This document shows, piece by piece, positions 1 through 64,000 of a DNA stretch of 64,000 nt. The position numbers and the translations under genes are program-made. Below the pieces are notes generated by a model. That model did not search any database, had not been told where the DNA came from, and saw nothing but the letters and a program-made list of their open reading frames with translations. Source of the DNA: Eledone cirrhosa (taxonomy: Eukaryota). Each line of letters starts with the position of its first letter. Positions within the stretch are counted from its first letter, which is position 1. The stretch is from assembly GCA_964016885.1 (NCBI GenBank), contig OZ024741.1, positions 200,818,001-200,882,000 on the forward strand, read 5' to 3'.

Positions 1-152
1 TAGTGTCCTCAGCCCTAGGGCTACCTCCCTACTCACCACCATAGGCGCTGAGCTGGCCAGCCGCAGGTGTGAGCCCCGCGAGTTGGAGTGGCTTTTCCAG
101 CGCGTCTCCCTTGCTGTCCTCCGGGGAAACGTCTTCTCCATTCTGTCCGCCG
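1..152 (+). mobile_element. CRE-clade non-LTR retrotransposon fragment (restriction-like endonuclease C-terminus)
   Basis: Translates to SVLSPRATSLLTTIGAELASRRCEPRELEWLFQRVSLAVLRGN, matching the ET.G..G..A...IG...QR.S.A..RGN tail of CRE-type RLE domains; homologous to 7760-8040 and 51925-52180. Confidence 0.7.
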
Positions 153-355
153 GTATTGTTTGTAGGCAAGCCAAACAATTATAGAACAACATTTATAGAA
201 TAAATATGGTTTTATAAATATAGTTTCCATTTATTTAATATCATTGAATATTATACTCCAGAAAAATCTGTCGAGTGCTCTGAATCAGTTATAATCATTT
301 ATATTTGTTGAATTACCAACAAATTGAATATCCCTTTTGCTTATATGTATATATA

Positions 356-482
356 TATAGGAACCAGTAAGACCCCGACGGCTGAGCTCAAGCCGTTTCG
401 ACGGCTAATTCTGGACGCTTGAGTCCAGAATTAGCTGTCGAAACGGCTTGAGCTCAGCCGTCGGGGTCTTACTGGTTCCTAT
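356..482. repeat. Palindrome next to (TA)n; each arm carries the 3' half of a hammerhead ribozyme
   Basis: Arms 356-416 and 423-482 are near-perfect reverse complements; + arm reads GAAA-cggc-ttgagctca-gccg-TC (440-462). Related remnant at about 43905-43965, also in (TA)n. Confidence 0.75.
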
Positions 483-756
483 TACCCACTCTACTACGCT
501 AAGTATTGAGTACTTTGGTGCGTTATGGTCCACCTGGTTCCTTACCACATTTCCTTCGTTATATATATATATATATACATATATATGTATATATATAAAT
601 ATATATGTGTATGTATATGTGCGCGCGTGTGTGTGTGAGTGTGTGCGTGTACGTGCGTGCGTGTACGTGCAATCCATAAACGGAAATAACAAGGCAAGCA
701 ACACAGTAAAATGAAGAAATACATTAGTTTAACGCTTGATACAGTAGAAAAAAAAT

Positions 757-791
757 GTCTTTACGTTCGGACACTAGTCGTTCGTCAGAGG
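757..791 (-). ncRNA. Degenerate type I hammerhead ribozyme
   Basis: Minus strand cct-CTGACGA-a-cgac-tagt-gtcc-GAA-cg-TA-aag; downstream tail (aaactaatgtatttcttcatt..tgtgttgc) is homologous to the tail after the HHR at 35461. Confidence 0.6.
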
Positions 792-1039
792 TTAGAATGA
801 AAAATAATAGACGAAATAGAAAGATAGAGAGTGAGAAGAGAAAGGAACGCAAACGAATTTTTTTAGAGAAACACGTGCGTGTTCAGTCAGCCATAAGTAT
901 TTTAACCGGGTAACTATGTTTGTATGCGTGTGTGTGTGCGCTTTTTGATTGCGTGTTAGAATATGAAATTCACAATAATTTCAAATATTCCTCTGTTAAA
1001 CACGTGAAGTTTAATGTTATTTAACTATCAGCAGAATTG

Positions 1040-1160
1040 TGAAGGAACGCTGGTAGAGTGTTTCGTTCACGATCGTAAGGTCTTGAGTTCGATTCCTAGT
1101 AGTGCGTTGTGTCTTTGGGCAAGACACTTTATTTCACTTTACTCCATTACACTCATTTGA
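1040..1160 (+). mobile_element. tRNA-derived SINE head fragment
   Basis: A-box-like gctggtagagtg, B-box gagttcgattcc, followed by gttgtgtctttgggcaagacact core also seen at 24262 and 32290. Confidence 0.55.
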
Positions 1161-1431
1161 CCATCCGTAGAGAAAGGTAACCGAATGTTGTTTCTTACAA
1201 TTAGGTTACATGTGTCTACCTGACAAGCCCAGTCGCTAAAACTGAACTCTCTTAATCACAGGACCAATTGTGCTTAACTACGTGGTCTCTTAGTCTACTA
1301 AATATAGCAATTATATGGCACCCTATCCTGTAAAAAAAAACGGACACATTGGAGGATGTAGTCCGTGATACAGAATACATGAGGAAAGACTCGATAATCA
1401 TGGCTAGAATACTTTCGATTATATGTTTGCC

Positions 1432-1545
1432 TCCTTTCATCCTTACGGGGTCGTTAAAATAAAGCACCGGTAACGTACTGGGGTCGATTTAGTCGACTTT
1501 GCCCTCCCCCAAATTACTGGTCTTGTGCCTATACTAGAAATCATT
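1432..1545 (+). mobile_element. SINE 3' half (major family)
   Basis: cctttcatccttacggggtcgttaaaataaag...cttgtgcctatactagaaa matches the copies at 28106 and 55603. Confidence 0.65.
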
Positions 1546-3659
1546 ATATGTTTGCTCGATTAGAGCTAACCAAGGACCAATCAAGAGCACCAACAACAAC
1601 TAGACTGCATGTACCAATATTATAGATCTACAACATATATATGTGATGATAGCTGAAATAATACACACGTTTGTGCAGTAATTTATTTACGTTTACAGGT
1701 GATGACGTGATGACAACTTTTGTCATATCTCACAATTTACATTGTCTCAAAACTAATCAATCATAAACATTCATAGAAATTTATATTTCCGGAAGACTGA
1801 TCTCAGTAATACCGTGTAAATGATTGACACTAAATGCTGAGCAATCTTTCTCAACTTGTTCTACTGCTCCCCATCAAATAGACACATCCTATTTAAAAGA
1901 TCATCACTTTCCCTGTTGTAAGAAATAACAATTGTCTGTTCAGTGCTAAATTATCAACTGGCTTACCTGTCTCCTTTGTAATCTATATTTAATAGACTAC
2001 TCTCCTACTATTTTAGGCGTCGGTTGATAAATAAACACAAAGCTATTGATAATCTGGTGTGTGTGGTCCAGGAATCACGATATTAGCCAAATGAATCCTG
2101 CAGCGTACGTACATCAGTAAATTTCATGGGAAGGGGAATTAGTATTTTCTACAAACCGATCTTTTTATATACACGTCACCTCTTTCTTCTGTTTGAATCA
2201 GAGCAGTAGATGGTAATAGAATTGCGTATGTTTAGATCAGTGCGTCTTTAGAAAGACATTTATCCATTGTTTAAAATAAAAACCAAGTCATGGGAAGTAC
2301 GCAGTGATTTGATAAAGGAAGGGGAATAGTATTTTAACAGTTTACTGTAACAGACATTATTCTTGTAAAATAATGAAAATCACTGTCCTATTGACACGAT
2401 GATTATAAATTTCAGCCCGATCGCAGCAGTAGTACAAACAGCAGGTACAAGCAGGTCATGAATTCTACTTAAAATTTTTCACACTTGAGATCTGTCAAAT
2501 TAAGCTTTATTTCGCTTCACAAGGAAACAAAAATATTAACAACGCATAGAAATGACGTATTAAGAAAAGAAAAATGACTGGTTAAAAATGATGGGAACTA
2601 TCAACGTTGTTGGAATGGGTTATAAAGACCCATCTAACAAACGGGGTGGTATAAAACTGAATTGAGTCACCCGTATCTTGAAAGAAGAAAAACATAATAA
2701 ATAATCATTTAGGCTGAACGTAGACAGGTCTGTGTGATTATAGAGTTCACTTCTGAATCACGTGTTGTCGGTTTCGGTCTCAATGCCTGGCGCCTTGTGC
2801 TAGTGTTTTCTGTTATGTAAAGTTCGTCATACACATATAAAGAGAAGTGTGCTTATATGCGGAGATGCTATAAAATAGTTTATAAAATACGGTGAAAAAG
2901 CCTTAAAGACTGAAAAAAAGTGCGTATGTGCGCGAGCGTGTGTGTATATGAGCACACGTGCGTTTTTTGTGTTTATGTCAATGTTAAAATCGACACCGCT
3001 TAACAAACAGGTGCTGTCGTTTATATCTCGTAACATAGAGATTCGACAAAAAGAAAGCAGTAAAAAATAAGTCTATAAGTTGTTAACCCTGTGTGGTCGT
3101 AATCCAATGACTACATCTAGTAAAACAATATAGTCTAAGTAAAAACTGTGCTTTAACTTGTCTACATCCCAAGCAACAATATATTTTATTTATATTCTTC
3201 ATTCCTAGCAACGGGCACGGTTCCTATTGTTAGATTCTATACTTCTCACTGCAATTGAACTTATTCAATGCACCGATGTATTGGCAATGATTTAATGTTG
3301 AAACGACTATTTCTCCTATAACTGTTTTTTTTTTTTTAATGACATTTTTTGTTTAGATGTAGACATGAAATTGTCGAAAGATTACGAAGCTGGCTCTGTG
3401 ATATCTTGTCCATGTGACATTTTCCACAGCCTTGGGTCGAACAGTATATAATTCATAGAAAAATGAGAAAACGTTTCTATGAATTCAAATATACTCTCGC
3501 TTCGTCTCGATCAGATACTACAATGTTTATTCGTATATATATATATATATAAAAGGGTATGGATATTCCGACAAGCACTAAGTACCTACAGAACAGGTGA
3601 ATATTTAAATCGTTTTTTAATTTATTTAAAAGATTGTTTGATGATTACTTGTTCCGCTC

Positions 3660-3711
<52 letters not shown>

Positions 3712-3751
3712 AGATGAAATCGAAAATGCAACTGGAGTCTTATTTTTTTTT

Positions 3752-3912
3752 AAAATATATATATTTATTTGGTTCCTTTACCGGTTTCGCAGTTCTTCTG
3801 CTTTTCAAAAGGTGAGTTGAGAAAAACCACAGACTCTCCATCTCAACTCACCTTTTGAAAAGCAGAAGAACTGCGAAACCGGTAAAGGAACCAAATAAAT
3901 ATATATATATTT
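3752..3912. repeat. Palindrome carrying two complete minimal HHRs (U3:A8 core variant)
   Basis: Arms about 3752-3822 and 3841-3912; + arm cctt-TTGAAAA-gcag(aagaa)ctgc-GAAA-ccgg-TA-aagg at 3851-3888, mirror copy at 3775-3812. Confidence 0.85.
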
Positions 3913-3937
3913 TTTTAAATGTAAAAAAAACCCTCAC

Positions 3938-3999
<62 letters not shown>

Positions 4000-4064
4000 G
4001 TGAGGGTTTTTTTTACATTTATATATATACAATATATATATATACAATATATATATATATATAT

Positions 4065-4144
<80 letters not shown>

Positions 4145-4298
4145 AATGAGAAATACACAGATACATGCGAATACATACATATACATGCATATACACACAA
4201 GTATGTGAAATTGTGTGGTGCCAACCTTAACCGTTGTTGCTCTATGATTAAGAGGGACAAAATAATTTGAATGAAATAAATTGACTCTATATCAGAGC

Positions 4299-4520
4299 TA
4301 TATAATACATTATAAAGAAAGAAGAAACATTAGACATAAATAAATAAATAAATATCTAATATTTCTCCACATTCTCGACTGTACAGTTTCACGGCTACTT
4401 TGCAAAAATCCTTTTGCAAAGTAGCCGCGAAACTGTACAGTCGAGAATGTGAAGAAATAATAGGTATTTATTTATTTATTTATGTCTAATGTTTCTTCTT
4501 TCTTTATAATGTATTATATA
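4299..4520. repeat. Palindrome with HHR 3' halves
   Basis: Arms about 4299-4407 and 4412-4520; + arm GAAA-ctgtacag-TC (4429-4442) with palindromic helix III; 5' core absent. Confidence 0.7.
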
Positions 4521-5137
4521 TATATATATATATGTTTTGTTGTGTCCCAGTGTGCATCGGGATGAACGGTAATGACCTTAATGTATCGAAACCGTAGTGA
4601 TTTCCAGAAAAGAACTGAGTTGGGACAGTCCGTTTTTCTGTTGTGTTTTTTTCCTTTTCTTTGTTCTGTGCACTCACTATTTTAATATTTTAAATTTATA
4701 TTATGAGACTTAGTCATGCGGGCTTTGAAATAATCATATAATAGACATCTCACCACACCACCTGGCCTGTTTTCCTCTATTCTCCCTTCATACCTTTTCT
4801 ATGTCTCAGTGTCCTACTTTGTCTGCACGTTGGACAACAGTCCTTACTCTCTTCTGTCTTACTATTACTCTTCTTTCTATAATTTTCTCCTTTGACTAAG
4901 CCCTTGCGCACTCTATACTTGTGTAATTTGCCTAAAGGTATAGTTATTTCTACCTGTTTTGTTGTGTCTTAATATGCACTGGAATGAACGGTATCGACCT
5001 TAATAAACAAGAAACTGTAGTTACATGTGTTACACCCGGATGTAACACATGCGCAAACTAAGCACACAACATACACAAAAACATGATGGCGTAGGACAGA
5101 ACAAAGGAGAGGCACAAAACAAAGAAAAGAATCCCCA

Positions 5138-5180
5138 GTCAATGAAGAGGTCACAGGATGCGTGACGAAAGAACTTTGAC
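5138..5180 (+). ncRNA. Degenerate type I hammerhead ribozyme
   Basis: gtca-ATGAAGA-g-gtcac(aggatgc)gtgac-GAAA-gaac-TT-tgac; helices I and II intact, C3 mutated to A. Confidence 0.6.
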
Positions 5181-5387
5181 AATATATGACCAACCGTCCG
5201 GTTGTGGAACCAACCAAACAACCGGAAATTTATAAATTTTTAAATTTATAATTTAATTTATAATAAATTGGAGTGAAAGCAACTGGTGCGTGTGTTTCTT
5301 ATTGGCAACATGACCCTCCCAAAGTATAACAATATCGGTTTCAAAACACGTTTTCAGATAAAGAATCTTGCTAAACAAATTCAGAAA

Positions 5388-5439
<52 letters not shown>

Positions 5440-5443
<4 letters not shown>

Positions 5444-5883
5444 TTCGTATTTCTAAAGAAACGTAGCTATGCAAACTCCGGGGCTGACGCCCTCTGGTGG
5501 TGTCCAGCAGAAGCAAGTGGGACAACCGTCTATGCATTTCAGGCTTGACTGGCCTTCTTCAGGACGGTCCCTCCCACCGCTTGCGACTGCTGGACTTGAA
5601 AACAGTCGGGAACATATAGTTTTCTCGTCTGTGTAAATGAGGTGATTAATCTCATTTGCATATGAAGCTGCATAAGTTGGCTCAACTTATAATAGAAAAG
5701 AAATAAGATTTTGCTGCTTCAAGCATAGCTTTATAACGGTTGTCCGACTTGCTTCTGCTGGACACCACCAGAGGGCGTTAGCCCCGGTTTTGCATAACTA
5801 CGGTTTCCTAAAAGCGTGTTTCTTTAGAAATACGAAATTTCTAAACATTTTTGTATAAAGCTATGCTTGAAGCGAAATCTTAT
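5440..5883. mobile_element. Retrozyme-like non-coding element (~310-nt unit), inverted two-arm insertion in (TA)n
   Basis: Minus arm 5735->5440 and plus arm 5736->5883 are circular permutations of one unit; contains an intact HHR; (TA)n on both sides. Confidence 0.75.
5525..5568 (-). ncRNA. Type I minimal hammerhead ribozyme, canonical core
   Basis: accgtc-CTGAAGA-aggc(cagtcaa)gcct-GAAA-tgca-TA-gacggt; palindromic helix III ATGCAT. Confidence 0.9.
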
Positions 5884-5885
5884 AT

Positions 5886-5943
<58 letters not shown>

Positions 5944-6185
5944 GTAGGAGGTGAGTTTTATTATAGTACAATAAGGCAATGCAGATATCGGATACGTAGC
6001 ACTCTACAGTTTGTAGGACTGGAGTATAAATAATATTAAAACTGCACTATTCACAAGTGTTTTTTAACCTTCATATCATGTCTCCCTATTTTATCTGACG
6101 AAAACGCAAATGTCATCTCATGATGATATTTGTTTTTGAAATGCGCATAATAAAATACATGGAACTCTTTTAACCATCTTTTGAT

Positions 6186-6229
<44 letters not shown>

Positions 6230-6258
6230 AAAGAATAGAGGTGTAACACACAAGTTAT

Positions 6259-6667
<409 letters not shown>

Positions 6668-6811
6668 CAACAGTGACATAAAGTTTCGTTGGGTTCTGGA
6701 TCCCCACCTCATTCCGCCTGTCATAAGAAAAATAAACTCGTCGCATGGACTGAGTGGTCGCACCCCTGGATATTTCTACCAAAACTTTACTACAGTATAT
6801 CTATATATATA

Positions 6812-6982
6812 TCTACTATACAAATCGCAATTTCTGTCTATCTGTGTGTAACCAGTTGGCGTCTAAACCATTGATCCGATCCTGATGAAACTTTACACAT
6901 ATGTTAAGCTAATATTCAGGAACATGATTGGCTAATTGGATTTCAATAAAAATTAATACTGGAACCCCTGGGGACATTGACA

Positions 6983-7013
<31 letters not shown>

Positions 7014-8568
7014 ATTCCTCTTTCTCCTTCCACAACTCACTCCGCCAAAACGAGGCAACAACTTGTTTGTTTGGTTTTTTGTTCTTCATTCTGTAGAGAA
7101 TGAGAGAGAGGGGATGAGAGAGAGGAGATAAGAGAGAAAGAGAGGGGATGAGAGAGAGAGAGAGAAAGAGAGACAAAGAAAGAAAGAGGGGGGATTAGGG
7201 AAGAGAGAGAAAGAAAACAGAAAAATGATAGCATAGTTTGATAACTAACTTTTATTTATTTATTTTTTTAAACGCTTCTTAATTAACTCCTTTCTTAACT
7301 TTACTTCGCTTTCTCTCTCTCTTTCACAAAAGTCGTAATGACACTGTGTGTGTATGTGAGCATGTGTGTGTGCACGCGCGGGCGTGTGTCACGGCGTTCT
7401 TAAATTAGAGACATGTATGTGTGTGTGCGTTTATCACCGTACTTAAGTTAGAGACATATATATCCCAGTCTACTGTCTCATGTATATATATATATATATA
7501 TATATATGAAACAAAAAGTAAAGGTTGTATGTGACACCTCGATCTACTAGAAATATTAGCAAAATCCATTTCAAATCACAGCGAACAATCTGACACACAT
7601 ACACACACACACATGCATGTGTGTGTGTGTATGTCATGGAAGCCACTATAACTGTTGGTGTACCTAAAAGAAATAGAAAACAAATCTCCCTCAAACAAGA
7701 TCTTACTGCCATAGAGGTAAAAGTTGGTGAAAGCTACAATGTAAACATTGTGATTAACCCAGGCTCTGCCGCACTCTGGGTCAAGGAGCGTAAACTATCC
7801 AAATACCGGTCGCTCTCCGACAGGTTTGTTGTTGAGCCCGTAGCAATGGAGACTTCTGGTGTCCTTGGATCTAGGGCTACCTCCCAACCCACCACCATCG
7901 GCACAGAGTTGGCTACCGGCAGGGGTGAGCTTCGCAAGTCGGAATGGATTTTCCAGCGCTTCTCCCTCACCATCCTCTATTCCGACCGCCGGGGCTGCTG
8001 GACGGCCAGCGCGTGGGCCCCCATGTGCTCATAATAGTGAGTGATGGGTAGATCGATAGAGATGGAGGCAGTGACAGTGGATGTTTGGTTCCTGGTGTAT
8101 ATGAATATATTTACCACAATTATACACATTTAAATAAATTTTCATGAATTACAGAAAAGATTAAGTAAATTTTTCATTTATTCATAACCAATGGTAAATT
8201 TATTATTTTATTTTATTTAGCCTTCACATTTTGTTTGAATTGTAGAAGTTCTGATTGTGCATAAAAACAGGGATAAATAAAATCTAAATTTATTTTTTTG
8301 GTCATGCCCTTTTCACTGACAACGTACCTAATGATTCTTCCAAGTGCGAAGAATTATGTATGCTGACTGTAATAGGGAGCAGTATTAAAAAAAGTCACCA
8401 CTGGACAAAACTAATAATATTTTTATCTACATGATTTGCTTTAAACAAACGGCAATAAATATTCTGCTATAATTCCTGCTTTAGTTAAAATTCAGGAATC
8501 ATATTTCAATGGTCAAATATTGTAACTTTAATAAAATATACCGATGAATCACCGGGTAGCTCAGCTAG
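6812..8568 (+). mobile_element. Possible non-autonomous Helitron containing a CRE fragment
   Basis: 5' TCtactatacaaatcgcaatttctgtctatctgtgtgt start; 3' imperfect hairpin ccgatg-aat-caccgg then CTAG|T at 8565-8569. Linking the two ends is inferred. Confidence 0.4.
7760..8100 (+). mobile_element. CRE-clade retrotransposon RLE fragment with 3' UTR
   Basis: ORF 7621-8034 contains KERKLSKYRSLSDRFVVEPVAMETSGVLG...WIFQRFSL. Confidence 0.7.
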
Positions 8569-8584
8569 TGTATATATATATATG

Positions 8585-8705
<121 letters not shown>

Positions 8706-8941
8706 GTGTGTGTGTTTGTGTGTGTATGTATGTGTGTATATGTGTGTGTGTATGTATGATGTCAAATTGGTCTCTAGCATTACTGGCAATATGTAAATAA
8801 ATCAAACTGTCTTACGGTCGTTCGTTGGTGACTAAACTGACCACCCCAGCAAGCTTGCTTGGTGTGGAGGGTGTATGAATGCTTGTATTTATGTATATAT
8901 ATATATATAAATGTATGTACACACATGCACACACACACACC

Positions 8942-8978
<37 letters not shown>

Positions 8979-9136
8979 GAGGAGGTTATAGTTCACTTGA
9001 AGCATTGTGTAATGAGGTATAAACGTTAGAATATGTGTAATAAGGCCAAGACAATGCAGATATGGACATAGAAAAAGAATGCAATAGTGAGAGATATTGG
9101 TGAGAATTAGTCTTTCACCTTGAATTTATTTAAATG

Positions 9137-9173
9137 TCCTTAATTTTCGAGATAATATCTCTTCTTCGGAGGG
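9137..9173 (-). ncRNA. PLE pLTR minimal hammerhead (inverted copy)
   Basis: Reverse complement of the motif at 13470-13506. Confidence 0.7.
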
Positions 9174-9549
9174 AAGTAAAAGTCTCAGACCAGCGTCTAA
9201 ATTTCCAATGAAGCCATGCTGACCGGAAATAGTATAGAGTTCTAACTTTAATATCAAAGAATTAAAATTAGGTGGGTAAAGAGTAGTCTCCCTTTAAGAG
9301 GGGTTTGTTTATGTTTTTGTTGTGTTATGTAAATTTTATATGCGTGCCTGTATATGTGTGTGGGAGAAAGCATGAAGGTGTAGGTATGTGTGTGTGTGTG
9401 AGTGTGGGAAGATAGGTCTAATCGTAAAAGTGGGGGGTAGGTGTTATCTGGTGTTAGAACTGGTTTTGTGTGTGTATGTGTGAGAGAGAATAAGTGGGGG
9501 TGTGTGCGTGCGTGTGTGTGGGGTGTGTAAAGTGGGGCTAGAGGCCCTA

Positions 9550-11476
9550 TCAGGTTATAAATTGGGTGTTGAGCTCTAGTCTATTATTGATTGGTGGATG
9601 TGTTCTATCTATAATGAGTGCTTCCTTGATTCTAAGATTACCGAGGTTTCTTTCTTTAGTTTCTATCCTAACTGTTATGTTTTTATCAGTGTTTTTGCAT
9701 TTAACTAGGTGTTTCTTAAATGAGGAAGCGTTAGTATTGAGGTGTTCTTTTATTCTTATGTGGAGTGGTCTGGTGGTGCTACCTACGTAGAAGTTGTTGC
9801 ATTTGTCACACTCTAGTCTGTAAACTACGTAAGCCTGGTGGCATAGGTCTGTGTCGTTGATGGGGCAGTTGGCTAGTCTGCAGCAGTTGTCATGTCTGGT
9901 GGAGTGTCTCTTAGCTAGCCGTCCACGCAAAGAAGGACCCGAATGGGCCAGTTGAATATCCAGACCTTCTCGTCTGATGGCTCTGCGGATGGCTGTTGTT
10001 GTTTCTTCACTGAAGTGTGGGAGCTTCAGGAAGCAAGTGTTAGTGCCTCGGGTGTGGTGTCCTCTGTTCTTTCTGGCACGGTTTGTGGTGGATGTCGTGT
10101 ATCCGTTCAGTTTGAGTACTTCCAGGAAATGTGTGGTGTGTGTGTCTCGGTCTCTGGCGTCGGTGCATTTGTTCTTGATACGTGCCAGTTCGTTCTTTAT
10201 GTATCCGAACTTGGCACCGAGTGGGAGGGCCGATCTGAAATGTACGAACAGGTCCCTGCTGGCGGATTTTTTATAGAAGCAGGTGTGGATGTTGCCTTCC
10301 TCTGTTACCCTGAGTTGGAAGTCCAGCAGGGATAGGGATCCGCGGTCATCGGGGTGTTCAATGCTGAACTTTATACTGGCGTCCATGCTGGAGAATGTTG
10401 TGTATATTTTCTCTGCCTCTTCACGGGATGATGTAAGGATGAGTATGTCATCTACATATCGGGTGAAGAAGGTATGGGAATGGCAGGTGTTGAGGGCTCG
10501 GCATTCTAGCTGGTTCATGTAAGTGATGGCCAGCAGGCCAGAGAGGCTGGATCCCATGGGTAATCCTGTTGTCTGTCTGTATGTGTGGTGGTGGAAGGTG
10601 AAGTACGTGTTGTCTACCGTGAAGGACAAAAGTTGGTGTATGTCCGTCGGGTGGAGGCCGTAGCAGTGGATGTTCTCTGCGACCACGCAGTCCGTCAATA
10701 AATCGACAGCTGGGTGAGCGGGGACTGTAGTGTAGAGGGAGACAACGTCGAGGCTAAAAGCGTATTTATTAAGTTTAAGTTGTTCTGGCTGGAGTTGGTG
10801 TAATCTACGTATAACTTCGTCGGAGCTACTGACATGTCCGGGGAAGGTGGAGAGTAGAGGCTTGAGGACCTGGGAGAGAAGCCAGGAAATTTTGTATAGG
10901 GGTCCTTCTATGCTAGAGACGATGGGTCTTATATGCGTCTTAGTGCTATTCTTGTGGGTCTTGATGAGGTGGTAGAAAGTGGGCAGTCTGCTATTTCTAG
11001 TGGTGTAGTTGAGTTTAATTTTATTCGGGAGTTGTCTTCTCCTACAGATATCGAACCAAATGGAGTTGGTCTGTTTTTCGATTTGGGCTGCGGTCATGTC
11101 CGGGATCACTGTGTACAGTTCACTGTCGCTTAGGTGTTCGAAGGCTAGGTTATTGTATGTGGCTTGAGAGATGACGCAGAACTCTTTACCTTTGTCGGAT
11201 GGTAAGTAAATAAGTTCCTTATTCCGTAGGTTCTTCAGGGCGAGTTGTTGTGTCCTGGAGAGGTTAGGGGCCATCTTCTTCTGTTTCCGTAAGATGTTAA
11301 ATACGGAATGTTTTAGTCTCGAGAGTTTATCTTCCAGCTCGCGGTTGGCGGGCGGTGGATAGAGTGGGCGATCTAGTTGGTATATCGGGAATCTGGGTGT
11401 GGTGGATTCCGTGGTGTTGTTGTCGAGAGTCGATATCCATTTCAGTTGGTAGGCAGCTCGACAGAAATTCGTTTCT
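9550..11476 (-). pseudogene. 5'-truncated PLE RT + GIY-YIG ORF (inverted copy)
   Basis: ORF track 9550-11274 (574 aa) matches the C-terminal part of the 860-aa protein except A->T in HSHAFF; homology continues to the junction at 11476. Confidence 0.9.
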
Positions 11477-13093
11477 CAAGCCACATACAATAACCTAGCC
11501 TTCGAACACCTAAGCGACAGTGAACTGTACACAGTGATCCCGGACATGACCGCAGCCCAAATCGAAAAACAGACCAACTCCATTTGGTTCGATATCTGTA
11601 GGAGAAGACAACTCCCGAATAAAATTAAACTCAACTACACCACTAGAAATAGCAGACTGCCCACTTTCTACCACCTCATCAAGACCCACAAGAATAGCAC
11701 TAAGACGCATATAAGACCCATCGTCTCTAGCATAGAAGGACCCCTATACAAAATTTCCTGGCTTCTCTCCCAGGTCCTCAAGCCTCTACTCTCCACCTTC
11801 CCCGGACATGTCAGTAGCTCCGACGAAGTTATACGTAGATTACACCAACTCCAGCCAGAACAACTTAAACTTAATAAATACGCTTTTAGCCTCGACGTTG
11901 TCTCCCTCTACACTACAGTCCCCGCTCACCCAGCTGTCGATTTATTGACGGACTGCGTGGTCGCAGAGAACATCCACTGCTACGGCCTCCACCCGACGGA
12001 CATACACCAACTTTTGTCCTTCACGGTAGACAACACGTACTTCACCTTCCACCACCACACATACAGACAGACAACAGGATTACCCATGGGATCCAGCCTC
12101 TCTGGCCTGCTGGCCATCACTTACATGAACCAGCTAGAATGCCGAGCCCTCAACACCTGCCATTCCCATGCCTTCTTCACCCGATATGTAGATGACATAC
12201 TCATCCTTACATCATCCCGTGAAGAGGCAGAGAAAATATACACAACATTCTCCAGCATGGACGCCAGTATAAAGTTCAGCATTGAACACCCCGATGACCG
12301 CGGATCCCTATCCCTGCTGGACTTCCAACTCAGGGTAACAGAGGAAGGCAACATCCACACCTGCTTCTATAAAAAATCCGCCAGCAGGGACCTGTTCGTA
12401 CATTTCAGATCGGCCCTCCCACTCGGTGCCAAGTTCGGATACATAAAGAACGAACTGGCACGTATCAAGAACAAATGCACCGACGCCAGAGACCGAGACA
12501 CACACACCACACATTTCCTGGAAGTACTCAAACTGAACGGATACACGACATCCACCACAAACCGTGCCAGAAAGAACAGAGGACACCACACCCGAGGCAC
12601 TAACACTTGCTTCCTGAAGCTCCCACACTTCAGTGAAGAAACAACAACAGCCATCCGCAGAGCCATCAGACGAGAAGGTCTGGATATTCAACTGGCCCAT
12701 TCGGGTCCTTCTTTGCGTGGACGGCTAGCTAAGAGACACTCCACCAGACATGACAACTGCTGCAGACTAGCCAACTGCCCCATCAACGACACAGACCTAT
12801 GCCACCAGGCTTACGTAGTTTACAGACTAGAGTGTGACAAATGCAACAACTTCTACGTAGGTAGCACCACCAGACCACTCCACATAAGAATAAAAGAACA
12901 CCTCAATACTAACGCTTCCTCATTTAAGAAACACCTAGTTAAATGCAAAAACACTGATAAAAACATAACAGTTAGGATAGAAACTAAAGAAAGAAACCTC
13001 GGTAATCTTAGAATCAAGGAAGCACTCATTATAGATAGAACACATCCACCAATCAATAATAGACTAGAGCTCAACACCCAATTTATAACCTGA
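11474..13093 (+). pseudogene. 5'-truncated PLE RT + GIY-YIG ORF
   Basis: Starts mid-ORF just after the DKG motif (equivalent to 14601); ORF track 11534-13093, 519 aa. Confidence 0.9.
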
Positions 13094-13469
13094 TAGGGCC
13101 TCTAGCCCCACTTTACACACCCCACACACACGCACGCACACACCCCCACTTATTCTCTCTCACACATACACACACAAAACCAGTTCTAACACCAGATAAC
13201 ACCTACCCCCCACTTTTACGATTAGACCTATCTTCCCACACTCACACACACACACATACCTACACCTTCATGCTTTCTCCCACACACATATACAGGCACG
13301 CATATAAAATTTACATAACACAACAAAAACATAAACAAACCCCTCTTAAAGGGAGACTACTCTTTACCCACCTAATTTTAATTCTTTGATATTAAAGTTA
13401 GAACTCTATACTATTTCCGGTCAGCATGGCTTCATTGGAAATTTAGACGCTGGTCTGAGACTTTTACTT

Positions 13470-13506
13470 CCCTCCGAAGAAGAGATATTATCTCGAAAAT
13501 TAAGGA
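13470..13506 (+). ncRNA. PLE pLTR minimal hammerhead (C4 core variant)
   Basis: cct-CCGAAGA-a-gagat(att)atctc-GAAA-at-TA-agg; helix III reduced to the palindrome AATT. Confidence 0.7.
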
Positions 13507-13637
13507 CATTTAAATAAATTCAAGGTGAAAGACTAATTCTCACCAATATCTCTCACTATTGCATTCTTTTTCTATGTCCATATCTGCATTGTCTTGGCCT
13601 TATTACACATATTCTAACGTTTATACCTCATTACACA

Positions 13638-16220
13638 ATGCTTCAAGTGAACTATAACCTCCTCCTTTCATTACGCCTGAGCCAGGCCCAGTTCACAACT
13701 GTAAAGAAACTCTTCCAGCTATCTGAAAAGCGCGCCAAAGCCGGCTGCCAAATAAATTTCCTAAAACGATGCCTGAACAACAACATCATTCCCAAAACCA
13801 TCAAAAATTTACACCTACCAACATGCTTCAATTCACCAGGCCTCAAACGATCTCTCAGTTACATACAAAAATTCTGCCTAAGAAAACTCATACAACACCT
13901 ACACCGCACGCTACAACATCACATACGGACTATCTCCAGCCTTGTACCACAACTCGCTGAAACCCCAGAACCTCTGTCCAAGGTCATCTCCGCCACTATA
14001 GACAGGTCATACCACCACCGCCGAGACTACGAGAAAAAACGCCTAACACAAAAATTTCTCAAACTCAGGACGGCCAACTGTCTTAACAACATCCCAACGC
14101 CAAACACCAACAGAGGCGAACAATACGTTACCAACACCGAACCTAGCGGCACCCCGACCAACAACACACCTGACGCAAAACACCTCGTCACAGACTTGAC
14201 AGGATCCCTCTCCCGAGAGGAATTAGACCTCCTCAGCCTGGGTCCCAAGTTCATATTGAAACAGAGACTGGACGACAGACTATGGCTCGACATAGAAACG
14301 AATTTCTGTCGAGCTGCCTACCAACTGAAATGGATATCGACTCTCGACAACAACACCACGGAATCCACCACACCCAGATTCCCGATATACCAACTAGATC
14401 GCCCACTCTATCCACCGCCCGCCAACCGCGAGCTGGAAGATAAACTCTCGAGACTAAAACATTCCGTATTTAACATCTTACGGAAACAGAAGAAGATGGC
14501 CCCTAACCTCTCCAGGACACAACAACTCGCCCTGAAGAACCTACGGAATAAGGAACTTATTTACTTACCATCCGACAAAGGTAAAGAGTTCTGCGTCATC
14601 TCTCAAGCCACATACAATAACCTAGCCTTCGAACACCTAAGCGACAGTGAACTGTACACAGTGATCCCGGACATGACCGCAGCCCAAATCGAAAAACAGA
14701 CCAACTCCATTTGGTTCGATATCTGTAGGAGAAGACAACTCCCGAATAAAATTAAACTCAACTACACCACTAGAAATAGCAGACTGCCCACTTTCTACCA
14801 CCTCATCAAGACCCACAAGAATAGCACTAAGACGCATATAAGACCCATCGTCTCTAGCATAGAAGGACCCCTATACAAAATTTCCTGGCTTCTCTCCCAG
14901 GTCCTCAAGCCTCTACTCTCCACCTTCCCCGGACATGTCAGTAGCTCCGACGAAGTTATACGTAGATTACACCAACTCCAGCCAGAACAACTTAAACTTA
15001 ATAAATACGCTTTTAGCCTCGACGTTGTCTCCCTCTACACTACAGTCCCCGCTCACCCAGCTGTCGATTTATTGACGGACTGCGTGGTCGCAGAGAACAT
15101 CCACTGCTACGGCCTCCACCCGACGGACATACACCAACTTTTGTCCTTCACGGTAGACAACACGTACTTCACCTTCCACCACCACACATACAGACAGACA
15201 ACAGGATTACCCATGGGATCCAGCCTCTCTGGCCTGCTGGCCATCACTTACATGAACCAGCTAGAATGCCGAGCCCTCAACACCTGCCATTCCCATGCCT
15301 TCTTCACCCGATATGTAGATGACATACTCATCCTTACATCATCCCGTGAAGAGGCAGAGAAAATATACACAACATTCTCCAGCATGGACGCCAGTATAAA
15401 GTTCAGCATTGAACACCCCGATGACCGCGGATCCCTATCCCTGCTGGACTTCCAACTCAGGGTAACAGAGGAAGGCAACATCCACACCTGCTTCTATAAA
15501 AAATCCGCCAGCAGGGACCTGTTCGTACATTTCAGATCGGCCCTCCCACTCGGTGCCAAGTTCGGATACATAAAGAACGAACTGGCACGTATCAAGAACA
15601 AATGCACCGACGCCAGAGACCGAGACACACACACCACACATTTCCTGGAAGTACTCAAACTGAACGGATACACGACATCCACCACAAACCGTGCCAGAAA
15701 GAACAGAGGACACCACACCCGAGGCACTAACACTTGCTTCCTGAAGCTCCCACACTTCAGTGAAGAAACAACAACAGCCATCCGCAGAGCCATCAGACGA
15801 GAAGGTCTGGATATTCAACTGGCCCATTCGGGTCCTTCTTTGCGTGGACGGCTAGCTAAGAGACACTCCACCAGACATGACAACTGCTGCAGACTAGCCA
15901 ACTGCCCCATCAACGACACAGACCTATGCCACCAGGCTTACGTAGTTTACAGACTAGAGTGTGACAAATGCAACAACTTCTACGTAGGTAGCACCACCAG
16001 ACCACTCCACATAAGAATAAAAGTACACCTCAATACTAACGCTTCCTCATTTAAGAAACACCTAGTTAAATGCAAAAACACTGATAAAAACATAACAGTT
16101 AGGATAGAAACTAAAGAAAGAAACCTCGGTAATCTTAGAATCAAGGAAGCACTCATTATAGATAGAACACATCCACCAATCAATAATAGACTAGAGCTCA
16201 ACACCCAATTTATAACCTGA
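13638..16220 (+). CDS. PLE polyprotein, 860 aa: reverse transcriptase + GIY-YIG endonuclease (E->V variant in EN)
   Basis: FLKRC..NIIP N-terminal motif, PSDKG, RPIVS, SLDVVSLYT, GLPMGS, RYVDD, then Cys-rich linker and VVY..CxxC..YVGST..R..H...H...EAL..IN GIY-YIG with CCHH residues. Confidence 0.95.
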   Translation: MLQVNYNLLLSLRLSQAQFTTVKKLFQLSEKRAKAGCQINFLKRCLNNNIIPKTIKNLHLPTCFNSPGLKRSLSYIQKFCLRKLIQHLHRTLQHHIRTISSLVPQLAETPEPLSKVISATIDRSYHHRRDYEKKRLTQKFLKLRTANCLNNIPTPNTNRGEQYVTNTEPSGTPTNNTPDAKHLVTDLTGSLSREELDLLSLGPKFILKQRLDDRLWLDIETNFCRAAYQLKWISTLDNNTTESTTPRFPIYQLDRPLYPPPANRELEDKLSRLKHSVFNILRKQKKMAPNLSRTQQLALKNLRNKELIYLPSDKGKEFCVISQATYNNLAFEHLSDSELYTVIPDMTAAQIEKQTNSIWFDICRRRQLPNKIKLNYTTRNSRLPTFYHLIKTHKNSTKTHIRPIVSSIEGPLYKISWLLSQVLKPLLSTFPGHVSSSDEVIRRLHQLQPEQLKLNKYAFSLDVVSLYTTVPAHPAVDLLTDCVVAENIHCYGLHPTDIHQLLSFTVDNTYFTFHHHTYRQTTGLPMGSSLSGLLAITYMNQLECRALNTCHSHAFFTRYVDDILILTSSREEAEKIYTTFSSMDASIKFSIEHPDDRGSLSLLDFQLRVTEEGNIHTCFYKKSASRDLFVHFRSALPLGAKFGYIKNELARIKNKCTDARDRDTHTTHFLEVLKLNGYTTSTTNRARKNRGHHTRGTNTCFLKLPHFSEETTTAIRRAIRREGLDIQLAHSGPSLRGRLAKRHSTRHDNCCRLANCPINDTDLCHQAYVVYRLECDKCNNFYVGSTTRPLHIRIKVHLNTNASSFKKHLVKCKNTDKNITVRIETKERNLGNLRIKEALIIDRTHPPINNRLELNTQFIT

Positions 16221-16596
16221 TAGGGCCTCTAGCCCCACTTTACACACCCCACACACACGCACGCACACACCCCCACTTATTCTCTCTCACACATACACAC
16301 ACAAAACCAGTTCTAACACCAGATAACACCTACCCCCCACTTTTACGATTAGACCTATCTTCCCACACTCACACACACACACATACCTACACCTTCATGC
16401 TTTCTCCCACACACATATACAGGCACGCATATAAAATTTACATAACACAACAAAAACATAAACAAACCCCTCTTAAAGGGAGACTACTCTTTACCCACCT
16501 AATTTTAATTCTTTGATATTAAAGTTAGAACTCTATACTATTTCCGGTCAGCATGGCTTCATTGGAAATTTAGACGCTGGTCTGAGACTTTTACTT

Positions 16597-16633
16597 CCCT
16601 CCGAAGAAGAGATATTATCTCGAAAATTAAGGA
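16597..16633 (+). ncRNA. PLE pLTR minimal hammerhead
   Basis: Identical to 13470-13506, offset 3127. Confidence 0.7.
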
Positions 16634-16764
16634 CATTTAAATAAATTCAAGGTGAAAGACTAATTCTCACCAATATCTCTCACTATTGCATTCTTTTTCT
16701 ATGTCCATATCTGCATTGTCTTGGCCTTATTACACATATTCTAACGTTTATACCTCATTACACA

Positions 16765-19347
16765 ATGCTTCAAGTGAACTATAACCTCCTCCTTTCATTA
16801 CGCCTGAGCCAGGCCCAGTTCACAACTGTAAAGAAACTCTTCCAGCTATCTGAAAAGCGCGCCAAAGCCGGCTGCCAAATAAATTTCCTAAAACGATGCC
16901 TGAACAACAACATCATTCCCAAAACCATCAAAAATTTACACCTACCAACATGCTTCAATTCACCAGGCCTCAAACGATCTCTCAGTTACATACAAAAATT
17001 CTGCCTAAGAAAACTCATACAACACCTACACCGCACGCTACAACATCACATACGGACTATCTCCAGCCTTGTACCACAACTCGCTGAAACCCCAGAACCT
17101 CTGTCCAAGGTCATCTCCGCCACTATAGACAGGTCATACCACCACCGCCGAGACTACGAGAAAAAACGCCTAACACAAAAATTTCTCAAACTCAGGACGG
17201 CCAACTGTCTTAACAGCATCCCAACGCCAAACACCAACAGAGGCGAACAATACGTTACCAACACCGAACCTAGCGGCACCCCGACCAACAACACACCTGA
17301 CGCAAAACACCTCGTCACAGACTTGACAGGATCCCTCTCCCGAGAGGAATTAGACCTCCTCAGCCTGGGTCCCAAGTTCATATTGAAACAGAGACTGGAC
17401 GACAGACTATGGCTCGACATAGAAACGAATTTCTGTCGAGCTGCCTACCAACTGAAATGGATATCGACTCTCGACAACAACACCACGGAATCCACCACAC
17501 CCAGATTCCCGATATACCAACTAGATCGCCCACTCTATCCACCGCCCGCCAACCGCGAGCTGGAAGATAAACTCTCGAGACTAAAACATTCCGTATTTAA
17601 CATCCTACGGAAACAGAAGAAGATGGCCCCTAACCTCTCCAGGACACAACAACTCGCCCTGAAGAACCTACGGAATAAGGAACTTATTTACTTACCATCC
17701 GACAAAGGTAAAGAGTTCTGCGTCATCTCTCAAGCCACATACAATAACCTAGCCTTCGAACACCTAAGCGACAGTGAACTGTACACAGTGATCCCGGACA
17801 TGACCGCAGCCCAAATCGAAAAACAGACCAACTCCATTTGGTTCGATATCTGTAGGAGAAGACAACTCCCGAATAAAATTAAACTCAACTACACCACTAG
17901 AAATAGCAGACTGCCCACTTTCTACCACCTCATCAAGACCCACAAGAATAGCACTAAGACGCATATAAGACCCATCGTCTCTAGCATAGAAGGACCCCTA
18001 TACAAAATTTCCTGGCTTCTCTCCCAGGTCCTCAAGCCTCTACTCTCCACCTTCCCCGGACATGTCAGTAGCTCCGACGAAGTTATACGTAGATTACACC
18101 AACTCCAGCCAGAACAACTTAAACTTAATAAATACGCTTTTAGCCTCGACGTTGTCTCCCTCTACACTACAGTCCCCGCTCACCCAGCTGTCGATTTATT
18201 GACGGACTGCGTGGTCGCAGAGAACATCCACTGCTACGGCCTCCACCCGACGGACATACACCAACTTTTGTCCTTCACGGTAGACAACACGTACTTCACC
18301 TTCCACCACCACACATACAGACAGACAACAGGATTACCCATGGGATCCAGCCTCTCTGGCCTGCTGGCCATCACTTACATGAACCAGCTAGAATGCCGAG
18401 CCCTCAACACCTGCCATTCCCATGCCTTCTTCACCCGATATGTAGATGACATACTCATCCTTACATCATCCCGTGAAGAGGCAGAGAAAATATACACAAC
18501 ATTCTCCAGCATGGACGCCAGTATAAAGTTCAGCATTGAACACCCCGATGACCGCGGATCCCTATCCCTGCTGGACTTCCAACTCAGGGTAACAGAGGAA
18601 GGCAACATCCACACCTGCTTCTATAAAAAATCCGCCAGCAGGGACCTGTTCGTACATTTCAGATCGGCCCTCCCACTCGGTGCCAAGTTCGGATACATAA
18701 AGAACGAACTGGCACGTATCAAGAACAAATGCACCGACGCCAGAGACCGAGACACACACACCACACATTTCCTGGAAGTACTCAAACTGAACGGATACAC
18801 GACATCCACCACAAACCGTGCCAGAAAGAACAGAGGACACCACACCCGAGGCACTAACACTTGCTTCCTGAAGCTCCCACACTTCAGTGAAGAAACAACA
18901 ACAGCCATCCGCAGAGCCATCAGACGAGAAGGTCTGGATATTCAACTGGCCCATTCGGGTCCTTCTTTGCGTGGACGGCTAGCTAAGAGACACTCCACCA
19001 GACATGACAACTGCTGCAGACTAGCCAACTGCCCCATCAACGACACAGACCTATGCCACCAGGCTTACGTAGTTTACAGACTAGAGTGTGACAAATGCAA
19101 CAACTTCTACGTAGGTAGCACCACCAGACCACTCCACATAAGAATAAAAGAACACCTCAATACTAACGCTTCCTCATTTAAGAAACACCTAGTTAAATGC
19201 AAAAACACTGATAAAAACATAACAGTTAGGATAGAAACTAAAGAAAGAAACCTCGGTAATCTTAGAATCAAGGAAGCACTCATTATAGATAGAACACATC
19301 CACCAATCAATAATAGACTAGAGCTCAACACCCAATTTATAACCTGA
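16765..19347 (+). CDS. PLE polyprotein, 860 aa, intact RT + GIY-YIG
   Basis: Same motifs as 13638-16220; retains RIKEH; potentially active. Confidence 0.95.
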   Translation: MLQVNYNLLLSLRLSQAQFTTVKKLFQLSEKRAKAGCQINFLKRCLNNNIIPKTIKNLHLPTCFNSPGLKRSLSYIQKFCLRKLIQHLHRTLQHHIRTISSLVPQLAETPEPLSKVISATIDRSYHHRRDYEKKRLTQKFLKLRTANCLNSIPTPNTNRGEQYVTNTEPSGTPTNNTPDAKHLVTDLTGSLSREELDLLSLGPKFILKQRLDDRLWLDIETNFCRAAYQLKWISTLDNNTTESTTPRFPIYQLDRPLYPPPANRELEDKLSRLKHSVFNILRKQKKMAPNLSRTQQLALKNLRNKELIYLPSDKGKEFCVISQATYNNLAFEHLSDSELYTVIPDMTAAQIEKQTNSIWFDICRRRQLPNKIKLNYTTRNSRLPTFYHLIKTHKNSTKTHIRPIVSSIEGPLYKISWLLSQVLKPLLSTFPGHVSSSDEVIRRLHQLQPEQLKLNKYAFSLDVVSLYTTVPAHPAVDLLTDCVVAENIHCYGLHPTDIHQLLSFTVDNTYFTFHHHTYRQTTGLPMGSSLSGLLAITYMNQLECRALNTCHSHAFFTRYVDDILILTSSREEAEKIYTTFSSMDASIKFSIEHPDDRGSLSLLDFQLRVTEEGNIHTCFYKKSASRDLFVHFRSALPLGAKFGYIKNELARIKNKCTDARDRDTHTTHFLEVLKLNGYTTSTTNRARKNRGHHTRGTNTCFLKLPHFSEETTTAIRRAIRREGLDIQLAHSGPSLRGRLAKRHSTRHDNCCRLANCPINDTDLCHQAYVVYRLECDKCNNFYVGSTTRPLHIRIKEHLNTNASSFKKHLVKCKNTDKNITVRIETKERNLGNLRIKEALIIDRTHPPINNRLELNTQFIT

Positions 19348-19723
19348 TAGGGCCTCTAGCCCCACTTTACACACCCCACACACACGCACGCACACACCCC
19401 CACTTATTCTCTCTCACACATACACACACAAAACCAGTTCTAACACCAGATAACACCTACCCCCCACTTTTACGATTAGACCTATCTTCCCACACTCACA
19501 CACACACACATACCTACACCTTCATGCTTTCTCCCACACACATATACAGGCACGCATATAAAATTTACATAACACAACAAAAACATAAACAAACCCCTCT
19601 TAAAGGGAGACTACTCTTTACCCACCTAATTTTAATTCTTTGATATTAAAGTTAGAACTCTATACTATTTCCGGTCAGCATGGCTTCATTGGAAATTTAG
19701 ACGCTGGTCTGAGACTTTTACTT

Positions 19724-19760
19724 CCCTCCGAAGAAGAGATATTATCTCGAAAATTAAGGA
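19724..19760 (+). ncRNA. PLE pLTR minimal hammerhead
   Basis: Identical to 13470-13506, offset 6254. Confidence 0.7.
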
Positions 19761-19919
19761 CATTTAAATAAATTCAAGGTGAAAGACTAATTCTCACCAA
19801 TATCTCTCACTATTGCATTCTTTTTCTATGTCCATATCTGCATTGTCTTGGCCTTATTACACATATTCTAACGTTTATATATATATATATATATATCAAC
19901 ATACACACGCATATACATA

Positions 19920-20220
19920 TACATATGTACGTATGGGTTATATCGAACATTAATAATAATATTCGATTCGTTGTAAACAAACGGCCCAATTAAAGCTTTA
20001 CTGTGCCGATGACCAATCGTCATCCGTTTGTTCAACACTGGCATCGAGGAACAATCAACATGTTTCTGGGTCATTAGCCTTCATTAGGACTGTTTACCTC
20101 CCAGCGAATCTGTTGAACGGTTGAAAATATATAGTATTTTCTGAGGCATACATCGGCTGATTAGCCTCATTTGCATATTGGGCGAGTTACTGTTGGGACG
20201 AGAAATAAAATTCTAATTAT
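19920..20220 (-). mobile_element. Decayed retrozyme-like element with degenerate HHR
   Basis: Minus 20092->20052: cagtc-CTAATGA-aggctaatgaccca-GAAA-catg-TT-gattg; downstream cagtgttgaacaaa...acccatacgtac tail homologous to 37700-37826. Confidence 0.6.
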
Positions 20221-21334
20221 ATATATATAGTGTGTGTGCGTGTGTGACGAAGCTCAACGAATGGACACAACTTCAGTCGTTTTCTCACTCACACAATAAT
20301 CCAATTAAAGTCCGTATTATTAAAATTCAAATACAACTGGTTAGAATGCACGCATACGTTAATCAGTGAGGAAGATGACTTCGTGTGCGTATCATAATTG
20401 AGATACCCGGACCGATGCATTGGTTTCTACGATTCCAGTCTGCTGGCAGCGTACTTAGTGGAACAACCAGGTGCAGAAAATTAGGTAATGTTAGTATACA
20501 TTACATAATTTGGTGAGGAACCGTGTCGTCAGCGGGTGTTCGCCTCTCTGTAATGGAAAGTTTCATATGGCGTCCTAGTATATCACATTCCTGGTCGCAA
20601 GGGAATGTAGTAGCTTTCAACTTCTAGTGACGCGTGACGTAACACCAAACAGAAGATAAGCCAAGCCTGATCATTTAGTGACCACATGTTGGCAATTGAT
20701 TCAAATTGAAAAAATATTACCGTGCCAAAAGCATTCTACCACGGTGCTTTCATTTAGAAAACAAAGACTGGGTAGCAAACAATAAATAAATCGAATTAGA
20801 ATAAACAGAGTAAGAAAGTTCAACTTACAATTTAAATGCAGTTTAGTCCCTTGGTAATTAAAATATACCCTATAAGACATACATGTCAAGCTTAAGCCGT
20901 TTCGATAATGAATTTGAAAATTAAAATAAATTACTGTTTATTAATTTCTATCATTTACCATCTCGTCATGGAGAAGTAGATATACCTTAATATGTGAGAA
21001 GTCACATTGGAGACGTGGAAGAGGAAAGCAACAATAAAATTAAAAATGGAAATGGAACATTCAAATGTATCAATATACGTAGGCTGAGTTTAGAGCGTCT
21101 GTAGATATCAGTCTGATTAAAAGTTTTTTAGAGTCAAGGATAGAGAGTAGGGTACTGCCCCCTCCTTGTTTTTGGTGGTCACTTGTCAAGATTGTCTTTT
21201 ATGTGTCTGCGTAGCTCAGATGTCATATTTGCTAATGTATGCGTATCTTTATCTCAACAGACTTTTGTCTGTGTCTGTGTGTTTGTTCTGGCTGTTATAG
21301 TTAAGCCTGGCGTTATTATCATTTGATTAATAGG

Positions 21335-21550
21335 GCGGAGGAGTAGCAGAATTGTAAGAGCGTTGGGTAAAATTATTTTGCAGGATTTGTTTCTGCACAG
21401 TACATTCTGAGATCAAATCACTCCAATGTCAACTTTGCCTTTCATACTTCCGGGGTGGGCAAAATAAAATACTAGTCAAATACAGGGGTCTATATAATCG
21501 ACTTTCCCCTCTACACGAATTGCCGGCCTTTTACCTAGATTAGAAACCAT
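21335..21550 (+). mobile_element. tRNA-derived SINE (major family, diverged)
   Basis: ggcggag..gcagaatt head, caactttgcctttcatacttccgggg core, gccggcctt...tagaaacc tail. Confidence 0.6.
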
Positions 21551-22268
21551 TATCTTTTGATTAATGTTGAGTTTTCTTTTTTAATTAAAAAATAGGTATA
21601 TATAGATATATTGTGTAAGGGAATTTTATCGAAGTTGTATAATAGTATATTTCTCTGTGTTTAGTAGATTATTTTTGTCAAGGGTGGCGGTGGTGGTGGT
21701 GAAGGAGGAGCATGTTTGTGTTATTTCATTTGTGATTTATGTTTCAGGTATATATTTAGTTCACTGTGTAACTTCATTTGCTAGCACAAGAGGGTGTAAG
21801 TAAGCGTGTCTGGTGTTGTATAGTAGTAGTATATTTATCATTATATATTCGTTGAATTTCGTGTTTATATCGTGTTGTTCGTATGTGTGTGGTTTTGGGG
21901 TTTGATGGTACTTAATTGTGAGTGAATACCGTGCAGTGGGTGTCGGTGAGTGATGCTTTGGTGTATATAAAAATCAACAGATGTAAAATTAAGTGCACTA
22001 GCGAGTGTATGTATACAGCAATATTAGCTTATATTTTTGTTGCTGTGGCTGTTGCTATCTGTGTTAGTATACTAATTTGTACATTGGCGCATTGTTATGT
22101 GGTTGTATATGCGTTCTTTATTGCGTCTGTGCGTAATCATAGTGGAGTGGCTTTTGCTTGGGAGCTATTTGCTCTGGTGTATTTAGTACATCGTGTGTTA
22201 GTGTCTCTGTTTTAGCAGCTATGTGTTACATGATTTTAGTGTTGTTGTTGTTGCTGTTGTTGTTGTTG

Positions 22269-22307
<39 letters not shown>

Positions 22308-22339
22308 TGTGTAACAGTATCTTACCATCTGGAGTCACG

Positions 22340-23095
22340 TACAGGTTTACATTTCAGGGGGGGGGGGTTGTATATCTTGTTGCGGCGAGTTCGGATTTTT
22401 TTGATTAACGTTATTTCATTGGCGAGAAATATACGTATAGCTTCTTCGGAGCAAAGGTTACATGTTTGACAACCAACAGTGTTAATTTTTACCTTGGTGA
22501 GGATACACCATTACAAATTAAAGGGTATGGCTCGAAAGTTTTTATGATGCTTTTCCTAACTGAGTTACAAAAGCTGTGTTGATGCTAGTAGAATCTAGTT
22601 TTGAATTTGCAGACTGTGAGACTGCTTTATTAGAATGGCTGGTTATAACATATATGAAGTTTTTTGACTGCATTTATGTATCAAGTAGGCAGTAATTTTG
22701 ATTAGCGTAGACGCATTACCTTCTTATGTTTATGTCCTGGAATGGATATGTTCTACTAGGGTTATGTTTTGCTAGCTTTGATGAAGTGGTATTTAGGGTG
22801 AAGTTGAGAGTGGTACAATACGATAATTTAATTCTGTTTATATTGAAAATCTCATGATGGTAGTGTTTAGGAGAGAAATGTATTTTAAGTGTAAAGAATC
22901 TCTTAGCTATTGTCGTGGTATTCTCTGCATTATATGAAGCGTTCAGCCGGATGATTTTTCAAGCGAAGCATGGCTCGAAAGGGCCTTTATTAGTTAGATG
23001 GAGGTATGATAACTTTTCGTTGAATCCGTTCTGCTTTAGAATCGTGTTGCGGTATGCAGCGTGTTCATTAAAAATCTGTTCGTTAGCTGATAATC
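22340..23095 (-). pseudogene. Decayed Neptune-type PLE RT C-terminus/EN fragment
   Basis: RLSANEQIFNEHAAYRNTILKQNGFNEKLSY resembles the LSSNKAIFDRAAPYYNTALANSGF block at 38416-38946; CA-rich 3' UTR-like DNA follows on the minus strand. Confidence 0.55.
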
Positions 23096-23121
23096 TCTCA
23101 CTCCCACTCTCTCTCTCTCTT

Positions 23122-23214
<93 letters not shown>

Positions 23215-23493
23215 TCATGATGTTTCTGTAACATGTTTTTATTGGTTATCGAGCTTTTACATACGTATCACATGATTGATGCAAGGTCACCTATGGGAGC
23301 TATGGACCAGACTCCAGTATCGATCTGCTCGTCTGGCTTGGTGATTCAACAAAAAATATCAAAGTGCTTGAAGTGATCGGTAAAGTGGTGGGTATAAATA
23401 ATCATCGACCCGTGTGTATATATGTAAACCTATATACACACGGTCCGTGTGTTTATATGTAAATGTTTAAGTGCGTAAGCATGCCCTTTTGTC

Positions 23494-23583
<90 letters not shown>

Positions 23584-24005
23584 ACAGAAGGAGTTAATGT
23601 TCTGTCAGGTGGCAATAACAACAATGACAATAACAACGAAAGCAACAGTAACAACATCGTTTTTTCTTATTATATACACTCTGCCTATGCATCGCGTGCT
23701 CATATTTGTACCATCAGCAGTAATTCACTAAATCACCTACATACACACACACACACACGCACACATACCTAGATTCCTATGGCTCTCTTATGGCCAGAAA
23801 CATATTCTCTTACAACTAATAGAGACCGACAAAATTTGCACACTCCACTTTTCCCTCCACAGCTCTGTATACAGACAGACACACCCTTATATTAACATAC
23901 TTTTGCTCATGCACTCTTTTACTTACATAAACACACACAGTTTTTCTTAGCTTCGTACGGAGGTATAATAACACACACACACACACACACATAAACAACA
24001 ACAAG

Positions 24006-24057
<52 letters not shown>

Positions 24058-24061
<4 letters not shown>

Positions 24062-24780
24062 AATTATTAAAAAAATAATGAATAAACAAAGAAAACAGTT
24101 CCTTATATTAAAAAAATTCATTATTTTACGATCGTTTCTAGGATATATATGTGTTAGAGTTGGTATGCATATTCTATAGATCTATGTACAATATTCATAC
24201 AAACTATCAGAGGGAATATACATACCTTCACATATATATGCTGTCTTCAGAAATAATTGTGTGTTGTGTTCTTGAGCAAAACACTTCATTTCACCTTGCT
24301 CCAGTATACTCAGCTGAAAATGAGTACCAGGGGTTTAACCCTGCGATGGACTGGCGTCCTGTCCAGGGGGGAGTCTTGTACTCTGTCACTTCATGCCATG
24401 AAACCGGGATAAGCACCAGCCAAACGAGCCTTCTGGTTTAAGATAGACTTTAGATACACACACACACACACATACACTGTAAATGTGGTTGATGTTAGGA
24501 AGGTTACCCAGCTGTAAAATCCCCGGCCAAATTTACAGTCCTGTCAGAGCAAGATACGGTGTGCCCAATCCTGGCCAGTCTATTTCTGAAGACAGCATAT
24601 ATATGTGAAGGTATGTATATTCCCTCTGATAGTTTGTATGAATATTGTACATAGATCTATAGAATATGCATACCAACTCTAACACATATATATCCTAGAA
24701 ACGATCGTAAAATAATGAATTTTTTTTAATATAAGGAACTGTTTTCTTTGTTTATTCATTATTTTTTTAATAATTTATCT
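24058..24780. repeat. ~195-bp inverted repeat; each arm carries an HHR with ~105-nt helix II
   Basis: Arms about 24060-24255 and 24581-24778; + arm tattt-CTGAAGA-[24593-24697]-GAAA-cgatcg-TA-aaata. Confidence 0.8.
24256..24445 (+). mobile_element. SINE fragment in the inverted-repeat spacer
   Basis: gttgtgttcttgagcaaaacacttcatttcaccttgctccagt..actcagctg...aaccctgcgatggactggcgtcctgtccagggg, a typical SINE core and tail. Confidence 0.55.
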
Positions 24781-24909
24781 TGACTCTGTTTTCCGTTTAT
24801 TTTTCACCGAAAGTAGTTTTTGAATGCATCTTCTCTTTTCATGATATCCGGATTACATTGAGTTCTTCATACGGATTGGACACTACCGTAAACTTTTGGT
24901 AGATTTATC

Positions 24910-24954
<45 letters not shown>

Positions 24955-24957
<3 letters not shown>

Positions 24958-25404
24958 GAGGCGAGGCTGTGTGTTTACTAGAAGCGAAGTGTTAGAAGAT
25001 AATCGGGACGTAAACAAGAGAAGAAAAGTTTCACTTCGTCAGCTGTTTACTACTGATCTTAGATGTTTTGGCGCTTAAAACAGAACATCGATCCGTAGCG
25101 CGCCCATGCCCTTTTATCCATCGAAAGGCCATGAGGGAAAGAAGTGATAGTGAAGAGAGAGGAAGAAAGAAAAAAGGGGAGAAGGAAAAAACGAAGTAAA
25201 CATACCGATAGAAGGGGGAACACGGGACAATGGCACATGTATGTAAGTAACCGAAGAGAAAATAGATCGAGTTATACCGAGCCGATCGGTATAAGCCCGG
25301 TGGCCGTATAACTGAGGAGCAAGGTTTTTTCCGTGGCGATTCCGAGTAAAGTGCGTGTAGAGAGAGAGAAAGAGGGAGAAACCGGAAGTGAGAGGGGATA
25401 GAGG

Positions 25405-25466
<62 letters not shown>

Positions 25467-26135
25467 GGAAGACACAAATATAAGGACAGTTCCTGCTCAT
25501 ATGAGCAGGAACTGTCCTTATATTTGTGTCTTCCGTGTTTTCCCACTTTTTTTAAATAATATTTATTTGTAAACACACAGCCTCATTTTTAATTCTATAT
25601 TATTTTACTGCTGTGTCCTCTCTTTCTCTTCTACTACCTGGTTCTCTCCCGCTATCTTCCCCTATTCTTCCCCCTCTCACAGTTCTATTACTTCCCTTCT
25701 GTTCATCCTACCTACTCCACTTCCGTTCAACTTTTGTTTCTTCCTTTTACGATCTGCCCGTCTAACTGACCAGTCGACTTGTTCTTTCTCTCTCGTTAAT
25801 ACGGTTTCAGAACTTTTATTAATCTTTTTCCTTTCCCTACGGTTACTAACCACACATATGTGTGCTGCCATCTTCGTATATTTTGCCGTTCTATATCGGT
25901 ATGTGGTTTTTTTTCTTTCTTTCTTTGTGATTTTTTTTATTGTTGTTTTTCTTCGTCCATTGTCCGTTGCGTTTTTTCCCGGACAGCTATCCATTTTAGC
26001 TATTAATGCACTGTGGCGAATAGTTCCGTCTTTAATGCATTCGAAATATAGTATTCCACAGAAAACAGCCGATGAGCGGGAACTGTCTTTATGTTCGTGT
26101 CTTCCGTGTTTTCACCCATGCTTTTTTAATTATAT
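24955..26135. mobile_element. Two related non-coding elements (~570-nt unit) with a core-only HHR-like motif
   Basis: Minus copy 25405->24955 and plus copy 25501-26135 share cggttact...tatcggtatg and gtaaacacacagcctc blocks. The plus copy has a terminal direct repeat (25501 vs 26072) and a perfect palindrome at 25464-25537. Confidence 0.55.
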
Positions 26136-26142
26136 ATATATA

Positions 26143-26716
26143 TAATTGTTTCTACTTTAGGCACAAGGCCAGCAATTACCCAGTGCATTACTGGTACTTT
26201 ATTTTATCGACCCCGTAAGGATGAAAGGCAAAGTCAACCTCGGCGGGATTTGAACTCAGATCGTAAAGGGACGTAACTATACTGGAAAGCATGGCGTCCG
26301 ACCCTCTACCGATACTGCCAATTCACCGCCCTATATATATATAATTATAATTGTTTCTATTTTAGACACAAGGCCAGCAATTAACCAGTACATTACTGGT
26401 ACTTTATTTTATCGACCCCGTAAGGATGAAAGGCAAACTTAACCTCGGCCGGATTTGAACTCAGATCGTAAAGGGACGTAACTATGCTGGAAAGCATGTC
26501 CGACCCTCTACCGATACTGCCAATATAATTGTTTCTACTTTTGGCACAAGGCCAGCAATTATTCCAGTGCATTACTGGTACTTTATTTTATCGACCCCGT
26601 AAGGATGAAAGGCAAAGTTAACCTCGGCGGGATTTGAACTCAGATCATAAAGGGAGGTAACTCTATGCTTCAAAGCATGGCGTCCGACCCTTACCGATAC
26701 TGCCAATCCACTGCCA
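26143..26716 (-). mobile_element. Three tandem copies of the major tRNA-derived SINE
   Basis: Units start at about 26143, 26348 and 26525 (taattgtttctac...gaccccgtaaggatgaaaggcaaag...atttgaactcag...gatactgccaat). Confidence 0.9.
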
Positions 26717-27044
26717 ATATAATGATAATGTAATTCAATTTTTATTTATTTTTAAAATGGCTCTGATTTTTATAACGAGAATATTCAGCGTAGTATAATG
26801 ATTGTGTTTTGTTTCATATTTTTGGTGTCTTAGTATACGATGTTAATTCTTCAGGTTGTTTGTGTGAACGTTTATCTTTAAATTGACATCCTTGTGAACA
26901 TGTGCTTTCTTCTTCTGAAGATTATGGTGAGATATATATTTATCGGTGATTTCATGTTTAAATTTTCCCTCCATTTTAAAATTGCACCGTTAAAATATCT
27001 TTCCATTGTTTATAAGTGTAATTTGATTCTCCCTCATAAAATTC

Positions 27045-27090
<46 letters not shown>

Positions 27091-27097
<7 letters not shown>

Positions 27098-28890
27098 GAA
27101 AAAGTGGAGAATAACATGGTCAACAGTACAAAAAAGGGGATTTATTTACAGTCTAACAATTGTTTCACTGATAAAGTTGTCTAAAAATTGCTGAAGCAGT
27201 GCCACTCAATTTTCAATACGATGTTAACTCGATCAGATAGACACTCTAAGATTAACAGGAATCTCTTAAATACAACGACTCTCGCCAATAAAATCTGGCA
27301 ACTCAAGGATGCAGACATGGAATATAAAATCAGCTGGACGAAGCTATCAAAAGCAACGGCCTATCAAATTGGTATGTCCCACTGTAATATGGAACTTTTT
27401 AACAGTAAAATTGAAAGAACTATTTTCTGTCGACATAAATCGGCGACCAAATTTGAGAACTTTAGACCAGCTTAATTCCATCTTATCTATTCCATAACCC
27501 AGATTGTACCACTTAGATCTATTATATCACATTATCAGCATCATCATCATTATGATTATGATTATAATTATAATTGTCATCATCTATCAAAGAACAACAT
27601 GAAAACCTCTTATATTTACATTTTTATTTTATATATCTCTATCTTTCAATCTCTACCTTTATATTTCTCTCCCTAAATTTATTTCATCTCTGACATTTTA
27701 TTTTATCATATAATATAACTTAAAACTAATTAATTAATTTATTTATTAAAATAACCAATACACACATAAATATATTTAACATTATCATATTTTTACCTTC
27801 ATATCTCTCCATATATTTTAACAATTCTCAAAAATCACTCTCAATAATTTTAATATGTTTGAATATTCTTCGCACATTTTTACTTCTTTTACGTATTTAT
27901 TTTCATTTTTCATTTTTCACATTTTATACCATTTTATATCACATTAGTTGTAATTTATTTATTTATTTATTTATCTATTTTTATATATTTTTATATATTT
28001 ATTTTTATTTTTATTTACATTTATTAATGTATTAACGTTTATTCATTTATTGCTGATATCATTATTTTTCCCTCTATTTTTCTTTCTATCCTACGTTATT
28101 TCTACAAAGGGCGGTGGATTGGCAGTATCGTTAGAGGGTCGGACGCCATGCTTTCCAGCATAGTTACGTCCCTTTACGATCTGAGTTCAAATCCCGCCGA
28201 GGTTGACTTTGCCTTTCATCCTTACGGGGTCGATAAAATAAAGTACCAGTAATGCACTGGTTAATTACTGGCCTTGTGCCTAAAGTAGAAACAGTTATTT
28301 CTACTTATGCTTGTCTCTCCTCTGTCTATCATCATTTTCCATATATTTTCTTCTATTTATATCTTTCTCTGTAATAATTTATCCTTTTCCTTTTTTTTTT
28401 TTTTTTTTTTTCCTTCTTCTTTTTTTCTTTTTCCTTTCCTTTCTTTCTTTACTGTATCTATCTCCCTTTCTTCATTCTTTTCTCTCTCTATCTTTATTAT
28501 TAATATTATTATTGATGATGTATTTGAATTTGTAAATTTGCCGGTTACATTTATATTTTTTATAACAGTTTCCGAAGATCTGATCGAGCTAACATCGTAT
28601 TTAAAATTGAGTGGCACTGCTTCTAGTGTTCAGCAATTTTAGGACAATTTTATCAGTGCAACAATTGTTAGTCTGTAAATAAATCCCCTTTTTTGTACTG
28701 TTGACCATGTTATTCTCCACTTTTCCAATGTTATTACTCCAAGATAAACTTACATAGGAATACAAGTGAAATCATAAACTCGTCATCAACGTAAACCTCT
28801 TGTTGAGTCATACAACGCCGTACGGTAAAACTATCCATAATAAGAAGTATTCACAACTTCTAACTGGATTACCTATAACGATATTTTGTT
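27091..28890. mobile_element. Neptune-type PLE remnant: inverted pLTR piece + GIY-YIG C-terminus + 3' UTR + long-helix-II HHR
   Basis: 27091-27238 is the reverse complement of 28578-28728; ORF 27188-27475 has TTLANKIWQLKD..Y.ISW...C...CRH; HHR at 28565-28676; (TA)n at both ends. Confidence 0.7.
28106..28293 (+). mobile_element. Full-length tRNA-derived SINE with 11-bp TSD
   Basis: A box tggcagtatcgtt, B box gagttcaaatccc; TSD gttatttctac at 28095-28105 and 28294-28304. Confidence 0.9.
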
Positions 28891-29052
28891 ATATATATAT
28901 ATAGTAATAATAATAAATTTGAAGACTAAATCCAAAGAGGGCTCGATAAGGATAAATATATCAGAAGATCCCGTTAAGGGTGAACGCAGCGATTCTTTGC
29001 TTAAACTTTAACCTGTTATTTTAATACACACACACACATATATATATATATA

Positions 29053-29100
<48 letters not shown>

Positions 29101-29142
29101 TTTTATTTATTTATTATTTTTTTTTTTTCAAATTCTCCGATG

Positions 29143-29219
<77 letters not shown>

Positions 29220-29829
29220 ACATCGGAGAATTTGAAAATTAGATAGTGAAAATAGAGTAAAGTGGTTATGGTAGCTAAAGATGTGGGTTCGTCTCCCATG
29301 TACGTCAATGCTCATCCCTTTTCCATTCTGTGGAGTTTTATAACTCCAACTATTAGGCTAATTTATTTAGTCAAAAATACGGCGGAAGCTTTATTTTTAC
29401 TATCTAATATATATATAATACATGAAGAGGGGGGGGGGGAATACGAGAAAATAAAATGTATGTATAATAGGAATATAGATAATTTACTTATATGTTAAAC
29501 AGTATTTCCAGAGTTCTGGTTTGCTGAATGTAGTACAAAAGAATCAAATGAACAACTCTTCGATGAAACGATTGTCTTAATAATCGATAAAATGCCATGG
29601 ATCAAATACTTTCTAGACTTGGTCTCCGCATGACTATAGATTTTGAATTTCCAGCCTGAACTTCCGGATAAAAAAAAAATAGATTAAACCAATCGAATTA
29701 TAACAAAGACTTTTGCACATTTTTTCTTATTAAATGGTTAACAATAGGAATTTGAAATGGCATTCAAGGTTTCTATCTGAATACCACGTCATCATACTGA
29801 GGTGAAGGCCTGTGTGAAGTTATCCGCCT

Positions 29830-30115
29830 CACAATTGTGAGTTCGAATCTCTGCGAAACGTTCCGTTCTTTCGTAGGTGCTTTATTTCACGTTCCTTTGG
29901 TTCATTCAGCTGGAAATAAAATATGTTATATCTGTCCTTCAAAGGGTCAGCCATGTAATATGCTGTGCCACACTGAATATGCAGGAGAACTATGTTAAGA
30001 GTGCACGTGTCTATGGAAAGGTCTACCACCTGTACTTTAATTTCCTGAGTATGCTGTTCCATTGTTCGAACAACATGAACACTCCTCGTTGCAAGCGATG
30101 GAATTCCAACACTTA
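29830..30115 (+). mobile_element. Second SINE family copy
   Basis: gagttcgaatc B box and caaagggtcagcc...gagaactatgttaag...gttcgaacaac; homologous to 32230-32545. Confidence 0.55.
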
Positions 30116-30299
30116 CTCATACTCTGGTAAAACCAAATTTACCATAAATCATTTCAGTATCGTAGGTTTTAGTTTGTTCAATTGATGAACATTTGATTTG
30201 TTGAATAAAAAAGAAAAAAAGGGGAGGTAAAAATTGGTGTAAAAAAAAATAAAAGCAGGTAAAATAACTGTGAAGAAACTGGTTTTAATGTGTTTAAGT

Positions 30300-30347
30300 G
30301 TGTGTGTATACATATACTATACACATATATATATATACACACACACT

Positions 30348-30389
<42 letters not shown>

Positions 30390-30397
30390 CACACACA

Positions 30398-30453
<56 letters not shown>

Positions 30454-30548
30454 TATAAATATATATACATATATATAAATACATATATATATATATATAT
30501 ATACATATATATAAATACATATATATAAATATATATACATATATATAA

Positions 30549-30595
<47 letters not shown>

Positions 30596-30612
30596 TATAT
30601 ACATATATATAA

Positions 30613-30685
<73 letters not shown>
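30300..30685. repeat. Compound (TA)n/(CA)n microsatellite, one of dozens in the window
   Basis: Direct reading; such tracts generate most of the [12 protein letters not shown] ORFs in the track. Confidence 0.95.
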
Positions 30686-30686
<1 letters not shown>

Positions 30687-32229
30687 GAGAGATAGAGAGA
30701 GATGGGGGAGGGCGTGTGTGAGCGTGTATGTGCGTGCTTGTGTGTGACAATGAATGCCCATTGATTATCATCAGTGCCAATGATGTAACTGTTAGATTTC
30801 AAACAGAGACTGGACGAGCGGGGAGAAGTTGACGGAAGGAAAGGAGCACTTCATTCATCATTGCAATTTGAGTCTGAAATTTTATAAAGTCGGTTGCACT
30901 GAACAGATCTCTCCGCAAATACCGGCAGTGCTGTCTATTTAGAAGATAAATCTCAGCCTCATGGCTAACATAAAGGATTGAACAACGAAGAAGTGTCATC
31001 TTTTCACGGCTAATTTATTTAACGTAGTTCTTTTACAAGCTTCATCCGAACATTTATATTCCTTACCACTAATCCACAACCTCTTTTAACACCCTCACTC
31101 CCCCCTCACTCTGCCTATCCTTCTCTCTCTCTCTCTCTGTCTCTCCCACTCTCTTCCCACGTTCCTCTCTTCTATCCGTCTCTCTTTCTCCTATCCTTCT
31201 CCCTCTCTCCCTTTCTCACTCTCTTCCTATGCTTCTATGCTTCTCCCTCCCCCCTATCTCTCTTTCTTCTTTTCTTCTTCTTTCCATATGAATAAATAAG
31301 TAACCAACAGTGTTCCTGAAATATGCAACTCAACATTCGTTTTTTTAGGAATTCATTCAATTTAAATCTAAAGCCAAGCTGTGAAATGTGAAATTATTTC
31401 AATCATATTGACATGTGGATAATTTCTCAAACTAAGGCAAAACAATCCTAAGTTAATCATCGAGAAACAATAAATTTTAAAAACAAATGGTTAAAATACA
31501 TTTGTGTTTGCTTCGTATTTATGGTTTAAAAATAAATGTTATAATATGCATTTTGTATTGAAAATACAGTTTTATCTTTTTATCAAAGCTTTTAGGTAAT
31601 TTTGTGTAAGATCCTTTCAGTTTCTTTGAAGCAATAATGTTTTCAAATCTAACATCAACGTTTCTAGATATTTATACGGTCTTATCTTCTGATTTAAGTG
31701 ATGTTGGCGTGTGTTGCTGCCAATCTAATTTGCGTAGTCATCACCACTGATATTTGCATGTATACCAGTCACCAATCAGTAATTGTTTCATCCTAAATCG
31801 TCTATTTTTGCACAATAAACTGTCTATTTTCAATTCACATATACATTATCACTGTTATTTGCATGTAACATCAGTTAGTTGTTTACATGTGTGTATATTT
31901 TAGCATTGTAATGTATTTGTTTCATCCTAAATCGTGTATTATTTAGAGAAATTCTGCATAATAAAGATGTGTTTTTCCAAATAGATTTTGTTTTGTTTGT
32001 TTTTGTAGTTCATTGCAATTGCTCTTTGTAAGTCCTTGGTGTGCTGGAGGAAAAATGTTTTATTTGCATGAGCCATAGAACAGTTGGCGTTTCCGAGGTT
32101 TACAGGGGTTTTTGATGATAGTGTATTTAGCTATTTTATAAGTAGTTCAGATTTGTTTCCTGGAATACACTTTATGTGTAGTATGTATATTTTTGATGGG
32201 GCCCTAGTGTTTGATGACAAAGACGCGGG

Positions 32230-32545
32230 GCTAGGTGGTTTGAACGTTTAGCTGACGATCGTAAAGTCGTGAGTTCGATTCTTGACAGCCCGTTGTGTCT
32301 TTGAACAAAACATTTCCCATTGTTTCTTTCCACTTAGCTGGTAAAAATGCGTTGTACCTGTGGTTCAAAGGGCCAGCCTTTCAACCTGTTTCATGCTGAA
32401 CTTTCCTGAGAACTATGTTAAGGGTGTACGTATTATGTTTTAAGCAACTTACTAGTTCAGGAACTTACGCGTTAATTTCATGAACAGACCCTTTCCGCTG
32501 TTCGAACAACTGGAACACTCGTCGTCGGAACCGACGGAAGTCCAA
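32230..32545 (+). mobile_element. Second SINE family copy
   Basis: tRNA-like head with gagttcgattc and the same body as 29830-30115. Confidence 0.6.
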
Positions 32546-32569
32546 CATATATGTATATATATATTTTTT

Positions 32570-33230
32570 CATCTTCCTCTTGCTCGATTGGACTAGGGTC
32601 ATCCTATGCCAGCGATCCCAGAGGGGGTATCGTGCATAGAACCGACACGGTCCACCAATGACCTCCATTGCTAGAGGTCTCGTGCGGGGCCTGCTGCGGG
32701 CTTCTCCCAGCCTACAGCTGTTGCATCGAACATCAGAAATGGTCTGCTCATGAAATTACCGCGTAATTTGCTGAACTGGTAGGATAATCTGGCGGGAGGC
32801 GAAGGACATGTCCGTACCAGCGCATTCGTCGGATGCCTACGAGGCGGGAGGCTGCTGGTTGATGCTTGCGCGCACGTAATTCTTTGTTGGAAACGTGGTA
32901 GTACCATCTGATGTTCTCGATGGTCTTCAAAGCTCTGCTATTGAAGCCGTCTATTTTTTTGCCAGGGTTTTTGTGAGGGACCACGTTTCTGCTCCATGGA
33001 TGAGGACCGACGCAGAGTTGGCGCAGAGGCACTAAAGAGGCCTCCATAAGCAGTGCATGGCTTCGGTGGCCAGACCACATCTACGGTTGATCTCCTGGGT
33101 TAGGTCTCCATTGTTGGTGTCTGTCGAGCCCAGGTAAATGAAGGAGCTGATAAACTCCATGACGTCGGGGTCGATATGAAGCGGGAGAGGATCCGAGCCA
33201 TCACCGACATGCGTGAGCTTTATCTTCACT
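32570..33230 (-). pseudogene. RTE-like LINE, RT C-terminal fragment
   Basis: FIYLGS...DLTQEINRRCGLA and RRMRWYGHVLRLP motifs across frameshifted ORFs. Confidence 0.7.
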
Positions 33231-35460
33231 TAGCTTACCATCTGTGTGTATGTATGTATGTATGTATGTATGTATGTATGTATGTATGTATGTATGTATG
33301 TTACTTCCCTGTACTAATTATCTTACAAGAATGGTAACGTTGTTGCCAGAGTCAAACCCGTAGACAAAAACAATTTTCTAACAATTTCTGAAGTCAACAG
33401 AGCTGGCAAGATCTAGCCCGGCCTCTTATAGTTCACTGCCCAAATCATGCATAAATTTGCTTTGCACATGTCCCGATATATAGCACAAGCCAACGGGTGA
33501 CACCTATATGTGTTTGCTCGACCTACTGGAAATAACAACCAAATCTCCCTAAAATCATACTCTTCTGTTTTGAAAATGAGCAGCGCATTTGATATGATTC
33601 TATACACACGATGCCTAAAAATGAACATGGTGGTCATTGCTAGAACATTTTTGATCCATGGCTTGCTCGTCTACTGCTGACCTAGGGCAAAACAGCAACA
33701 TAAACACCAGTTTACTGTGTCCCCAAACAAGAATGGTTGCACCCCCTTACGAAAGTGGATTGCCCCTAAAAGAACAGTATATAATTCGTCATACTAAATA
33801 ACGCATCTAATAAAACCCTGCAGGATTATTACTTTCAACGTTTTTATTCACTTCCGCCATGAAGTTAATTCCGAGTTAACTGAACTCTTTCTTCGTTTCC
33901 TTCAGATCTTTCGTCTACATTAAATATTCATATGACTTATTTATTTACTTATTTATTCAAGTGAATGACTCCATTCATTTTCTTCAACTGTATTTGTGTT
34001 GGTCGCTGACTCTCTATTTTAGCCAGCGTATCTCTCTTTTCGTCTTCTCCTTCATCAAAATATGCCTGCTCCTCCTCCTCTCACTTCTAGTCTTTCTTCT
34101 TTCTAGCGTGAGAAAACCTCCCAGTTAAAGATAAATCATCTATGTCTGATGAAACTAAGGTCAAAGTTGCTAACCAAAACATAAAACGCCAGTAAATAAA
34201 CAGAAACAAAAAAAGAAGAGGAAATGAAGGGATATAAACTTCAGTCTACGGCTTGAAAGGCTTAATCCTTATTAATATTTACATCTTCCGGCTTGTGAGG
34301 ACTTATCGTTAGCATTGTAAAATAGTGAGCTATTCGACTGGGTAATTGACTAGCTACCGACCAGCCTTACTGAAGGGGAAATCTACTCAATATGTATTTG
34401 TATTGATTCAGCTTATAGGAAAGGCCGTATGTGGAAGATTGATGGTAAGGAAAGGCCTAGATATCATATGACGTCAGTTTATCTTTCATATATGATTAAA
34501 TTTGATATATTTACTATATTATCTATTTGATATGTATATATACAGCAATAAGAAGAACGCCAACGAGCCTAAAGCATTTTAGTATGAATAATTGTATCAA
34601 AGAATTTAATGGGTAAAGTATAGAATTAATTACTAACATTTTAAATATATTGTTGGCGTCTTGTTTCTGATCAAAACACTTTATTCAACATTTCCTTATT
34701 TATCATAACTCTCAGAAATAGATACCCGATGATTAGATAATATGAGCTCTGATAGAACTGTTCCCTATCACGTGAACGAATCATATCCTACTTTACAACA
34801 TGGAACTGGCGGAATTGAATCTAAGCATCTCCATCTAAGGAACTTTGGTGATTTGTATCCCCTCCCTCCATCCGCTATATACTCACACGTAAATATGATT
34901 TATATAAACATGTGCGCATATATTTTGCTATACACGTGAGTGCATTTTTAGTTACACACTGTATTTATACAGATATAAGTTTATGGTAAACTTCGGCTAC
35001 TAGTGCTCTTCTTGCTATATATATCTTAATTAATTACCAACACGAGTGCTAATTATATACAAATTAGTATGTCCGTTTCAGAATTGTACTAAGAGGGAAT
35101 GGGAATATATAGCGATCAAATACATGTTTCCTTCTGGTTGCTTGGATGATATACATGTTTCTTTATCAGGGTCTAATAAGATCCGAAAACTGATTAAAGA
35201 TGTTTTTCGTTTTTCAATTTACACAGAAGTTCGTATTATCTGGCATGTTTACATTCCCACATATTAGACATGTGTATATATTCATACACAATGTGCAGTC
35301 ATGGTTACACATTGTGTATTTATACAGATATTAATTTATCATACACTTCGGCTGCTAGGGCACGTCTTACTATATATATATAAATGGCAGACTGAATAGG
35401 CAAGTGCGTTTTTTTTAATATATATATTTCTATTTCATATTATTTTTCTCATTCCATAAT

Positions 35461-35550
35461 CTGATGAAGGACTTTAGTCCGAAACGATAACAGTCTTTTC
35501 CTATTACTTCGTGCATTAAACTGATATTTTTCTTCATTGTATTGTGTTGC
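35461..35550 (+). ncRNA. Hammerhead core with tail, helix I lost
   Basis: CTGATGA-a-ggac(ttta)gtcc-GAAA-cg..; tail homologous to the 757-791 element. Confidence 0.6.
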
Positions 35551-35699
35551 TCGGGAATTCTATTACCAGTAAAAGGTTTGGCAATTAATTGTAGCCGTAG
35601 TGATAGCAGCGATAAAGATAATAGTAGTAATGATAATAACGGCAACAACAGTAACAGTCTCAATAATGGTTTCATTTATTGTCCACAAGGGCCGACATA

Positions 35700-36900
35700 T
35701 AGGGGACAATACAATAGACAGGGACATTGGGGTTTTTACATAAACATCGAGTAAAAAAAAGCAAAGCCATAACAATAAACAAGAAAAATACAACAATGAA
35801 AATTCCCCAATATGGGGGATAACTAGGCAGGGTTGATTCAGGTACTCTACCAATCCTGAACCACCCGACCGAGGCTTCGAGGGCGACCGGAAAGGGGACC
35901 TCCTTTCCTCCTCAAATTAACCAGTCTACAGCCGCATGATCAGAGTAGGCCCATTCACACGGGCCATTCTCGCCACATTCACCCACATTTCAGCAAATGT
36001 ACTGGAAGTGGGGCAGCACTTAATTCTCCACCCTCACCTTCCTTTCCAAGTGAAATTTTAAAAGGTTGATGAGGGATTGGCCGAAGAGAAAAGTGTCTGT
36101 CTTCAGTCCTTTCAACATGGTTCACTACTGCCACCAGACAGACGAAAATTGCCTGCCCTTCCTGGCCAAAAGAAGACGGCGGGTCCATCTTCACTATGGA
36201 CTCGGCCGATAGCCGGATCCATTCTACACGCGACAACAGCTGTTTGACATAGCTCTACAAGTCAGTTATGCACGGACACTGGACGAGTGCGTGCGGAACG
36301 GTTTCGTCACCCTGCGCGCATCTCGAGCACGTCTGTCTGACAGCACCTCAGTGCCTGTAGAGTTTACCTCGAACCGGCAGAAGTTATCCATCGTTCCTGG
36401 CTCGAAAATTCTCCGGAACAGACTGGTTAGTTCGACTTCGTCGACGTCCAAAACCTCTCCGAGTGCGTCGTCGCACTTGCCCACTACTAACCTTCTATAG
36501 AACTCGAGAGTGTAAGTTACACTGACAGCATTGCCCACCTGGTAGAGAGCAGTGATGCCTGGCAAAATTCCAGATGCCAGGCGCTCAGTCTCGGCCTCTT
36601 CTTGACCCAGGACTGCAGCTCAGTCAAAGAGACGAGCTGCGGAAAGGACAAACGACGACCACACCTGTTCACCGTTTGGGCAGAATACCTGGAGAGGCCG
36701 CAGCCTCAGCGCATGTTTCTGCATCATTAAGCACAGCACGCCCAACCCTCCACATAGAGAGTGCTGGCAGCAGAGGGACGCCTCGCCAACGGAACCGGCC
36801 CCTCCACAAGAAGTTGAAGAGAAGCCGTTCCAATTTGACAAGGCACAAACGGGGGTAAAACACGACGGTCAGGTAAAAACAAAGGGGAGTAATCGACAGT
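35700..36900 (-). pseudogene. Tx1/L1-like non-LTR retrotransposon 3' fragment
   Basis: KLERLLFNFLWRG, a decayed C..C...HA zinc-knuckle region (36290-36330) and AIFVCLVAVV; GC-richer than flanks; frameshifted. Confidence 0.5.
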
Positions 36901-36944
36901 CCTGTTTCTCACTCGTTAGCGGTTATTAAGACTACTTATCTCTT

Positions 36945-37475
36945 CGCTTCCGCCAAGAACTATAGAAGCTGGATTCTTCTAGAATTCCAGTAATGTTTAA
37001 GAGCTGATTAAGCAGAGCGGTTGCCGGTCCAGAAAAAGTTGGTTATTAGTATTGGTACTCTGAAATAACGATGTATATATGAATGTATGTATAGTATATT
37101 TGATAACATACTGTATGTTTAATTAAAAACATTTTTAAGACCATTTGCCGACAATAAGTAAGTGACATAGTCACTACTTTAAAATTCATAGCGAATGGTC
37201 TTCAAAATGTGTTTAATTAAACATACGGTATATTATCAAATATACTATGCATACATTCATACATACATTACTATTTCAGAGCACCAATACCCACATTTTG
37301 CTGGACCGGCAACCGCTCTGTTTAATCAGCTCTTAAATATTACTGGAATTCTATAAGAATCCAGCTTCTATAACTCTCAGCAGAAACGAAGGATATACAG
37401 TAATATACAGTATGTTATCAAATATGCTATACAGACGTTCATATATACATCACTATTTCAGAGTACCAATGCTAA
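36945..37475. repeat. Diverged foldback element
   Basis: Arms about 36945-37150 and 37190-37390; 37403-37475 repeats part of the right arm in tandem. Confidence 0.75.
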
Positions 37476-37492
37476 TATATATATATATATAT

Positions 37493-37916
37493 ATAAGTAT
37501 GTATACGTACATACATATATGTATACATATATGTATACAGACGTACACTAGTATGTATATACATACATACATGCACACATATATATATGTACGTATGGGT
37601 TTACCGAACATTTATTTTAATGCTCGGTTTGTTTGTAAACAAAGGTATAGGAAGGTATACGGTGCTGATGAGTGCTAATAAGCTAGAAACTAGTTCATCG
37701 TTCCTTTGTCAGTGTTGAACAAAAGGGCAACGATGGTTGCCGAAAACTGTACGGCTAATATTTCGGACTTTTTGTTTACAAACAAACCGAGCATTATAAT
37801 AAATGTTCGGTAAACCCATACGTACATATATATATATATGTGTGTGCATGTATGTATGTATATACATACTAGTGTACGTCTGTATACATATATGCATGTA
37901 CGTATACATACTTATA
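37493..37916. mobile_element. Inverted repeat element with an HHR between its arms
   Basis: Arms about 37493-37643 and 37771-37916; HHR cggtg-CTGATGA-gtgctaataagcta-GAAA-ctag-TT-catcg at 37660-37700 (+). Confidence 0.75.
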
Positions 37917-37965
37917 TTTAAGTATCAGCCGTACTAAGAGTGAGAAATGAAATTTCATTTTTTCA

Positions 37966-38109
<144 letters not shown>

Positions 38110-38233
38110 GGGTGTGTATGATTGTGTATAGAAGATTATATTAATAAGAGGAATTCCAACTTTGTCTGATTTACTCGTTTTATTTACAATCCTTTAAAAT
38201 ATATTATGGTATTATAATGAAATAGTATGATAG

Positions 38234-38430
38234 AGTATTAAATTCTAAGTGTTAATTGAACAAGTACTTTCATGCTTTCGCAATCTTCAGGTTCATAATA
38301 TGTGGTGACAGTCAAGTTTGCAATTTTTAACTGTTGAAAATTGCAAACTTGACTGTCACCACATATTATGAACCTGAAGATTGCGAAAGCATGAAAGTAC
38401 TTGTTCAATTAACACTTAGAATTTAATACT
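38234..38430. repeat. Near-perfect palindrome with two complete minimal HHRs
   Basis: + arm tgaac-CTGAAGA-t-tgc(gaaa)gca-t-GAAA-gtac-TT-gttca at 38369-38407; mirror copy at 38257-38295. Confidence 0.88.
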
Positions 38431-40130
38431 GGTGATGTGGGCCTTCATGTTCTTAGCGCAGGAGTATCCTAGTTTAACTTTGTGTCGGTTAAAGATGGAG
38501 CAGTATTTATGACCTATGGGAAAGTGTCTATCTAAGAGTGCTAGACATTTTTTTCCTACATTGGTTTTAACATTGAGTGAGAAGGGAGGAGAGAACCAGA
38601 TAGTTTGTCTATTGTTGCGCTTACTTTTCCTAATGGTGTTGTTGCTAGTGGGAGAGTAAGTGATATGTTGTGAGAAGCCGCTGTTAGCCAACGCCGTGTT
38701 ATAGTAGGGCGCCGCCCTGTCAAAGATAGCCTTATTAGAGGAGAGGTTTGAGATACTAGTACTGATATTCTTAACGAAATTTCTAAAAACAGTGGGAGGG
38801 TGGCATGAGTCCTTGTGAATGTAATTTAGTTTCTCGTTTAGCTTATGGAAGGGTCTGTGGGTGTGTGTGCGAAGGTCTAAATTAATGTCTAAGAAATCTA
38901 CGCTAGAGAGATTGGTGGCTACTGTGGAAGTCCGGGAATCTAACACGTAATATGTCTAAGATAAATAGGCAAACCAAGTCATTTACGTCAGCACTGTCAA
39001 ACGATCCCATTGAAACGTCGAATAGGTCTGAAGTTGTAGACTTCTTTGCCCAGGTTACTCCGTCGTTGAAGAGGAGGGTTTTCCGACAGTGAGCGATGAT
39101 TCCCCTGTCTAACCCATCGACGGTGGTATAAGTGGTAGCGGCGCTTTGTTTAACAGGGTCTCTGAGATCGACGGGTAAAAATCGACAATGTCAAACTGTG
39201 TGAACTTCGCTTTTTTGGATTTTAAGGAGTTAAACCACTTAATTACGGAGTCGCTGTTCTCCCACTGGGGCAGGTTGGACTTGGTCCTAATGGTCTTAAC
39301 TATGTTTCTAAGTATGGCTTACTGACTAGTCCCGTATCTGTGCGTGCCGGGTTTATTAGTCTACATGTGGGGTTAGAAGTAAAGTCTACCTTGTGATCTT
39401 TCAGGGTGAGGAACGCCTCACCCGTAGCTAGAGATTGTAGCTTCTTACCTATCTTAAGGTCGGCGGCAAGTTATAAACCCGGCACGCACAGATACGGGAC
39501 TAGTCAGTAAGGCCATACTGGCGGAGAGCCGATTCAAGGAACGTTTCCTGAACCACCAGTCTACCTTCAGGTACCCGGACAGACGTTCATCCACGAAACT
39601 CGCGAGTCACGTATGGTCCCTCAAGGACTTAAGTATAGACTACTCCATTCAATGGAAAGCCATCACTAACTCCAAGCCATACGCAAGGGGAAATCCGACG
39701 TGTGGCTTATGTATTGACGAACAAATAACTATTCTAAAGAGATTACGCAATAGTGATTGCCTAAACACGAGAAATGAATTTTTCACACATTGTCCACACG
39801 TCGCCAAACACCTATTGCATAACTACAAGGCTCCGGACTGATTCTTTGTAATTTTATTTTTCAACTAAAAACTTTTCGGACTTTCGCAGTTATCTCCCTT
39901 ACACCTCTCGCACGCATTCTAGTATTGCCTGTGTGAAGTGACCGGGTTTCTGCGCATGCGCGTTCGTACGGTTGTTCTTCCTGTTCCTATAACCATGCCC
40001 ATTCCGAGCTGAGGATCCGCTAAGGTGAAACAATTGTTCTCGGTATGGTGAACTAACTGTTGTGTAACCACTTCTACCTAACTCATCCCATGGACTGATT
40101 GCTCTGCCACTAAGGATATTAGCTTCCAGT
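38431..40130. mobile_element. Neptune-type PLE remnant with internal inversion
   Basis: Minus RT pieces (VDFLDINLDL...YIHKDSCHPP, IWFSPPFS, RLINPA). Plus GIY-YIG C-terminus at 39520-39841 (FKERFLNH...TKLASHVWSLK...CGLC..E...LNTRNE...CPH). 39473-39519 duplicates 39311-39356 in inverted orientation. Confidence 0.75.
39999..40048 (+). ncRNA. Hammerhead ribozyme in the Neptune pLTR
   Basis: ccgag-CTGAGGA-t-cc(gctaa)gg-t-GAAA-caattg-TT-ctcgg; helix I extends via ccat/atgg. Confidence 0.8.
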
Positions 40131-42454
40131 ATATATATATGAGTGAGCTGCACACACATTTTATTTTATTTTATTTTATTTTTTTTTTTTTACAGACATA
40201 TTGTGCTTAAGCCTGACTTGTATGAACGTATATGTTTAGATGCACATATGTATATAAACTTTAGCAGAGCCGTTTCAACGTCGGTTAGAATTATTTGCGG
40301 TATTCGTTTCAGCTCTTTGAGTTCAAATCCCACAGATGTCAACCGTGCAATTCATATTTTTCAATGTCTATAAAGTACCAGTCCGTACTGAGGTCGATTT
40401 TTCCTCCATAACTACCCCCCTCTTCCTCTCTATCCCTCACTCTTTTATTCCTTTTCTGGAAGACATCGACTGTGTTCAGGCATGGAAAGCGGGTGGGCTC
40501 CATCAAGTTTAATAATGCCCAAGTAACGCCGTATGTCCCGACGATTCCCCTACGACTCAATCAGGAGTCACGGGCCTATATATACATATAAGTATTACAC
40601 ATAAACCCTCTCAGCTAGTACATAATACCGCATAATCTTCTTTCCTAGTTCAAAACTGGTATCCAAGCGAACATAGGAGTTCGAGACGCTCACTCAGACT
40701 CAGTTACATTTAGTCGGGCATATAACAGGGATTGGAGTAGTGGGGAGATATAATTCCTGAGTCATGCTATTCTTTTTCTTCTCCCATGACCAAATCAAAT
40801 GAATATTAAAACTAATTATAATCATGCAACATCAGACACACATCCTGTTCCCCTCCGAGACATCTACAACCATTTCTGCTGTCCCGTCTACACTCTAAAT
40901 TCCTAATTTGTTTTCACATGGATCGCAAGATTTCCAATTACATTGAATCAAACTTTTCCATCCTCGTTCATCTAAATTTCTATTCTATATTTCGTGTGTG
41001 TGAATCCTTAACTCCTGGTGGAATTGTAGGGTTGCCGTTTGAACAAAAATATTTCTTCCAGAGAAGGAGAGAGAATGAGAGGGGAAAAGATATGGGAAAC
41101 GGATATAGAGGAAAAATCAACCTCAATACTGAACTAGTATTTATTTTTTATCAACATCGAGAGGATGAAAGGAACATTTGACAACAAGCAATTAACTCCT
41201 TTAAGTGGCTCCAAATGCCAAGATTCACAATCTCTCATCTTTCATGATAATTTCATATATTACCAAAACTGCATCACAAATATTGAGATTCCACTTTAAA
41301 GTCAGGGTATACTTCAGCCCTGATCAGCTGCTAGCCCCCTAAAAAGTAAAAGTCACATTAGATTACTGCTCTCCTGTCTGAGAATAGTACTTCTTGAAGT
41401 CCCCCCAAAATGACAGGATTGTCACAACTGAAACGTCTTTGGTCATATGTCTACTTGATCAGGGTTGAAGCAGTAGTAAACAACGACTATAGTAAAATAG
41501 AGCGCAACAGATTGATTTAAGTTGCTATTACGCATGAACAGTAACCAAAAACTACCGCCTCTAATTTCGAGTCAATGAGGTAACATCTACGTGGTCGATC
41601 AGCTTGTTAGAACTAGCAGCCAAATTTCCACTGAACCGTACCTTATTGTATGAAGAAGGATACACTAAACAATGTAATCAGTGACATACAACAAAAAATG
41701 GGATGGTTCTGACTGGAACACCTATCATCATAAGCTTGATAAATCAGGTCATAACTTTGCCTTAAAAACAACTATCATCGATTTTTTAACCGTTTTTTTT
41801 TTTCTTAATAAAGACCTTCACGACTACAAAAGCTGAACTTATCTTATTTGTACCGAGAACTAAAATGTGACTTAAAACATCTCTTGATTACATAACTCCG
41901 GGAGGCTTTTATCAGAGCACAACTGTATCGAATACATTATAAATGTACTGGATTTCCTATACTCGATTTCCTTGTTTCTCTACATACAATGTTTGCCTGC
42001 CTGACTGCTCTTTTGATTATTGCTACTGTTTCCCTCAAGCAACTATTGTGATAAATAAATTGCATTTAAATGCTGACTAAATCTACATATAAATATTCAA
42101 AGGAGTTTGTTGAGTAAATACATGTTTCCATTTGGTTGAATATTATTATTATGTTATAAGTTCTGATCGGTACTAGCGTTCTTGACACTCAGCTAATTAG
42201 AAAGATGACAATGTTTATTCTCAAAGGATTCGTATATTCTATTGAGAGGGAATAAATAAATGAGTTATATTTATTCTAACACCCCAAACAATTACATATT
42301 TAGAACCAGGAAATATAGTTCTTCCAACACGAACAATTTTCATGATAACATTTTATGAATATTGAGTTTAAAAGATATTTGGTGTAGTATATACACACAT
42401 ACACAAAGATATATATATATATATATATTTATTAAAATAACATACATACATACA

Positions 42455-42518
<64 letters not shown>

Positions 42519-42634
42519 CATACATACATACATACATACAAGGGAACGGGCGAAGGCTTCAAGAACACTCTTTGCCTGTTCCCTTGTCGTTTTAATTTGG
42601 ATTGCCACGGGAACGTAACCTTATTATATAAGAA

Positions 42635-42709
42635 GATGTCTGATGAGGTCAAGGGACTGGGTACACGGAATCGTGTGGCCACTGTTGTCATTGAAATATG
42701 TATCACAGC
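42635..42709 (+). ncRNA. Degenerate HHR with extended helix II
   Basis: gatgt-CTGATGA-[46 nt incl. acacg-gaat-cgtgt hairpin]-GAAA-tatgta-TC-acagc. Confidence 0.55.
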
Positions 42710-42774
42710 CTTATCAAAAAAGGACTTTAACATCTGAAACTACTTCGCATTTTCTTATTCTACACACACACACA

Positions 42775-42859
<85 letters not shown>

Positions 42860-42867
42860 TGGAGAGG

Positions 42868-43033
42868 TGATTAAACCGACCCCAGTACTTGAAAATTACT
42901 TTATTTATCGACCCCATAAGGATGAAAGGCAAAGTTGATCTCGACGGGAATTGAACACAGAAGATACAGAGCCGAAACAAATACTGCTAACAATTTTTTC
43001 GACGTACTAACGACCCTGTCAATACTCCGCCTT
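42868..43033 (-). mobile_element. tRNA-derived SINE (major family, diverged)
   Basis: tatcgaccccataaggatgaaaggcaaagttgatctcg core. Confidence 0.7.
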
Positions 43034-43784
43034 AAGCCGATATAAAATAATAAAATTAATAACTTGAAAATTCTGGCAGCTGGCCTTGCATTTCGAACGT
43101 GAAGAATGTTCATGTCCTTTTACGGTTAAACAACACTACTGTTGCCATATTTAAATTATATGGGTGACACTAAATGTGTAGAATCCAAAGAAAATTGCAT
43201 CATCCATTTCGAAATGGTGTATACAAAGAATATCTGGAATACAGCTGCACATCTGCCACATCGTCTCAATACAAATTGCACCGAAATTTCTCATACATGA
43301 CAGATTAGTCACTTAGGTCTTCAAGCAAATTAGTCAGATTAGTCACTTAAGTCTTCAAGCAAATTCAGATAAATTCGGATTGCCGTAAATTGGTCTATTT
43401 GCTATCAGACTAAACATTACAATACCTCGATAATTATCTGATCCAGATGCAGATAATGTGGACGCACTTACACAATACAGACATTCACTACATTCAATAC
43501 ACTTTCATCCATTTTGTTTGGTTGCCAGATGCTTACAAAAGATCTAAGCAAACAACACTATTGGCTTACTTAGCAGAAACACTACTAGATTACTTGGACA
43601 AAGTGACATATATCTTCGAATCATGAGAGAATTTTATACCAATGACATTTTCGCCTGCAAATAACTATATTTAATTTATTTAATGTGCTTTTTTATGTTA
43701 TACATTTTTTTATTTTATACATTTTACATTTGCAACCAACCAATGTACATAGATACATATACACACATGCACATACACACACGC

Positions 43785-43900
<116 letters not shown>

Positions 43901-43962
43901 CGAAGGAAGTCCAGATCTAGCTGTCGAAACGGTCGGAGCTGAGCTGGGGACCTGACTCTTTT

Positions 43963-44013
<51 letters not shown>

Positions 44014-44039
44014 TAATGGTTTGTAACTTAACTTTATGT

Positions 44040-44640
44040 TGAGCGAGACCCAATAAAGGCAGTCATGCTGAATCGTCCTTTACGCGGTTAACCAAGTTAC
44101 ATGTTCAGGCCTTGGGGAGAGAGGCCTGTTCGAAAAATATACTTTAGTCTCCATCTCATGCTGTAAAACTGGCGATGGGTCTACGAGACGTGGGATGCGT
44201 GCGATGGACGGACAAAGAGTGCGTATTCAGGGATCACAAAGGGGGTTCGAAAGAAGACAGACCGTAAAAATTGGAACCTGGAACTTCACAACTCTTACAG
44301 ATAAGGAGCAGAGGCTTGTAGAGGAGACTAGATGCTACCGGTTAGATATTGTCGGGTTTTCCTCAACAAAGTTCCATGGATCTGTTACGGATCTTTAATT
44401 TGGATGGTGAATGGAAACTCAACTTTGGTGTGGTGCCAGAAATGACTGCACAGGCGGGAATACTCAGGTGGGAATACTCAGAAGCCCTCGGCTGTCAGAA
44501 TGTGTTATGGACTGAATCCCATTAGAAGGGAGGATTTGCTTTTTTAATCTTAGGCTGAAAGATACGTCTCTGTGGGTGGTGTAAGTTTATGCACCAAACA
44601 AAGTGTCTGAATACGAATCATTTGATTAAATCATTGCAGC
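44040..44640 (+). pseudogene. RTE-clade LINE 5' region (APE endonuclease)
   Basis: VKIGTWNFTTLTDKEQRLVEETRCYRLDIVGFSSTK and a later VYAP motif. Confidence 0.7.
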
Positions 44641-44719
44641 ATTAGCACAGAATCGAAGGGATGAGACAATAACAAAATTCAAATATTTCTCTCTGTCCCT
44701 GATTCCCCTTATATTATGT

Positions 44720-45330
44720 ATATTTATGATTGTAGTTTGTGCTGGAAGAAGGTGTTCATATTAGAGAGTCCATTGCTAGAACAGAAGTCTAATAATGCCT
44801 TTCTATTCGTATTTAGATCGGGGTCACCATTCCTTCCAATCACGCCTTTCCATGTCAGGTGGTCAGTGCCCATAATGATACATGACTCAGTCATAACTAC
44901 ATCTAATTCTGACAACCGGGGACTTGTGAGTATCCCCACTCCTGCTTGTGCAGTCATTTCTGGTACCACACCTGAATAGTGGTGTTTCTATCCTCCATCC
45001 AAATCTACACATCAGAACCACAGAACTTTGTTGAGGAAATCCCAACTATATCTAGCAGATAGCATCTAGCCTCCTCCATTAGTTATTGCTCCTTACCTGT
45101 AAGGGTTGTGATTATCCAGGTTCCAGCTGTTAAGGTTTGCTCCCTTCCGAGCCCTCTTTGGGGTGTTGGGATACGCAACCTTTGTGCCTTTATCCCACGT
45201 CTCACGGGACAGGTCGCAGGCCCATCACCCGTTTTTTCTGCATGAAATGGAGACTGCAATATACTTTTATAACAGGCTCTTCTATCTAAGGCCTTAACGC
45301 GTCCTATTTTAACCCTCCCGAAGGATGACA
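44720..45330 (-). pseudogene. Second RTE APE fragment, inverted relative to 44040-44640
   Basis: AQAGVGILTSP...LLDFCSSNGLSNMNTFFQHK. Confidence 0.7.
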
Positions 45331-45459
45331 GGTTTCAACTATTGCTCCATCTCCCCTAGCAGTTTACTGCTGCTGGTTGTTTATTCGTTCGGTAGTTGCC
45401 CGCTTATATCGCAACTAGCCATTATATCTGTTGGTCATATCGCTATCCACCTCCTGCGA

Positions 45460-46290
45460 CCCGTTCTCTAAAAGGAAGACGGGAGATATTTCTCCAATTA
45501 TAGAGGCATTTCCTTGCTAAGCCTCCCCGCTAAAGTCTATGCTAAGTGTCTGGCAAAGAGATGCAGGGAGATTGTCGAGTCTAAGCTAGCTGATGTACAA
45601 TGCCGTTTTCGCCCCGGACGCAGGAAGCCGACCAAATATTCACACTGCGGCATGTCTTTTAGAAATCGTGGGAGTAATGCCAAGAGCTATATGCTTGCTT
45701 GGTAAACCTCGAAAATGTATACCACCGCGTTCCCCGGGACCTACTATGGAAGGTTCTGCAGGAGTATGGGATTGATGGATAGTTTCATGTTGCCCAGATG
45801 TCTTTATATGAATGACTTAGAATTTGCGTTTGGATAAATTGTGCTAAATCGAAACCATTGAATGTGGCATTTGGACTCCTTTAAGGGTGTGCACTGTCAC
45901 CTCTCCTGTTCATAATCTTCATGGTGTATATTGACATGTGCAACCGGGTTGAAAGTGGTATCACGACTGGTGGGTGTAGGCTCTGCTGGTTGAAATTTGC
46001 AGAGAACATGGTATTACTTAACTCGTTTGAAGGAGATCTCCGACATGTACTTGAGAGGTTAGATGCCGAGTGCTGCACGGCTGGAATGAAAACAGTGCTG
46101 CGAAGACTGAGACACTCGTCCACTCAAGGAAGCGTGCACAGTGCACTCTACATATGAGTGGAGTTCCACTGATGTAGGTGGAGAAGTTCATGTATCTTGG
46201 GGCCGTCCACGAGTGATGGAAGGCAGAAGACTGAATTAAGTGCAAAATTAAATAATCTGGTGCATTAATGCCCTAGCTTCAGCATTCGGT
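45460..46290 (+). pseudogene. RTE-clade RT fragment
   Basis: NYRGISLLSLPAKVYAKCL..QCRFRPGR, GCALSPLLF, KFMYLG across frameshifts. Confidence 0.75.
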
Positions 46291-46890
46291 AATCAGATGA
46301 AGGGTTCTAACTTAATAGCACCACATGGCGAAGTCTTTCAGATTATGGGTTCTCAACTTAGTCATGTTTTGGACACAGTGGCCCACTTCAGTAAAGAGTT
46401 GTTTTCAGAGACATATCCGGGTGCAGGGGTTTTATCCGGATATCTAGGAGAAATGTGTCCAGGAAACCTTTGAAAATCATGGGATCTGTTTCTGTCTTGA
46501 TGTATTTCGGCGTGATATTAAAGAGAGCTGAACCAATGGAGATGACATATTATGTCATATCGTTGTTATGAGATACGAGTTTGATGTTTGTTGTGGTTGG
46601 ATAGCACGGGGACCATGTCTTGCATGGGTTTTAATGTAGAGCGGTGGGCCATACCACGATACATACGAAGTATTTGTCCATCGCCCTACATATCTTCAGA
46701 AGCGGTATATTAAAAACAGTATTTCAAATTGTTGTACTTCTGTACATTCATACATTAACAGACATATTATAATTAAAGATTAGAAGCAATATTATATGAG
46801 AATACGTCTGTGTATATTGACCATATAGTATTGCTTCTAATCTTGAATCATACACACACACACACACCAACACACACACCAACACACACC

Positions 46891-46975
<85 letters not shown>

Positions 46976-47502
46976 CTGTTAAAGTATGGGTGTACAGAAG
47001 TACATATATACAGTTTTTAACATATCACTTCTGCTTTGATGTTGTTTTTGATTGCTCTTGTAATTTGCAATGTATCAATTGGTGTATTAATTGGTATGGT
47101 ATGAATCTCATTCGTTGTATGGAGTTATCCCATGTATGTTATTCAGTTGACACGTCAAACAATATCTGATCTCTTGAGGATTTGTAGAGCGATGAACAAT
47201 TGCCTCGTATGTATCGTGACATGGTTCACCGCTCTATGTTGAAACATACGTTGAATAAAGGTATGTTTTAAGTATAACTTGGTTCTTCTCTCTATTAATA
47301 ATTTATTAACTCTGAAGCCCGTATACCAACAGTCTACAACAAAATCTCCATTTTGAATTACTGCTCTATCAAGGAAACTGGGTAGCATCGAGCTCCTCTC
47401 ATCGTTACCACGATCTATATTGGAAAAACCCCAATACCACCATATATATATGTATATATATATATACATATTTATATTTATATTTATATATGTATATATA
47501 CA

Positions 47503-47547
<45 letters not shown>

Positions 47548-47597
47548 GTATATACATACACACACACACACACATACATACATACACACACACACAT

Positions 47598-47676
<79 letters not shown>

Positions 47677-47721
47677 ATACATATATATACGGGAGCGACG
47701 TGTGTTTGTTCGAACATAAGC

Positions 47722-47754
<33 letters not shown>

Positions 47755-48589
47755 TGTATGTATGTATGTATGTATGTATGTATGTTTGCATGAATGTATG
47801 ATGCAATAGATATATAATCCAGCTGCCAAGCCAACATTTGACATCGGTTTCAAACAACCATGCCCCTGATAAATTAGTTCGTCAACGCGACAGCTACAAC
47901 AGTAAACCAAAACAGCTATACTATCTTGTTTACTGAAATGAATTTGATAGTTCAGTTTTCTCTTATTCAAATCATGGACTGTTCCTTCTGAATAGATTAG
48001 GAATAGATAATATATGTCTTAAATATCTTTCAGGTCAGGTTATAAAATCAAGTCAAATGTATCAAGGTCTTTCTAAAAGATAACAGCATTGTTTTACTTC
48101 TTATGAAAATAACATCGCATTTCGTAAGAAGAATTCCTTTATCTTTTTTATTTGAAATATACCGAATTATGTGTAGGGTCGATAGCTTTGTGGTCGCTTA
48201 ACCTAGTCGCTTAACCTCTTGCAAGTCACAGCCTACCGTTTTTAAACGGTTAGGATACAAATTGATTATAACTTAAACATAACTCGTGGATCAACTGAAT
48301 TGGAGCTGACCTGGGGTTAAACAACAACAACAACAGAATAATCATTACAGCTTCGAAGAAAATATTTAATAATTCACCTTTAATTTCTGAATTTCACGAA
48401 ATTAACTTTTTTTTTTAATCTTGCCGAAGTTAACTTTATGTTTTATCCTCCCACGGTCCCTAAAATAAAGATCCAATTATGTACTGAGTCAATTTAATAT
48501 TTCTATAAAACATACTACAGCTGAATATAATTATAATAGAAAAGGCTTATTTTTGTATTCCAAAAGTATAGCAGTAATGCGCTAGATTC

Positions 48590-48830
48590 AGCATTTGGTC
48601 AGTAGAAAAAAGGAGGTAGGTTTAAAAGCCAAACTCGCTGTCTTCAATCGGTATTCGTACCAAAAACTTACTTATGGCCATGAATCTTTGGTAATGACCG
48701 AAAGTATATGATCGCGAATACAAGCGGCTGAAATGGGAGTTCATTCGAAGGGTCATTGGGGTAAAGTTACTCGATAGAGTGCGTCGCTCAGAGATCAGAG
48801 AGTCACTCCAGGCAGAGCCACTGCTTCTGA
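48590..48830 (+). pseudogene. RTE-clade LINE C-terminal remnant
   Basis: LTYGHESLVMT..RIQAAEM...DRVRRSEIRESL readable with frameshifts. Confidence 0.6.
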
Positions 48831-49769
48831 CACGACCTGCTAGGGGGTGTGCTTGATGACTCTGTCGCCACGGCCTTCCCATGAATAAGTGAAAGAAGAA
48901 GAAGAAGAAGAAGAAGAAGAATGAGTGAATAAGTTTGACGATACGGAGCCCAGTGTATTAAAGAAAGATTCATTAACTTTTAGGTGGGTTTCCAAAACGT
49001 GCTAAAGTTAATTAAGCCTCATTAGACTTATTAGCTGCCACAAATTGAGAGAGTTATATGCAAACAATTCTGTTTAATGAAGATGTCTTCACTGAACATT
49101 GTCAAAGTATTCATATATCATATACATTTATAAATAAAGTTATGTGGCATACCATAGAGTAAAATTAACAAGCAGCTCAGATGGTATTCATGTCATATAT
49201 TTATAAATATGATATGAGTACCGTCATCTGTATGTGTGTGTGTGTGTATGTATGTATGTATGAGAGTGGGACTGGCTTTGTGCAGTGCCTTTGCTCACTA
49301 TAAAAGCTTCACGGCACAGGCATTGCTTTGTATCTGGAGATCTCTCTGCACTTGTCGTCACATGGTACCATGGGCCCAGCACTATGTGTCAATAATTGTC
49401 ACAAGTGTAGTGTTTGTACCAGAGTTTTTAAGTCGCTGGTTGGACTAAAAAGTCACATTCGTTCAGCGCATCGGTAGGGGTTCTCCTACATGGATATAAA
49501 GTAGTGGCCGTACTTGAAAACGAGTTGGCAGCCACCATGTATGTATGTTCTTCTGGTTTTATACTTTCACAAATTGTTGCCAATAGAGAGAGAGTCGGTT
49601 TCTAACATACAAGACTCTCTCATTGGAATTTACTCAACATCAACTAGGTAGATATGTCTGCATGTCTGCATGCATGTGTATGGATGTTATTGTATGTGTG
49701 GATGTGGATGTTTTGAGTTGTATGTGTGCATGTGCATATGCTTTGTATCTGTACAAGTGTATATGCAGT

Positions 49770-50335
49770 TATTAGATGCAGAATTTTTGAAATGTTTTAT
49801 ATATTTTTACTGTTCCATTAATGAATTGTACTTGTAATTTCCTAACTAGTCGTGTTCTTTCTGTTTCTGTGAATCCCAGTTTTCAAGATTTGTATTGAGG
49901 CAGTTACTAACATACCCCAGTGCCCCAACAATCACAGGCATAAATCTGAAGATATAGTCAGGCTGGAGTATCTGCAGATTTCTCATTAGTTCTGCATAGA
50001 TATTCTCCTTTTCGTTAATCTTTAATATTATATTGACATCTGCTGGGCAGCTAACTTCTACTACTGTGCATGCCGTCTTTTCCCTGTCCCATATCATAAT
50101 ATCTGGTCTGTTATGCTTGCATTTCATTGGGGTTTTTACTGGAACATTCCACCAGTACTCCTTCATATTATGTATGTGTATGTCTTCCACATTGCTGTAA
50201 TTTTTAATGTGTTTATTGTCGGGGCTATCTTTTCTACGGAATGTAGTGTTTTGGCCACTACACCATGCCTCATAGGTAAATAGTACCGTGATGACATCTT
50301 TGGACAGCTGGTTATGACGTGGGTGACATCTTCGA
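49770..50335 (-). pseudogene. R4/Dong-like RLE retrotransposon 3' fragment
   Basis: WWNVPVKT..KHNRPDIMIWD...VEVSCP...K...Y..L...PVIVGALG, a PD-(D/E)xK RLE domain. Confidence 0.75.
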
Positions 50336-50469
50336 TGTTAATTCTGCAGAGTCTGCACGTGTATGTATGTATGTATGTATGTATGTATGTATGTATGTAT
50401 GTATGTATGTATGTATGTATGTATGTATGTATGTATGTATGTATATGTATGTATGGATGTATATATGTA

Positions 50470-51611
50470 CTAGCAGCAGTACCCAGCGTTGCCTGGGTAG
50501 GTAAAATAATATCTGTTTTGATGAAAAGGTGTTGATCTTAGCGACTGCTTCTCGGTGACTCATCTATGGCCACACACAGGCCATACGGGGGAGTGTGGTG
50601 ATGACCTCTATCACTGAGAAATGCGGGTGACTGACGAAGGGGCACGCTGGGGAAGAGAGGTAATGACCTCTAACACTAAGCCAAGTTTCCTCACGCTACT
50701 TGATTGGAAACCTATGAATTCTTAAATACACAACTAAAAGCTCAGACGACGTCAGTGGCCATCGTTTTGCCTTTGACTATCAACTGGATAATTGTATGGA
50801 ATTATAGAATCGTAAACATCATTTGCAGCAAATGGTGAAAAGTTAAGATGATTTGCTGCAAATGCTGAGAATTTAGAAGTCGTATTAAAGACTGAAGTGG
50901 CTGCCACGCCGTCCTTGACCAACAAATACGAAATGTGAAGCAATTAGAAGATGTGTAATGGAAAGTTCTATCTGAGGATTGAAGTTGACAGATAGCAATG
51001 TCACAATGGTGAACGCGATGGCAAATGTGGGAGCTAGATCCGAAAAGGCGGAAATTTGAGCGAAAATGTGGTATTTTCGAATATTTAAGCGGCTGCCACG
51101 CGGTTCCTGAACAAAAAGTCCAAAATGTAAAGCCACTTGAAGACGTGAAATAATCAGATCAAGCGTAGTGTAAAATTTGAACAAAGTAGGTTGAATAATG
51201 TGGGAGCTAGAGCCGAAAAAGTTGAAATTTGAGTCTAAAAGTGGTATATTTGAATATTTAAGCGGCTTCCACGCCGTCCCTGAACAATAAATGCAAAATA
51301 TAAAGCCATTACAGGATGTGCAATGATAAATTCTATTTTGCTTTAAAATTTGAACGAAATCGGTGGCAAAATGTGGGAGCTAGAGCCAAAAGTCTTATTT
51401 TTCGATACCTAAAAAAAGGTGACCCACCTATCGATATTTATCTGCAGAATGACCCCGGAATAAAAAAAAAACGATACGTTGATATATAAAAAACACTCCC
51501 CGATGACTAATCTATGAGCCTGTAAAGTTTCATGAAAATCGGTCGTAAGATGTAGGCCCCTATAGGTAATACACAGACACACACACATACTTAATTTTAT
51601 ATATACACAGA
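50470..51611 (-). mobile_element. Non-autonomous Helitron
   Basis: Minus strand A|TCtgtgtatatataaaatt...acccaggcaacgctgggt hairpin...CTAG|T; internal ~170-bp imperfect repeats (aatgtgggagctaga x3). Confidence 0.7.
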
Positions 51612-51924
51612 TGTATGTATCTATGAATGTATGTATGTGGAGAGGATTTAAAATAACGCCTTTCAGAAATCTATTGCGTTAAGCAAAAATTATTCCTGGT
51701 ATTCGTTTCGGCCCAGGTTGTCACGATATCAGTATAAATGACGAAAATTCTTTGATGCAGTGTCCCAGAAATTTAAATTGTCAAATCAGCTCATTTCTAC
51801 ATTTCTACATTTCTACGGTTGCGGATGCAAATGTAAATAAATATAGTTAGAAGTTTTAACCTCAATATTATTACTTTTTCTGAAAATCTGTTTTAAGCAT
51901 GTTAATCGCAGGCTGCACCAGGTT

Positions 51925-52260
51925 GCCGCGATCATTCTCCGACAGGTTTGCAGTCGAGCCCCTAGCAATAGAGACTTCTGGTGTCCTTGGCGATAGGGCT
52001 ACCCTCCTACTCAACACCATAGGCGCTGAGCTGGCGAGCTGCAGGTGTGAGCCTCACGAGATAGAATGGCTCTTCCAGCGCATCTCTCTTATTATCCCCC
52101 GGGGAAAAGCCTTCTCTCTTCTGGCCGCCGGAACCACGGGGCGGCCAGCACGTGGGACACCAATTGCTCACAATAGTGAGAGATAGGGAGGACGAGAGAG
52201 ATGGAGACGATGACAGTGGTAGTTCGTCTCCTCTGTGTTCGGACCTGGTGTACGTGTATG
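51925..52260 (+). mobile_element. CRE-clade RLE fragment with 3' UTR
   Basis: SDRFAVEPLAIETSGVLG..IGAELA..WLFQRISL..PRGKA. Confidence 0.7.
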
Positions 52261-53779
52261 TGCATGCTTACTATCTTATTGTTCCACATCACAGCACACA
52301 GATTGATAATGTGAAACTCTTTACCACATTCATTCATTCTAAATCGAACAAGCAGATCATAAATAGCAGGTTAATGTTAAGCATTAAATACGATTTCAGA
52401 TACAGTGATATTCATGTATATTAACGTGTGCGGGCATATCCGAGTCTGTACATTTATGCATTAAGCGTTTTAGTCTATAATAAGTATATAAGAATGTGTA
52501 TATGGTAGTATTCTGCGTTGAGAACGATATGTCTGCGCAGCAAGCCCATGTGATAAGTTCATTAAAAATGAAAACATGTTTAACATGTTTAACATGGGAA
52601 GCCTGTGGTCGAATATCAGCTAACTTTACGGATAACGTTTATGGGTAATTGCTGGAAAAGTACGCACACATATGTATATGGGTGTGGGTGTGCGGGTGGG
52701 TGTATGTGTGTGGGTCGGCGTGTGAGCACGTGTCCGTACGTGTGTGTGTATGGGTGTGTGCATGTGTGTGGGAGTCTGTGTGTGTGTGTACATATGTGTG
52801 CATGTGTATATGTATGAATGTGTTTGTGTTTGTGTCTGTGTGTGTTTACATGCATGCCGGTGTGTCTGTGTGTTTGTGTCGACATGCGTGTCTGTGTGTA
52901 TGTGTGCGTGCGTGTGAGGGTTAGTCGAAGCAAAAATGTCGTTGGGTTTGCTTTTCCGTAAAATGTAAAAGTAACTGTGTATAATCCTTCCGTTAGCTCT
53001 AACAATATACAAACATGTGTCAACAGTAGGTGAACGCTATTTATTCAAAATATATAAATAAATAAATACATATATAACGAAGGAAAGTGAGAATGAAGGA
53101 AACAATATTTTGTTCTTAATGATTATAATACTCTATCGTTTTCTCTAGTTGTACGTGACATAGAGTTGTAAATGATAGAAAAATAATGCTGCCTCCATTG
53201 TATATCAGTTGATGTTCTCTTCGTTTATTGATTATTAATCATTTTACGTGACATATCTACCGTAATTTAGAAGCTTTACATATTGTATGAAATATCATCC
53301 GCCTCGCCACGTCTTTGTCTTTACCAACACCACCAACTTCATCACTACTATTGCCATAACTACAATTCTTGCATATGTGCTATATTAGCAACTACAACTA
53401 ACGCTATTTCTAATTATTCTAATTCAAATTAGTCACGATTTTCACTGCCACACCAACCTAAGAAGGAAATGGTATCTCACCCGGCTAGAAAAAGCAGCCA
53501 ATTTTTCCTTAATCCACGCCCTACTGTCTTTTAAAAAAAAAATCTATTTCGAGATACTTCTAAAGAGAAGGGATATGTTTCCTCATAGGTCTTCTTAGTG
53601 AGATTTCATCTCGTGCTAAATTTCATCATCCTCATTATTACTCTACTCACACTATTGAAACGAGGCTGTAATAAAACTGACCATTGCCTTTCTTCCTTCT
53701 TTTTGATCAGTAACCCCTGATAGAGCCGCAGAAAGGCCATCGTGGCACTTTCAAGGTCTGAACACAACGGATTTCTTCC

Positions 53780-53829
<50 letters not shown>

Positions 53830-54289
53830 GCGTTAGAAAGAGATGTAAAGGAAGAATCAATCCCAATACTGGATTGGTAATTTTTTTTTATCGACTTCGA
53901 TTGGATGAAAGGTAAAGTTGACCTCGGCGAGATTTTAACTCAGTGAGTACAGAGAACCGGAAAGCATTCTTTCCGAACGACTTTGCCGAGTGCGTGCTCA
54001 TGACCATTGCCATTACAAAACTTATATACACCATTGCTACCACTACCACATCCTTTGACAAAACTAAAGACACTACCACCGTCAGCAACATCACTACCAC
54101 CACCACCAAATCGTATATCCCTTCCCCAAAATGCTACAAAGTATGTGTTCAAGCATGTTCTTATAAAAAGTAGACATTTTTTGTGTTTCTACGTTTCATC
54201 AGCGTCCAATGTATCTTAGGAACTATCAATATATTACAAGCCTAATATATCAAGCTGAACACACGTAAAAGATATCTATTGTAAATAAT

Positions 54290-54472
54290 TGTTTCTATTT
54301 TTGGCACAAGGCCAGCAATTACCTAGTACATTACTGGTACTTTATTTTATCGACCCCGTAAGGATGAAAGGCAAAGTTAACCTCGGCGGGATTTGAACTC
54401 AGTCCGTAAAGGGACGTAACTGTGCTGCAAAGCATGCGATATACCCTCTACCGATACTGCCAATCCACCGCC
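54290..54472 (-). mobile_element. Full-length SINE with 14-bp TSD
   Basis: TSD ctattgtaaataat at 54276-54289 and 54473-54486. Confidence 0.9.
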
Positions 54473-54949
54473 CTATTGTAAATAATGATAAGTAGTAACA
54501 ATCTGTTATTAAATATGGGTCTCTGATGACTTCCATCGGACCGATAAGCAGAAGCAGATGTGGTGATAACACCAATTGTCGTTTGTCATCGGTACGTGGT
54601 GCAGACGAAATCAGAATAGTTATTGTTTGCCTAGAGTCAAAGAACTGACAGAGACAAATATGATATTTTGAGTCAGCTGGCTGGCGGACAAACTTGATAA
54701 ATCACATAGCAGTTAATATCATATACTGTAGTCATTGCCTGACATTAAGGAAATAAATGCGCATTTTGCAAATCATTCATTCGGTCTAATGAGCTTTCTT
54801 ATACTTGAATTTGTCATAAATTAACCAATTTTGGTTTAGAAATATTTCCCATATTTCACTTTTTTTTTATTCAGAACTACGAAGAGTTTACAGAAATATA
54901 TTTGTAAATAATTAGAATTATGCGCGTGCACTAGGTTGCGATCGCGCGC

Positions 54950-55330
54950 ATGCACGGTTTGTCGAAAAAGTATACGACTTCTCTTTTCCCCATTGTGGGA
55001 AATAAAGACGTCAAGGAAACCAAACTATGCAGAGTAGAGCCGATGCATGTTGCGCACGTATGTTTTTTTTTTGGTGTGGCGGGGATGGGGGGGGGGGGGG
55101 TCGTTGTCATGCAGTCAGGGTATGAGATGTTTTCTACTTACACGTTACCTTTTCATTTCGTCCGATGGATCCATCAAGGATCTTACGTTCTTGAATACCT
55201 TTATAACTGGATATGGGACGTGAGTGTACGGGTACGATCCAGTAATCAAAGCTCAGTCATCACAGTGGAAGCATCGAATATCGTCAAGGCCCCAAAAAAA
55301 GCATATGAGGTGCATGGCAACATCAATTTC
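54950..55330 (+). pseudogene. Decayed mariner transposase fragment
   Basis: ITG..T.VYGYDPVIKAQSSQWKH..S.RP.K matches the region after the first catalytic Asp of mariner transposases. Confidence 0.65.
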
Positions 55331-55602
55331 CGGCTATCAAATTACACTAACATTGAATTGGTCAACACGAGGCTATAGTAGAAAGCACTTACCCAAGGTG
55401 TCATGTTGTGATACAGAACCCAGAACCAACAGATCGGAAAGCGAACTACTTAACCATTCAGCCAAACCTGCACCAATGTTTATAAAGGTGGTGATTATCT
55501 ATCATTCGCTTGCATAGGTTCATTCAACACTTGAGTGACTACAAGGACAAACTGAGTTACAAGTTGAACATTTGAACTGATTATTATTATTATTATTATT
55601 AT

Positions 55603-55793
55603 GGGCGGTGGATTGGCAGTATCGGTAGAGGGTCAGACGCCATGCTTTGTAGCACAGTTACGTCCCTTTACGGACTGAGTTCAAATCCCGCCGAGGTTAA
55701 CTTTGCCTTTCATCCTTACGGGGTCGATAAAATAAAGTACCAGTAATACACTGGGATAATTGCTGGCCTTGTGCCAAAAAGTAGAAACAATTA
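55603..55793 (+). mobile_element. Full-length tRNA-derived SINE
   Basis: A box tggcagtatcgg, B box gagttcaaatccc; near-identical to 54290-54472. More diverged copies at about 40265, 53870, 57490, 62950, 63333 and 63840. Confidence 0.9.
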
Positions 55794-55977
55794 TTATATA
55801 CTAGACCACCCGTCGTAACCCGTTGGGTCACGTTCACTTAAAAATAATTTTTAAATAATTAAAATATACACAGACATGTATATAATGTGAAATGAAATTG
55901 GAAGGCCCATATATATATATATATATATTTGCGTTACGTTTCGCTTTTTCTACCCGCCGAAATGCGATTCTCGCTGA

Positions 55978-56016
<39 letters not shown>

Positions 56017-56253
56017 CAAGTGTGTGTGTTTATATATGTGCGTGTGTGTGTGTGTATATATATATATATGTGTGTGGGTATCTGTGATCTATATACACTG
56101 GTCACAGACACACACACATACTGCCATAACACAAGTTATATGATACATATGACTTAGTATTCAGTCGCTAAATTCGAGTTAGATATAGTAATGCTGTATT
56201 CGATTCGATTCTTTGAAGTCACTTGTTATAATTTCATTCAACAACACCACCAG

Positions 56254-56290
<37 letters not shown>

Positions 56291-56743
56291 CTTCTCTGTC
56301 CCTCTTTCAATCTATTCTCTCACAACCATGATATATTTCTCTAACTCTATTTATGAAGGTACCCGGAAAAACCCGTATCTCGGGAGGCCGTTCTCTTATT
56401 TACACGAAATTTTTTCATTCCATTTGTATTCCCACTTTAGAGGCAACTTCCTTTCAAAGTACTTTCCCATTATGCGCCGTTTTGGCTGTATTAAATAACA
56501 GACAAGCACACAATCACAGAGTATTTGTAGTATATAGACAGTTCGACAAAATATAATACCAGCTACGCACTAGGGTTGATTTAATCGACTTTCCCCTCCC
56601 CCAAATTATTAATATAGATATATATATATACATTGAAAACGCGTGGCTTAGTGGTTAGAGAATTGGATTCACTAACGTGAGGATGCAAGTTCGATTCCCC
56701 GACCGGGCGATGTATTATGTACTTTATATATATAAACACACGA

Positions 56744-56775
<32 letters not shown>

Positions 56776-56885
56776 GGAAAACTTTTAATGCCTTCAACAT
56801 GTTTTGGTTTTATATATTTAGTTATGGTCTATTGGGATATTAATATCGACTTCAGGTTTATACACACTTAAGCGCACACGTGCAG

Positions 56886-56969
<84 letters not shown>

Positions 56970-59891
56970 ATATAGGGACTTAGTGTCATATGTTTGATGA
57001 TTCAAATCATAGCCTAATATTACGTTTCAATTTGCTTTGTTCATCTGTTGAAAAAGTACATAATCTTCTTAAACCCACATATTGAATGTTGTTCTGGTGT
57101 ATCTGAATTGAGTTAATACAGTGGTACATTAAACTGAGTTACCTCAGATTTAATTAATGTTGTTTTTCTCTTATTTTGAATCTTTTTCAGTGGGTCTGCT
57201 TCCGCTCCTGACATCACATTTTATGAAGATTGTACTTAAGCATGTCCTCAGGCGTGGTGTCTGAAACAAACTGAAGAAGTATAGAATGTGTATAACATGG
57301 ATTATATGATTAAATAAGATATTGGCCCTTAACTCCTGATGGAGTCGTAGACTCACCGTCCTGGAATACGTCATATCTTGGGCATTTTAAACGTGGTGGA
57401 GCACATCTCTCTCCAGGTTGTCTCCAATCTATGTTTTCCAGAGAAAGAGAGACAGAGAGAAAATTTAATAAAAAGAGATAGCGGAATCCCACCCACGAAA
57501 GGATGGAAAGTAAAGTTGACCTCGGCGGGATTTGAACGCAGAGTACAGTGATCGGGAAGAAATATCGAGGAATTTTTAATCCGGCACCCCAAACGATTCT
57601 GTCAATTCGCCACCTATGCTTAGATAATTACTCAAAAGCATTTTGAGGCTATAGAATCTACAGAGTGTTTAAAAAGATTAGATATCATTTCAGATGTAAA
57701 TATCCCAGAGACTGGGCAAGCTTAATATTGAGCAACATAAGATTTATTCCACATATTTGTCAACATAACACTAATTCACATTATATAGTGGTATTTCTTG
57801 GATATTTACATTGCAAATGGTATCCATTCTTTTTAAACACCCTGTATATTTCCGTCTACTGGACTCGAAAACCTAAGACTATTATAGGGTGCACTTGATA
57901 AAAACATGTCATGGTCATGTCTGTACTCTTCTAATAGCAACACAACACTCCTCTCTGTATTGTATACATCCTGCCAATATCCCAGTAAACTGTGTGTACA
58001 CCTGACACCAGTATTTCAATGTAATGTACACTTAATGCAAGTATCTCACCGTACTGTATATATGATACCAATATCTGATTATATGTTACACCTTATACCA
58101 ACACATTCATAGCAAACGAGGGAGCGTATACGTCGTAGTTCGACCTGCTAGAAATATCAGCAAAATCTCTCTCAAATCTCAACCTTACTGTTTTTCTTGA
58201 ATTTGAAGGAGAAACCAATTTCCTTGGTGTGACAAAAATTGAAATTTCTTGTATTGACTTCGTCTTTGAAGATGAAAAATGTTTTGCTATTTACACCTTC
58301 ACTGCGTTTCAATCGATTTGATCTCCGGTCGTGCTCAACTATCTTATTCCTGGGTGAGAAGAAAACACCTAATACAAATATGCCAGATAGATTTCTAACT
58401 AGGAACAGTTATTGCTAAGTCATAGGTGATATTGATTATATTCCCTTGATCACCGTTATCCACCGACTCAGGCACACATGGCGGTAAGGATAGCGATTAG
58501 AGATGAAGGTTATTTCAAAAAGTAATTTTATCAAGACATCATCTACATTTATAAATTTATTGGTACATGTAGTGAATACTGGAATCCCAGATCACCAACG
58601 GGAAAGAGTCAATGAAGGTAGCGTTGTACTTAAAAGTATGGACGCGATAAGAGGAAGAACTTAAAAGTAAATATTCTTTTGTAGCATTTGATGAGCAACT
58701 GTTGTTAGCAGTAGACAATGTTTAACAGAAATTGACAAAATAATTGAACAGCTGTATCTCCATTGTATCAATGTAAAGGGTTAGTGAAAACATACCCGTA
58801 TTAGTGTGAGAAAGGATTTCTGAATAAACCGTGAGCTTAGAGGTTAAATATCAGAAACAAAATTTCCGCTGCTTGTTAAATGTGTACATAATCAGAGATA
58901 AGTTTCTGAACGTAATACATTGGAATGAAGTTGGGTTTTGAGTTATCTTTTGTTATACGATTGCTAACAGCGGATACAAGAACCTTGGTTTCATTAGTAT
59001 ATTGCGAACAAGGAGGGTCACCAGGATCTCCGTTTATTAGAATACGTAGAAAAAAATTGAAATATATGATATTTGTTAATCACTGTCTTCATTATGCCAC
59101 ATGCTTTAGGCATAAAGGTGGGGTTGTTAGGAAAGTAAAAACTGTGATTCTTTCCTTGGAATTAAGTCATATAATTTGAAATACGGTGAGAGAGGTGGGG
59201 AAGAGTGGAGTAGAAAATATTTTGGAGAGTAAATGAGTAGGGTGAATGTGTAAATTTTGAAGTGCTTAACATTTCAAGAAGTAAACTAATGTATATGAGG
59301 AGAGATTCGCTAGATGGGATTTATGGCTGTTGAGAATGTATTAGAAATCAAAGTACTTAATCTTGGCTAGGTTGAAAAAGTAAATTGGGTGAGGTAACAG
59401 ATATTGGTGTGAATACACTTAGCAAAATATCAAAATATATGGCAGCCGTTGAGAAATTATAAGAGCTTAGCAAGACAGAGTCATTTGCTTTAAATATTAC
59501 ACCTCGGGCCTTCAGGAAATTTGTATTTAACATCAATATGTGTGAAATTACAAGTTTTGAAATGGTAACGTTGCGAATCAAGTAACTGATACAAATATTA
59601 TGTTCCTAGCCTTTGTCAAAGATAATCTACTTAATCAAGAAGCTTCTATATTCAGAGAAATGCGTAAAATCCAAAAGATAGATAGCATGGTTTTCGTAGT
59701 GACGATCAAGTATGTATATTAAATATACATGCTGGGTATGAGGATTGGAGTTCGCAAACTAATATGACTGAAATATATAACTCAGTCATGGAGATGAAAA
59801 CAGTTCGTATTGGTTGGAAGTTCCAGATAAACAGCTTGGTATATTATATTTCATTGGTATCAGTCATTTCGCAATGACCCTGCAGTGGCAT

Positions 59892-59972
<81 letters not shown>

Positions 59973-60775
59973 ACACATATATATATATATAGAGAGAGAG
60001 AGAATTCACAGGAATCAAAGTTATGTTCAAACCATTTATTAGCTTACAATTGTTTCATCCAAACCGAGGTTTGGAGTCTTCGGGCCATTTTTCAATGTTT
60101 GTATACATACATGACCTCCTTTCCAACACAAGAGACATACAGATACATATGTATATATTGATGCACAGTGGGGTGACATATATTATTTCTGAATGGCAAT
60201 TTAAATTCAAAAATTAAAATCATATTAAAACAGAATCAAAGCAAAATTAAAATTAAAATACAACATCGGCAGTTAACGTAGATAATGCAAGAGGATAGTT
60301 TGTTGGTAATAAGGTAGTAATAAATTACTGTCTTTCACTGTTTAGGGTTTAAAATATATATAACTATAAAAAGTTTTAGTATATACATAACCATAAATAG
60401 TATCCTTAATACTATATATATATATATAGTATATATATATATATAGTATATATATATATATATATATATAGTTGATATATTAAATTATCTATATTTATCT
60501 CCAAATCACTGATTTGTCGAGCAAACTTGCCAAAACCACTTCTAAAAAAATTTTTTGGGGTGTTAGTAGGCGTCAGTCATCTTACCATCCCATTCCTTCT
60601 AACTAGCCTCTGTGTCACGTGATTGATTCTTTAGAATCGGCCATTTGACCTGAAGCAGTGAGAATTTCGGTACATAGAATCCAGTCCTCGCCAGCTGTTC
60701 GATCTACCGAATTATTATTATTTTTATATGAGCCGCCAGTGTCCGCGCATTGCCTGGAGACTTAACTGAGAATAG

Positions 60776-60857
60776 AATCCCTGATGACGCAATGAATTCT
60801 CGACAGTTGGATTACGTAACTGTCTTTATCCCATTGCAGAAACTAATTAGTTGGAGT
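60776..60857 (+). ncRNA. Type I hammerhead with extended helix II (unit 1)
   Basis: aatcc-CTGATGA-c-gcaatg...gacagtt(ggattacgt)aactgtc...cattgc-a-GAAA-ctaattag-TT-ggagt. Confidence 0.85.
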
Positions 60858-61335
60858 GAAAATTTAAGTAAGTAAGTAAAAAATTTTTTTTTAATTTTTT
60901 TAAAAAAATATTTTCTTATTTTACGTCTTTTATATTATTGTTCTGCATTCTCCTGCATTGAACCACCTAGGTACTATGACATAACCTGTGTATTTGCTAG
61001 CATGGGCGTGCATCTGTGCGCTTATGTTAGTTGATATATTAAATTATCTATATTTATCTCCAAATCACTGATTTGTCGAGCAAACTTGCCAAAACCACTT
61101 CTAAAAAAATTTTTTTGGGGTGTTAGTAGGTGTCAGTCATCTTACCATCCCATTCCTTCTAACTAGCCTCTGTGTCACGTGATTGATTCTTTAGAATCGG
61201 CCATTTGACCTGAAGCAGTGAGAATTTCGGTACATAGAATCCAGTCCTCGCCAGCTGTTCGATCTACCGAATTATTATTATTTTTATATGAGCCGCCAGT
61301 GTCCGCGCATTGCCTGGAGACTTAACTGAGAATAG

Positions 61336-61417
61336 ACTCCCTGATGACGCAATGAATTCTCGACAGTTGGATTACGTAACTGTCTTTATCCCATTGCAGA
61401 AACTAATTAGTTGGAGT
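61336..61417 (+). ncRNA. Type I hammerhead with extended helix II (unit 2)
   Basis: As unit 1 but with perfect helix I actcc/ggagt. Confidence 0.88.
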
Positions 61418-61606
61418 GAAAATTTAAGTAAGTAAGTAAAAAAATTTTTTTTAATTTTTTTAAAAAAATATTTTCTTATTTTACGTCTTTTATATTATTG
61501 TTCTGCATTCTCCTGCATTGAACCACCTAGGTACTATGACATAACCTGTGTATTTGCTAGCATGGGCGTGCATCTGTGCGCTTATGTTAGTTGATATATT
61601 AAATTA

Positions 61607-61666
<60 letters not shown>

Positions 61667-61667
<1 letters not shown>

Positions 61668-62555
61668 TAGCATTAAAGCCCGGCGTTGCTCGGGGTCAGT
61701 AAGTTACCAAAGTTAGGTTGCACCACCCATTTTATGGCAGCACCTTTTTGTCTGCCAGGCACTGGGTGAATGAATTGCAGACCTGGACTGCCGAAGCAGG
61801 AGCTGCGCCAGCAGTGACAATTGTAGTTTCGCCTATGGATATTGTCTCTGTGCAAAGAAGTGTTGAAATTTATTGTTTCACAGTACTTGCGCAACACGCG
61901 CGTAGACGATGCCAGCCGAACAACAGAGCTGCGATGGAGTTGTTCTGCATGGTTGTCTAATGTGTGTTTTCTAAATTTAAGACAGTAGGGAGGGGTGTGA
62001 TATGGGGGAGATTTAGCTGTTGTTTCTAGCAGGTTTAGTGACTCCATAGAGGATATGTGTTTTCTAAATTTAAGACAGTAGGGAGTGGTGTGATATGGGG
62101 GAGAGTTAGCTGCTGTTTCTAGCAGGTTTAGTGACCTCATAGAGGATATGTTTTCAAAATTTAAGAGAGCAGGGAGGGGTGTGATATGGGGGAGAGTTAA
62201 GTTCTCTTTGTCATTGAAGTAAATAAATGTTTGACCGTTCCACACTCAAAAACAAACGTTCTCTCTCTCTTCGGCGTTCCTAAAGGAAGTTTGTAAGCAT
62301 GTATGTAGTTTTATCGAATTTGAAGGAGAGTAGAGAGAGGTAAGCAGATTCTATTAGAGGGGTAAAGCGTCATGTATTTAGTTTTATCGATTATTTCCAT
62401 AAATGTGGGTGAGTTTGAATGGAATAAATAGTCGTTGACCTAAGACCATTTACAATATTCTCACAGACTTTGAGTCGAATCGGTTTTAAATTGTGCAAAT
62501 GTATAAACATGGAACATCTGCACACATACAACAACAACAATCTGCCTTTTATAGA
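61667..62555 (-). mobile_element. Non-autonomous Helitron with internal ~90-bp repeats
   Basis: Minus 3' end cccgagcaacgccggg hairpin..CTAG|T; 5' A|TCtataaaaggcagattgttg; three imperfect repeats at 61960-62200. Confidence 0.7.
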
Positions 62556-62559
62556 TAAT

Positions 62560-62697
62560 TGTTTCTACTTTAGGCACAAGGCCAGCAATTACCCAGTGCA
62601 TTACTGGTACTTTATTTTATCGACCCCGTAAGGATGAAAGGCAAAGTCAACCTCGGCGGGATTTGAACTCAGATCGTAAAGGGACGTAACTATGCTC
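62560..62697 (-). mobile_element. 5'-truncated SINE with 15-bp TSD
   Basis: TSD ccttttatagataat at 62545-62559 and 62698-62712. Confidence 0.88.
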
Positions 62698-64000
62698 CCT
62701 TTTATAGATAATGATATATATATGACGAGCTTCTGCGCAGTTTTCTTCAACCAAATTTTCTCTACAAGGCATTTTCAGTCTGAGACTATATTAGTAAACA
62801 TAACAGCAAAGTGTATCACGAGGAGATCAAACCCGGAAACCCGTAGCTATGAAGAGAGATTCTTAATTATCCTGCGGTTATCAAGATATATACAAGAAAA
62901 TAATTCTTTCGACTTTAGGAACAAGGCGAATAATTTTGGGGTGGGCTGATTATATCGATCCCAGTACTTGACTGGTACTTTATTTTAACGACCTGTGAAC
63001 GATGACAGGGGTATTTGAACTCAGGACACAAAGAACAAGAAAAAATACCACAAAGCATTTTGTCCGACGCTCTAATAATTCTGCCACATCCACCGTCCTG
63101 TATATATGAATAATGATACTCTTCACATAGATTGGAAAGAAGTTTCAGCATGATACTGAGAACTATATTTCAGGAAATGAAAGAATAAAAGTGCATTAAC
63201 AAATGTTTAAATTGAACTCAATTTTGACTGAGCGGACATATAATCAAATATATTACTGCCTTAGCTGTTGCGACTTTTAAAGGATATTTCGCACTATAAT
63301 ATCAACTGGATACTTCTTATTTAAGTCGGAGTAGGCGGCGAATTGGCAGAGTCGTTAGAGCGTCGGATAGAATCTTATGCGATATTCGCTCCGAGTCTCT
63401 ACACTGAGTTCAAATTTCTCCGGACTCAACTTTACCTTTCATCTTCTTGAATGAGGTCGATTATTCTTCAATCCTCTCTTTATCACTATCTTTCTCTGGT
63501 AGACATTGACTGTAATCAGGTCCAGAGCGTGATGAGCTCCGCTAGGTTAAAAATGCCCAATGCATGCCGTATAACACTACGGCGCTCCTGAATTTAGGGA
63601 GTGTTGGGATTAGCGAGATATATGGCTTCTATTATTAGTCAAAAGGCGGTGGATTGGCAGTGTCGGTAAGGCTTCTGATTAAACGCTTTGCAGCATATAA
63701 TTACGGTCTTTTACAAACATTTCCTAGGGTTGCTTTCTGCATGAAGAACATGAGACGAGTTTTAAATGGTCATTTCGACATAATGATATGATATAATGAT
63801 TATTTATCAGTGTTCAATATATTTTATTATCATTATTTGCGAATTCGCAATATCGTCAGAGCATCAGACAACATGCTTTGCGGCATATAGTTACGTCACT
63901 TTACGTTCTGTGTTCAAATTCTGCCGAGGTCGATAAAATAATGTACCAGTAATACAGTGGAGTCAATTTATTAGCGAGTCGAAGGGCGATGGATTGGAAG

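Follow-up and report, generated by a model that had tools for sequence, protein, structure and literature searches.

We found that a retrozyme copy with two head-to-head arms, lying between (TA)n tracts of the Eledone cirrhosa genome, was very probably inserted by a Penelope-like element (PLE) protein of the RT/GIY-YIG type, with both strands of the (TA)n target nicked and cDNA synthesis starting at two fixed internal positions of the RNA, ~40 nt apart. What is directly seen is two clusters of 3' ends, one per arm, on microsatellite sequence, with variable 5' ends that are joined together; the two arms come from the same sequence variant, and the ribozyme is read through in most copies. Under the mechanism that we propose, a PLE protein, perhaps acting as a dimer, would nick both strands of a (TA)n tract, the target would prime one cDNA at RNA site A and another at RNA site B, and the two unfinished cDNAs would be joined in the middle, the template being effectively longer than one monomer. 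The plus arm of the focal copy may have run off a self-cleaved 5' end, with chances that we put at about even, and from those copies whose length accommodates two ribozymes (~6% of arms), monomers or circles would be formed anew. A more detailed version, in which a dimeric Penelope protein alternates strictly between the two RNA sites and uses mostly ligated 322-nt circles, with ~2% of arms made on self-cleaved linear RNA and so beginning 1 nt inside the cut, is tentative and rather unlikely; if true, it would amount to genomic evidence of in vivo hammerhead cleavage and of PLE mobilisation of circular RNA, and the head-to-head structures of PLEs would be explained without antisense self-priming.

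The focal locus and its retrozyme family

The window, by which we mean the whole stretch of 64,000 nt that was analysed, holds the focal locus and, 3 kb from it, an autonomous PLE (Table 1). The two arms abut 5' to 5', running from 5735 to 5440 on the minus strand and from 5736 to 5883 on the plus strand, and we confirm this head-to-head layout, which the initial annotation had described together with a minus-strand hammerhead; the latter is intact. The minus arm reads tataaagctatg...gaaattt before it enters the (TA)n tract, lacks a 16-nt segment at monomer positions 69-84, and stops ~13 nt before one full lap. The plus arm has +2 as its first nucleotide, 1 nt inside the predicted cut and with G+1 absent, in agreement with the earlier claim of a start within 1 nt of the cut. 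It consists of ~90 nt matching the end of the minus arm at 80% and including the 16-nt segment that the minus arm lacks, then 14 nt, then ~36 nt matching the start of the minus arm, an order which bears out that it crosses the end-to-start junction of the monomer, as had been stated. The tail at its 3' end includes ATGCTTGAAG at monomer position 130, a word similar to that at the ATG of the window PLE, which lies at +136. No ORF of at least 200 aa is present at the focal locus, the frame from the ATG-like motif of the retrozyme closes after 13 codons, and target-site duplications are unreadable within (TA)n sequence. In the maps of the arms, no LTR, PBS or PPT was evident.

Table 1. Features of the focal locus and the autonomous PLE, in window coordinates; monomer positions are numbered from the predicted cut.
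Feature	Position	Strand	Remarks
(TA)n target tract	5391-5440		Adjoins the minus-arm 3' end
Minus arm, 296 nt	5440-5735	-	Monomer positions 121 to 322, then 1 to ~108; 3' end at site A
Type I hammerhead, intact core	5520-5570	-	Stem II AGGC/GCCU; predicted cut 5531|5530
Plus arm	5736-5883	+	Monomer +2 to ~150; 3' end at site B
PLE-type 'tail', ~40 nt between sites A and B	5842-5883	+	At the plus-arm 3' end only
(TA)n target tract	5888-5941		4 nt past the plus-arm 3' end
Young intact autonomous PLE	8978-19879		RT (PF00078) and C-terminal GIY-YIG (PF01541); intact protein encoded at 16765-19347

By its sequence features, the focal element is a member of a 322-nt non-LTR retrozyme family, i.e. a non-autonomous PLE, with predicted RNA cleavage, and the focal copy, which carries a single ribozyme, is a dispersed derivative of this family. 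The monomer, first put at ~310-325 nt, measures 315-339 nt in nine anchor-to-anchor genomic copies, the majority having 322 nt. Across the 3.0 Gb genome we counted 402 exact matches to a 27-mer, whose reversed sequence, used as a control, gave 0, as well as 1451 exact matches to the cut-proximal motif and, at first look, 2927 family candidates, and the family comprises at least three subfamilies. Tandem head-to-tail DNA arrays of 2.2-4.8 units also occur, as at L215, where three consecutive ribozyme motifs are spaced by ~320 nt. The RT/GIY-YIG ORF is absent from the retrozyme element, which is non-autonomous, and is carried by the separate PLE of Table 1. The natural monomer of L029 folds at -96.7 kcal/mol (z=-5.1; 0/100 shuffles as low), and a z of -8 for the circular fold was set aside for its crude shuffle. 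The seven copies L043-L049 (G000:C1 143.3-143.8 Mb) are nearly identical, sit at intervals of ~60 kb and are carried by a large tandem segmental duplication; they were removed ahead of the counts.

The hammerhead has a stem I formed by 5570-5563 (5' strand) and 5530-5520 (3' strand), the core stretches CUGAAGA (5562-5556) and GAAA-UGCA-UA (5540-5531), a stem II of 4 bp, and a helix III in which a single pair is capped by the palindromic tetraloop UGCA. It was not called by Rfam under gathering and E-value thresholds, where the output consisted of TA-repeat noise. Upon comparing 141 ribozyme instances, we observe that the stems are 81-93% paired and the core is conserved, with AUA or AUC as the cleavage triplet. 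The first three pairs of stem II switch from A-U/G-C/G-C to G-C/A-U/A-U in 18, 15 and 27 copies, respectively, and stem I shows two further compensatory switches with the core unchanged. Since partners in both stems are exchanged together between subfamilies and the core is kept, the fold was under selection in the source elements, and ribozyme activity is predicted. In subfamily C (10/141; L128, L132, L153 and others), the helix III palindrome UGCA is replaced by UGCGCA and the first pair of stem I is swapped to G-C/C-G.

Two 3'-end sites, one per arm

We mapped the arms of 283 loci (250 after de-duplication), leaving out the long arrays L100 and L215; these loci are a non-random set, composed of best matches and of patterns near the cut site, and none was picked on its 3' ends. 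Among the 372 arms that are uncut by the locus edge, 139 have their 3' end at monomer positions 100-135 (site A) and 170 at positions 140-172 (site B), so that the two sites, ~40 nt apart, together account for 309/372 ends, with 63/372 elsewhere. Adjacent inverted arms are head-to-head in 107 cases and tail-to-tail in 1. When both ends of a pair fall at A or B, the pair has one of each in 57/66 cases (p=6e-10; 41/48 in a smaller count of pairs), the focal locus being one such A+B pair; exceptions are the 9/66 pairs with A+A or B+B and 37 more pairs with one or both ends elsewhere. A microsatellite lies within 24 nt of 190/278 3' ends, versus 57/278 5' ends, and the exact positions of the retrozyme sites are blurred by TA-like sequence. 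This two-site pattern of 3' ends is the PLE 'tail' signature; it is a stronger signal than the one at the 5' ends and was absent from the initial annotation.

The same geometry is observed in the window PLE, in which a single minus arm is joined to a plus arm made up of ~2.7 tandem units of 3127 bp, with arm ends +163 and +123 nt past a hammerhead-like motif of variant core CCGAAGA, both on (TA)n. Its family has 900-aa open frames, and 91 genomic matches were scored, with protein identities of 98-100%. Across 30 loci of this PLE family, 25/25 terminal ends that could be read fall, with nucleotide precision, at +123 or +163-165, and 9/9 readable pairs have one of each end; ~10 further ends were unreadable by the ungapped matcher because of a T-run indel. 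That A and B ends, one per arm, recur in the window PLE points to priming from both nicked strands. The window PLE exemplifies the enzyme type by which the retrozyme was likely mobilised, and is itself a candidate partner. The tails of the two elements match weakly (p=0.021; p=0.05 for a wider region; no BLAST match), a clearly homologous pLTR was not found in comparison with the window's PLE, and PLE coding sequence beside retrozyme arms (L001-L285) was limited to two weak matches, at L238 and L049, both at least 800 nt from the locus centre.

Head-to-head arms are also the product of L1 twin priming, in which two target-primed cDNAs meet head-to-head. If this took place on one linear RNA, the arms would be adjacent, non-overlapping pieces of the transcript. 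Such an origin would account for the orientation, for both 3' ends lying on target DNA and for the variants shared between arms, and the 5' ends of B arms lie at most 20 nt from site A in 10/41 pairs, with 5 expected; but the 5' end of the A arm is near site B in just 2/41 pairs, synthesis starts at fixed sites instead of scattered ones, and poly(A) is absent. Moreover, the arms of a pair can share as many as ~295 monomer positions, with summed lengths of up to 823 nt. This rules out twin priming of the simple L1 type if the template is a monomer, and weighs against it in general unless templates routinely hold three or more units; we consider this explanation improbable. The retrozyme differs from L1 twin priming in its fixed internal starts, its overlapping arms, its circular or tandem permutation and its lack of poly(A).

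Even less probable, in our judgement, is that the inverted arms arose from an antisense template that folded back or primed itself, as PMC3846280 proposes for rotifer PLEs, by rearrangement at the DNA level, or by mis-assembly. Several junctions are short palindromes (e.g. L242, L258, L317/318), a perfect palindrome lies nearby at 6259-6571, and in three contig sets, from one sample of unknown kind, no piece spans the focal junction. Against these origins, the focal arms differ in their 5' ends (121 versus 2), in their 3' ends and at 6/103 shared sites, the lengths of paired arms are uncorrelated (rho -0.06), one A end with one B end is not predicted by fold-back, and the layout is common to 107 independent loci. 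Priming by a PLE protein at sites A and B is the reading that we retain.

The template and the predicted cut site

The arms of a pair differ by 8.6%, and this rises to 12.3% when partners are shuffled. Over 21 diagnostic sites, opposite arms differ by 8.0%, versus 38% between loci. Successive laps within an arm differ by 11%, or by 7.7% without L155 and L158, which had been taken for laps or arms of different subfamilies but in which nested or adjacent insertions had been mis-aligned into a single arm. This low divergence indicates that both arms derive from one molecule or one source variant. In a sample unselected for its ends (80 loci picked by the exact 27-mer only, 101 arms), the cut site is crossed by 87 arms, twice by 6 of them, 40 arms exceed 322 nt, and the 5' ends are spread round the monomer. 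The template was thus permuted, i.e. circular or multimeric.

The initial annotation had gone further, holding that the arms only make sense as copies of a circle. The permuted template stands, but head-to-tail DNA arrays exist and a linear multimer fits as well. That the template must be a covalently closed circle of ~320 nt, with 5' ends marking the self-cleavage site as a rule, we hold to be doubtful. The crossing of the cut by 87/101 arms is compatible with it, as are the agreement between laps, which is about that between opposite arms, a broad 2-3x rise of the stop rate between 240 and 360 nt, and the focal minus arm ending just short of a full lap; in addition, PMC4209133 leads one to expect that a monomeric circle would leave a ribozyme silent if its helix III has one pair, and other animal retrozymes accumulate as circles, as described in the part available of PMC7229834. 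However, we found no hard stop at exactly one lap, since the fit is equally good with the jump placed at 240 nt or at 322 nt, tandem DNA arrays of several units are present, ends at +2 make up just ~1.3-2% of the arms that reach the cut, and a linear RNA starting at one cut and carrying a second, uncleaved ribozyme would give the same locus. Arms longer than 520 nt number 1/134. That so few ends lie at the cut although the ribozyme was selected, and that the arms are short next to the kilobase arms of PLEs, leans slightly towards circles, while the tandem DNA copies keep the linear route in play; overall, we place a ligated circle a little ahead of an uncleaved linear multimer.

We also examined the 5' ends around the predicted cut, where truncations are found throughout the interval +14 to -39, with hardly a position spared. 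The sample near the cut comprised the first 100 matches listed from each of 160, 238 and 139, which gave 64 true ends between +14 and -7, with the focal locus, read-throughs, +15 ends and 3 same-strand deletions left out. Among the matches listed, 8 of the 64 ends are at +2 and 3 at +1, and these were compared with a microhomology-aware simulation using real flanks, 4% noise and the same filter (2.7 expected at +2, p=0.006; 4.5 expected at +1/+2, ~2.4x, p=0.005). Significance depends on the positions pooled, with p=0.059 for +2, +1 and -1 among the matches listed, where +7 also has 8 ends versus 4.4 expected. An overlapping sample contains 6 ends at +1/+2 versus 1.1-1.4 per position. In the complete genome-wide lists, 61 entries inspected by eye include 12 ends at +2 (2 ambiguous) and 0-3 at each of +1 and -1 to -6, and under another genome-wide filter +2 ends make up 10/17 entries. 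Upon correction for an estimated filter pass rate of ~0.43-0.52, the +2 ends amount to ~19-28 of 1451 (1.3-2%), meaning that ~98% of arms go past the cut. As these samples lie above expectation at +1/+2, a small excess of 5' ends at the cut, 1 nt inside, probably exists.

It comes close to an even call, falling slightly short of it, that the +2 start reflects random truncation or a microhomology join, independent of cleavage. The spread of ends over nearly every neighbouring position would follow from this, several joins share 2-5 nt of GT/ACCGT, the peak is at +2 rather than +1, and about a third of the +2 ends (2.7/8, among the matches listed) is expected by chance, leaving about two thirds as excess. 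The excess over a simulation that already allows for microhomology, the near-empty neighbouring positions genome-wide, and the joins at L141, L227 and L279 to unique flanks without evident homology all speak against this reading. With other causes allowed for, the focal plus arm is about equally balanced between a cleavage footprint and a chance end, and for the family such a footprint is real, at best, in a small minority of copies. The predicted truncation peak is thus present as a small excess (11 versus 4.5 of 64, among the matches listed) but concerns few arms; as a general footprint of cleavage it largely fails, with 5' ends spread across copies, and the circle and cleavage interpretation given earlier was overstated. 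In the PLE family, 4 matches at 3 loci have 5' ends near the ribozyme-like motif, at ~+10, +7 and -17, with 0/3 at the cut, numbers too small to bear on the peak. Separately, L179, L222, L194, L109 and L209 show same-strand jumps or deletions with one breakpoint a few nt from the cut, their position calls being script-dependent; these are possibly template jumps from a cleaved 5' end.

Known systems and neighbouring sequence

The element type is already known, and the family fits the proposal of non-autonomous PLEs. With the metazoan non-LTR retrozymes, as presented in the part available of Cervera & de la Pena 2020 (PMC7229834), it shares a non-coding unit in the range of 150-450 bp, a type I hammerhead, tandem copies, low GC, a strongly self-paired RNA and coexistence with PLEs, and the axolotl HHR_Amex1 reported there has, like the focal ribozyme, a one-pair helix III with a palindromic tetraloop. 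Unlike those described in that part, most copies sampled here are dispersed partial arms or arms of 1-1.5 units that lie in (TA)n and frequently form inverted pairs carrying a tail, and circular RNA and cleavage were demonstrated there, whereas the present family is known from genome sequence alone. The words 'inverted', 'tail', 'microsatellite' and 'truncat' do not occur in the main text of PMC7229834. In the portion available of the preprint by Li, Clavereau & Pollet (bioRxiv 10.64898/2026.07.22.740005), the same conclusion is reached, namely that retrozymes are PLE-derived and PLE-mobilised with dispersed monomeric offspring; the evidence given in that portion is co-occurrence and pLTR phylogeny, and ours is insertion structure, with two start sites, one per arm.

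EN+ PLEs, in the available parts of PMC8557442, PMC3846280 and PMC11167929, share with the retrozyme 5' truncation, partial tandems, an adjacent inverted 5'-truncated copy, a 30-40-bp tail at one end, microsatellite targets and a hammerhead upstream of two internal RT start sites. The retrozyme differs from them in having no ORF, a unit of 322 nt and arms rarely longer than 500 nt, in contrast to PLE arms that reach kilobases. The tail is present at one end only according to what is available of PMC8557442 and PMC3846280, and the part available of PMC11167929 reports that the PLE protein nicks and extends both strands in vitro, and that two internal starts define the tail; in vitro, no difference in start site between strands and no requirement for ribozyme cleavage were observed, which weighs against our reading. 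Neither the A+B rule in a retrozyme nor the cut-site excess was found in the literature covered, namely the main texts of openly accessible papers. In their available parts, these papers state as open what moves animal retrozymes and how the inverted structures of PLEs form; the retrozyme family offers a countable answer from the genome, namely the two-site signature of PLEs, each arm using one of the sites. This signature matches that of an active PLE of the same genome and is a clean, testable insertion mark, and a short RNA with a young intact PLE protein would make an in vitro test easy.

Several further structures lie close to the focal locus. The palindrome mentioned above, placed at 6226-6565 between (TA)n tracts, is a perfect one of 156 bp in which one arm has ~39 extra nt; each arm carries a degenerate hammerhead-like motif, with ends 115 or 154 nt past it, and this looks like a third family with the same two-site geometry. 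A type I hammerhead-like motif, CTGACGA...GAAA TGCGCA TA, is found at 6095-6149 (+), and the distance between it and a (TA)n tract is 38 nt; a sequence resembling it occurs beside L002, and the region is a nest of such insertions. Upstream, 4517-4582 and 4939-5004 form a 66-nt direct repeat with 77% identity, 422 nt apart.

Follow-up and report, generated by a model that had tools for sequence, protein, structure and literature searches.

The window analyzed here, a stretch of 64,000 nucleotides from Eledone cirrhosa (contig OZ024741.1, positions 200,818,001 to 200,882,000), contains a single insertion of 10,902 bp at 8978-19879 that is flanked on both sides by (TA)n (Table 1). A repeat search of the window identified direct repeats at 3127 + 3127 bp spacing within this block, along with three pairs of inverted repeats. 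The first pairs 8978-11476 with 14294-16792 (2499 nt), the second 9018-11476 with 17421-19879, and the third 8978-11174 with 11469-13665. In the third pair, the final 5 nt are a chance extension, leaving strict arms of 8978-11169 and 11474-13665 with a spacer of 304 bp. Repeats of 2-3 kb with 99.9-100% identity are far beyond chance.

We numbered the unit from u1 to u3127, taking the ATG of the open reading frame (ORF) as u1, the reference for the end positions u28 and u3115. The plus-strand array, 11474-19879, covers 8406 bp, or 2.69 units of 3127 bp. The two 3' ends of the block face outward, at u28 on the left and u3115 on the right, and lie 40 nt apart on the template. A first-pass annotation of the window had reported the same arms, the 304-bp spacer and a tct at 11474-11476, all of which the repeat comparison reproduced exactly; its estimate of about 2.7 units with single 544-bp inter-ORF regions was borne out by the measured 2.69. 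It had also placed the left end 28 nt into the ORF and the right end 12 nt before the ATG, both at (TA)n, and the bases agree.

Table 1. Features of the insertion and its flanks (window coordinates; u, position in the 3127-bp unit).
Feature	Coordinates	Strand	Remarks
(AT)16, left remnant of target microsatellite	8945-8976	.	
One extra nucleotide at the target/element boundary	8977	.	
40-nt tail (u3116-u28), left end only	8978-9017	-	Holds the ATG and first 28 nt of the ORF; identical to 16753-16792; tail-type end of the family
Inverted 5'-truncated arm (u657-u3127 plus u1-u28), 2499 bp	8978-11476	-	
Inter-ORF region within inverted arm	9006-9549	-	
ORF fragment within inverted arm	9550-11476	-	
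TCT, 3-nt overlap of both arms at the head-to-head joint (u657 minus arm / u964 plus arm)	11474-11476	.	
First plus-array unit, 5'-truncated (u964-u3127)	11474-13637	+	ORF fragment to 13093; pseudo-LTR (inter-ORF region) 13094-13637
ORF 1, 860 aa, RT + GIY-YIG, intact	13638-16220	+	
Inter-ORF region (pseudo-LTR), 544 bp	16221-16764	+	Inferred RNA 5' end zone u2904-2935 = 16541-16572
ORF 2, 860 aa, intact	16765-19347	+	
Terminal pseudo-LTR, tail-less end at u3115	19348-19879	+	Final 4 nt (TATA) overlap the TA run
(TA)n target, right remnant	19880-19896	.	

The ORF matches RVT_1 (residues 396-591, E 4.9e-16) and GIY-YIG (residues 768-846, E 1e-4, 23 bits against a cut-off of 22.6). Its homologues carry PF00078 in precomputed Pfam lists, and many also carry PF01541. 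Reading the translation by eye, we found a CCHH-type motif (...VVYRLECDKCNNFYVG...H...H) with two cysteines between GIY and YIG, a DKG motif in the form SDKGKEF, and a GxKF/Y motif in the form LGPKFIL. The CCHH (C..C..H..H), DKG and GxKF/Y motifs are named as motifs of Penelope-like elements (PLEs) in the passages of PMC8557442 that treat them. Judged by its translation, the element is a Penelope-like retroelement of the EN+ type, with a C-terminal GIY-YIG nuclease. No PDB sequence matched the ORF protein at E<=0.01.

The cysteine cluster ahead of the nuclease, NCCRLANCPINDTDLCH, has the spacing CC-x4-C-x7-C and thereby departs from the CX2-5CxxC linker of Neptune and Nematis, so that the element may belong to Neptune, Nematis or another clade. 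Targeting of (TA)n agrees with the linker-bearing PLE clades as portrayed in the corresponding part of PMC8557442. The Hydra clade, in which CCHH is absent and DKG becomes DKT, does not match the element, which has CCHH-type cysteines and DKG. Protein homology yields no clade name: the closest database protein shares 55% identity with the query across 69% of its length, and the others reach at most 43% and are mostly unnamed.

Comparing base i with base i+3127 over 11474-16752 revealed 4 mismatches only. At each of these four sites the differing state is private to one copy in the block, a derived singleton. ORF 1 has a private change at u2387 that places V at residue 796, where ORF 2 has E. 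ORF 2 has two, one at u452 (S at residue 151, against N in ORF 1) and a silent one at u841. Elsewhere in the family, the four private states occur in 0/13, 0/15, 0/24 and 1/44 other copies.

The two ends of the block recur throughout the genome. The tail-less end joined to (TA)n has 326 exact matches (reversed control, 0), and the tail end followed by one nucleotide and (AT)4 has 454 (control, 0), while ends adjoining (TA)n at about u118-123, where priming at a putative RNA 3' end would place them, gave 0 matches. This is an abundant and very young family whose insertions carry almost no mutations and for which (TA)n forms a pronounced hot spot. Separate neighbouring insertions were seen at L048, L076 and L088.

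When 30 tail-less ends were sampled in chromosome order, the partner end was visible in 12 and lay at u28 every time (12/12); three more, resolved on longer stretches, also had u28 partners (3/3). A sample of 30 tail ends gave 11 visible partners, all at u3115 (one at u3117), and further tail-selected loci had a tail-less partner in 5/5 and 3/3 cases. The pairing table (15, 0 / 0, 19), which counts one insertion (L042 = L094) from both sides, gives a Fisher P of 5e-10. Altogether, 35/35 double-ended insertions, a set that includes the window and a 344-bp array described below, combine one u28 end carrying the 40-nt tail with one u3115 end lacking it. One tail end and one tail-less end per insertion is the rule for the whole family in this genome. 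The first-pass annotation had proposed a survey of other family copies, and the geometry of the window was found at 34 other loci.

This survey bears on whether the inverted junction or the unit number could be a mis-join or expansion introduced by the assembler. Tandem and inverted PLE structures are said to trouble assemblies in a portion of PMC8557442, and short contigs do not span the structure: those from four runs (X1-X3 and X5, of 13 runs) over 10900-12100 are pieces of 60-120 nt within the repeat, none of which bridges 11474-11476, so the count of 2.69 units is that of the assembly only. The same geometry nevertheless appears at the 34 other loci with other truncation points, and the ends are of two defined types that both adjoin (TA)n. 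In addition, each unit has its own private variant, as collapsed or duplicated reads would not. We consider an assembly artefact very improbable. At 11476, loose ends of short contigs continue the element sequence.

We think it likely that 8978-19879 is a young PLE insertion in (TA)n that arose in one event, with both cut strands priming reverse transcription. The block could instead have been built stepwise: two or more independent insertions in opposite orientations may have hit one (TA)n, units may have been added after insertion through unequal crossing-over, or both. The (TA)n hot spot and the existence of adjacent separate insertions fit such a history. Unequal exchange can also enlarge any tandem by whole units; the four private variants leave room for one early gain and may be compatible with one whole unit gained later. 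However, the strict pairing of tail and tail-less ends is unexpected from independent insertions, the two arms meet with no TA or other target sequence separating them, and the inverted partner directly adjoins 15/23 resolved tail-less ends. Nor can unequal exchange make a partial tandem where none existed, yet such tandems are present at many loci, and on both arms at two, with upstream truncation points that vary. Tandem growth with shared variants had been named in the first-pass annotation as the contrary outcome, and no derived variant is common to two array units. A stepwise origin thus appears unlikely to us.

The lengths of the arms speak to how the second arm arose. Both arms were measured in 34 pairs: the tail-less arm reaches further 5' in 21 and the tail arm in 9, and in 4/34 the two stop within 3 nt of each other (for example L016, u1950/1950; L030, u2247/2247; L054, u2993/2993). 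Because either arm type can be longer, neither was copied from the other, and the pattern therefore fits priming on both target strands, as seen in vitro for an Anolis element. Arm starts cluster at u2890-2935 (28/64), and the region u2904-2935 probably marks the RNA 5' end zone. At a sister locus (C4:2333), both arms have a rare A at u612, a state found in 2/13 sampled copies. We considered this base as a mark of one RNA molecule and rejected it: a third, older copy also carries u612-A, and so the shared base shows a shared source lineage only.

An older idea holds that the element primes itself. The 3' end of one cDNA (or antisense transcript) would snap back, making the second arm a copy of the first. 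This fold-back hypothesis derives from palindromes at inverted junctions, as reported in part of PMC3846280, and the 4/34 pairs with arms starting within 3 nt would suit it. Equal starts are also expected, however, when two cDNAs are copied up to the same RNA 5' end (28/64 arm starts cluster at u2890-2935), and a copied arm cannot exceed its template, whereas either arm is the longer one in this family. In the window, the plus array is 3.4x the length of the inverted arm (8406 against 2499 bp), yet the inverted arm has the 40-nt tail that is missing from the plus-array end; neither window arm can therefore have templated the other. The window joint is also non-palindromic (u657 against u964). 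Self-priming strikes us as distinctly improbable, and the strict one-tail rule and free arm lengths argue against it and for dual-strand priming.

In its multiple units, the window array is uncommon in size only. Two same-strand junctions occur at 2/33 ORF-start loci, in line with the earlier remark that multi-unit arrays are less common. A further candidate for a multi-junction array, C1:3113, has one junction and 1.94 units. A read-through template would require three same-strand junctions at one locus, and none of the 56 exact junction matches belongs to such a locus; these matches come from an exact 31-mer search of this assembly, which a mutated 31-mer or a source outside the assembly would escape. 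At C4:15.42 Mb, an array of 16 + 3 units of 344 bp looks like a non-autonomous derivative. The extra units may come from switches of template, from read-through RNA or from units gained later.

The first-pass annotation had proposed a circular or multimeric RNA as the template. In Rfam searches, no hammerhead was returned over 8000-21000 (E<=1) or over 16200-17000 (E<=10), and neither CTGATGA nor CTGANGA followed by GAAA is present on either strand of the unit and its flanks. The matches that Rfam did give over 8000-21000 were microRNA models on TA/CA microsatellites, which we attribute to chance. With no hammerhead core anywhere in the unit, a ribozyme-made circular RNA is without support. 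Because a family in which no hammerhead was found still builds arrays, our data suggest that a ribozyme is not needed for tandem formation. The predicted RNA fold around the start sites (16725-16900) is no better than that of shuffled sequences (z = -0.25).

Under dual-strand priming, the nuclease, probably as a dimer, would cut (TA)n on both strands. On the left, the 3'-OH of the top strand would prime cDNA at u28 with no homology and leave an extra nucleotide; on the right, that of the bottom strand would prime at u3115, where the RNA reads UAUA. The left cDNA would stop after 2.5 kb and the right one would run for 8.4 kb. To pass from one unit into the next two times, the right cDNA would either jump back to the repeated end region, on the RNA it was copying or on a different one, or follow a transcript longer than one unit. 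Finally, the 3' ends of the cDNAs would anneal via 3 nt, with host repair filling in. The first-pass annotation had already proposed priming from both strands of a cut (TA)n followed by joining of the two 5' ends. The priming finds backing in the ends 40 nt apart, the same end pair in 35/35 insertions and the freedom of either arm to be longer, the joining in the 3-nt overlap at the inner joint, and the scheme matches the published model for an Anolis PLE (PMC11167929). Against this explanation, the strict one-of-each end rule has no counterpart in the Anolis in vitro start sites (PMC11167929).

A more specific proposal is tentative, and we hold it with somewhat more doubt than belief. Two fixed starts 40 nt apart would each be used once per integration, one per target strand, and the arrays (2.69 x 3127 bp; 16 + 3 x 344 bp) would arise while reverse transcription is under way, through repeated switches of template on an RNA that begins near u2904, rather than from longer master arrays or ribozyme-made circles. 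If true, the obligate asymmetry, unseen in vitro, would point either to a dimer that is asymmetric or to first and second strands being handled in a set order. Since it contains two complete same-strand pLTR-ORF junctions, the window array would in that case be the assembly's only young locus from which a full-length template bearing an internal start signal could come.

The structure is ordinary for its class, and its value lies in being clean, nearly unmutated example material. The family provides a genome-wide in vivo read-out of steps that the first in vitro PLE system only begins to define: the two start sites, the use of both strands, microhomology joining and concatemer formation.

Among known systems, the window layout is the textbook EN+ PLE form and not a new kind of element. 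That standard form, in the relevant parts of Craig et al. 2021 (PMC8557442) and Arkhipova et al. 2013 (PMC3846280), combines a partial tandem, which forms pseudo-LTRs, with an inverted copy truncated at its 5' end and a tail of 30-40 bp found at just one end. In the window, the partial tandem with pseudo-LTRs is likewise accompanied by an inverted, 5'-truncated copy on its 5' side, and the 40-nt tail, with the ORF start inside it, is confined to one end; the (TA)n target and the frequent 5' truncation in the family also match these accounts. Canonical hammerheads are called universal in C-terminal EN+ clades in a section of PMC8557442, whereas we found no hammerhead motif in this family's unit. 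Unlike most loci of its own family, the window has 2.69 units and two complete ORFs.

In L1 twin priming, reportedly described by Ostertag and Kazazian in 2001, the second target strand also primes on element RNA, and the cDNAs are joined by microhomology to leave an inverted 5' part. The second primer there is said to anneal internally, so that the pieces represent different parts of the RNA and no sequence is duplicated. In the window, by contrast, both cDNAs start at the 3' region, and 2.2 kb is therefore present in both orientations.

Non-LTR retrozymes are tandem hammerhead repeats proposed to be non-autonomous PLE derivatives (Li, Clavereau and Pollet 2026, bioRxiv 10.64898/2026.07.22.740005). 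The window resembles them as a head-to-tail multi-unit array related to PLE pseudo-LTRs, and the 344-bp array at C4:15.42 Mb looks like a derivative of this sort. Hammerheads and a stage as circular RNA define the retrozymes, whereas no hammerhead core was found in the window family.

A further comparison is with PAc (Poseidon, Anolis carolinensis), reconstituted in vitro by Frangieh et al. 2024 (PMC11167929), whose purified protein cleaves and extends both strands. Its start sites lie 111-118 nt inside the ORF, compared with -12 and +28 around the ATG here, and PAc has a working hammerhead, in contrast to the window family, in which none was found (PMC11167929). Each insertion here uses each site once; the Anolis work does not explain this one-of-each rule because its start sites are alike on top and bottom strands in vitro (PMC11167929). 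In PAc, two adjacent internal sites serve as starts for reverse transcription, and the distance between them equals the genomic tail; an AT-rich target is used, and multi-copy transcripts are proposed as template (PMC11167929). The ends described here are consistent with the same both-strand priming, from two adjacent starts spaced as the tail, in an AT-rich target.

The insertion joins a minus-sense left arm to a plus-sense right array of a 3127-bp unit, numbered here from the ATG of its ORF (u1 = 13638 = 16765 in the window). A repeat search of the window returned direct repeats spaced 3127 + 3127 bp and three inverted pairs. Comparing each base with the one 3127 positions on gave four mismatches between 11474 and 16752, and the match collapses abruptly beyond this range. 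Past the left end, one extra nucleotide precedes (AT)16; on the right, the TA run outside the insertion overlaps the last TATA of the element. The repeat pairs, spacing, TCT, ends and ORFs exactly reproduce the anatomy in the first-pass annotation. Because the target is a compound TA/CA microsatellite, a target-site duplication cannot be read.

Coordinates of the insertion and its surroundings (u, position in the 3127-bp unit)
Feature	Orientation	Unit positions	Window positions	Length
Left arm	minus-sense	u657-u3127 + u1-u28		2499 bp
Right array	plus-sense	u964-u3127, one full unit, u1-u3115		8406 bp (2.69 units in the assembly)
TCT common to both arms			11474-11476
First inverted pair			8978-11476 / 14294-16792	2499 nt
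Second inverted pair			9018-11476 / 17421-19879
Third inverted pair			8978-11174 / 11469-13665
Cluster of arm 5' ends		u2890-2935	13400-13445, 16527-16572
Long (TA)67 run + TG/CA-rich microsatellites, 270 bp left of insertion			8571-8705

The insertion holds two 860-aa ORFs, both intact. Each contains RVT_1 and GIY-YIG, the defining combination, and thus belongs to an endonuclease-bearing Penelope-like element (PLE). Judged by its sequence, it classifies as a C-terminal EN+ PLE with a (TA)n target. CCHH-type cysteines, DKG and GxKF can be recognized by eye in the translation (motif names as in the relevant section of PMC8557442), and the cysteine-rich linker has unusual spacing. The closest protein in a large database covers 69% of the query at 55% identity, and all others are at 43% or below. 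The hammerhead is the sole defining PLE feature tested that did not appear: an Rfam search found none in window 16221-16764 or the whole unit, and a motif search over the entire unit gave no CUGAUGA core. In this respect the family differs from the C-terminal EN+ PLEs treated in that section of PMC8557442, where canonical hammerheads are called universal outside Naiad/Chlamys. A ribozyme-made circular RNA is therefore without support.

The 3.0-Gb assembly contains more than 2000 candidate matches to the inter-ORF region of the family. Family 3' ends are of two kinds, u3115 and u28, both adjoining (TA)n; the 40 nt that separate them are the published "tail". The tail-less end followed by a TA repeat gave 326 exact matches (reversed control, 0), and the tail end followed by an AT repeat gave 454 with a single pattern that misses the commonest form. 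Generally, 0-4 extra nucleotides stand between u28 and the AT repeat: in loci L009-L060, CCTCCTCC is followed by none, C, CC, T, TT or TCCC. The tail-less end, in contrast, is fixed at the TATA common with the target, so the two ends seem to start by different chemistry. The majority of copies are pieces of about 200 bp, running from the u2890-2935 zone to these start sites. A sequencing run from another species matched window 11378-12099 at about 96% identity (21 differences in 597 nt), and 10-12% of the sampled words occurred under five more species labels. By these matches, the family or close relatives are present beyond this genome.

How the two ends combine was read from a sample of 30 tail-less ends, picked in chromosome order, with 30 tail ends as a reverse sample. 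A partner end was visible for 12 tail-less ends and was u28 in every case (12/12); for the rest, 3 had an inverted partner extending beyond the sequence retrieved, 8 lacked a partner and 7 stayed unresolved. Three of the last group, re-read on 10-kb stretches, again showed u28 (3/3). Of the tail ends, 11 showed their partner, which was always u3115 (u3117 in one case); in 5 the partner extended past the retrieved sequence, 5 lacked one and 9 stayed unresolved. Eight additional loci picked by the tail end (5 + 3 large ones) all had a tail-less partner. The resulting end-type table, [[15,0],[0,19]], gives a Fisher P of 5e-10, with one insertion (L042 = L094) entered from both sides. A survey of other copies for this geometry, suggested in the first-pass annotation, thus found one end of each kind in 35/35 double-ended insertions, including the window and an array of 344-bp units. 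Given this strict pairing, and since 15 of 23 resolved tail-less ends are double-ended, the window geometry is the majority form of the family.

Of three published ideas on the mechanism, self-priming, proposed from palindromes at the inverted junction in the pertinent part of Arkhipova et al. 2013 (PMC3846280), has one arm copied from the other and predicts that one arm type is always shorter. However, of 34 pairs in which both arms were measured, the tail arm extended further 5' in 9 and the tail-less arm in 21, while in 4 the two stopped at the same point. The plus array of the window is 3.4 times as long as the inverted arm, yet lacks the 40 nt that the latter carries. Both arms must therefore have been copied from RNA. 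Inner joints in the family have overlaps of 0-4 nt or carry short fillers, a pattern that end joining between the 3' ends of two cDNAs should leave; the 3-nt window overlap falls inside this range and is not significant alone. Priming on both strands with arms copied from RNA, the core of the mechanism first suggested for this insertion, is therefore supported by arm lengths and end pairing and matches the published model, but the circular version of its template, if ribozyme-made, gains no support from the hammerhead searches.

A second young complex insertion (L061; C4:233388238-233396549, 99.9% identical) carries a partial tandem in each arm (1.27 and 1.38 units) and has one tail and one tail-less end. 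Its density of private differences about equals that of the window (3 in 8.3 kb versus 4 in 10.9 kb). Both arms of this sister locus at C4:233.39 Mb carry a rare A at u612, seen in one older copy besides, consistent with a single source lineage for the two arms.

A head-to-head array at L069:2947-9676 (C4:15418947-15425676) repeats a 344-bp mini-unit, u2904-3127 + u1-122, without the ORF. Its minus arm (about 16 units) ends at tail-less u3115, its plus arm (3.3 units) at tail u29, and (TA)n lies on both flanks. It resembles a retrozyme counterpart that lacks the hammerhead. The u122/u2904 joint includes one site with either A or T in no regular order (T in 8/16 minus-arm units, A in all 3 plus-arm units), a dimorphism that does not match a single circular template. 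An exact 31-mer search of the assembly found no second array of this type.

The four pieces of the window insertion differ at only four unit positions. At each position a single piece carries the odd base, which is absent or rare in other family copies (u452, 0/13; u841, 0/15; u1660, 0/24; u2387, 1/44). The ORFs have 3 differences, 2 of which alter a residue (151 and 796), and both frames are open. Tandem growth by unequal recombination, raised in the first-pass annotation as the competing origin, should leave shared variants; no derived variant is common to two units at these four sites, whose power is low, and there is thus no trace of post-mutation growth by unequal exchange.

Arm 5' ends cluster at u2890-2935 (28/64 resolved starts, in a sample limited to starts no more than about 1.2 kb from the 3' end), and full-length copies also begin at u2918-2942. 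The cluster is probably the usual RNA 5' end, with transcription starting in the pseudo-LTR (pLTR), the 544-bp inter-ORF region. An 8.4-kb cDNA crosses this point twice and so needs a longer-than-usual RNA or a template switch. For read-through to supply the template, some source copy would have to carry three pLTR-ORF junctions on one strand. In the assembly, the 31-mer spanning this junction has 56 exact occurrences, 18 in the 344-bp array and 38 in 33 loci. Among these loci, only the window and an older one at C2:47.16 Mb (96% identical) have two same-strand junctions, and none has three. We therefore lean slightly towards template switching during reverse transcription over a source missing from the assembly or one later unit gain.

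The window structure is a textbook PLE insertion. The section of Craig et al. 2021 (PMC8557442) on this layout describes partial tandems, an inverted 5'-truncated copy and an often one-ended tail, and leaves the mechanism open. In vitro, the protein of an Anolis PLE cuts and extends the two target strands and begins reverse transcription at a pair of adjacent internal sites whose distance corresponds to the tail, and a multi-copy mRNA was proposed as template (Frangieh et al. 2024, PMC11167929). In this young family, PLE integration in vivo is recorded unusually cleanly. Whereas the Anolis reaction shows no strand bias, the family follows a strict one-of-each end rule, which exceeds the in vitro result and suggests an ordered or asymmetric two-step process.
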